This document shows, in pieces, positions 1 to 32,000 of a stretch of 32,000 nucleotides of DNA; the stretch's first letter is position 1; each line of letters opens with the position of its first letter. The position numbers were made by a program, and so were the translations under genes. The stretch spans positions 1,200,001 through 1,232,000 of the forward strand of contig NZ_CP036280.1 of assembly GCF_007748075.1 (NCBI RefSeq), given 5' to 3'. Below the pieces are notes generated by a model. It was not told the origin of the DNA and did no database searches. It saw only the letters and a program-made list of their open reading frames with translations. Source of the stretch: Mucisphaera calidilacus. Its GTDB lineage: Bacteria; Planctomycetota; Phycisphaerae; Phycisphaerales; Phycisphaeraceae.

Positions 1-1257
1 GATGTCGGTGAGGTCGTTTTCACTGAGGGAGCCGCGGCGGAAGATTTCGTTGTCGTCGGTGTTGCTGTAGCGGACTTTTCCGTCGCCGTCGTCGAGCCAG
101 AGGATGAGTCCGGTGCGTTGCCAGTTGCGGAACCAGTGGGGTATTTCGGAGGCGACGGTGGTGCCTGCGGCGGCGTTGCGGTGGAGGTAGATGGTGCGTC
201 CGTTGTCGGTGGTGATTCGGTCGATGCCTTGCTGGTAGAGGTTGTCGTGGTCGGTTGCGTGTGTGGCGGTATCGGCGACGGCCTGGCGGCCGTTGATGGA
301 CTCGATCATGTAGTAGCGTGCGAAGGAGGCGACGGCGGGTGCGGTGAGGTAGAGCAGGGCGATGAAGAAGAGTGCGTAGAAGCCGGACCAGCGGGCGGCG
401 GCGACGTTCTTGACGGTGTAGAAGCGGACGATGACGTGGGGGAGGCCGGCGGTGCCGCACATGAGGGCGAGGGTGACGCAGGCGACGTTGAGCATGTTCC
501 ATGGGGAACCCTCGACGAAGGGCTGGGTGTAGCTGGCGAATCCGAGTTCGTCGTGGAGTTGGTTGAGGCGCTCGAGGAGGGAGATGCCGGAGGGGTTGTT
601 GTTGGTGTCGAGGAGTTCGCTGCCGAGGCCGAGTTGTGGGATGGGGTTTCCGGTGAGCTGGATGGAGATGGCGATGGCGGGGATGAGGAAGGCGGTGATG
701 AGGACCCAGTACTGGGCGACCTGGGTCCAGGTGATGCCTTTCATGCCGCCGAGGATGGCGTAGACGAGGACGATGGTCATGCCGATGTAGACGCCTACGG
801 AGACGTCGACTTCGAGGAATCGTGAGAAGACGACGCCGACGCCACGCATCTGCCCGGCGACGTAGGTGAAGCTGACGAAGATCGCGCAGACGACGGCGAC
901 GATTCGCGCGGTGGAGGAGTTGTAGCGGTCGCCGATGAAGTCGGGGACGGTGTAGCGGCCGAACTTGCGGAGGTAAGGGGCGAGCATGAGTGCGAGGAGG
1001 ACGTATCCGCCAGTCCATCCCATGAGGTAGACGCCCCCTGCGTAGCCGAGCGTGGAGATGATGCCGGCCATGGAGATGAAGGAGGCGGCGGACATCCAGT
1101 CGGCGGCGGTTGCCATGCCGTTGGCGGCTGCGGGGACGCCCTGTCCGGCGACGTAGAAGCCCTTGGTGTCGCGGACGCGGCTGATCCAGGCGATGGCGAG
1201 GTAGAGGGCGAAGCTGAGTCCGACGAGTAGGAAGGTCCAGAGTCTGACGGGGTTCAT
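1..1257 (-). CDS. Sodium:solute symporter (SSS family, VC_2705-type), N-terminal 419 codons; gene continues past the window start
   Basis: This frame is absent from the supplied ORF track because it has no stop inside the window. My own translation from the ATG at 1257-1255 reads MNPVRLWTFLLVGLSFALYLAIAWISRVRDTKGFYVAGQGVPAAANGMATAADWMSAASFISMAGI...GGMKGITWTQVAQYWVL, which is SSS-like. GAGGAG lies 7 nt upstream. The gene starts 11 nt after the DUF4212 partner gene and uses C-ending codons like other minus-strand genes here. Confidence 0.85.
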   Translation of the reverse strand, partial: MNPVRLWTFLLVGLSFALYLAIAWISRVRDTKGFYVAGQGVPAAANGMATAADWMSAASFISMAGIISTLGYAGGVYLMGWTGGYVLLALMLAPYLRKFGRYTVPDFIGDRYNSSTARIVAVVCAIFVSFTYVAGQMRGVGVVFSRFLEVDVSVGVYIGMTIVLVYAILGGMKGITWTQVAQYWVLITAFLIPAIAISIQLTGNPIPQLGLGSELLDTNNNPSGISLLERLNQLHDELGFASYTQPFVEGSPWNMLNVACVTLALMCGTAGLPHVIVRFYTVKNVAAARWSGFYALFFIALLYLTAPAVASFARYYMIESINGRQAVADTATHATDHDNLYQQGIDRITTDNGRTIYLHRNAAAGTTVASEIPHWFRNWQRTGLILWLDDGDGKVRYSNTDDNEIFRRGSLSENDLTDI

Positions 1258-1268
1258 TCAGCGGCTCC

Positions 1269-1565
1269 TCACGGTGTTTGGGCGGGTTGTGAGGAGGCGA
1301 CTTGATCGTGGTACCACCGGTCGAGGCGGTTCATGAGCAGGGCGTAGGCGAGGATGATGATGACGAAGGTGGCGATGCTGCCCTGCTGGGCGAACCAGAA
1401 CCCGAGGGGTATGCCGAAGGGCTCGTAGGTGTTGAGGTAGGGGGCGGCGGCGATGCCGAGGCCGAAGCTGACGGCGGCCCAGAGCGTGAGCAGAGCGCCC
1501 ATGTAGGCGAGGTTCCAGCGCCAGTAGGCGTTCCTGGCGCTGTGGTCGGTTGGCGGGTGGGTCAT
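1269..1565 (-). CDS. DUF4212-type small membrane protein (accessory subunit of VC_2705-type symporters)
   Basis: 98-aa ORF with two hydrophobic helices (LAYMGALLTLWAAVSFGLGIAA and GSIATFVIIILAYALLM). It lies directly upstream of the symporter on the same strand, which is the characteristic pairing for this family. Confidence 0.85.
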   Translation of the reverse strand: MTHPPTDHSARNAYWRWNLAYMGALLTLWAAVSFGLGIAAAPYLNTYEPFGIPLGFWFAQQGSIATFVIIILAYALLMNRLDRWYHDQVASSQPAQTP

Positions 1566-1649
1566 GTGCGAGCCTGCTTTCGTGAATCTTGTGATGCACG
1601 GACAGGCTAAGCGTCGCGGAAAATCGGAGCAAGTGGTTTTATGACGTGG

Positions 1650-2126
1650 TCACTGGCTGGCCTGCGAGGGTTCGGCTTCGTCTTTTTTTTGGGGTGTGGC
1701 GGCGAACTGTTGGACGATGGTTCCCTGGCGGCTTTCGATGGTGATCTGGTATCGGCCGTCGGGTTCGAGCGGTTTGGGTCGGACGTCGTGTCGCATGCCG
1801 CGTGCGCGTTGACCGTACATGAAAGCCTGGATGTCGCGGTAATCGGCGCCGCGTGGGATGGATCGCCAGATGGGGTCGGCCTCGAGTCCAAAAAGCGGCT
1901 GGAACCATTCGCCGTCGTCGTTTTTTTCGAGGCGGTGTACCTCTATCATGGAGACCTGGCAGGTTTGATTGAGGCCGAAGAGGATGTCGGCGGCGGCTTT
2001 GGGTCGGGGTGATGTGTGCTTGATGACGAGTTGGACGCTGTCGCCGCCCCAGGAGACCCCGAACAGGAGCCAGGCGAGGATGAGTGTGATGCAGATTCCG
2101 ATGAGCCAGCCAGTGCGGTTTGTCAT
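1650..2126 (-). CDS. Hypothetical N-terminally anchored membrane/periplasmic protein
   Basis: 158-aa ORF with an N-terminal hydrophobic anchor (WLIGICITLILAWLLFGV). Codon style is C-ending, matching native minus-strand genes. No domain recognised. Confidence 0.55.
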   Translation of the reverse strand: MTNRTGWLIGICITLILAWLLFGVSWGGDSVQLVIKHTSPRPKAAADILFGLNQTCQVSMIEVHRLEKNDDGEWFQPLFGLEADPIWRSIPRGADYRDIQAFMYGQRARGMRHDVRPKPLEPDGRYQITIESRQGTIVQQFAATPQKKDEAEPSQASQ

Positions 2127-2835
2127 AAGAGGCCCTCTCCGTTACGGCTTTACGCTGATCGAGTTGCTTGTTGTGATATCGATCATAGCGTTGTTGATCG
2201 GGATTCTGTTGCCGAGTCTGTCGAGTGCCCGCGACGTGGCTCGTCGGCTCCAGTGCGGGACGCGGATCCGGACGCTGGGGCTGTCGCTGGAGTTGTACGC
2301 CCAGGACAACAAGGCGTACTACCCGCCTCGCGTGGTGGGGCCGGGCCAGCGTTGGCCAGTGCTGCTGTCGGAGTATTACGAGGTTCCTGACATGCTGGTT
2401 TGTCCGGCGGATGAATTTGAGCCGGGTATGGATGATGAGGGTAACGACACGTCGGATTTTGACGACATGCTCCGGAGTTACCTGATCAACGGATTCAACG
2501 ACATCGCGGTCGAGCGTGAGGGTGATCCGGGTGCCTGGAACTGGCCGAACTCGGTGGTCCGGCAGGCTGAGATCCCGAGTCCGGGGATCGTGATCATGTT
2601 TGGTGAGAAGCGTCAGGACGTGTTCCCGCACTTCTATATGGACATGCTGGAGCAGAACGGGAATGACCTGGACGTGGTGAACCACTCGCGGCATGGGGAT
2701 GCGTCGCGGAATCAAGGCGGGTCGTACTACGCGTTTGGTGACGGGTCGTCGCGGTTCCTGCCCTTTCCGGAGGCGTTGTCGCCGATCAACCAGTGGGCGA
2801 CGGTGAAGTCGTACCGTGAGGTGGCGATCGAGTAG
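2101..2835 (+). CDS. Prepilin-type N-terminal cleavage/methylation domain protein (DUF1559-like, type II pseudopilin-like)
   Basis: Contains the leader and cleavage motif RYG/FTLIELLVVISIIALLIGILLPSL. The C-terminal ...HSRHGDASRNQGGSYYAFGDGSSRFL resembles the H-x(n)-DG tail of planctomycete DUF1559 proteins. I placed the start at the ATG at 2101 (MSQPVRFVIRGPLRYG leader). The track ORF begins at 1969, but that would give an implausibly long leader. Confidence 0.8.
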   Translation: MSQPVRFVIRGPLRYGFTLIELLVVISIIALLIGILLPSLSSARDVARRLQCGTRIRTLGLSLELYAQDNKAYYPPRVVGPGQRWPVLLSEYYEVPDMLVCPADEFEPGMDDEGNDTSDFDDMLRSYLINGFNDIAVEREGDPGAWNWPNSVVRQAEIPSPGIVIMFGEKRQDVFPHFYMDMLEQNGNDLDVVNHSRHGDASRNQGGSYYAFGDGSSRFLPFPEALSPINQWATVKSYREVAIE

Positions 2836-2885
2836 GTTTGGGTCTCGGGTGGGAATAAAGCGGGTGGCTGCTCTATGGTTGTGGT

Positions 2886-4037
2886 ATGGGAAAGCGAATG
2901 CTTGTCGGAACGTTCTGTGTTGTCTTCATGATGCTGGTGGCGGGCTGTGTCGAGGGGGAGTCGGGTCCGCAGTCCATGTCTGAGAGGAATGAGGCTATGG
3001 CTTCAACGGTGATGGTGCGTGTGTTCAACAAGGATGGTGAGTTGGTGGGTCCGGTGTCTTCGGACCGGGTTGTGAAGTCGGATGAGCAGTGGGCGTCAGA
3101 GTTGCCGAGGCAGGTGTATGAGGTGACGCGTCGGGACGGTACCGAGCGGGCGGGGACGGGCGAGCTTCTGAACAACAAGGCGGAGGGCGTGTACAGCTGT
3201 GCCTGCTGCGGGCTGCCCCTGTTCCGGTCGGAGGCGAAGTATGAGAGCGGGACGGGCTGGCCGAGTTTCTACGAGCCGATTGCGGCGGAGAACGTTGTTG
3301 ACAAGAAGGACACGTCGCACGGGATGGTGCGGGTGGAGAACGAGTGTGCGCGCTGCGGGGCGCATCTGGGGCACGTGTTCCCGGACGGTCCGCGGCCCAC
3401 GGGGCTGCGTTACTGCATGAACTCGGTGTCGCTGGTGTTCACGCCTGCGGATGAGCTTGGGTCGCTGGCCGATCCTGCGGCGGAGGCACCGTTGCTGAGA
3501 TCGGCGGTGTTCGCGGGTGGCTGCTTCTGGTGCACGGAGGCGGTGTACGAGCAGCTGGAGGGCGTGCACGAGGTGGTGTCGGGGTATGCGGGCGGTGAGG
3601 CTCGGACGGCGAACTACGCGCAGGTGTCGGCGGGGCGTACCGATCACGCGGAGGTGATCCGGATTACGTATGACCCGGCGGTGATTGATTACGCGATGCT
3701 GCTGGAGGTGTTCTTCACGGTGGCGCACGACCCGACGCAGCTGAATCGTCAGGGTCCGGACGTGGGGCGTCAGTATCGTTCGGCGGTTTTCTACCAGTCG
3801 GAGGAGGAGCGGGCGCGGGTTGAGGCGTACATCGAGGAGCTAGAAGCGTCGGGGCGTTTTGGTGATCCGATCGTGACGACGCTGGAGCCGCTGGAGCAGT
3901 TTTATGCGGCGGAGGCGTATCACCAGGATTTCGTAGAGCAGAACCCGATGCAGCCTTACGTTCGTCAGCAGGCGTTGCCGAAGGTGGACAAGGTTCGTCG
4001 GAAGTATGAGTCGCGTCTGAAGGGCGTGGGTCAGTAG
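2886..4037 (+). CDS. msrAB: Bifunctional peptide-methionine sulfoxide reductase, MsrB-MsrA fusion, predicted lipoprotein
   Basis: Has a lipobox (MMLVAGC). The MsrB part has two CxxC pairs (CACCG, CARCG) and the GLRYCMNS catalytic motif. The MsrA part has [13 protein letters not shown] and HAEV motifs. Confidence 0.92.
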
Positions 4038-5092
4038 CTGGTTTCGTCGATGGTGACCTTGCCGCGGAAGGTCCAGTAGATGATGGCGGTGTAGGCGATC
4101 ACGCAGGGCATGCCGACGACGGCGATGATGAGCATGATGGCGAGGGTCTTGACGCTGCTGGCGGCGTTCATGATGGTGAGCGAGTTGGCGGGGTTGTTGC
4201 TGGCGGGGACGAGGTAGGGGAAGAGCGCGGTGATGAAGAGGAAGACGAAGGCGGCGATCATGCAGGCGGAGCTGATGAAGGCGTAGCCTTCGTTGCGTTG
4301 GTTGATGGCGCGGGGGATGTTGAGGATGGCGAGGAGGTTGAGGACGGGGACGGCCCAGAGGATGGGGTAGTTGAAGAAGGTTTCGGTGGCGTGGGGTAGG
4401 TTGAAGAAGGTCCAGCCGGACATGATGGTGTAGAAGGCGACGAAGACGAAGAACATGCGCCACATGACGGGTCGTAGTGATTCCTGGAAGTCGCCTTCGG
4501 TCTTGAGGTAGAGGTAGATGGATCCGTGGAGTGCGAAGGCGAAGACGCCCATGATGCCGACGAGTATGGCGTAGGGGTTGAGGAGTCCGAGGAAGGTTCC
4601 GGCGAATTCGTGGTTGGGGTCGAGGGGGATGCCGAGCATCATGTTACCGACGGCGACGCCGTAGAGGAACGTGGCGAGGAGTGAGCCGAGGAAGAAGAGC
4701 ATGTCCCAGAGGGTTCGCCATCGTCCGGAGCCGATCTTGCTGCGGAATTCGAGGCTGACGGCTCGGAGGATGAGTGCGGCGAGCAGGAGCATGAGGGCGT
4801 TGTAGAAGCCGGAGAAGACGGTGGAGTAGGCCTCGGGGAAGGCGGCGAAGAGCGCGCCGCCGAAGGTGATGAGCCAGACCTCGTTGCCGTCCCAGAGGGG
4901 CCCGATGGAGTTCATGACGATGCGTCGGTTGAGGTCGTTGCGTGCGACGAAGGGGTGGAGGATGCCGACGCCCAGGTCGAACCCGTCGAGGATGGCGTAG
5001 CCGGTGAGGAGGACGGCGAGGAGGATGTACCAGATGTAGGCGAGTGCCTCGTGGGTGGTGACGGCGAGGAGGAGGGTGTTATCGATGGTCAT
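4031..5092 (-). CDS. cydB: Cytochrome bd ubiquinol oxidase subunit II
   Basis: N-terminus is [24 protein letters not shown] and the protein has multiple TM helices. ATGA start/stop overlap with cydA. Confidence 0.93.
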
Positions 5093-6714
5093 GCCTTGGG
5101 CTCCTCATCGGACGAGACGCGTGGGAGGTTGGCGTTGGCGAGACCGGGTTTGGTCTGGTGTCCCTTGAAGACGTCGAAGAGTCCGCCGGTGGATTCGCCG
5201 AAGCCCTCGTCGGGTGGTTCGGGTCCGGCCTGGATCTTTCGGTTGAGGACGTAGAGCCAGATGGCGCCGAGGAGGAGGTAGATGACGAGGAACATGATGA
5301 TGGAGAAGAGGACCTGTTCGGCGGCGACGACCTTGCTGACGCCGTCGTCGGTCCGGAGTCCGGCGATGCGTGAGCCGTCGTCGGTGCGTTCGTAGCGGAT
5401 GTAGCCGTCGGGGTCGCGGAGGGGTGTTCCCTGTGCGTCGCGTTCGATGGTGGGGTGTACGATCCAGGGTTGTCGCCCGACCTCGGCGGCGATCCAGCCG
5501 GCCTGGTTGGCGACGACGGCGGGGAGGACGGAGATGACGAAGAGCCACATGAGCCATCGGCTCTCGTAGAGGTTGCCGCGGTAGAGCCGCCAGCAGCTGT
5601 AGAGTCCGAGGATGACGAAGAAGACGCCTGCGCCGAGCATCATGCGGTAGGTGAAGAAGGGGATGATGACGGGAGGGCGGTGTTCGGGTCGGAATTCGTT
5701 GAGGCCGAGGACGGGTTCGTTGAAGTCTTCGTGGACGAGGAAGCTGAGGAGCCCGGGGATCTCGATGTTCCAGGCCCAGTTCTGGTTTTCGACGTCGGGC
5801 CATCCGATGATCTGGAGTTCGGCGTTGGTTTCGGTTTCGAAGAGTCCCTCGAAGGCGGCGAGCTTGGCGGGCTGGTAGTGGTAGACGTTCTGGGCCTGGA
5901 AGTGTCCTGAGATGGCGATGGCGACGGAGCTTACGGTGGCGAGGATGAGGGCGCCGGCGAAGCTGCGTCGTGCGAAGTCGACGTGCTTGTTTTTGAGGAT
6001 GTACCAGGCGCAGATGCTGAGGATGAAGAAGGCGCCCATGATGAAGCAGCCGAGGAGGACGTGGGTGAGTCGGTGTGCGGTGGAGGGGTTGAGGACCATG
6101 GCCCAGAAGTCGGTGACCTCGGCGCGCATGACGGGCGTGCCGTCGATGACCCAGGGTTCGGTGATGATGCTGCCGGCGTCGTCGCGCATGACGTGGCCGT
6201 TTTCGTCGAGGACGTTGCGCATCATGGGGACGACGTGGCTGCCGGCGGGCGTCTGCTGCCAGGAGTTGGCGACGACGATCCAGATGCTGGAGAAGATGGA
6301 TCCGAGGGCGACCATGAGGGTGCTGAAGAAGTGCATCTTCGGGCCGACGCGGTTCCATCCGAAGACGAGGACGGCGAGGAATCCGGATTCGAGGAAGAAG
6401 GCGAAGATGCCCTCGGCGGCGAGCGCGGAGCCGAAGACGTCGCCGACGAAACGGGAGTAGGCGGCCCAGTTGGTGCCGAACTGGAACTCCATGACGATGC
6501 CTGAGGCGACGCCGATGGCGAAGTTGAGGGCGAAGACGCGCGTCCAGAACTTCTGCGCCTGTCGGTAGGCGGGGTCCTTGGTTCGGAGATACATCCCGCC
6601 GAGGTAGACCAGCACCACGCCCATGCCGATGGTGAGCGGCGGGAAGAGGTAGTGGAACATGATGGTGAGGGCGAACTGGATGCGTGAGAGCAGGACGACG
6701 TCGAGAAAATCCAT
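5089..6714 (-). CDS. cydA: Cytochrome bd ubiquinol oxidase subunit I
   Basis: Contains [32 protein letters not shown], a Q-loop region and the hallmark [11 protein letters not shown] motif. There is a roughly 50-aa hydrophilic C-terminal tail. Confidence 0.95.
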
Positions 6715-6734
6715 GGTGATTCTCCGGGGTCGCG

Positions 6735-6756
6735 TGGCGCGGTCGTGGTAGCGCCA
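6735..6756. promoter_or_regulatory. 6-bp inverted repeat TGGCGC-N10-GCGCCA in the divergent cydA / SOUL-like intergenic region
   Basis: Read directly from the sequence at 6735-6740 and 6751-6756. Short, so it could be chance. Confidence 0.2.
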
Positions 6757-6863
6757 TCACCGACAGCCGCTATCAGGGTAATCGGATCGTGTCATCGTGC
6801 AAGGCGATCGTCTGGTCGCGAGGCGGCGACGGGCCTATGAATTGCTGTTGCTTAAGGAGACTG

Positions 6864-7655
6864 ATGATGACCGTGTTGCGATGGTTCTGTGGTGTGGCGA
6901 TGTGCCTGATGATGTTGGTGTTCCCGGGCTGCGTGCGTGCGGAGATCGGTCCGGCGTCGGGTGCGGAGGCCGTGGTGGTGGAGCCGGTGACGGCGATGGA
7001 GGCGGGCGCGACGTCGCCCGGTGATTGGTCGGTGCTGCGTGTGGGCGGCGAGCCGGAGCACGAGCTGACGGTGATGCGGGGGACGACGAAGGGTGGTTCG
7101 TCGGCGGATTACTTTGAGAGCGGTCGTGCGCGGATTTCTGCGGCGCTGCCTGAGGGTTATGCGCGGCCGACGGTGCCGGGTGCGGTGGAGTTGAAGCGTT
7201 ACGCGTCGTATCGGCAGGCGTTGCTGACGTCGGAGGGGCGTGGGCAGTCGGGGATGTTCTGGCCGCTGTTCCGGCACATCAGCAGTCGTGATATCGCGAT
7301 GACGGCGCCGGTGGTGATGACGGGTCGGATGGCGGGTGACGAGGCGTCGGAGACGTCGATGGCGTTTTTGTATCGCGAGCCTGAGTTGGGGCCGACGGGT
7401 GCGATGGAGGATGGCGTGGTGGTGGAGGATGTTGCGCCGACGTACGTGCTGTCGGTTGGCGTGATGGGCGGGCGGGACGACGAGCGTTTCGATGCGTTGC
7501 GTGGTCAGCTGGAGGCGTGGCTTGCAGCGCAGGGCGAGGGAGGCCGCTGGGTGGTGGACGGTGAGGTGCGATTGCTGGGTTACAACGGTCCGGACGTCGC
7601 GCGGCGTTACAAGTGGTGGGAGCTTCAGCTACCGGTTCGCTGGGAGGCTGAGTGA
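6864..7655 (+). CDS. SOUL/HEBP-family haem-binding-like protein, secreted
   Basis: MFWPLFRHISSRDIAMTAPVVMT matches the SOUL-family (F/L)FxYIxG...IxMTAPV signature. Has an N-terminal signal-like segment (VLRWFCGVAMCLMMLVFPGCVRA). I chose the start at ATG 6864 because AAGGAG lies at 6854-6859; the track ORF starts at GTG 6789. Confidence 0.72.
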   Translation: MMTVLRWFCGVAMCLMMLVFPGCVRAEIGPASGAEAVVVEPVTAMEAGATSPGDWSVLRVGGEPEHELTVMRGTTKGGSSADYFESGRARISAALPEGYARPTVPGAVELKRYASYRQALLTSEGRGQSGMFWPLFRHISSRDIAMTAPVVMTGRMAGDEASETSMAFLYREPELGPTGAMEDGVVVEDVAPTYVLSVGVMGGRDDERFDALRGQLEAWLAAQGEGGRWVVDGEVRLLGYNGPDVARRYKWWELQLPVRWEAE

Positions 7656-9125
7656 TCCGCGGCTGCGTCGTGCGACGAGGGTGAGTGCGATCAAGCCGGT
7701 GAGGGTTGCGGCGGGTTCGGGCGCTGCGACGAGTGTGGGGGTTGCGCCGAAGTCGAAGTGGGTGGCGAGGATGGATAGGTCGCCGAGGCCTGTGAACCCG
7801 TTGGCGTTGAAGTTGCCCTCGGCCCAGCCGCGTCCGAATTGGTTGAAGTTTTCGGCGAGGCTGGAGAGGTCGAGCAGGTCGACGGTGCCGTCGAGGTTGG
7901 CGTCGCCCGGGGCGGTGCCGAGTATGCCGGTGATGAGGAAGTCGAGGTCGAGTCGGTCGACGGTGCCAGAGCCGTTGAGGTCGAAGATGGTTCCGGTGGA
8001 TCCGGTCTGGATGGCGGTGGAGAGCAGGTCGATGTCGCGGGCGTCGATCTGTCCGTCCTGATCGATGTCGCCGACGAGGTTTCCGCTGAGGTCGGTGAGG
8101 ATGGCGGCGTGCATGTGTGCGGAGAGGGTTTCGATGCTGCTGAATCGTGTGGTGTCGGTGGCGAGTGTGAAGACAAGGCCTTGGGACTCGTCGATCCAGC
8201 TGTGGAATCCGCGTGCGCCGGCGGCGAGCGCGTCGACGCCTGGTGAGGCGTGGTTGAGCTGATCGAGCCATGTGCCGATGCCGTAGCGGTTGTTGTCGAC
8301 GGGTGATGAGGCGATGGGGGTGTCGTCGGTGGTGACGCGTGTGAGCATGGCGTCGACGGACTGAGGCGAGAGGATGCGAGCGCCGGAGGGTCGGTCGATG
8401 CCGTTGTTGAGGAGCATGTCCATGAACCGTGTGAAGTCGTCGGCGGTGGTGTCGATGCCGCCGGCGACGCGTGGGTTGGTCTCGCTGGATCGTGCGAAGG
8501 TGGTGTTGTCGAGGTCCATAGGCCGGGTGATGCGTCGTGCGAAGAGCTCGTTGAACTCGACGCCCGCGGCGATCTCGGCTGCTGCACCGGCGGCGTGCAT
8601 GGAGAGCCCGCCGTAGGCGAAGGCGGTGCCCGGCTCGGCGATGAGGGGCAGGTCGGCGATCTGGGCTGCGGCCTGCTGGAGGGTGATGTCGGGGTTGGCG
8701 AGAATAGGCGATGAAGCACCCTGGGCGGGGAGTCCGCTGGTGTGGCTGAAGGCCTGGCGGATGGTGATCTCGCGTTTGTCGGGGGTGTCGAAGGCGGGGA
8801 GCAGGTCGGCGAGGGTGGTATCGAGCGAGAAGGGCAGGACGCTGTACTGAGTGACCGACATGATCAGGGCGCCGCTCATGGTCTTGGTTGAACTGTCGGC
8901 GGCGGCGATCTGTCCCTGCTCCCAGTCGCCGAAGGCCTGGTGGTAGAGCGTTCGGCCGTGGCGGAGGACCTTGATCTCGAATCCGGGGACGTCCTGGTTG
9001 CCGGCGACGTTGAGGCCGGCGAGAGCGCCCTGGGCGAGGTTGGTGAGGGTGGGGAGCGTGTTGGCGTCGGCTGAGAGTGGGCAGAGGCAGAGCGCGGCGG
9101 CCAGGGCGGTGGTGCTGGTTTTCAT
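7629..9125 (-). CDS. Beta-lactamase-fold serine hydrolase with C-terminal dockerin-like repeats and PEP-CTERM sorting signal
   Basis: Has a signal peptide (MKTSTTALAAALCLCPLSADA), an SxxK motif (SSTK) and a FSHTSGLP motif. Ca-binding-type repeats follow (GDIDQDGQIDARDIDLL, DLNGSGTVDRLDLDFL, GDANLDGTVDLLDLSSL). The tail is VAAPEPAATLTGLIALTLVARRSR. Confidence 0.85.
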   Translation of the reverse strand: MKTSTTALAAALCLCPLSADANTLPTLTNLAQGALAGLNVAGNQDVPGFEIKVLRHGRTLYHQAFGDWEQGQIAAADSSTKTMSGALIMSVTQYSVLPFSLDTTLADLLPAFDTPDKREITIRQAFSHTSGLPAQGASSPILANPDITLQQAAAQIADLPLIAEPGTAFAYGGLSMHAAGAAAEIAAGVEFNELFARRITRPMDLDNTTFARSSETNPRVAGGIDTTADDFTRFMDMLLNNGIDRPSGARILSPQSVDAMLTRVTTDDTPIASSPVDNNRYGIGTWLDQLNHASPGVDALAAGARGFHSWIDESQGLVFTLATDTTRFSSIETLSAHMHAAILTDLSGNLVGDIDQDGQIDARDIDLLSTAIQTGSTGTIFDLNGSGTVDRLDLDFLITGILGTAPGDANLDGTVDLLDLSSLAENFNQFGRGWAEGNFNANGFTGLGDLSILATHFDFGATPTLVAAPEPAATLTGLIALTLVARRSRGSLSLPANR

Positions 9126-9196
9126 CTCTTGATCCTCGAGCGGTGAAGATTGACACGGGTCTGACGCGTGAGGAAGCGGGTTATTGCGGCGCGCAG

Positions 9197-9222
9197 GAAA
9201 AAAGCCGCGGGGATCGCGGCTT
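9197..9222 (-). terminator. Rho-independent terminator after the GH31 gene
   Basis: On the minus strand: AAGCCGCG-ATCCC-CGCGGCTT followed by a T-run. It lies about 30 nt downstream of the GH31 stop (9253). Confidence 0.6.
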
Positions 9223-9252
9223 GGGGTTGAAGTTGGGCGGTTTGTGTGACGT

Positions 9253-11619
9253 TTAGCCGAGGGTGACGGGCGCGGACTTGAGTCCGGTGAGTTTGCCGCC
9301 CGTGAGCGTCCATCGGTGTTCGCGGAGGTTGAGTTCGCGTTGGTCGTCGTCGGTTCGGAGGGTGATGGTGTCCTTGTTGCCGTAGGTCACGAAGCGGACT
9401 TTGAGCTTGCTGTAGGCGAAGTCGGCGTCGCGGAGTGTCACGGTGACGTGGTTGTTCTTCCGCTGGACGTCGAGGGTGATGGTGGTGCGTTCGCCACGCT
9501 GGTAGGCGTAGGAGAGGCCGTCGTCGGCGGCGTAGGTGCAGGTTGCTTTGCCCTTGAAGTCGGGGCTGAGGAAGAGGTGGAGTTCGATGTCGGCGAGGTC
9601 GGTGTGGTTGTCGGTGGGTGTGCCGGGGCGCATGGGGATGACGGCGCCGTCGCGGATGAAGAGGGGTGTGGTTTCGTCGTCGGGTTTGGCCTTGATGGTG
9701 CGGTCGCCAGCGATCCACCGGCCGGTGCGTGCGTCGTACCAGTTGGCCTTGGGGAGGACGATGTCGCGTGGGGCGGGTTCGGATTCGAGGTGGGGTGCCT
9801 GCATGATGGCGGGGCCGACCATGAACTGGTCTTCGATGCGGTCGAGGGGCAGTTTTGCCTTGTCGGCGAAGTCGTAGAAGAGGGGGCGGAGGATGGCCTC
9901 GCCGGCGGCTTCCTGCTGGACGAAGAGGTTGTAGAGGTAGGGCAGGAGCTTGTAGCGGAGTCGGATATAGTGGCGGGTGATGCGGGTGACTCTGGCGTTG
10001 AAGGCGTAGGGTTCCTGGTGGCGTTGTCCGCGGTGGGTGTGGTTGCGGAGGACGGGGAAGAGGAAGCCGGCCTTGTACCAGGCGATGGCGAGTTCGGGGC
10101 TGGCGTCGCCGCCGAAGCCCGGGACGTCGGGGCCGTTGAAGGGGAGTCCGGAGAGGGCGAGGTTGAGGGTGGTGGGGATGGCGGTCTTGAGGTGGTGGTC
10201 GTTGGCGTAGTTGTCGCCCGTCCACGCGGCGGAGTATCGGCTGGAGGAGATGTAGCCGCTGCGTGTGAGGATGAAGGGTCGCTGGTCGGGGGCGTGCTTG
10301 AGGAATCCCTCGTGGGTGGCCTTGGCCATGCCGAAGGCGTACTGGTTGTGGTAGGCGTCGTGGGGGAGTTTGCCGTCGTCGAAGAGCATCTCGCTGTTGA
10401 CGGATGCTCCGGTGGAGGGGTCGTTCATGTCGATCCAGACGCCCTCGATGCCTGGGGTGGCGACGGCCTTGGCGATCCAGCCGGCCCACCACTCGCGGGT
10501 GCGGGGCTGAGAGAAGTCGGGGAAGACGGTGGTGCCGGGCCAGACGAAGCCGACGAAGTCGGTGTCGGCGGGGTTCTTGCAGTAGACCCCGGCGCGTTTG
10601 CCGGACTTGTAGACGTCGTACTTGGTGTCGAGTTTGACGCCCGGGTCGATGATGGGGATGACGCGTTGGCCGTTGGCCTGGAGCTTGTCGATCTGCGCCT
10701 CGAGTCGTGGCCAGTGTTTCTGGTCCCAGGTGAAGACGCGGAAGCCGGTCATGTAGTCGATGTCGAGCCAGAGGCCGTCGTTGGGGATCTTGTGCTTGCG
10801 GAGTTGCTGGTCGACCGTGTCGAGGTCTTTGAAGCTGGCGTAGCCCCAGCGGCACTGGTGGTGGCCGAGGGACCAGAGCGGGGGCAGGGGCGTGGTGCCG
10901 ACGAGTCGCTGGAGTTTGCGTGTGAGGTCGGCGAGGGTGGGGCCGACGATGAAGTAGATCTCGGGTCGGCCGTCGGGCGCACCGACGAAGAAGCGTGTGC
11001 GTGTGTCGTCGTCGGCGTCGGACTGTCCGGCGATGTTGATTCTGGGGTTGGTGGACATGAAGGCGGCGTAGGGGTTGTTGAGGAGGATGCCGATGTAGTC
11101 GTTGCCGCGTTTGACGATGAGGTAGGGGATGGAGAGGTACATGGGGTCGGGCTGGCCGTGGATGACCTGCATCATGTTGAAGTCGGCCCAGACGTCGGTG
11201 TTCCAGAACTTGGTGTGGATGCCTGAGAGTTCGAGCCCGAGGACTTTCTCGCCCATGCCGTAGAAGCGCATGTCTTTGTTGAATGCGAACTGCATGAGCC
11301 ATGACTGGCCCGAGACGCCGAGGACGCGTCCGGGTTCGGAGGTGAGGAGGGTTTCGCCGTCGGGCGTGTTGAGCGTGACGCCATACTTCGGGTCGAAGTC
11401 GGCGGAGGAGGGTTCGTCGGTGTTGAAGTCGGCGGTGAGTTCGGCCTGGCTGTGCTGCGCGGGCCAGCGTCGCTCGCGGAGTTCGAGTCGGTGGACGTTC
11501 TCGCCGAGGTGCTTCCAGTTGTAGCGGAAGCTCTTGCCGTCGATGGCGATCTGGGGTGCGTTTCGTTTGTCGTGGTTGAAGACGAAGTTTTCGGGCTGGT
11601 GGGTCTTGTTGAAGTACAT
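9253..11619 (-). CDS. Glycoside hydrolase family 31 alpha-glucosidase
   Basis: 788 aa. Contains the GH31 nucleophile motif GVWIDMNDPS, then WTGDN and a conserved C-terminal beta-sandwich region. No signal peptide. Confidence 0.92.
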   Translation of the reverse strand: MYFNKTHQPENFVFNHDKRNAPQIAIDGKSFRYNWKHLGENVHRLELRERRWPAQHSQAELTADFNTDEPSSADFDPKYGVTLNTPDGETLLTSEPGRVLGVSGQSWLMQFAFNKDMRFYGMGEKVLGLELSGIHTKFWNTDVWADFNMMQVIHGQPDPMYLSIPYLIVKRGNDYIGILLNNPYAAFMSTNPRINIAGQSDADDDTRTRFFVGAPDGRPEIYFIVGPTLADLTRKLQRLVGTTPLPPLWSLGHHQCRWGYASFKDLDTVDQQLRKHKIPNDGLWLDIDYMTGFRVFTWDQKHWPRLEAQIDKLQANGQRVIPIIDPGVKLDTKYDVYKSGKRAGVYCKNPADTDFVGFVWPGTTVFPDFSQPRTREWWAGWIAKAVATPGIEGVWIDMNDPSTGASVNSEMLFDDGKLPHDAYHNQYAFGMAKATHEGFLKHAPDQRPFILTRSGYISSSRYSAAWTGDNYANDHHLKTAIPTTLNLALSGLPFNGPDVPGFGGDASPELAIAWYKAGFLFPVLRNHTHRGQRHQEPYAFNARVTRITRHYIRLRYKLLPYLYNLFVQQEAAGEAILRPLFYDFADKAKLPLDRIEDQFMVGPAIMQAPHLESEPAPRDIVLPKANWYDARTGRWIAGDRTIKAKPDDETTPLFIRDGAVIPMRPGTPTDNHTDLADIELHLFLSPDFKGKATCTYAADDGLSYAYQRGERTTITLDVQRKNNHVTVTLRDADFAYSKLKVRFVTYGNKDTITLRTDDDQRELNLREHRWTLTGGKLTGLKSAPVTLG

Positions 11620-11805
11620 GGATCGCTCTGAGATTGAAGTGTTGATGAAGGCCCCGGAGTCGGGTGCGAGCGGCAGTTTATCGGATTCGTTGGCCTTGTA
11701 TTTCGGTGGTGTGTGATTACGCGCTAATCACCGGCTATTGTGGGGAGGCTGGGTTAACTAAACACGACTCAACGCGTTGTGGTTGATGCGAAAGGACGAA
11801 GCTGA

Positions 11806-12360
11806 ATGAAGGCCGAGCAGGTGTTGGAGGAACTGCGTCGTGGCAACGAGCGATTTCGTGAGGGTCGGATGGTGACGCGAGACTACGCGTCGGAGGGCAA
11901 GGCGGCGGTGGCGGGGCAGTCGCCTGGTGCTGTGGTGCTGAGTTGCATGGACTCGCGGGTTCCCGTGGAGGCGATTTTCGATCAGGGGATCGGCGACGTG
12001 TTTGTGCTGCGTGTTGCGGGGAACGTGGTGAACGCGGACGTGCTGGGGTCGCTGGAGTTCGCGACGCGTGTGGTGAAGACGCATTTGGTGGTGGTTCTGG
12101 GTCACACGGACTGCGGCGCGGTGAAGGGCGCGATCGCGGGGGTGGAGTTGGGGCACCTGACGGGTCTGCTGGAGCGGCTCGGGCCGGCGGTTGAGGAGGG
12201 TGGCGGTGACGTCGACGCGGTGATCGAGGCGAACGTGCGTCGGATGATGGCGGCGATCACGCGGGAGAGCGGTGTGGTGGGTGAGTTGGTGGAGCGGGGC
12301 GAGGTCGTGGTGGTGGGCGGGGTGTACGACCTGGCGACTCGTGCGGTGCGGTGGTTGTGA
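11806..12360 (+). CDS. Beta-class carbonic anhydrase
   Basis: Contains the CMDSRVPVE and VVLGHTDCGAVKGA zinc-ligand motifs. Confidence 0.92.
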   Translation: MKAEQVLEELRRGNERFREGRMVTRDYASEGKAAVAGQSPGAVVLSCMDSRVPVEAIFDQGIGDVFVLRVAGNVVNADVLGSLEFATRVVKTHLVVVLGHTDCGAVKGAIAGVELGHLTGLLERLGPAVEEGGGDVDAVIEANVRRMMAAITRESGVVGELVERGEVVVVGGVYDLATRAVRWL

Positions 12361-12370
12361 CGCGGGAGGT

Positions 12371-13243
12371 TTAGTATGTGAGCCAGATCTTGTGGTGATC
12401 GCGTATGTAGTCGGCGACGTTTCGCGGCGGCCTTTTCAGAAGTCGTTCGAGGGTTGGGTCGATCTGCTCAGCATCGCCTTTTCGCAGGCCTAGGTGCAGC
12501 CATGTCTGGATGACAGCGTGCAGGAATGATTGTCGTCGTCTGGACAGCAGGTGAAAGAGGTAAGGTAGTGTGCCGGCGGGTTGGTATCGTATGGTTTGTT
12601 GGAGTTCTTCGATCAGGATGGCCGCGACTTCGTCGAAGGAGAAGGCCTTGGGGCCGGTCAGTGAATAGGCACATCCGTGGTGTGTGTCGGGTTCGCGGAA
12701 GATTGCTGCGGTCAGATCGCCCAGATCGTGAAGATCGATGAACGCCACGCGTCCCGAACCGGCGGGGACGTAGAGACGATTGTCCTGTCGGATATCGTTC
12801 AGATAGGCGTCCTGCAGGTTCTGTGCGAAGAAACCGGGCCGCAAGATGGTCCACGGGCATGGCGATGCCATCAGGTGCTTTTCGGTTTTGTGATGGGGGA
12901 TGTGGGCGTTTCGTTCGGCTCCGAGGACGGAGAGAAAGACGATGTGGGGCGAGGCGATCCCTGCTGCACGGTCGATGAAGGGATTGAGCGTGTGAGAGAC
13001 GTTGGAGACCGCGGGTGGTCTGAGCAGGAAGATGCCCGAGCAGCCGCAGATTGCCTGATCCCAGGTTTGCGGGTCCATGAGATCGAGTCGGGTGACCGAG
13101 ACGGTGTCGGGCAGGCAGGCACGGGCACGGTCGGGGTTGGAGGTCGCGGCGCGGACGGGATGACCGTTCGCCAAGAGCGCCCGAACAACCTCTCGTCCGG
13201 TGTTGCCCGTGGCTCCGGTGACCAGAATGGTGTCTGGGTGCAT
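12371..13243 (-). CDS. NmrA-like / atypical SDR NAD(P)-binding protein
   Basis: N-terminal Rossmann motif ILVTGATGNTGREVVRALL; length and layout are typical of the NmrA family. GC looks somewhat lower than the neighbours by eye. Confidence 0.85.
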   Translation of the reverse strand: MHPDTILVTGATGNTGREVVRALLANGHPVRAATSNPDRARACLPDTVSVTRLDLMDPQTWDQAICGCSGIFLLRPPAVSNVSHTLNPFIDRAAGIASPHIVFLSVLGAERNAHIPHHKTEKHLMASPCPWTILRPGFFAQNLQDAYLNDIRQDNRLYVPAGSGRVAFIDLHDLGDLTAAIFREPDTHHGCAYSLTGPKAFSFDEVAAILIEELQQTIRYQPAGTLPYLFHLLSRRRQSFLHAVIQTWLHLGLRKGDAEQIDPTLERLLKRPPRNVADYIRDHHKIWLTY

Positions 13244-13248
13244 GTGAA

Positions 13249-13322
13249 TGGGCGAAGCAGGACTCGAACCCGCGACATCTTCCTTGTAAGGGAAGCGCTC
13301 TAGCCAACTGAGCTATTCGCCC
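13249..13322 (-). tRNA. tRNA-Val (anticodon TAC)
   Basis: The minus-strand sequence GGGCGAATAGCTCAGTTGGCTAGAGCGCTTCCCTTACAAGGAAGATGTCGCGGGTTCGAGTCCTGCTTCGCCCA folds by hand into a cloverleaf. It has a 7-bp acceptor stem, GCTC/GAGC D stem, CTTCC/GGAAG anticodon stem with loop CTTACAA, and a GTTCGAGTC T-loop. CCA is not encoded. Confidence 0.93.
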
Positions 13323-13393
13323 GCGTGGACTGGATTATACGGGCTGATCGCTTAGACTTGGGGGTTCCCTCTAACCCATGACAAGGATGTGTT

Positions 13394-13822
13394 ATGAAGA
13401 CGGCAACGATCGAGACGAACAAGGGCATCATCACGCTGGAGTTGTACGACGACAAGACGCCTAAGACGGTGGCGAACTTCGAGAAGCTGGCTGGCGAGGC
13501 TTACTACGACGGCCTGAAGTTTCACCGTGTGATCGAGGATTTCATGATCCAGGGCGGCTGCCCGAAGGGCGACGGCACGGGCGGGCCGGGGTACACGTTC
13601 GAGGACGAGTTCCACCCCGACCTCAAGCACGACGGTCCGGGCGTGCTGTCGATGGCGAACGCGGGGCCGAACACCAACGGCTCGCAGTTTTTCATTACGC
13701 ACGTCGAGACGTCGTGGCTGGACGGCAAGCACTCGGTGTTCGGGCGTGTGACCGAGGGGCAGGACGTGGTCAACGCGATCCAGCAGGGCGATGAGATCAA
13801 GAAGGTGACGGTGAGCTCTTAA
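13394..13822 (+). CDS. ppiB: Cyclophilin-type peptidyl-prolyl cis-trans isomerase (cytoplasmic)
   Basis: Contains [31 protein letters not shown] and HSVFGRV motifs. No signal peptide. Confidence 0.95.
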
Positions 13823-13823
13823 A

Positions 13824-14615
13824 CTATGATGTACTTGGCCTACTCTTCTCCAAAGCCGTTAATACGGCGAACAAGTCCTTAATGCAATTAAGAGCCATAT
13901 CTTTATCTATGCTAGATAGCTGTTTTCCATGAAGAATATTATTGCCGATTTCTCTAATTCGTGTTGCTGCATCAAAATCTTTCTTTGGCAATCGCTTCGT
14001 GAGTCTCGCCGCCTTGATGCGATCCGCCAAGTCAACAAATCGCTTGCCTTCTCGCCATTTCTTGAAGTTGCGTAGCGTAATCTCGCATGCATCGGAGGGT
14101 ATTTCAGCCTGCATCTCTACATCAAGAACAGACCTACACATCGCTATACATTCAGGGTAAAGTGACCAGAGATAGCATCTCGTAACCCGGTTTATGTAAC
14201 GCTTGGATTTGCGTGAATAGCTGGTGTCGTTGGCCAAATTTAGTAACGTAAAAATCTCATTCTCTGCCTCCTCGAATGTCTCAAGAAATTGCATGCCCAG
14301 CGATTGCAGTATCGCGCTTCTTGCATAAAGCATGTCGTCAACGCCAGAATCACCAGAAATCATGATTGAAGTTAAAATCTCTTTAAATGACCCTGTCTTC
14401 GGCGTTTCTAGCGTATGGCTACTTCTGAATAAATCAGCAATCCACTCTTCGATCTTCTGGATATTTATTTTGGCAGCCTCATAGTCAATTTTGCAAGTAC
14501 TTGCATAACGATCAATTTTATCACTCCTGTACTGGTCAAGAGCCATATCGAATGCATGGCTCACAGGTGTAAAATCATGGCCACCAAATGGATAATCTGT
14601 GTAGTCATCATTCAT
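13824..14615 (-). CDS. Orphan low-GC protein with DUF4145-like (HEPN-related) C-terminal domain; N-terminal ~140 aa unknown
   Basis: 263-aa ORF in the only AT-rich segment of the window. Its ATG overlaps the folA stop (ATGAATGA). The C-terminal pattern is CIAMCRSVLDVEM...ADRIKAARLTKRLP...ATRIREIGNNILHG...ALNCIKDLFAVLTAL. The domain call is from memory of the family signature, not from a search. Confidence 0.65.
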   Translation of the reverse strand: MNDDYTDYPFGGHDFTPVSHAFDMALDQYRSDKIDRYASTCKIDYEAAKINIQKIEEWIADLFRSSHTLETPKTGSFKEILTSIMISGDSGVDDMLYARSAILQSLGMQFLETFEEAENEIFTLLNLANDTSYSRKSKRYINRVTRCYLWSLYPECIAMCRSVLDVEMQAEIPSDACEITLRNFKKWREGKRFVDLADRIKAARLTKRLPKKDFDAATRIREIGNNILHGKQLSSIDKDMALNCIKDLFAVLTALEKSRPSTS

Positions 14616-15105
14616 GGCTCATGCGACTCCTTCTCGTGACAGTAAAACCTATCTCATGCCGCTCATCCACCGGATGCTCCATCAGCACCTCATGGTTCCA
14701 CCCGCTGAAATCAAACGCCGACAGCACCACATCTCCCTCCACCTCCGCGTGGACCACCGTCTCGTAGACCCGATCGGCCATCGGGAACGCCTCGGCGAAC
14801 AGCCCCGCGCCGCCGATGATGAAGACTTCCTCGTCGGTGTCGCGGTAGGGGGCGAGGGCGTCGTCGAGGGTTCGGCGGGCGGTGATGCCGGGGAAGGGGA
14901 AGTCGGGATTTCGGGTGAGGACGATGTTGGTTCGGCCGGGGAGGACGGCGTTGTGGTCTTCGAAGGTTCTGCGTCCCATGATGATGGGGTGGCCGAGGGT
15001 GGTGCGTTTAAAGTGTCTGAAGTCTTCGGGGAGGCGCCAGGGGAGCTTGCCGTCGCGTCCGATGACGTGGTTTTCGGATCGGGCGTAGATGAGGGAGAGG
15101 ATCAT
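14608..15105 (-). CDS. folA: Dihydrofolate reductase
   Basis: MILSLIYARSENHVIGRDGKLPWRLPEDFRHFKRTTLGHPIIMGRRTFE...IIGGAGLF...VHAEVEGD aligns by eye along the full length of E. coli FolA. The 3' third has a different codon style (see findings). Confidence 0.93.
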   Translation of the reverse strand: MILSLIYARSENHVIGRDGKLPWRLPEDFRHFKRTTLGHPIIMGRRTFEDHNAVLPGRTNIVLTRNPDFPFPGITARRTLDDALAPYRDTDEEVFIIGGAGLFAEAFPMADRVYETVVHAEVEGDVVLSAFDFSGWNHEVLMEHPVDERHEIGFTVTRRSRMSHE

Positions 15106-15114
15106 GTGGCGGTT

Positions 15115-15909
15115 TCAGACGGCGACGGGTGCCTTGATGTGGGGGTGGGGGTTGTAGTCGAGGAGGGTGAAGTGCTCGAAGCGGAAGGCTTCGAGGGATC
15201 GGATGTTGGGGTCGAGTGACATGCGTGGGAGGGGGCGGGGTTCGCGGGTGAGTTGCTCGCGGGCCTGGTCGAGGTGGTTGAGGTAGAGGTGGGCGTCGCC
15301 GAGGGTGTGGATGAAATCGCCGGGCTGGAGGTCGGTGACCTGGGCGATCATGAGGGTGAGCAGTGCGTAGCTGGCGATGTTGAAGGGGACGCCGAGGAAG
15401 ATGTCGGCGGATCGCTGATAGAGCTGGCAGCTGAGTTTGTTGTCGGCGACGTAGAACTGGAACAGTGCGTGGCAGGGTGGGAGTGCCATCTGGTCGATCT
15501 GGCCGGGGTTCCAGGCGCAGACGATGTGTCTGCGGGAGTCGGGTGCTTTGCGGAGCTGGGTGACGACGTCGCCGAGTTGATCGACGGTGGTTCCGTCGGG
15601 TTTGGGGAAGGATCGCCACTGCCTGCCGTAGACGGGGCCGAGGTCGCCTTGGTCGTCGGCCCACTCGTCCCAGATGGAGACGCCGTTGTCCTTGAGGTAG
15701 CCGATGTTGGTGTCGCCGGCGATGAACCAGAGCAGCTCGTGGATGATGGAGCGGAGGTGGAGTTTCTTGGTGGTGACGAGGGGGAAGCCTTCGGCGAGGT
15801 CGAAGCGCATCTGGTGGCCGAAGACCGAGCGTGTTCCGGTTCCGGTGCGGTCGGTCTTGACGGTGCCCTCGTCGAGGACGTGTTGCATGAGGTCGAGGTA
15901 CTGGCGCAT
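15115..15909 (-). CDS. thyA: Thymidylate synthase (ThyA type)
   Basis: [38 protein letters not shown] aligns from residue 1 of E. coli ThyA and gives 264 aa. Also has the PPCH active-site region ([13 protein letters not shown]). The track ORF extends to 16068, but that 53-aa extension has no ThyA counterpart. Confidence 0.95.
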
Positions 15910-15972
15910 AGAGTTATTTATCATGGATACAAGCGATGCAGCCATTCGCTCTGGATAACGCTCTGCAGAACA

Positions 15973-15990
15973 TGTTGTCGGGTGACAACA
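15973..15990. promoter_or_regulatory. Perfect 7-bp inverted repeat TGTTGTC-GGGT-GACAACA in the thyA / nuoA divergent region
   Basis: Read directly from the sequence. It lies in a roughly 190-bp lower-GC spacer between thyA (start 15909) and the likely nuoA start. It could be an operator or a chance palindrome. Confidence 0.2.
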
Positions 15991-16097
15991 GCGACCTGAA
16001 TGATCGTTGGTCATGTGGATTGGGTGTGGGAATGCTGTCGCCAACTGGCGCAATGATGTCGGCAGCATTCGAGTTGGATCTCGGTATACTCTTGGCC

Positions 16098-16505
16098 ATG
16101 TTGATGACGCTTGCCCAGGCTGCTGCCACGGATTTCAACCACTACGCCGCGCTCGGCGTGCTGCTGCTGATCGCGATCGGTTTCGGGATCGCGGCGGTGT
16201 TCGCGACGGTGATCATCGGCCCGAACCGCGATGGCGCTGTGAAGGGTGCGGTGTACGAGTCGGGCATGAACCCGTGGGGCACGGCTCGGCGGCGATTCAA
16301 CGTTCGCTTCTATATGGTGGCGATGACGTTCCTGCTTTTTGATGTCGAGATCGCGTTTCTCTACCCGTGGGCGGTGACGTACCCGAGCCTGGACCCGGAG
16401 AGCGGTCTGGGCGGCGTGTTTCTCGGGCGTCTGCTGTTCTTCCTGCTGACGTCGGTGATCGCGTTTGCGTACGCGTGGCGCAAGGGCGTCTTCAAGTACG
16501 ACTAG
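16098..16505 (+). CDS. nuoA: NADH-quinone oxidoreductase subunit A
   Basis: Contains [41 protein letters not shown], the NuoA/ND3 signature. The start is uncertain. The track ORF starts at 15936, and in-frame ATGs occur at 16032, 16053, 16098 and 16104. I prefer 16098 or 16104 because upstream codons have poor third-position GC and the resulting length (about 133-135 aa) is typical. Confidence 0.8.
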
Positions 16506-16507
16506 TT

Positions 16508-18217
16508 TTACCTGGATGCCGGTCCGAGCAGTTGATCGACCCTGCGGAAGGTGTAGCCGCGGCGGCGGAGTTCGTCGATGAGTGTGCCGAGGTGGCGGTA
16601 CATCTTGTCCTCGCGCTGGCCGCCGAGGTGGAGCAGGAGCAGGTGGCCGTTGAGTCCTGTGGGTGATTCGGCCTCGTGGGTCAGGATGTCGTCGAGCATC
16701 TGGTCGGAGCTTCGGAATCTGGGGTGGGATTCGGGCATCCAGTCGCGGTGGGATCCGGTGCCGATGGTGAAGTTGAAGAGGCGGAGGCCCATGTCGTCGG
16801 CCCAGTCGGCGTGCTGCTGGTTGTACCACTCGTAGGGCGGGATGAAGAAGATGGGTTGGCCGGCTGCGCCGCCGAAGGCCTGGAGGTCTTCGATGTTGCG
16901 GTTGAGGTCGTGGGTGAACTGCTCGCGGGTGACGAGGGAGGTTGAGCGGTCATCCCAGGGAGCGTAGAGCAGGTGTGCGTGGGAGTGGGGGCCGAGGTAG
17001 TGTCCTTCGTCGACCATGCGTCGGAGGAAGGGGTGGTGTTCGGTGATGGCGGTGTAGTCGCCTGTGACGAAGAAGCCCGCGGGGACGTTGCGATTTTTGA
17101 GGGTGTCGAGGATGTGCTGTGAGCCGTCGCCATGCTCGCCGGCGGTGAAGATCAGGGCGAGCGCGGGCTGTGTGGGGTCGCCTCGGACGATGCCTCCCTG
17201 GACGATCTCGAATCGGCTGGCGTCGGGCGGGGTTTCGAGGGCGACCTCGGCGATCAGTTGTCGGATGGCCGTCTGGGTTTCGGGTTCGTCGGCGTAGTAG
17301 CGGACGTCGCGCGGCTGGATGGTGAAGTTGCCGGGGTGTTCGGTGAGGGTGTAGTGGGTGCCTTCGAGCGTGCGTGTGTCGAGGGTGTCGTCCTGATCGA
17401 TGACGCGGAGGCGTTTCTGGTCGCGCCAGGTGCGCAGGGCCTGCTTGGCGCCTTCGGTGTCGCCGGTGGTGTAGAGCCAGTAGAGCAGTCCGGTGTCGGT
17501 GTAGGGGGTGCCCATGAGGATCTGCTTGGCGTAGAAGCCGGTGTCGGCTTTCATTTCGGGCGTGAGGTCCTGCCAGGTCCCGCCGGGCGGCGGCTTGGCG
17601 AGGACGGATCGTGTCCAGTCGTGGCTCTGGCCGATCTCGCCGGTGACGTAGGGTTCGAGCCAGAAGTAGCGTTGGATGGCGTAGGGCGAGCGTTGCCCGA
17701 GTTGTTCGTAGGAACGCTGGATGTAGTCGATGATCATCATGGCCTGGACGTCGGGGTGGTCGCGGCAGAAGTCGTTGACCTGTGCGGGTGTCCAGTCGGG
17801 CTGGATGCCGTAGGGCGGCCCGTAGGTTTCGCGGATGTTGCGGACGGTGATCTGCCATGGGCCGATGGTGGTCTGGCCGATCATGTCGGCGGTTTCTTCG
17901 GCGGTGGTGCGTCCCCATCGTTTGTCGGGGTCGTTGAAGAGGATGAAGCCTTCCTGGAGGGCGTGGGCCCAGAGGTCCTCGAGGCCGACGAGGTTGCCTT
18001 CGCCGGCGGCGTGTTTTTGTAGGAGGGCCTCGTAGGCGACTCTGAGGATGACTTGTCCGCCGGGGCCGTAGCGTGTGTCGCCGATGTTGTTGCTGATGCG
18101 TTGGTAGCGGGTGTCGAGGTCGGGCGGGGTGGTGGTCATGTGGGTGGTCGTTGTGGCCGAGCAGCCAGTGAAGAAGAGGATGAGGAGGAGGATGAGTCGT
18201 GGTGATGCGTGTGTCAT
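16508..18217 (-). CDS. Lipoprotein with uncharacterised N-terminal domain and C-terminal CE4-type polysaccharide deacetylase domain
   Basis: Start placed at ATG 18217 (MTHASPRLILLLILFFTGCSATT, signal plus lipobox-like FTGC). The C-terminal region IFTAGEHGDG...VPAGFFVTGDY...GHYLGPHSHAHLLY...FFIPPYEWYN resembles the NodB-homology deacetylase subfamily with an HSxxH motif. The track ORF (to 18808) adds a P/S/T-rich extension that overlaps the next gene out of frame. Confidence 0.8.
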   Translation of the reverse strand: MTHASPRLILLLILFFTGCSATTTTHMTTTPPDLDTRYQRISNNIGDTRYGPGGQVILRVAYEALLQKHAAGEGNLVGLEDLWAHALQEGFILFNDPDKRWGRTTAEETADMIGQTTIGPWQITVRNIRETYGPPYGIQPDWTPAQVNDFCRDHPDVQAMMIIDYIQRSYEQLGQRSPYAIQRYFWLEPYVTGEIGQSHDWTRSVLAKPPPGGTWQDLTPEMKADTGFYAKQILMGTPYTDTGLLYWLYTTGDTEGAKQALRTWRDQKRLRVIDQDDTLDTRTLEGTHYTLTEHPGNFTIQPRDVRYYADEPETQTAIRQLIAEVALETPPDASRFEIVQGGIVRGDPTQPALALIFTAGEHGDGSQHILDTLKNRNVPAGFFVTGDYTAITEHHPFLRRMVDEGHYLGPHSHAHLLYAPWDDRSTSLVTREQFTHDLNRNIEDLQAFGGAAGQPIFFIPPYEWYNQQHADWADDMGLRLFNFTIGTGSHRDWMPESHPRFRSSDQMLDDILTHEAESPTGLNGHLLLLHLGGQREDKMYRHLGTLIDELRRRGYTFRRVDQLLGPASR

Positions 18218-18244
18218 GGCGGACAGGTTAGCGGAGGTGTGCGG

Positions 18245-18286
18245 AAAAAACGTCAAGCCCCGGCTGCCGAGGCAACCGAGGCTTGA
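18245..18286 (-). terminator. Putative rho-independent terminator after the PEP-CTERM protein gene
   Basis: On the minus strand: TCAAGCC(TCGG)...(CCGG)GGCTTGA stem followed by CGTTTTTT. It lies between the stop at 18318 and the next start at 18217. Confidence 0.45.
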
Positions 18287-18317
18287 GTTGGGTGGGGGGC
18301 GATCTTGTTTGAACGGA

Positions 18318-19088
18318 TCAGGCGTTGCGGCGGAGCGCCGTGATGCCAAGGAGTGTGAGTCCTGCGGCGAAGGCGGCGGGCGTCGGGACGGGGGCTGCGG
18401 TGGTGACGGTGTTGAAGTCGCCGTCGGCGAGTTGAGCGGGTTGGTTGAGGTTGTTGCCGATATTGCCGGCGGTGAAGGTGCTGGCGGTGACGCCGATGAA
18501 TTCATCGGATCGGAAGGCGTTGTTGGGGTTGAGGTAGGTGACGATGAAGTCGAAGGAGTCGCCGAGGCTGAGCCCGATCTGTGTGAGGTCGAAGGCGATG
18601 CCGAAGGAAGGATCGGAGGCGTCGCGTGCTCCGTCGGTGCTGACGCCTGCGACGAAGGCGTGGTTGGCGGGGTCGGCGCCGATCGCGAAGAGACCGGAGA
18701 AGGCTGTTTCGATGGTGATGGCGTAGTCGGCCTCGAAGGTGGCGGCGAAGTTGAGGTGGCTGGTCTCGTCGCCGAAGCCCTGCCCGCTGATCGCGGCACG
18801 TCCGCCATCGGCGGTGTCGGTGAGGCCCGAAGTGGAAGCGACGCCGCCGGCGACGGCGTCGATGTAGATGACGGCGGTGTCGTTGAGGGTGCCGGATCCG
18901 CGGTTGAGCGTCATGGCGACGAGGCCCGCGGGGGAGACGTTGACGTCGAGGGTGGCTTCGGAGCCGATGACGTTGCCGAATCCGCTGCTGACGCCCGCGG
19001 CGGTGCCGGTGGTGTTGATGATGATCGGTTCGGCGCAAGCGGTGGCGGCCAGAGCTGCACAGAGCATGCCGGATGCGATGATTTTCAT
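18318..19088 (-). CDS. Secreted protein of unknown function with PEP-CTERM-like anchor
   Basis: Has a signal peptide (MKIIASGMLCAALAATACA) and a Gly/Ala/Thr-rich body with no recognised domain. The C-terminal VPTPAAFAAGLTLLGITALRRNA is a PEP-CTERM variant (VPTP, TM helix, basic tail). Confidence 0.8.
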   Translation of the reverse strand: MKIIASGMLCAALAATACAEPIIINTTGTAAGVSSGFGNVIGSEATLDVNVSPAGLVAMTLNRGSGTLNDTAVIYIDAVAGGVASTSGLTDTADGGRAAISGQGFGDETSHLNFAATFEADYAITIETAFSGLFAIGADPANHAFVAGVSTDGARDASDPSFGIAFDLTQIGLSLGDSFDFIVTYLNPNNAFRSDEFIGVTASTFTAGNIGNNLNQPAQLADGDFNTVTTAAPVPTPAAFAAGLTLLGITALRRNA

Positions 19089-19108
19089 GGGGTTTCCCTT
19101 CCCTGTAA

Positions 19109-19145
19109 CCGTGAGTCTGCTATCGGTGAATCGGAGCCGTGAATC
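19109..19145. repeat. Three direct copies of a 9-mer (CCGTGAGTC / CGGTGAATC / CCGTGAATC), spaced 15 and 13 nt
   Basis: Read directly at 19109-19117, 19124-19132 and 19137-19145, which is 21-57 nt upstream of the PEP-CTERM gene start on the opposite strand. A weaker copy (GGGTGAATT) lies at 19222-19230. Confidence 0.4.
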
Positions 19146-19415
19146 GATGATCTATGAAACAGAATAACCCTCACAATCGTCACAGTCAAACCGTTTTACC
19201 TGCTTCTTTGTGGTCGATTTCGGGTGAATTTTGCCTATATCCCCGGATTGTTCCAGATTGTCGCGCTGGCTCAATCGGAGCAGGAGGCACAGAGTGCAGA
19301 CGTGGTGCTTGTGGCAGGACCGGCATGGATGGAACGCGTTCTCCAGATGGTTTGATGCCTGCGATGCACAGGGGTGACCGGGTCCCCGATAGCTTGGGCA
19401 GAAGGAGTCGTGCCC

Positions 19416-19952
19416 GTGTTCGAGTTCACCGGTCCCTTGTCTGCGAGTCGCCTGCGGTTGCCTGCTTACCTGGTGCAGTGCTTTAATCGTGTGCGTGGTC
19501 CGATTGATGCGGACCTGGCGTACGGCGCGGCGATGTATCGGCTGGCGAGCCTGACCGAGGCCGAGCGTGAGGCGGAACTGCCTTATGCGGAGGCGTGGGC
19601 GCGGCGGCGAGGGTGCGAGTTGAACGCGGACCTGAGGCGGACGCAGCGTGTGGCGGTGCGGATTCCGACGGAGCTAGCGGACTGGTACTACGAGCGTGTG
19701 CCGGCCCCGCCGATCAGTGACCTGGCGCTGGTGGTTCCCTATCTGGCTCAGGGCGTGGTGGCGTCGGAGGATGAGCAGACGATGATCGCCGACCTGCCGG
19801 GCTCGGTGGGTGCGCTGGAGCGTTGGCTGGATGACCGCGCGTTTGCCGCCTGTGTGGCGCGGTTGTACGCGGATGAGGGGCTGACGGCGGACGCGGTGGA
19901 CCTGAGTATCGAGGCTCCGGTCGAGCCGTCGATCGATTCGTTCTGGCCGTGA
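19416..19952 (+). CDS. Hypothetical protein (no recognised domain), probably co-transcribed with the DUF1343 gene
   Basis: ORF with native G-ending codon style. GAAGGAG lies at 19401-19407, 8 nt before GTG 19416. The track start at GTG 19374 or GTG 19410 is also possible. There is a 19-nt gap to the next gene. Confidence 0.55.
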   Translation: MFEFTGPLSASRLRLPAYLVQCFNRVRGPIDADLAYGAAMYRLASLTEAEREAELPYAEAWARRRGCELNADLRRTQRVAVRIPTELADWYYERVPAPPISDLALVVPYLAQGVVASEDEQTMIADLPGSVGALERWLDDRAFAACVARLYADEGLTADAVDLSIEAPVEPSIDSFWP

Positions 19953-19971
19953 TCCGGCTATTCTCGGGCGC

Positions 19972-21144
19972 ATGAGCAAGCGTCGGGACAACGCGGTGGG
20001 GTTGGGGATTGATCGTGTTCTGGCGGGGGAGGTTTCGCTGCCCGGGGCGTCGTCGATCGGGATGCTGACGCACAGCCCGGCGGTGGTGGGCGGGCGTCCT
20101 GACTTGCCTTCATACGCGGCGTTGCACGAGGCGGGCGTTCCGGTGGTGCGTTTGTTCTCGCCTGAGCATGGGCTTGCGGGAGTGGCGGCGGACGGGCAGA
20201 AGGTGGCTGACGGTGTGGACGGTCTCACGGGATTGCCGGTGGTGAGCCTGTATGGCGAGGTGCTGGAGCCGACGGAGGCATCGCTTGCGGGTCTGGACCT
20301 GATGGTGGTGGACCTGCAGGACGTGGGATCGCGGTTCTATACCTACGCGTGGGCGTTATGGCATTTGTTGATCGCGGCGGGTCGTGCGGGTCTGCCTTGC
20401 GTGTTGCTGGATCGGCCGAACCCGATCGGTGGTGTGCCGGGGCGGTGTGAGGGGCCGCTGATGACGCCTGAGTGCACGACGTACCTGGGGCGGTACGGCG
20501 TTCCGGTGCGTCATGGTCTGACGCTTGGCGAGATGGCGCGGCTTTGGGTGGCGGAGGGTGCGGTGGACGTGGGACTGGGCGTGATCCCGATGTCGGGTTG
20601 GGAGCGGTCGATGTTGTGGTCGGAGACGGGGCTGCCCTGGGTTGCGCCTTCGCCTGCGCTTCGGCGAGCGGCGTCGGCGTTGTTGTACCCGGGGCTGTGC
20701 TTTTTCGAGGCGACGAATGTTGGTGTTGGTCGCGGGACGGAGCGTTCGTTCGAGTGTGTCTCGGCGGCGTGGCTGGATGCCGGTGCGGCGGCGGATGCGG
20801 TGATGGCGACGTGGGGCGTGACGGTACAGGCGGAGGCGGTTGCGGAGGGTGTGGTGGTTCTGACGGTGGTTGATGAAGCGGCCTTCGAGCCGGTCTGCTT
20901 CGGGTTGTGGTTGTTGTGCGAAATCAGGCGTGGGCATGACGCGTTCGCGTGGGCGACGTATCCGACCAATGCCCATCCGAGTGGCGAGGACCATCTGGTG
21001 CGGTTGCTGGGGCGGGCGGATGCGCTGGAATTGATCCTGAACGCATGCGCTTTGATCGGGAGCGAACGACAGGTTTTCCTCCGGGAATCCACGAGGTTAG
21101 CTGGCTGGGCTGATCGCGTAACCCCAGTTCTGCTCTACACCTAG
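19972..21144 (+). CDS. DUF1343 family protein (NamZ-like exo-beta-N-acetylmuramidase)
   Basis: The segments GIDRVL, VRLFSPEHGL, PVVSLYG, DLMVVDLQDVGSRFYTYAWAL and LLDRPNPIGG match the DUF1343 family pattern as I remember it. Confidence 0.85.
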   Translation: MSKRRDNAVGLGIDRVLAGEVSLPGASSIGMLTHSPAVVGGRPDLPSYAALHEAGVPVVRLFSPEHGLAGVAADGQKVADGVDGLTGLPVVSLYGEVLEPTEASLAGLDLMVVDLQDVGSRFYTYAWALWHLLIAAGRAGLPCVLLDRPNPIGGVPGRCEGPLMTPECTTYLGRYGVPVRHGLTLGEMARLWVAEGAVDVGLGVIPMSGWERSMLWSETGLPWVAPSPALRRAASALLYPGLCFFEATNVGVGRGTERSFECVSAAWLDAGAAADAVMATWGVTVQAEAVAEGVVVLTVVDEAAFEPVCFGLWLLCEIRRGHDAFAWATYPTNAHPSGEDHLVRLLGRADALELILNACALIGSERQVFLRESTRLAGWADRVTPVLLYT

Positions 21145-21282
21145 TTGGCCCGGCCTGCGAACGGCGATCGCGCTTCAAAAGGTGCTTGCAGGATGATTTG
21201 GAGTCGTTAAGCTCGTAGTGGCTGGAAGTTCGTTAGTTCTGTGTTAAATGCCGGACCTAAACGATCTCAGGGACCCCTCCCT

Positions 21283-21525
21283 ATGCGATTGACAACGGAA
21301 CCCGCGATTCTCGGCTCGGTTGAGTTCACGGTAAGGGCCTCACGGTTCGCCGCGCATCTTGACGCCGATCTCTGCTGGCACTGCAGCGACCCTGAGATTG
21401 AGAACCTGCTTGCGGAGACGTGCAGGGGCGAGGATGAGGCGTCGACCCGGCCCTGGACGGTGCGTTACATGCTTTACACGGCGGCTCAGCGGCTGGGTGG
21501 GCAGGTGAGTATCAACAACAGCTGA
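21283..21525 (+). CDS. Small hypothetical protein with CxxC motif
   Basis: 80 aa from ATG 21283 (94 aa from GTG 21241). Contains LCWHCSDPE. It is followed by a strong intrinsic terminator, which supports it being a real transcription unit. Confidence 0.45.
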   Translation: MRLTTEPAILGSVEFTVRASRFAAHLDADLCWHCSDPEIENLLAETCRGEDEASTRPWTVRYMLYTAAQRLGGQVSINNS

Positions 21526-21554
21526 GTCGTTGATGGATGCCGGGGTTGGTTGAG

Positions 21555-21584
21555 AACCGTGGTGCCGATCACGGTTGTTTTTTT
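21555..21584 (+). terminator. Rho-independent terminator (AACCGTG-loop-CACGGTT + T7)
   Basis: Stem at 21555-21561 / 21570-21576 and T-run at 21578-21584. The T-run overlaps the pstB stop codon on the other strand, so the hairpin may also serve pstB. Confidence 0.65.
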
Positions 21585-22476
21585 ATCCGAATCGTCCGGT
21601 GATGTAGGACTCGGTCTCGGAGAGGTGTGGGTTGGTGAAGATGTCCTCGGTGCGGCCGTATTCGACGAGTCGTCCGAGGTACATGAAGGCGGTGTTGTCG
21701 CTGGCGCGGGAGGCCTGCTGCATGTTGTGGGTGACGATGAGGATGGTGTAGTCGCCCTTGAGTTCCTGGATGAGATCTTCGATCTTGCCGGTGGCGATGG
21801 GGTCGAGGGCGGAGCAGGGCTCGTCCATCAGGAGGACTTCGGGTTCGGCGGCGATGGCTCTTGCGATGCAGAGTCGTTGTTGCTGGCCGCCGGAGAGGCT
21901 CAGGGCGCTGTCCTTGATCCGGTCTTTGACCTCGTCCCAGAGGGCGGCCCCCCGGAGTGATCGTTCGCAGACCTCGTCGAGGATGGAGCGGTCGCGTTCG
22001 CCATCGATGCGGAGCGGGTAGACGACATTCTCGTAGATGCTCATGGGGAAGGGGTTGGACTTCTGGAAGACCATGCCCATGCGTTTTCGGAGTTCGATGA
22101 CGTCGACGTGCGAGTGGTAGATGGTGTCGCCGTTGAGGCGCATGTCGCCGCCGATGCGGACACCGTCGATGAGGTCGTTGAGTCGGTTGACGGATCGGAG
22201 GAGGGTTGACTTGCCGCAGCCGGAGGGTCCGACGAGCGCGGTGACCTCGCCGCGTGGTATCTGCATGGTGATGTCGTAGAGGGCTTGTGCCTCGCCGTAC
22301 CAGAGTTCGAACCCGTCGACGTGGAGGACGCCGTCGATGCTGGTGAGCGCCTCGTGGGTTTCGCTGGGCACGTTGGCACCGCTGGCGATGGCCTCGAGTC
22401 GGTTGCCGGCCCTGACCAGGTCTTCGTTGCCGACGTCGTCCCAGACGCGTCGGCTTTGTGCGGAGGTGTTTTCCAT
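21583..22476 (-). CDS. pstB: Phosphate ABC transporter ATP-binding protein
   Basis: Contains Walker [10 protein letters not shown], the signature LSGGQQQRL, Walker B LLMDEP and the PstB-typical C-terminus ...[10 protein letters not shown]. Start placed at ATG 22476 with GGAG upstream. The track ORF extension to 23220 overlaps pstA out of frame. Confidence 0.93.
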
Positions 22477-22499
22477 CGGGTGTATCTCCGGGCCATCGT

Positions 22500-24239
22500 T
22501 TAGAAGGCGGCGTTCTTGAATCGCTTGCGCAGCCTGCTGCGGAGCGCGATGGCGAGGATGTTGAGGACGGCGACGATGAGGATCAGCAGGAGTGTCGTCG
22601 TGTAGACCATGGGGCGTGCGGCTTCGGAGTTCTGGCTCTGGAAGCCGAGGTCGTAGATGTGGAAGCCGAGGTGCATGAAGCTTCGGTTGATGCCGAACTG
22701 CTCGGAGGGCGAGAGGCTCAGGGGCAGCTCGGGGGCGAGTTTGACGGCGCCGACGATCATCAGCGGCGCGACCTCGCCGGCGCCGCGAGCCATAGCGAGG
22801 ATGGTGCCGGTGAGGATGCCGGGCATGGCTCGGGGCAGGACGATGCGTTGGATGGTCTGCCACTTGCTGGCGCCGCAGGCGTAGGAGCCTTCGCGCATGG
22901 AATTGGGTACGGCGGCGATGGCTTCCTCGGTGGCGACGATGACGACGGGGAGGGTGAGCAGGGCGAGTGTGAAGGAGGCCCAGATGAGGGCGCCCTTGCC
23001 GAAGGTGGGGTTGGGCAGTTTCTCCGAGAAGAAGATCTCGTCGATCTGAGCGCCGAGGATGTAGCAGAAGAATCCGAGTCCGAAGACGCCGAAGACGATG
23101 CTGGGGACGCCGGCGAGGTTGTTGATGGAGATGCGTACGGCGCTGACGACGAATCCGGCCTTGGCGTATTCGCGTAGGTAGAGGGCGGCCATGACGCCGA
23201 AGGGCACGACGAGGACGCACATGATCATGGTCATGAGGACGGTGCCGAAGATGGCGGGGAAGACGCCGCCCTCGCTGTTGGCCTCGCGCGGGTCTTCGGT
23301 GAGGAACTCGATCCAGCGTCCGAGGTAGACCGAGAGCTTGTCGGCGGTGGTGAGCTGGTTAGCGGGTACGACGCGGACGACGTCCATGAGGCGTATGGCG
23401 GCCTCGTCTCCGTCGGAGGTTTCGAGCACGAGGGTGTAGATGTCGGCGCTGTCGCGGATGTTGGCGATCTGCTGCTTGAAGTCGAGGATTCGGGTGTTGA
23501 TGTCGGCGACGGTCTGGTCGAATTGCGCCTGTGCCTCGGCGGCCTGCTGTTCGCTGGCGGCTTCGCGCAGGGTTGCGTTGAGTTCGAGGCGGGCGCGTTC
23601 CTGGGCGCGGGTGAGCGCGGCGATGTCGTCGCGTTCGATGGAGCGGATGTCGTCGCGCAGGCCGATGACGCCCGGGAGGAAGGCCTCGACCTGATCGATC
23701 ACGGGCTGTCGGCCCTCGGCGACGACCTTGCCCTCGGATTCGAGTCGGACGGGGGTGCCGTAGAAGCGCCCCCACTCGAGCCGCTCGATGAGGACGGCCT
23801 GCTCGGGGTAGGTCTGGCGGGTGACCTGATCGCCGAAGACCCAGTTGAAGTGGGCGTTGGTGCGTTCGTAGTTGCCGGTGCGTACGAGGGCGCGTTTGAG
23901 GTAGCCGTTCTGCTTCTGAGCGGACGCGGTGGCCTGATCGCGGACTTCCTCGGGCAGCTGGTTGAGCAGCTGGTCGTTGATCCGGATGCGTTCGTTGCGT
24001 GTGACCTGGCCGAGCAGGGTGGTCCCGTCGCTGAGTTCGAGCTGGGTGATGGGCATGGGCCAGAAGGTGATCATGCCTCGGAAGAGGACGAGTCCGAGCA
24101 GCCAGGCGACCATGACGAGGGCGAGGGTGAGTCCGCCCGCGGTCAGCCAGACCATGGGTTCGCCGCGCGAGAGCAGCGAGCTCATGGCGTGGTGGGCGCG
24201 TTTGCGTTTCGCGGCGGCCTGGCGTGCTTCCTTGCTCAT
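22500..24239 (-). CDS. pstA: Phosphate ABC transporter permease PstA, long form with ~265-aa extracytoplasmic insert
   Basis: The C-terminal permease core contains the EAA-like region ([32 protein letters not shown]). There is an N-terminal TM helix, then a long hydrophilic insert including a coiled-coil-like segment. Operon position is between pstC and pstB. Confidence 0.9.
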
Positions 24240-26818
24240 AGCACCTGTGCCCTCTTGCGGAAGCGTGCGCGGACGATTTCGGCGACGGTGTTGAGGACGA
24301 AGGTCATGACAAAGAGCAGCAGTGCGGTGAGGAAGAGCGTGCGGTAGTGGGTTGAGTCGCGGACGGCTTCGGGCAGTTCAACGGCGATGTTGGCGCTCAT
24401 GGTGCGGAAGCCGTTGAAGGGGTTGATGTCCATCACGGGTGTGTTGCCGGCGGCCATGAGGACGATCATGGTCTCGCCGACGGCTCTTCCGAGGCCGATC
24501 ATGAGGGCGCTGAAGAGCCCGCTGGCGGCGATGGGCATGACGACGCGGACGGTGGTCTGCCAGGGCGTGGCGCCCGCGCCGAGTGAGGCGGAGCGGAGGT
24601 GGTTGGGCACGGCGGTGAGGGCGTCATCGGCGATGGTGTAGATGATGGGGATGACGGCGAAGCCCATGACGAAGCCGACGATCATGGCGTTACGCTGGAC
24701 GTAGGTGTCGATGAGGGAGGGGCGTGGGTCGACGCCGAAGGCGGCGAGCACGAACGCGGCGACGGCGGAGAGGGCGAGGCCGATGGCGACGATGGCGAGC
24801 CACTTGAGCAGGTTGAGGCGTGCCGCGGCGCTGACCGAGTGGATGGTGGTGGATCGGAGGATGTCGGTGAGGATCTGGCCGCCCCAGACGGCGGAGGCGA
24901 GGAGGCCGAGGGGCAGCAGGAGGAGGAAGAGTCCGGCGAAGGGCCCGCCGATCTGGCCGTCGAGCCATCGCTTGATGTCGCCCGCGAAGAGGAAGGTTTC
25001 GATGGGGTTCCCGCTGAGCCAACCGATGCCGGCGCCGGCGAGGAGGGCGGCGACGACGCCGATGAGCCGCTTGCGTCGGGCGGCCACGGCCATGCTTTCG
25101 GGGAGCAGGTTCCAGAGGTAGGCACCGGTGATCAGCGCGAGCGGCGTGACGAGACAGACGCCTATCGCTTCGGGCAGGCGTGTTTCGACGAAGGGGGCGA
25201 TGACGAGTCCGCCCATGAAGCCGAGGACGACGGAGGGGAGGCTGGCCATCATCTCGAGGGTGGGCTTGATGCGTCCGCGCCAGTGGGGTGAGAGGTATTC
25301 ACTGCTGTAGATGGCGGCAAGCAGGGCGATGGGCGTGGCGAAGATCATGGCGAAGATGGTGGCCTTGATCGTCCCGAAGACCAGTGGCATGAGCCCGAGC
25401 TTGGGTTCGTGGGCGTCGGTGGCGCCGGAGGACTGCCAGACGTGCTGGGGATCGTCGTATCCCTCGTACCAGACGGGGAGGAAGAGTGAGCGGATGCTGG
25501 CCTCGGGGTGTCTGACGGAGAAGGGCCATCGGACGATGCCGTCGTTGGTCCAGGCGAGGATGCCGTCTTCCTTGGGTGCGAAGCAGACGGCGAGGGGGCT
25601 TGCCTGTTGGCTGGGCGGGAGGATGGTGACGCCGCTGGTGACCTGCGAGAGTTCGAGGTGTCCGTCTTCGTGACCGACGACGATGAGGCGTGAGCGTGTG
25701 GAGGCGTTGAGCGAGACCACGGGGGAGGGGTGTTCGCCGAGGGTGTGGGCGTGGACGAGTCGGAAACCGTCGCTGACGGCGCTGTCTTCGGAGCGTATGC
25801 GGAAGAGGGCGAGGGTCTGGCCCGATTCGGTGCCGACGAGGAGTGTTTCGCGGCCGATGAGCATGGTGGCGGTGGTGGCCCGTCCCTCAATCGGCGGGGT
25901 GACGCGTTCGGCGAGTCCGGGGGCGTCAGCGCTGCGCAGGTCGTAGCGGTCGATGCATCCGTCATCCCAGACGATGAAGGCGTTGTCGCCGAGCGCCGTG
26001 ACGCCGAGGAAGATCGGCGTGGTGTTGTCGCGTTGCTTGAAGGGGATGGTGGTGGTGCGTGGCCTGAGGGTGACCTTGCCGGTCATCAGGTTCTCGATGC
26101 GTCGGATGTTGACGACGCGGAGGGTGTCGCGTTTTTCGGTCAGCAGGACGATGGTGTCGCCGAGCGTGCTGCCGGTGGCGCGGTCGATGAGGAGGATGGG
26201 GTCGGTGTTGTTGTCGGTGCGGATGGCCTGTTCGAACTCGGTGATGAGTTCGAGGGTTCGGACCTGTGTCTCGTCGATGCGTGCCGCGATGCGTTTGCCC
26301 TCGCGGAGCGATTCGCCGACCTGGAGATTCTGGATGGCCTGGGGTGCCCGGTCGACGTCCATGAATCGTGTCTTGAAGCCGACGGTCCCGATGGCGAAGC
26401 TGCCGTCGCCAAAGCCCAGGACGACGGAGTCGGTGGCGTCCCATCGGGCGTGGGCGGTGAGTCTTTTGTCGGGGAAGGGGACCTGTTCATCGATGGTCTG
26501 GCCGGAGGTGAGGTCGATGGCCTGGAAGGACCCGTTGTCCCGCCCGGTCAGGGCGAGGAGCTGGTACTCATCGACGCTGAGCCAGAGCGGCCGTGAGTCG
26601 TCGCCTGCTGCGGCGACGGTCTGGGGCTCGTCGGCGTGGGGTGAGAGGAACAGGGGGAGGGTGACCAGGGCGAGGAAGACGGCGACAAGCGAGACGGCGA
26701 CGATGGTGCCGATGCCGCCGATGGTGATGAGCAGCTGCGCGACGCGGTCGACGAAGCGCGTTGACAGACCTGTGGTTTTCCGGCGAACGCGACCGGTGAA
26801 CTGGCGGCTGGTCGTCAT
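24236..26818 (-). CDS. pstC: Phosphate ABC transporter permease PstC, long form with ~420-aa extracytoplasmic N-terminal domain
   Basis: The C-terminal permease core contains HLRSASLGAGATPWQTTVRVVMPIAASGLFSA. There is one N-terminal TM helix, then a large domain with repeated xDG-containing strand-like units. 4-nt overlap with pstA. Confidence 0.9.
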   Translation of the reverse strand: MTTSRQFTGRVRRKTTGLSTRFVDRVAQLLITIGGIGTIVAVSLVAVFLALVTLPLFLSPHADEPQTVAAAGDDSRPLWLSVDEYQLLALTGRDNGSFQAIDLTSGQTIDEQVPFPDKRLTAHARWDATDSVVLGFGDGSFAIGTVGFKTRFMDVDRAPQAIQNLQVGESLREGKRIAARIDETQVRTLELITEFEQAIRTDNNTDPILLIDRATGSTLGDTIVLLTEKRDTLRVVNIRRIENLMTGKVTLRPRTTTIPFKQRDNTTPIFLGVTALGDNAFIVWDDGCIDRYDLRSADAPGLAERVTPPIEGRATTATMLIGRETLLVGTESGQTLALFRIRSEDSAVSDGFRLVHAHTLGEHPSPVVSLNASTRSRLIVVGHEDGHLELSQVTSGVTILPPSQQASPLAVCFAPKEDGILAWTNDGIVRWPFSVRHPEASIRSLFLPVWYEGYDDPQHVWQSSGATDAHEPKLGLMPLVFGTIKATIFAMIFATPIALLAAIYSSEYLSPHWRGRIKPTLEMMASLPSVVLGFMGGLVIAPFVETRLPEAIGVCLVTPLALITGAYLWNLLPESMAVAARRKRLIGVVAALLAGAGIGWLSGNPIETFLFAGDIKRWLDGQIGGPFAGLFLLLLPLGLLASAVWGGQILTDILRSTTIHSVSAAARLNLLKWLAIVAIGLALSAVAAFVLAAFGVDPRPSLIDTYVQRNAMIVGFVMGFAVIPIIYTIADDALTAVPNHLRSASLGAGATPWQTTVRVVMPIAASGLFSALMIGLGRAVGETMIVLMAAGNTPVMDINPFNGFRTMSANIAVELPEAVRDSTHYRTLFLTALLLFVMTFVLNTVAEIVRARFRKRAQVL

Positions 26819-26866
26819 GGTTCAGAGGTCCGTCGCGTGACGTTGGTGGGGTCGCGGGTTGGTTGC

Positions 26867-27859
26867 TCAGAAGCCCGGTTCGATGTTGCAGGCGCTGAGC
26901 TGGCGGCGGGCGATCACCGCGGTGACGGGGAGGTATCCGTCCTTGATGACCTCGGCCTGTCCCTGCTTGCTGTAGATGAACCGGATGAACTCGCGTCGGA
27001 GCGGGTCGAGTTCTCGGTTCGGCTCGACGTTGACGGCGATGAGCAGGAAGCGTGTGAGGGGGTACTCGCCGGTGAGGCCGTGCTCTTCATCGGCGGGCAT
27101 GTACTCTTCGCCCTCCTGGAGTGCGAGGGGTACGGTGGCGACGTCGGCGGTTTTGTAGCCGATGCCGGAGTATCCGATGGCGTAGCGTTCGCGTGCGATG
27201 CCCTGCACGACGCCGGCGCTGCCGGGCTGCTCGTTGACGGAGGCTTTGAAGTCGCCGCCGCCGAGGGCGCGTTTCTTGAAGAATCCGTAGGTGCCGGAGA
27301 CGGAGTTGCGTCCGTAGATGTTGATGGGCGCGTTTTTCCAGTCGCCGGACATGCCCAGGTCGCCCCAGGTGTGGATTTCGCTGTGCCCGAACTTGCGTGT
27401 GGAGGAGAAGATGGCATCGGCCTCGGGCATGGTGAGGCCGCGTTGGGCGAGGGGGTTGTCCTTGTTGACGTAGATGGCGAGCATGTCGATGCCGACGGGC
27501 AGCTGTGTGGGTTTCCAGCCGAATTTTTCTTCGAAGCGGTCGATCTCGGCGTCTTTCATGGGACGCGACATGGGGCCGAAAGAAGCGGTGCCGGCGATCA
27601 GGGCGGCGGGAGCTGTGCTGGAGCCCTTGCCCTCGATCTCGGGCAGGACCGCGGGGTACATCTTGCGGAATTCCTCGGTCCAGTGGGCCATGAGGTTGTT
27701 CATGGTGTCGGAGCCGACGCTCTTGATGGAGCCGGAGATGCCTGCGATGGGCTTGTAATCGGGGAGGTCGGGGTCGACTTCGGCCGCGAGGGTGTTTCCG
27801 ACGACCGAAAAGGTGATGCCGAGGATCATGAGAAGGCGAGTGAGGTAGCGCGTGAGCAT
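26867..27859 (-). CDS. pstS: Phosphate-binding protein PstS
   Basis: Has a signal peptide and the motifs GSIKSVGSDTMNNLM, EGKGSSTAPAAL and FGPMSRPMK, typical of PstS-family periplasmic binding proteins. First gene of the pst operon. Confidence 0.9.
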   Translation of the reverse strand: MLTRYLTRLLMILGITFSVVGNTLAAEVDPDLPDYKPIAGISGSIKSVGSDTMNNLMAHWTEEFRKMYPAVLPEIEGKGSSTAPAALIAGTASFGPMSRPMKDAEIDRFEEKFGWKPTQLPVGIDMLAIYVNKDNPLAQRGLTMPEADAIFSSTRKFGHSEIHTWGDLGMSGDWKNAPINIYGRNSVSGTYGFFKKRALGGGDFKASVNEQPGSAGVVQGIARERYAIGYSGIGYKTADVATVPLALQEGEEYMPADEEHGLTGEYPLTRFLLIAVNVEPNRELDPLRREFIRFIYSKQGQAEVIKDGYLPVTAVIARRQLSACNIEPGF

Positions 27860-27945
27860 CGTGTGGGTCTCTCAGGACGGGAAATCTGCGGGTCGCGTAT
27901 TGTAGGAAAAACAATCTGCCGATGTGGCCGTTATGTTAATTGACG

Positions 27946-28752
27946 ATGAGCGTGCGAACCCCGATATCTCGATGCGTCGTGATGCTGCTTCTGGCCGTGG
28001 TTGCTGTTATTTCGGCGTGCGGGCCGAGTCGCACGGAGCAGTTGCCGGGTGCCGAGCGTCTGCCCGGTGATGCGCCGAAGAAGGCTCGCTGGCTGGTGAA
28101 TCCTTACGACGCGGACCTGCGTCGTGCCGCGATCAGCGAGGTGACGGACGAGGGGCTGGTGCGTGTTGAGCCTTACACCACCCTGCTGCACGAGCTGTTG
28201 GGTGATGAGGATCCGACGGTGCGGTCGGCGGCGGTTCGGGCGTTGATGTCCGAGCCGGACGTTGCTGACGTGGATGTGCTGATCCCGCTGCTGTGGGACG
28301 AGGTTGAGTATGTGCGCTGGGAGTGCACGGCGGCTTTGGCACGGGTTCATGCGCTGCGTGCGGTTCCCCCGCTGACGCGTGTGGTGCGCAGTGATTTCTC
28401 GGAGGAAGTGCGTGCGGGTGCAGCGCGGGCGCTGGGCCAGTATCGCGAGCCGTGGGTGGTCGACATCCTGGTGGGGGCTCTGGACGATTCGAGCTTCATG
28501 GTTTCGCGTGCCGCGGAACGTTCGCTGGAGACCCTCACGGGGCAGTCGCTGGGCAGCGACCCGGCGGCGTGGGCGGCGTGGATCAAGGCGAGTGGCGACA
28601 GCCTGTTCGCGGAGGCCCGGACGTATCGGTATCAGCCTTATGTGCGACCGCCGAAGATGATGGACCGGTTGACGCCCTGGCAGGATCGCGACCTGACGCC
28701 TCGGCGTCCGGTGTCTGACCCGGACGATGAGATACGTGCGTCAGGCGGTTGA
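27946..28752 (+). CDS. HEAT-repeat lipoprotein
   Basis: Has a signal plus lipobox (LLLAVVAVISAC). Repeated D/E-x-VR-x-AA-x-AL units (DPTVRSAAVRAL, VRWECTAALARV, EEVRAGAARALG, FMVSRAAERSL). Start placed at ATG 27946; the track uses TTG 27940. Confidence 0.72.
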   Translation: MSVRTPISRCVVMLLLAVVAVISACGPSRTEQLPGAERLPGDAPKKARWLVNPYDADLRRAAISEVTDEGLVRVEPYTTLLHELLGDEDPTVRSAAVRALMSEPDVADVDVLIPLLWDEVEYVRWECTAALARVHALRAVPPLTRVVRSDFSEEVRAGAARALGQYREPWVVDILVGALDDSSFMVSRAAERSLETLTGQSLGSDPAAWAAWIKASGDSLFAEARTYRYQPYVRPPKMMDRLTPWQDRDLTPRRPVSDPDDEIRASGG

Positions 28753-30747
28753 TTCGGCGCGTTCCATCCACTCGGCCTCGAGCGGTTCGAGCTCGGTGGC
28801 GAGCTTCATGCGATCGTCGTGAACCTTGGAGAAGGCGGAGGCGTCGCGGTAGAGGTCGGGGTCGGCGAGTTGCTGGTCGAGTTCGGCGATGCGGGTTTCG
28901 AGGGTCTCGATCTTCTCTTCGAGGGCTTTCTGGCTGAGTTTGGTGACGCCGCCACGGCTCTTGCCCCTGGGCTTGCTCTGCTTCCCGGGCTTTTTGGATT
29001 CGGTGTTGTTTGCCTGGGGTTGCGAGGCTTCGGGTTTGGACTTGGGCTTGTTCTTCCTGGTTTGTTCGCCGGTGTCGAGCAGCGGGGCGGCTTCGAGGGA
29101 GGCTGCGTACTCGCTGTAGGTGCCCTGGAAGAGTGACCAGCCGCCCCGGCCGTCGAGGATGAGCAGCCGGTCGACGACGCGGTCGAGGAGCATGCGGTCG
29201 TGGGTGATCAGCAGCAGGGTGCCGTTGCCGGTTTTCTTTTCGACGGTCGAGTAGCCCTGTTCTTCCTTGGCGTAGGTGTGGAGGGCTTCTTCGAGGCGTT
29301 CGGCGCTGGGGATATCGAGGTGGTTGCTGGGCTCGTCGAGGACGAGGAGGTTGTGCCCGCCGGTCATGAGCCCCGCGAGGACGGCGCGTCCGCGTTCGCC
29401 GCCGGAGAGCACGCTGAGAGGCTTGTCCTGGGAGTCGCCCGAGAAGAGGAACGCGCCGGCGAGGTCGCGTGCTTCCTGTTCGAGGTCGTTGGGCGTGAAT
29501 CGGCGGAGGTACTCGATCACCGTTTCGCTGAGGTTGAGGTGGTCGTGGGTCTGGCGGAAGTGGCCGACGTCGACCGAGGCGCCGAGTGAGGCGGTTCCCT
29601 CGGTCGGCTGTTGTTCTTCGAGCAGGCATCGGATCAGGGTGGACTTGCCGGCGCCGTTGGGGCCGATGACGCCGATGCACTCGCCGCGGTTGACCTCGAT
29701 CTCGACGCCGCGGAAGAGCGGCTTGTCGTCGTAGGTCATGCCGAGGTTCTTGGTGCGCAGGACGATGTCCCCGCTGCGCCGGTTGGGGGCGAAGGTGAGG
29801 CTCATCGACTTGAGCTCGACGGGCTTTTCGAGCAACTCGGCGTCCTTGTAGCGTTCGAGTCGTCGCTCGCGGCCCTGAGCCTGGCGGGAGCGTTGGCCGG
29901 CTCGGTAGCGGTCGATGAAGGACTGTTCCTGCTTGATCTTGGTCTGCTGTTTCTCGTAGGCGCGTGCCTGGGTGATAGTGCGCTGCTCGCGTTGCTCGCG
30001 GTACTGCTGGTAGTTGCCGGGGAACTCGACCATGCGTCCGCGTTCGAGCTCGTAGATCTTGGTGACCACGCGGTCGAGCATCCATCGGTCGTGGCTGATG
30101 AGGATGACCGCGCCCTCGTACCCGCCGAGGAACTGCTCGAGCCACTGTCGTCCGGCGATGTCGAGGTGGTTGGTCGGCTCGTCGAGCAGGAGGATGTCGG
30201 GCCCGCTGAGCAGGAGCTTGGCGAGGGCGAGTCGGCCGCGCTGTCCGCCGGAGAGGTCGCGGACCTTGACGTCGAAGGTCTGCTTCTCGATGCCCAGGCC
30301 CATCAGGATTTCTTCGACGCGGTGGTCGACGGCGTACCCGCCCATGGACTCGATGCGGTGCTCGATGCGTTCGTAGCGTTTGAGCAGGACCTCGAGTTCG
30401 TCGCCCTGGGCGGAGGCCATCTGTTCGGCGACGTCGCCCAGGTCGTCGTGGAGCTGGTCGAGGGTCTCGAAGGCGGTGCGGGCTTCTTCGAGGAGTGTTT
30501 TGTCGACGTCGAGGTTGGGGTCCTGGTGGAGGTAGCCGGCGATGGTGCCGCGTGCGAGCTGGATCTGGCCGGCTTCGGGTTCCTGCTTCTCGAGGCCGGC
30601 GACGAGGCGGAGGAGCGTAGACTTGCCGCAGCCGTTGCGTCCGACGAGGCCGACGTGCTCGCCGGCTGCGACGGAGATATTGACGCCATCGAGGATGATG
30701 CGTTCGCCGTAGCCGAAGACGAGGTTGGCGACCGTGAGCAGACTCAT
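28741..30747 (-). CDS. ABC-F family ATPase (Uup/EttA-like, two ABC domains plus basic coiled-coil C-terminal extension)
   Basis: Has two Walker A sites (GRNGCGKST, GPNGAGKST) and two signature motifs (LSGGQRGRL, LSGGERGR), with no TM domain. The Lys-rich linker and C-terminal coiled coil (LEEKIETLETRIAELDQQL) resemble Uup. Confidence 0.92.
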   Translation of the reverse strand: MSLLTVANLVFGYGERIILDGVNISVAAGEHVGLVGRNGCGKSTLLRLVAGLEKQEPEAGQIQLARGTIAGYLHQDPNLDVDKTLLEEARTAFETLDQLHDDLGDVAEQMASAQGDELEVLLKRYERIEHRIESMGGYAVDHRVEEILMGLGIEKQTFDVKVRDLSGGQRGRLALAKLLLSGPDILLLDEPTNHLDIAGRQWLEQFLGGYEGAVILISHDRWMLDRVVTKIYELERGRMVEFPGNYQQYREQREQRTITQARAYEKQQTKIKQEQSFIDRYRAGQRSRQAQGRERRLERYKDAELLEKPVELKSMSLTFAPNRRSGDIVLRTKNLGMTYDDKPLFRGVEIEVNRGECIGVIGPNGAGKSTLIRCLLEEQQPTEGTASLGASVDVGHFRQTHDHLNLSETVIEYLRRFTPNDLEQEARDLAGAFLFSGDSQDKPLSVLSGGERGRAVLAGLMTGGHNLLVLDEPSNHLDIPSAERLEEALHTYAKEEQGYSTVEKKTGNGTLLLITHDRMLLDRVVDRLLILDGRGGWSLFQGTYSEYAASLEAAPLLDTGEQTRKNKPKSKPEASQPQANNTESKKPGKQSKPRGKSRGGVTKLSQKALEEKIETLETRIAELDQQLADPDLYRDASAFSKVHDDRMKLATELEPLEAEWMERAESTA

Positions 30748-30775
30748 GGGGCGGGGGTTCCGGGGCTGAACGAAG

Positions 30776-30805
30776 CCGAGCCGGCGCTGGGTGGCACCGG
30801 CTCGG
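30776..30805 (-). terminator. GC-rich 9-bp hairpin between the EF-G stop and the ABC-F start (possible terminator/attenuator, weak T-tract)
   Basis: CCGAGCCGG (30776-30784) pairs with CCGGCTCGG (30797-30805) across a 12-nt loop. The downstream sequence on the minus strand is only CTTCGTTC. Confidence 0.3.
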
Positions 30806-30835
30806 TGAGAGGGTCACATCATAGATCGTCCGGGC

Positions 30836-32000
30836 TTACTTCTTCTGGAGGCCTTCCATGATCTGGGTGGCGATGTTGGCCGGGACCGGGCGGTAGTCGA
30901 GGGGTTCCATGGCGTAGCTTGCACGGCCCTGGGTCATGCCACGGAGTGTGTTGGAGTAGCCGAACATCTCCGAGAGGGGTGCCTCGGCGGTGAGGAGCCG
31001 GGTGTTGCCCCGTTCCTCGTCGCCGACGATCAGGGCACGGCGTCGGTTCATGTCGCCGGTGATGTTGCCGAAGAACTCGTCGGGGGTGGTGACGACGACC
31101 TTCATGAAGGGCTCGAGGAGCTGGAGTCCTGCCTTGCGGGTGGCGTCCTTGAAGGCGAGGGTGCCGGCCTGTTCGAAGGCGATCTGCGAGGAGTCGACGT
31201 CGTGGTAGGAGCCGTCGACGAGGGTGACCTTGACGCCGAGGAGCGGGTAGCCGGCGAGGACGCCTGACTTGGCGGTCTCGCGGCAGCCGACGGCGACGGA
31301 GGGGATGTATTCCTTGGGGATGGCACCGCCGACGACCTTGTTCTCGAAGGCGACGCCGTCTCTCCAGTCGAGTTCGGCTTCCTCGGCCTGCTGCTCGGTG
31401 AAGGGCTCGACCTGGATCGTACAGTCGCCGAACTGTCCGCGGCCGCCGGTCTGCTTCTTGTGGGTGCCGCGAGCCTCGGCGGAGCCTGCGATCGACTCCT
31501 TATAGGCGACGCGGGGCTGGCCGACGTTGACGCCGATCTTCATGTCGCGGGAGATCTTGGTGGTGAGGATTTCGAGGTGCAGCTCACCCATGCCGGCGAT
31601 GATGGTCTCGCCGGTCTCTTCGTCGTAGTGGCTCTGGAAGGAGGGGTCTTCGCGGCGGATGGTGCCGAGCGCGTTGGCGAGCTTCTCCTTGTCGCCCTGC
31701 GAGGCGGGCTCGATGGACATGGAGATGACGGGCTCGGGGAACTCCATGCGGTCGAGCACGATGGGGTCGTCGGGTGAGCAGAGCGTCTCGCCGGTCATGG
31801 ACTGCTTGAGCCCGACGACGGCGACGATCTCGCCGGCCTCGGCGGTCTCGCGTGCGATGCGGTCCTTGGAGTGCATCTCGAAGATGCGGCTGACGATCTC
31901 GCGCTTGCCGTTGTTGGAGTTGAGGACGCGGGTGCCCTTCTCGAGGACGCCGGAGTAGATGCGGCAGTAGGTCAGGTCGCCGTGCTGGTCGTTGACGATC
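30836..32000 (-). CDS. fusA: Elongation factor G, C-terminal ~388 codons; gene continues past the window end
   Basis: The segment MEFPEPVISMSIEP...EDPSF...IIAGMGELHLEI...GQPRVAYKESI...GGRGQFG...GGAIPKEYIP matches EF-G domains II-V. The frame stays open upstream of the track's Met at 31876 to position 32000 (...GDLTYCRIYSGVLEKGTRVLNSNNGKREIVSRIFEMHSKDR). Confidence 0.95.
   Translation of the reverse strand, partial: IVNDQHGDLTYCRIYSGVLEKGTRVLNSNNGKREIVSRIFEMHSKDRIARETAEAGEIVAVVGLKQSMTGETLCSPDDPIVLDRMEFPEPVISMSIEPASQGDKEKLANALGTIRREDPSFQSHYDEETGETIIAGMGELHLEILTTKISRDMKIGVNVGQPRVAYKESIAGSAEARGTHKKQTGGRGQFGDCTIQVEPFTEQQAEEAELDWRDGVAFENKVVGGAIPKEYIPSVAVGCRETAKSGVLAGYPLLGVKVTLVDGSYHDVDSSQIAFEQAGTLAFKDATRKAGLQLLEPFMKVVVTTPDEFFGNITGDMNRRRALIVGDEERGNTRLLTAEAPLSEMFGYSNTLRGMTQGRASYAMEPLDYRPVPANIATQIMEGLQKK

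Follow-up and report, generated by a model that had tools for sequence, protein, structure and literature searches.

The locus considered here lies in a 32,000-nucleotide stretch of the Mucisphaera calidilacus genome (contig NZ_CP036280.1), referred to below as the window. Its thyA gene occupies positions 15115–15909 of the minus strand; the mechanical ORF extends to 16068, and the start at M54 is indicated by the Pfam match together with relatives of 264 aa. Next on the same strand comes folA (14608–15105), which encodes dihydrofolate reductase (DHFR) and has host composition, and it is followed by an AT-rich ORF with an ATG start that encodes a 263-aa protein of the DUF4145/HEPN family (13824–14615, minus strand). 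The slot holding this ORF is bounded on the right by a conserved convergent gene, ppiB (13394–13822, plus strand), coding for a cyclophilin. Beyond ppiB, and not adjacent to the ORF, is a tRNA-Val(TAC) gene (13249–13322, minus strand); an Rfam search of the locus returned tRNA only. A preliminary description of the window had named the flanking genes as those of DHFR, ThyA, and a cyclophilin, in agreement with Pfam, and the 263-aa ORF is present just as it was described there. An identical protein is on record at NCBI and in UniRef under the name “DUF4145 domain-containing protein” from M. calidilacus, so the domain call is already part of the public annotation.

The ORF fills its slot from end to end. 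Its start codon and the folA stop codon (TGA) share an 8-nt overlap, ATGAATGA, at 14608–14615 of the minus strand. The M. calidilacus folA product is two to three codons longer at its C-terminus than that of relatives, with the stop falling within codons 2–3 of the ORF. A Shine-Dalgarno-like hexamer, AAGGAG (14627–14632, minus strand), precedes the ATG by 11 nt and falls within the tail of folA; the gap is rather long for such an element. At the other end, a single base (13823) separates the TAG of the ORF (13824–13826) from the convergent ppiB TAA (13820–13822). Consensus scans of the minus strand around the ORF found neither a sigma-70-like promoter nor an intrinsic terminator, as had been proposed from the tightness of the junctions, which themselves hold as first reported. 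Since the ORF has no room for its own promoter or terminator, its transcript most likely arises by read-through from thyA-folA, and, judging from the sequence of the junction, its translation is most likely coupled to that of folA at ATGAATGA. On such a transcript, translation of the ORF would begin by termination–reinitiation at the overlap.

In composition, the ORF stands apart from its surroundings. Its GC content is 42.4%, while that of the window is 63.4% (z = −9.7 with all other 792-nt windows of this stretch as the reference), and its GC3 is 0.436 (43.6%) versus 0.70–0.90 in eight neighbouring genes. The leave-one-out codon adaptation index (CAI) is 0.22 for the ORF and 0.28–0.87 for the neighbours; host-rare codons make up 24% of the ORF and 0.4–5.5% of the neighbouring genes. 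The GC skew of the coding strand is opposite in sign to that of the adjacent minus-strand genes. Thus, the ORF appears foreign by both sliding-window GC and codon adaptation, the two calculations that had been proposed as a check, and the four counts of G+C made by hand beforehand (22/60, 27/60, 39/60, and 38/60) were exact on recount. The ORF is the only AT-rich coding stretch in the window. As a statement about all DNA of the window, the earlier wording “the only AT-rich stretch” goes too far: a second patch below 50% GC, about 250 nt long at 19.05–19.3 kb, is an ordinary divergent intergenic region.

The history of the slot was followed by fetching the loci of DHFR relatives, which gave four syntenic genomes including M. 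calidilacus. In the closest relative, a Phycisphaeraceae MAG whose folA is 81% identical (L018), the window's gene order nuoA / thyA-folA / ppiB / tRNA-Val is preserved, and the slot is empty: only 1 nt lies between the TAA of folA and the stop of ppiB, with no intervening gene. In a Mucisphaera sp. with a 76% identical folA (L019), the slot is filled by a gene on the folA strand for a 213-aa Methyltransf_21 protein, which is also AT-rich (44.5% GC in a locus of 61% GC). In the third relative (L080, folA 72% identical), it holds a gene of host GC encoding a 299-aa OMP-like protein with a signal peptide and followed by its own terminator hairpin. What the folA/ppiB junction contains, therefore, differs between the four syntenic genomes sampled, and in none of the three relatives is the position occupied by a host-like orthologue of the ORF. 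The inserted DNA is almost exactly the size of the ORF (about 800 bp), and the one-base spacer on the ppiB side is the same as in the empty site. Because folA and ppiB stand stop to stop around an empty slot in L018, the gene is an ORF-sized insertion in the M. calidilacus lineage. Foreign composition and an empty site in the closest relative together make horizontal acquisition, as originally claimed, almost certain. The more distant folA relatives (L020, L081, L083, and L084) have no ppiB downstream but other neighbours and are uninformative on the slot, and a metagenome scan with folA for further slots returned only DHFRs with no more than 50% identity, mostly from gut bacteria.

How the gene arrived was considered in several ways. 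The repeat search around the ORF gave no convincing target-site duplication, flanking inverted or direct repeats, or attC-like site, and no integrase or other mobility gene is found among the genes examined within about 5 kb. An integron gene cassette accordingly seems unlikely: there is 1 nt between the ORF and ppiB stops, the repeat search was negative, and no integrase was seen among those same genes. The tRNA-Val gene was rejected as an attachment site. It lies about 500 bp away beyond an intact ppiB, and no direct repeat of its 3′ end was found; moreover, it is kept beyond ppiB in both L018 and L019 as part of the conserved synteny, and its unchanged location whether the slot is empty or holds another gene shows that it did not serve for attachment. 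A further candidate was an insert-borne replacement of the folA 3′ tail, since AT3-rich codons abound among the last 12–15 of folA, both in the window (7/15, P ~ 0.001) and in L019 (5/12). It was ruled out by two controls, L020 (5/12, P = 1e-5), which is without an AT-rich insert, and L080 (8/14), where the tail is likewise AT3-rich. Nucleotide identity of the folA tail is 0.37–0.47 for every genome pair, and the AT3-rich tail is simply fast-evolving sequence.

The protein encoded by the insert falls into two parts. Pfam DUF4145 (PF13643) matches residues 148–246 with E = 7.6e-7 and 29.5 bits (gathering score 23.1), the alignment spanning profile positions 6–85 of 88; HEPN_Swt1 appears as a sub-threshold echo. 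The DUF4145 assignment, first made by eye, thus stands above the gathering score, and the grouping of DUF4145 with HEPN, also part of the first description, is that of the literature (Anantharaman et al. 2013, PMC3710099; likewise PMC13017515) and agrees with the structural matches. An AlphaFold2 model built with 16 sequences is all-helical, with a mean pLDDT of 78.9 and a pTM of 0.65. Its C-terminal domain (residues 135–257, positions 13845–14213, minus strand) is modelled with pLDDT mostly above 90, and the model shows the four-helix up-and-down arrangement of the HEPN fold. In a Foldseek search against the PDB, the top matches were all HEPN proteins: Csm6, AF_0298 (probability 1.00, target-normalised TM 0.70), HEPN-MNT toxins, archaeal HEPN homologues, and MtlR, with no E-value to a HEPN structure better than 0.04. 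As judged from the model, the C-terminal domain very probably has a HEPN fold.

The N-terminal domain (residues 1–134, positions 14214–14615, minus strand) consists of helices 16–41, 45–68, 77–85, and 91–128 and contains only one cysteine (C41). No recognisable motif had been noted in it at the outset, and this is borne out: the N-terminal 135 aa or so have no Pfam match, and when residues 1–135 were modelled alone (pLDDT 72), Foldseek found nothing in the PDB better than E = 2. This domain is a candidate sensor or oligomerisation module. No TM helix is predicted in the protein, in line with the first description (the maximum Kyte-Doolittle mean over 19 residues is 0.88). A comparison of the full model with viral structures of BFVD yielded no meaningful match, NCBIfam and PHROGs gave no significant matches, and the family alignment, used as a profile against PDB sequences, brought up nothing beyond spurious designed helical bundles.

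Two motifs mark the C-terminal domain. The first, R221..H229 (R-E-I-G-N-N-I-L-H; codons at 13929–13955, minus strand), is the R-x7-H catalytic-type motif of DUF4145, and its spacing differs from the canonical HEPN R-x4-6-H. It contains the R-x2-GN-x3-H pattern noticed at the outset, which is indeed conserved in the family alignments. The second, E155..R161 (E-C-I-A-M-C-R; 14133–14153, minus strand), is a conserved motif specific for the family. In a conservation table of 159 representatives, H229 is kept in 157/158, C160 in 152/159, R161 in 147, and E155 in 145; C156, which belongs to the E155..R161 motif, is kept in 136, R199 in 129, N225 in 122, C147 in 118, G224 in 117, and C177 in 104. Position 221 varies, with R or K in 131/157.

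The size of the family depends on how it is sought. A word-indexed search found only the protein itself, while exhaustive phmmer against 1.84 billion cluster representatives gave 240 clusters at E ≤ 1e-3 and 40 at E ≤ 1e-10. About 20 of these clusters, of some 250 aa, align nearly over the full length with 25–34% identity. The term “orphan” used initially is, therefore, too strong; at the same time, the highest identity in the family does not exceed 35%, and there is no close relative. Genome matches, obtained with an 8-sequence alignment because the full set of 23 sequences was too divergent for back-translation, come from MAGs of Phycisphaerae, Tepidisphaerales, Planctomycetaceae, Actinomycetes, Anaerolineales, Gemmatimonadales, and Longimicrobiales. 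One family match is on an IMG/VR contig, and tblastn of INPHARED phages and PLSDB plasmids gave no family match. Members are GC-poorer than their flanks in 11 of the 13 cases sampled, by up to 13 points, which suggests that the gene is generally mobile.

Foreign composition and such a variable slot would also be expected of an inert passenger, that is, a trimmed remnant of a mobile element or a random illegitimate insertion that is tolerated with little or no expression or function. A CAI of 0.22 with a quarter of the codons host-rare, the lack of a promoter of its own, the absence of mobility genes, target-site duplication, and flanking repeats, the unrelated cargo taken by the same slot in relatives, and the want of any relative above 35% identity in the search all agree with this explanation. 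It is nevertheless opposed by the state of the gene. The chance of 263 open codons at the composition of the ORF is about 2e-8, so that this AT-rich DNA has been kept open, and the tight overlap of start and stop together with the SD-like hexamer looks adapted to expression. Further, the protein retains all family-conserved residues, including H229, R221, N225, G224, R199, R161, C160, C156, and E155, and hence looks intact and constrained. A mere passenger, thus, seems quite unlikely.

A different question is whether the position next to folA has a meaning. It was suggested in the preliminary description that the gene is wired to the dTMP/folate pathway, and a functional form of this idea would be a stress or abortive-infection effector tied to the thymidylate/folate operon and answering the rewiring of dTMP synthesis by phages. 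The 8-nt overlap with folA and the lack of an own promoter, which would make expression dependent on thyA-folA transcription, speak for such wiring. Against it, none of the 14 other family contexts is at thyA/folA, the slot of the closest relative is empty, and those of the two others are filled by unrelated genes. The linkage is found in the M. calidilacus genome only and is explained by the insertion site; with 0/14 contexts at folA and unrelated slot genes in the relatives, it appears accidental to that site. A functional folate effector is, therefore, highly improbable, and the linkage to folA looks like the result of where the gene landed.

The neighbourhoods of the family members were also compared. 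One member directly follows the type I R-M genes hsdS-hsdM (L015), another ends 1 nt before a ZorD/DpdE-like SNF2 helicase (L017), a third lies about 1.1 kb before brxA-brxB (L082), and a fourth adjoins BrnT and DUF4268 (L016). A member located between thrS and a PIN gene (L010) has no PADLOC match either, and the members L008 and L009 reside in an element with integrase, HTH_17, NikA-like, and DUF3854 genes. Defence-type contexts amount to about 6 of 14, a small raw tally. Thus, of the contexts that had been anticipated for homologues, recurrence after folA did not materialise, and proximity to defence genes was found for some members, beside R-M, BREX, helicase, or toxin genes. All-against-all BLAST of the neighbours in 15 family contexts revealed no partner recurring across lineages; since the slot in M. 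calidilacus holds no partner gene either, the absence of a partner noted from the window extends to the family contexts sampled.

The members L001 and L004–L006 are of another kind. They have host-like composition and follow the gene of a conserved 485-aa protein without a Pfam match, in the neighbourhood of hom, pyrF, and hemE. For L001 and L004, with a GC3 of 0.80, this position is conserved in two related genomes, and their host-like composition among housekeeping genes counts against a defence reading; a non-defence cellular role fits, at least there. It could be supposed that the M. calidilacus protein, too, is a HEPN-like protein outside defence, either a non-catalytic or regulatory binder of RNA or nucleotides of the MtlR type or a housekeeping RNA-processing factor, transferred by chance. 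The presence of MtlR among the structural matches, the variation at position 221, and the lack of a PADLOC match would suit such a role. However, H229 is near-invariant, and the good conservation of R/K221, N225, and R161 is what an active site would show; foreign composition and a patchy spread over phyla characterise most members; R-M, BREX, helicase, or toxin genes lie next to several of them; and the characterised stand-alone DUF4145 proteins all act in defence. A non-defence role for the M. calidilacus protein is, on this evidence, unlikely.

Single-gene defence by DUF4145 proteins is already established, just as the domain is already annotated publicly. Of the characterised proteins, the nearest in plan is RAZR, or PD-T7-4, a ring-activated zinc-finger RNase that is encoded by a single gene and has a DUF4145 RNase effector (Zhang et al., Nature 2026, PMC13017515). 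Its R146 and H154 are required for defence (PMC13017515), its N-terminal domain serves as the sensor, the RNase is active as dimers or oligomers, and the protein can be overproduced without toxicity until triggered, activation taking place when it assembles around ring proteins of the phage. Like RAZR, the 263-aa protein is the product of a single gene without a partner, is similarly small, and carries a C-terminal HEPN domain of the DUF4145 type; the R-x7-H spacing is common to R146/H154 of RAZR and to R221/H229 here. By analogy, the protein would be expected to stay latent until triggered. In contrast, the N-terminus of RAZR is a Cys4 zinc ribbon, whereas here it is a four-helix domain of about 135 aa with a single cysteine. 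Moreover, PADLOC (PADLOC-DB 2.0, 2023), in which PD-T7-4 is among the models, returned zero families for the protein up to E = 10. With no zinc ribbon and no PADLOC match, the protein is not RAZR, and by the PADLOC result, it does not belong to a recognised defence system.

BxaP, a BREX-associated DUF4145 protein, provides defence of the abortive-infection type from one gene (Nat Commun 2024, PMC10799925). The resemblance lies in the one-gene DUF4145 organisation and in the family member that adjoins brxA-brxB, but DUF4145 is N-terminal in BxaP and followed by a HEAT-like C-terminal domain, while here it is C-terminal; besides, there are no BREX genes near the ORF in the window. Ishtar1 is a single-gene immune protein against plasmids with a stand-alone HEPN of the DUF4145/DUF3644 type (bioRxiv 10.64898/2026.07.06.735840). 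It is similar in being a stand-alone HEPN protein from one gene, but Ishtar combines an N-terminal HEPN with a β-rich C-terminus, while the present protein is all-helical with HEPN at the C-terminus. Because both the domain order and the accessory domain differ, the protein is neither BxaP nor Ishtar.

Two further classes share the superfamily. DUF4145 is fused to the type I R-M subunit HsdR and to other nucleases and helicases (Anantharaman et al. 2013, PMC3710099). The Pfam family and the HEPN superfamily are the same, and one member of the present family is at an R-M locus (L015); the 263-aa protein, however, is free-standing, with its own N-terminal domain and without an endonuclease or helicase module. 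HEPN-MNT toxins have the HEPN fold, and 7ae6/7ae8/7ae9 and 5yep are among the best structural matches, but the spacing of the motif differs, and no MNT antitoxin gene is adjacent to the ORF or to the family gene in any sampled context. The absence of an MNT gene sets the protein apart from HEPN-MNT toxins. The protein fits best as a new architecture within a kind already known, the single polypeptide that joins a sensor to a DUF4145/HEPN effector.

Taken together, these data favour an acquired single-gene candidate for defence, combining a putative sensor with a HEPN RNase and linked to folA only by its landing site; a probability of roughly 0.55 is assigned to this reading as a whole. For its parts, RNase activity, argued from the conserved motif and from the characterised DUF4145 proteins, is probable, and the chances of a defence role, argued by the same analogy, are about even. 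Weighing against the reading are the lack of PADLOC and NCBIfam matches, the Foldseek E-values of 0.04 or worse, the non-canonical motif spacing with its variable position 221, and the lack of family matches among INPHARED phages and PLSDB plasmids. We infer the following sequence of events. A module of one gene landed between the folA and ppiB stop codons, and co-expression with folA would have followed from that position. The product would be a soluble, all-helical protein of two domains, with family-specific helices in the N-terminal part and a DUF4145-type HEPN domain in the C-terminal part. By analogy with RAZR, BxaP, and Ishtar1, the HEPN domains would form a composite RNase active site upon dimerisation or oligomerisation, and the N-terminal domain may hold the RNase off until a trigger derived from an invader is sensed. 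RNA cleavage, once triggered, would then arrest the cell or the invader. A toxin or abortive-infection function, as supposed originally, may be ascribed to the protein by analogy of this kind.

If the proposed function holds, the finding adds a variant with a different accessory domain to the one-gene DUF4145/HEPN immune proteins RAZR, BxaP, and Ishtar, extends this class into Planctomycetota, a phylum whose defence systems have received little study, and offers the N-terminal domain as a new candidate sensor of a trigger. Current understanding is not overturned by it. A bolder and rather doubtful extension would be that the whole family of about 240 clusters, marked by the four-helix N-terminal domain, an extended DUF4145 core, and a conserved Cys/Arg motif (C147, C156, C160-R161, and C177), represents an RNase immune sensor missing from present defence catalogues, one that works as a single protein, answers to a trigger of its own, and perhaps has a metal or redox site, and that the folA/ppiB junction is a miniature Mucisphaera cargo hotspot accepting promoterless AT-rich genes with ORF-exact boundaries. 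Independently of function, the locus is a clean natural example of gene gain, in which one relative has the site empty, two have other cargo, and the insertion matches the boundaries of the ORF. For transcription and translation, the insert would draw on the signals of an essential operon, which makes it useful for thinking about how promoterless foreign genes are expressed.

The slot between folA and ppiB, which in the window is filled by the AT-rich 263-aa DUF4145/HEPN-type ORF (13824-14615, minus strand), is found in four states in the four syntenic genomes: empty, or carrying an OMP-like, a methyltransferase, or a DUF4145 gene. In the Mucisphaera sp. contig L019, the slot (6490-7324) holds another AT-rich gene (44.5% GC), which lies on the same strand as folA and encodes a 213-aa Methyltransf_21 (FkbM-type) protein. 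The PADLOC mad2 match of this protein is weak (E=3.6e-10) and confined to the SAM-binding region. With this gene, the folA/ppiB junction has taken up foreign cargo a second time, independently. The slot of the relative L080 (3088-3987) bears a gene of host-like composition with its own GC-rich terminator hairpin; the 299-aa product has no match in Pfam and combines a signal peptide with an OMP-like C-terminus, ...TYGF.

The insert is also set apart by its GC skew. The plus-strand skew is strongly positive across the window (1-32000; about +0.1 to +0.49) with a monotonic cumulative curve, and it becomes negative only across the insert (13800-14800). The codon usage of the host genes is visibly strand-dependent, the coding strand being C-rich in minus-strand genes and G-rich in plus-strand genes. 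The last 12-15 codons of folA combine an unusually low GC3 with a very low nucleotide identity across the clade, irrespective of the downstream content (14608-14655 in the window, as well as L019, L080, and the more distant folA relative L020), the exception being L018, the relative with the empty slot. The C-terminal protein consensus of the clade is D[DE]RH-[AP][HY]AFT[IV]xR[YW]DR.

Upstream of folA, the thyA (317 aa) and nuoA (189 aa) ORFs as called mechanically are too long, and they overlap (15909-16505): in relatives, the lengths are 264 aa and 127-138 aa, respectively, and the Pfam matches begin only at residue 55 of the thyA ORF and residue 86 of the nuoA ORF. The true thyA start likely lies near 15909 (minus strand) and that of nuoA at about 16100 (plus strand), thus leaving a divergent promoter region of ~190 bp, which would drive thyA-folA together with the insert. 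Another gene model, at 16508-18808 (minus strand), is uncertain because this 766-aa ORF is overlapped in its 5′ part by a 256-aa ORF in a different frame (18318-19088). The polysaccharide-deacetylase domain of the 766-aa ORF is limited to residues 544-677, and the first ~230 residues of this ORF form a long low-complexity stretch rich in Pro, Ser, and Thr.

In the protein encoded by the insert, four cysteines, C147, C156, C160, and C177 (14085-14177), lie at the start of the HEPN-like domain, within its first helices. Over 159 representatives of the family of distant homologues, they are conserved in 118, 136, 152, and 104, respectively, and C160 is adjoined by the near-invariant R161. The four residues could make up a site for metal binding or redox chemistry, or they could just be part of the core packing; no such feature is known to have been described for DUF4145.

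Elsewhere, some family members lie next to genes that may be partners. A Planctomycetaceae MAG (L012:106-1719) and an Anaerolineales MAG (L014:45-2610) share a common block despite being assigned to different phyla, with the gene for a trypsin-like peptidase (Trypsin_2) just upstream of the family member; the two peptidases are 53% identical, and the block may reflect either a mobile module of two genes or contamination of the MAGs. In one lineage (L001:6444-7907, L004:6395-7852, L005, and L006), the family member, host-like in composition and in a housekeeping neighbourhood, always follows a gene for a conserved ~485-aa protein (83% identity between L001 and L004) that has no match in Pfam or PADLOC. 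This protein may be a lineage-specific partner, or the family member may be a domesticated copy. Finally, in L017:300-3695, the family member is strongly AT-shifted (GC 0.43-0.46 vs 0.55 in the flanks), and 1 nt separates its end from the gene for an 876-aa SNF2 helicase matching the PADLOC models ZorD (E about 1e-121) and DpdE (E about 1e-116); the pair may represent a two-gene defence arrangement.

Follow-up and report, generated by a model that had tools for sequence, protein, structure and literature searches.

The window, by which we mean the whole 32,000-nt stretch of the Mucisphaera calidilacus Pan265 chromosome analyzed here, contains a dihydrofolate reductase gene, folA, that is followed by a low-GC gene. 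This locus raises the question of how an essential gene came to be written in two codon styles next to such a neighbor. A first-pass annotation, made by reading the codons by eye, had proposed that the style flips from C-ending to G-ending at about 14809, and that the 3' third of folA arrived with the low-GC gene on a recombination tract from a genome in which the locus faced the other way relative to replication. Our analysis supports the conclusion that folA is recombinant and derives its 3' third from a genome with the locus facing the opposite way with respect to the strand bias. We also consider it likely that this last third and the low-GC gene were recently imported together, as a ~1 kb patch from a related bacterium.

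folA changes codon style at codon 100

In this lineage, 70-95% of four-fold degenerate sites are G on one strand. folA (14608-15105, minus strand) encodes a protein of 165 aa that matches Pfam DHFR_1 with E=1.3e-49. Its codons 1-99 (14809-15105) end in C 79 times, in G 5, in A 13 and in T 2, which is the style of the other minus-strand genes of the window. Third positions in codons 100-165 are C 14, G 35, A 4 and T 13; within these, codons 100-150 (14659-14808), still at ~64% GC, have G 31 and C 11. The earlier hand counts agree exactly with these values. The maximum-likelihood changepoint for G versus C lies before codon 100, at position 14808 (LLR 33), and none of 5000 permutations gave a ratio as high. 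Restricting the count to four-fold degenerate codons, which removes amino-acid effects, gave 48C/0G before the breakpoint versus 6C/22G after it (Fisher p=5e-14).

Nothing else in the window resembles this switch. None of the 4158 sliding windows of 66 codons in other minus-strand genes came near the value of the folA 3' part (maximum -0.29 vs +0.57). When the scan used corrected gene calls, only one strongly inverted stretch stood out from 25 genes and 8043 windows, namely the 3' part of folA (minimum -0.71); the next-lowest value, -0.17, lay inside the low-GC gene. Two further candidates, 18275-18808 and 22747-23358, were over-extended ORFs in the wrong frame and were gone once the real genes were used. 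The GC skew of the plus strand is negative from ~13820 to ~14840 and +0.3 to +0.6 on either side, as anticipated from the excess of C over G that had been read from 13824 to about 14810. A local inversion is impossible as the cause of the flip because the reading frame of folA continues unbroken. We also rejected selection on codon usage, since a relative with folA on the same strand, L004, has C-ending codons at the same positions.

The AT-rich character of the last folA codons is real as well. A GC changepoint at nt 448 of folA (window ~14658), 50 nt ahead of the stop, separates DNA with a GC fraction of 0.64 from DNA with one of 0.41 beyond it. The tail that follows (codons ~150-165 and the stop, 14608-14658, minus strand) is the start of a low-GC block (~41%) that continues through the neighboring gene (13824-14615, minus strand, 263 aa). 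This gene, which we also call the cargo, is an orphan with a match to Pfam DUF4145 (E=7.6e-7, residues 148-246). Its GC content is 42.5%, and it has no strand bias (four-fold sites G19/C17). GC3 of the folA tail is 0.44, compared with 0.71 for the tail of relative L001 and 0.60 for that of L004. At 33-47% nucleotide identity it is a good match to none of the relatives, and it still codes for the last DHFR strand (GFTVTRR).

The two parts of folA have different closest relatives

We compared the two parts of folA with those of L001, L003 and L004 using codon positions 1 and 2, which are free of the third-position bias. The N-terminal part is 94% identical to L004, 89% to L001 and 87% to L003, and codons 100-150 are 70% identical to L004, 90% to L001 and 89% to L003. 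Thus, the native segment, codons 1-99, has L004 as its closest relative (88% aa identity; 72% at codon position 3), and the imported segment, of Mucisphaera-like origin, has 82% nucleotide identity to both L001 and L003 and 55% to L004. Neighbor-joining trees built separately for the two parts were incongruent: in 76% of bootstrap replicates the N part grouped with P0004, with or without P0002, and in 67-72% the C part grouped with P0003, P0004 never being its nearest neighbor.

A MaxChi test on the triplet window/L004/L003 gave 61.3 for all sites, with a breakpoint at folA nt 286-300, and 18.5 for codon positions 1 and 2 alone. Neither value was reached in 10000 permutations, and using L001 as the donor proxy led to the same outcome (chi2 52.5). 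The last L004-specific site is folA nt 286 (window 14820) and the first L003-specific site is nt 300 (window 14806). Between them lies the crossover interval (14807-14819, minus strand), a 13-nt stretch, TCATCGGCGGCGC, that is identical in the window, L004 and L003 and codes for part of the conserved IIGGA motif. An exact run of 34 nt across the joint is common to the window and L003. Breakpoint test, trees and composition together bear out the proposal that folA contains a recombination tract.

The C-terminal part of L004 FolA is unusually divergent, at most 59% identical in amino acids to every relative, and the contrast in these relatedness tests is therefore inflated; the compositional evidence for the mosaic is independent of L004. 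A search for a second replacement in the L004 C-terminus yielded no alternative donor (best 59% aa), so recurrence of such replacement is unproven. Codons 100-150 carry 8 changes specific to the window, one of them G>C, and 16-17 changes lie on the L001 and L003 branches. From these 8 private changes it follows that the segment has not been ameliorated.

Judged from its sequence, the chimeric DHFR appears to be intact. FolA matches DHFR_1 with 168 bits over residues 3-159 (model 2-157 of 159), and an alignment of 44 homologs has 32 invariant columns, with residues on both sides of the joint among them. A strict scan of species-representative genomes with 8-residue FolA peptide patterns returned only distant DHFRs of 38-52% identity. 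The sole match to VVHAEVEGDVV in a scan of metagenome DNA, L031, was a chance occurrence inside an unrelated repetitive protein.

The slot between folA and the PPIase gene varies among relatives

The window and L004 have a colinear block of at least 13 kb, pstCAB...nuoA-thyA-folA-PPIase, on the C-rich strand; in L001 and L003 this block is on the G-rich strand. folA of L004 is C-ending throughout (N part 40C/8G, C part 20C/3G) and thus serves as a model of a resident 3' end on the C-rich strand; folA of L001 and L003 is G-ending throughout. The closest matches to codons 100-150 are therefore genomes of the type and orientation that had been predicted for the donor, with the locus reversed relative to the strand bias. 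Their existence is a third independent line of support for the recombinant, next to composition and relatedness.

Upstream of folA, its native operon partner thyA (15115-15909, minus strand; Pfam Thymidylat_synt, E=2.9e-125) is fully C-ending (four-fold sites C122/G9). We set its start at 15909, where homology to the 264-aa ThyA of L001 and L003 begins, and for the same reason rejected a longer ORF to 16068 as over-extended. On the other side, the slot is bordered by a conserved core gene for a cyclophilin-type PPIase (13394-13822, plus strand; Pfam Pro_isomerase, E=9e-50), which is transcribed toward folA in L001, L003 and L004 and whose product is 82% identical in amino acids to that of L001. 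The thyA-folA...PPIase arrangement is common to these three genomes and the window. The slot is empty in L001, holds a low-GC methyltransferase gene in L003 and a gene for a 299-aa protein in L004, and contains the DUF4145 gene in the window. In L003, too, the low-GC DNA starts within the folA tail, with no skew flip elsewhere in that folA.

At the far junction (13777-13823), the stop codon of the orphan gene (TAG, 13824-13826) is 1 nt from that of the PPIase gene (13820-13822). Within the final ~45 nt of the PPIase gene (13777-13822), 10 sites are donor-like and 3 native-like, a difference that is not significant by MaxChi (p~0.085), and this piece may be part of the imported tract. Upstream of ~13777 the gene is native and L004-like. 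We rejected the PPIase gene as a whole as a member of the island, since its weak skew is explained by a preference for C-ending codons common to all the relatives.

Probable import of a single patch

In the reading we favor, a patch of ~1 kb (roughly 13.8-14.8 kb) of a related bacterium's DNA would have recombined recently into the Pan265 chromosome. The donor would have had its pst...thyA-folA-PPIase block on the G-rich strand, as in L001 and L003, and a low-GC gene for a DUF4145/HEPN-like protein already attached to the 3' end of its folA. On the left, the crossover would have fallen in the 13-nt run coding for IIGGA, the best-conserved DNA in this half of the gene and, by proxy, the one place there where alleles of the donor and native types would be identical over such a length. 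The right junction would lie at most ~50 nt from the PPIase stop codon. Under this scenario, the native 3' third of folA would have been replaced rather than displaced, leaving a chimeric DHFR that is still intact and, downstream of it, an added gene on the folA transcript, with AGGAG and ATG supplied within the last folA codons. The patch would be visible because it has not yet experienced the exceptionally strong strand-specific mutational bias of its new location. What the data show is a mosaic with its breakpoint, the type and orientation of the donor, a tract that has not ameliorated and no trace of a mobile element; beyond this we infer one event for both layers of the patch, how the DNA entered, what kind of joint lies on the right and what the cargo gene does.

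The imported folA segment and the orphan gene are adjacent, both un-ameliorated and probably coupled in translation, yet they form two compositional layers (64% vs 41% GC). Joint arrival is the simplest reading of this arrangement, if an unproven one, and the linkage of folA and the orphan gene would already have been present in the donor. Because G-ending DNA at 64% GC gives way to DNA at 41%, at least two transfer events are needed somewhere, in an order and at places that the data do not fix. Further points count against this reading. The sampled genomes closest to the tract share only ~82% of its DNA sequence, the cargo protein has no match above 34% identity, and the right-hand junction reaches only p~0.085. 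The two types of folA allele, donor and native, are ~25-28% apart in DNA, a distance at which exchange driven by RecA works very poorly in model systems (PMC6382021).

It is also conceivable, if unlikely, that two unrelated events struck one spot, namely a gene conversion of the folA 3' part by a relative's DNA and a separate illegitimate insertion of low-GC DNA over the last ~16 folA codons, in which case the orphan gene would not have come in with the folA piece. The sharp difference between the layers at folA nt 448 fits this explanation, as does the fact that the folA-PPIase slot has gained unrelated cargo independently in relatives, including L003, where low-GC DNA begins within a folA tail that follows an unflipped remainder. 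However, it needs two recent, un-ameliorated events to abut exactly by chance and a homeologous folA patch to have been fixed with no obvious benefit of its own, and both layers are equally little adapted to the local bias.

The first-pass annotation had further suggested that the orphan gene may move by way of folA homology, which we regard as conjecture. In its extended form, folA would act as a portable homology arm in a serial transfer of single cargo genes across lineages of differing GC, a reading that we hold to be quite improbable. folA would then be a nested mosaic of three layers, with native codons 1-99, a relative's codons 100-150 and a low-GC tail whose ~16 codons were brought along by the cargo from a source of low GC with a folA of its own; the L003 cargo, which starts within the folA tail, would be a second instance. 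If this were true, a gene that is essential and universally conserved would offer its 3' end as a recurrent landing pad that needs no recombinase. Among three distant homologs of the orphan gene checked in their genomic context, none adjoins folA, and linkage to folA thus finds no support as a trait of the family.

Many integrative elements that use a tRNA gene or the end of a protein-coding gene as their target supply it with a surrogate end. A site-specific cassette, or the remnant of an integrative element, aimed at the folA 3' end and bringing a surrogate for it would share with the tract an intact target gene with a foreign 3' end, cargo of differing GC and a site reused in relatives. Four slot states in four genomes (the window, L001, L003 and L004), the onset of foreign composition 50-68 nt within folA in the window and L003, the two genomes whose cargo is low in GC, and cargo that is a single gene without a promoter would all suit such an element. 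Nevertheless, we consider this origin very unlikely. The ORFs in or beside the tract encode DHFR, DUF4145, PPIase, NmrA-like and ThyA proteins, with no integrase or recombinase among them; no direct, att-like or inverted repeats bracket the tract; and tblastn and blastn revealed no displaced or second folA 3' fragment in the window. The low-GC cargo regions of the window and L003 have no boundary sequence in common, only chance 8-12-mers. In addition, the surrogate codons 100-150 carry the composition of a relative rather than that of the cargo, and the single nucleotide between the cargo and PPIase stops leaves no room for an attachment site. The tract is thus free of mobile-element signatures.

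Finally, an assembly chimera of two strains, which a short tract switching at a conserved motif where assemblers can cross strains might bring to mind, or local selection or mutation toward G-ending codons, is scarcely credible, since the host is an axenic isolate genome without plasmids, which makes chimeric assembly unlikely, native composition and synteny resume on both sides within 1 kb with reading frames intact, the signal extends beyond silent sites to codon positions 1 and 2, and the same codons of L004 are C-ending when resident on that strand.

Comparison with known exchanges

Import of a patch that ends in a core gene is a kind of event that is already known, made unusually visible here by the extreme strand skew. 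In pneumococcal capsule switching, breakpoints lie in the flanking pbp genes, and the exchange of accessory DNA leaves mosaic core genes behind; a hotspot model for accessory genes was reportedly set out by Oliveira et al. in 2017. As in such exchanges at hotspots flanked by core genes, the slot between folA and the PPIase gene varies among close relatives, the tract ends at a conserved stretch of the flanking core gene and creates a chimera, and mobile-element machinery is lacking. Here, however, the alleles are far more divergent (~25-28% in DNA, with only 13 identical nt where they meet), the cargo consists of one gene joined onto the core gene's end, and a crossover in the second flank, the PPIase gene, is no more than suggested (p~0.085, not significant).

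A second parallel is homology-facilitated illegitimate recombination (HFIR), whose description is credited to de Vries & Wackernagel (2002), Prudhomme et al. (2002) and Meier & Wackernagel (2003) in passages of PMC5361080 and PMC6382021. A comparable model has been proposed for how variable 3' gene regions and their downstream genes are replaced at T6SS and Rhs loci (PMC5361080). As in HFIR, the folA tract would have one end anchored in a homologous gene, with non-homologous cargo behind it and a far joint that is abrupt at a gene end. Unlike the anchor in HFIR, that of the folA tract would be homeologous rather than identical, and where the far joint in HFIR has 3-10 bp of microhomology, the tract may instead have a short homologous crossover in the end of the PPIase gene.

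The folA tract provides a clean case, resolved to the nucleotide, of the entry of an accessory gene without mobile-element machinery, in which a relative's DNA was joined into an essential gene at a conserved stretch of 13 nt with a foreign gene behind it. Because the strand-specific bias of the lineage is so strong, recent imports in the wrong orientation stand out at codon resolution. A genome-wide scan of Mucisphaera and its relatives for patches of inverted skew could therefore list recent recombination tracts and give their relative ages, and it would include tracts from close relatives that ordinary methods based on GC content or codon usage miss.

The orphan gene encodes a DUF4145/HEPN-like protein

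The reading frames of folA and the orphan gene share 8 nt, the start codon of the latter lying at 14613-14615, and an AGGAG motif resembling a Shine-Dalgarno sequence is present at 14627-14631, inside the folA tail. We found no terminator or promoter-like site between the two genes. From this arrangement, the orphan gene is probably co-transcribed and translationally coupled with folA.

A word-indexed search with the orphan protein found only the protein itself, with nothing above 34% identity among ~15 billion proteins. The best relative in an exhaustive HMMER search was 34% identical, and a profile search yielded 10 distant relatives. There were no matches in NCBIfam or in phage and plasmid collections, and a comparison with PADLOC gave 0 families at E<=1, so that the protein fits no PADLOC model of a known or candidate anti-phage defense protein. 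Its match to DUF4145 (PF13643) has 29.5 bits against a cut-off of 23.1.

The AF2 model of the protein (pLDDT 85.5) has an all-alpha, DUF4145/HEPN-like C-terminal half. HEPN proteins were the top Foldseek matches, at weak E values of 0.04-0.13, and a TM-score of 0.66 was reached only when normalized to the small target 2hsb. The motif R221-x7-H229 includes a nearly invariant N225, and R..GN..vH is kept across the protein's own family. In its Pfam match, this conserved motif and its structural neighbors, the protein resembles the DUF4145/HEPN superfamily. It differs in that 7 residues separate Arg from His where canonical HEPN proteins have Rx4-6H, in the weakness of the structural matches (best E=0.04), in an extra N-terminal helical half and in a conserved Cys-rich core. 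The orphan thus adds a member to a sparse HEPN-like family whose members are solitary genes amid housekeeping genes.

Results

GC skew in the window averages about +0.25, and four-fold skew, referenced to the plus strand, lies between 0.6 and 0.94 in 22 of the 25 genes, irrespective of gene direction. Because the strand asymmetry is so strong, the plus strand of long-resident DNA is rich in G. Genes on the minus strand are nearly pure C-ending, as in thyA (C122/G9 at four-fold sites), whose ORF as listed (15115-16068, 317 aa) is over-extended, the match to the relatives' 264-aa ThyA starting at 15909. The asymmetry, which is not mentioned in the Mucisphaera calidilacus species description (PMC8882080), could rank with the stronger replication-strand biases known. 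Of the 25 genes, 17 (about two thirds) are carried by the C-rich strand. The G-rich strand is usually the leading strand; if that holds here, most window genes would lie on the lagging strand.

Against this background, folA (14608-15105, minus strand) is a mosaic. Its 165-aa product matches DHFR_1 over the full length (Pfam, E=1.3e-49). Third positions comprise 79 C, 5 G, 13 A and 2 T in codons 1-99 and 14 C, 35 G, 4 A and 13 T in codons 100-165 (11 C, 31 G, 1 A and 8 T in codons 100-150). A maximum-likelihood changepoint in G versus C falls just before codon 100, at 14808 (LLR 33, with none of 5000 permutations as high). Four-fold degenerate codons, to which we restricted the comparison so that the contrast is free of amino-acid effects, give 48C/0G in the 5' part and 6C/22G in the 3' part (Fisher p=5e-14). 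The codon-style flip reported in the first-pass annotation is confirmed in every detail, its hand counts (roughly 80 C and 5 G, then about 31 G and 11 C) being exact. No equal-sized window in the other minus-strand genes (0/4158) has a value near that of the folA 3' tract. With corrected gene boundaries (25 genes, 8043 windows), no stretch but this tract is strongly inverted (minimum -0.71), the next lowest value, -0.17, lying inside the orphan gene. Two further 'inverted' stretches from the initial window-wide scan were rejected as over-extended, wrong-frame ORFs.

Judged by its FolA homologs, the host falls in the Phycisphaeraceae, adjoining Mucisphaera. The thyA-folA...PPIase arrangement is common to the window and to three relatives, L001 (MAG GCA_040222295.1), L003 (Mucisphaera sp., 3.25 Mb) and L004 (a Logan contig). 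L004 carries thyA-folA on the C-rich strand, as does the window, and its folA is C-ending throughout (four-fold sites 40C/8G in the N part and 20C/3G in the C part). In L001 and L003, thyA-folA lies on the G-rich strand, and folA has no flip, with G moderately exceeding C (four-fold G50/C28 and G49/C21, respectively). The block pstC-pstA-pstB...nuoA-thyA-folA-PPIase, colinear over at least 13 kb (65-87% aa identity), occupies the C-rich strand in the window and the G-rich strand in L001 and L003; therefore, an opposite-facing locus exists among the nearest relatives. Four-fold skew is 0.4-0.75 in L003 and L004 and weaker in L001.

We compared the window folA with each relative by codon alignment, taking codons 1-99 and 100-150 apart. 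Identity to L004 is 88% (aa), 94% (positions 1+2) and 72% (position 3) in codons 1-99 versus 51%, 70% and 25% in codons 100-150, a contrast exaggerated by the unusual divergence of the L004 C-terminal part from all homologs. The corresponding values are 85%, 89% and 44% versus 80%, 90% and 65% for L001, and 79%, 87% and 40% versus 80%, 89% and 69% for L003. Maynard Smith's maximum chi-square (window/L004/L003) places a breakpoint at folA nt 286-300 (chi2=61.3, 0/10000 permutations as high), with 50 native and 6 donor sites to its left and 12 native and 54 donor sites to its right. The result holds at codon positions 1+2 only (chi2=18.5, 0/10000) and with L001 as donor proxy (52.5, 0/10000). 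Bootstrapped NJ trees join the N part to homolog P0004 (with or without P0002) in 76% of replicates and the C part to P0003 in 67-72%; P0004 is never nearest to the C part. These results support the main reading of the first-pass annotation, that the tract was recombined from a genome in which this locus faced the other way.

The C-terminal third of L004 FolA (2817-3014) has at most 59% aa identity to every homolog examined, whereas for the N-terminal part identity to both the window and L001 is 88%. The C-terminal third is C-ending and hence resident; its divergence could reflect fast evolution or an old replacement tied to the gene in the L004 slot. The compositional evidence for the flip is independent of L004.

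The left joint lies within the 13-nt stretch TCATCGGCGGCGC (14807-14819), which encodes part of IIGGA, is identical across the window, L004 and L003, and is one of just two identity runs of at least 13 nt in folA between native and donor proxies. Two layers follow. The first (14659-14808) has high GC, G-ending codons and a relative-like sequence. The second begins at folA nt 448 (~14658), 50 nt ahead of the stop codon, where GC drops from 0.64 to 0.41. The last ~16 codons are AT-rich (GC3 of the tail is 0.44, versus 0.71 in L001) and still encode the terminal DHFR strand, GFTVTRR. The tail contains an AGGAG motif (14627-14631), with the ATG of the orphan gene (14613-14615) 11 nt downstream; there is an 8-nt overlap between the orphan frame and the folA stop. 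The convergent PPIase gene has its stop codon 1 nt from the 3' end of the orphan gene (13824-14615). The PPIase sequence upstream of about 13777 is L004-like and native; over its last ~45 nt, 10 sites are donor-like and 3 native-like, a lean below significance (p~0.085). We found no direct or inverted repeats bracketing the tract and no promoter-like or terminator-like site at the folA-orphan junction. Neither a displaced native folA 3' remnant nor a second folA copy is present within the window, and therefore the native end was replaced rather than pushed aside.

The import is recent: neither layer has measurably ameliorated under the bias by which neighbouring genes have come to exceed 90% C. 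With L001=L003 as reference, the window shows 8 changes of its own across folA nt 300-450, only one of them G>C, compared with 17 on the L001 branch and 16 on the L003 branch. Four-fold sites of the orphan gene are unbiased (G19/C17).

The folA-PPIase slot has four states in four close relatives and behaves as a local gene-gain hotspot. It holds the DUF4145 gene in the window (13823-14615), is empty in L001 (10492-10494, with the two stop codons 1 nt apart), and contains a methyltransferase gene (Methyltransf_21, 45% GC) in L003 (10490-11324) and a gene of native composition for a 299-aa signal-peptide protein in L004 (3015-4080). In L003, low-GC DNA also starts within the folA tail, ~68 nt before the stop (10421-11288, changepoint LLR 6), where GC3 is 0.38, upstream of a cargo unrelated to the window's. 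The cargo boundaries of L003 and the window have no sequence in common.

The 263-aa cargo protein matches DUF4145 over residues 148-246 (Pfam, E=7.6e-7). Searches of PADLOC, NCBIfam, phage genomes and plasmids gave no match, and a word-indexed search of 5.8 billion clusters returned only the protein itself. Exhaustive HMMER searching recovered 240 distant relatives (best 34% identity) of about 250-300 aa, which share a Cys-rich core, RVSRCYL...EC..MCRS, and a C-terminal R..GN..vH motif. C147, C160, R161, C177, R199 and H229 are invariant, and Cys156 nearly so, in a set that includes P0122-P0141. The AlphaFold2 model is confident and all-alpha (pLDDT 85.5); its nearest structures are HEPN domains (Csm6, AF_0298, HEPN-MNT toxins), weak matches with none at E<=0.001. 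Family members are solitary genes in unrelated housekeeping neighbourhoods. Of three distant ones checked in genomic context, one neighbours a DNA ligase, another ABC-transporter genes and an HTH gene, and the third is flanked by rho and an AsnC-like gene; folA is near none of them. We therefore call this uncharacterised family HEPN-like, possibly with a metal- or redox-linked core. By analogy with the superfamily, one might guess at a defence or toxin role.

Discussion

We propose that the putative donor was a related member of the Phycisphaeraceae with the block on its G-rich strand, in which the low-GC gene would have been fused to the end of folA before transfer. About 1 kb of donor DNA would then have been swapped in for the matching stretch of the Pan265 lineage. 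The left exchange point would fall where the DNA of the folA 3' half is best conserved; on the right, the sequences would have been joined either by homologous exchange over a very short part of the PPIase end or illegitimately, at the stop codon. The event would have been rare and then fixed, perhaps through a useful or selfish cargo. Donor-type and native-type folA alleles differ at ~25-28% of DNA positions. Work in model systems puts the required identity at about 9-15 bp for RecA pairing and about 25-35 bp for efficient exchange, and above ~15% divergence integration is rare and resembles homology-facilitated illegitimate recombination (PMC6382021); a rare short-homology event fits these benchmarks. 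For T6SS and Rhs loci, an HFIR-type model has been proposed for an analogous swap of variable 3' gene ends together with downstream genes (PMC5361080). The left joint would allow the earlier suggestion that folA homology is a candidate vehicle for moving the orphan; the three distant cargo homologs checked in context, however, show no linkage to folA.

The data show the mosaic with its breakpoint, the type of donor and how the locus was oriented there, the recency of the import, and a replacement that left no signature of an element. We infer one event for both layers, the linkage in the donor, the DNA entry route and the cargo function. Two independent events at one spot would be allowed by the two compositional layers; however, the layers abut exactly and a bare folA patch would bring no benefit, which makes this unlikely. 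A site-specific cassette or element bearing a surrogate folA end might account for the four states of the slot and for a low-GC onset within folA in two genomes (the window and L003), but with no recombinase, repeats, remnant or common boundary we consider it highly improbable. An artefact or a local effect other than transfer is scarcely credible, since the source, M. calidilacus Pan265 (CP036280.1; 3,486,541 bp, 63.9% G+C, no plasmids), is an axenic isolate (PMC8882080), making an assembly chimera unlikely, the signal extends to codon positions 1+2, and L004 is C-ending along its whole folA.

The tract, as a recombinational replacement, is a fresh instance of a well-known event, in which an accessory gene is gained through recombination in the core genes that flank it and a core gene is left mosaic. 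It is of interest mainly because strand bias, extreme in this lineage, serves as a built-in marker of recent imports, which could be exploited genome-wide.

Other genes of the window also deserve comment. The PPIase gene (13394-13822, plus strand) has a weak skew, 0.39, though native; its coding-strand skew is -0.75 in L001 and L003 and +0.32 in L004, which indicates that this gene has its own preference for C-ending codons, reinforcing the strand bias or working against it. The L001 colinear block lacks two genes of fully native composition that the window has between nuoA and the 178-aa/NamZ genes: a lipoprotein-type gene (16508-18217) and one (18318-19088) whose product carries a signal peptide and ends in a PEP-CTERM-like sequence. 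Immediately downstream of tRNA-Val(TAC) (13249-13322, minus strand) is an NmrA-like gene (12371-13243, also minus strand). Its GC (0.60) is lower and its skew (0.37) much weaker than in the neighbouring genes, and it may be an older, partly ameliorated gain at the tRNA gene.
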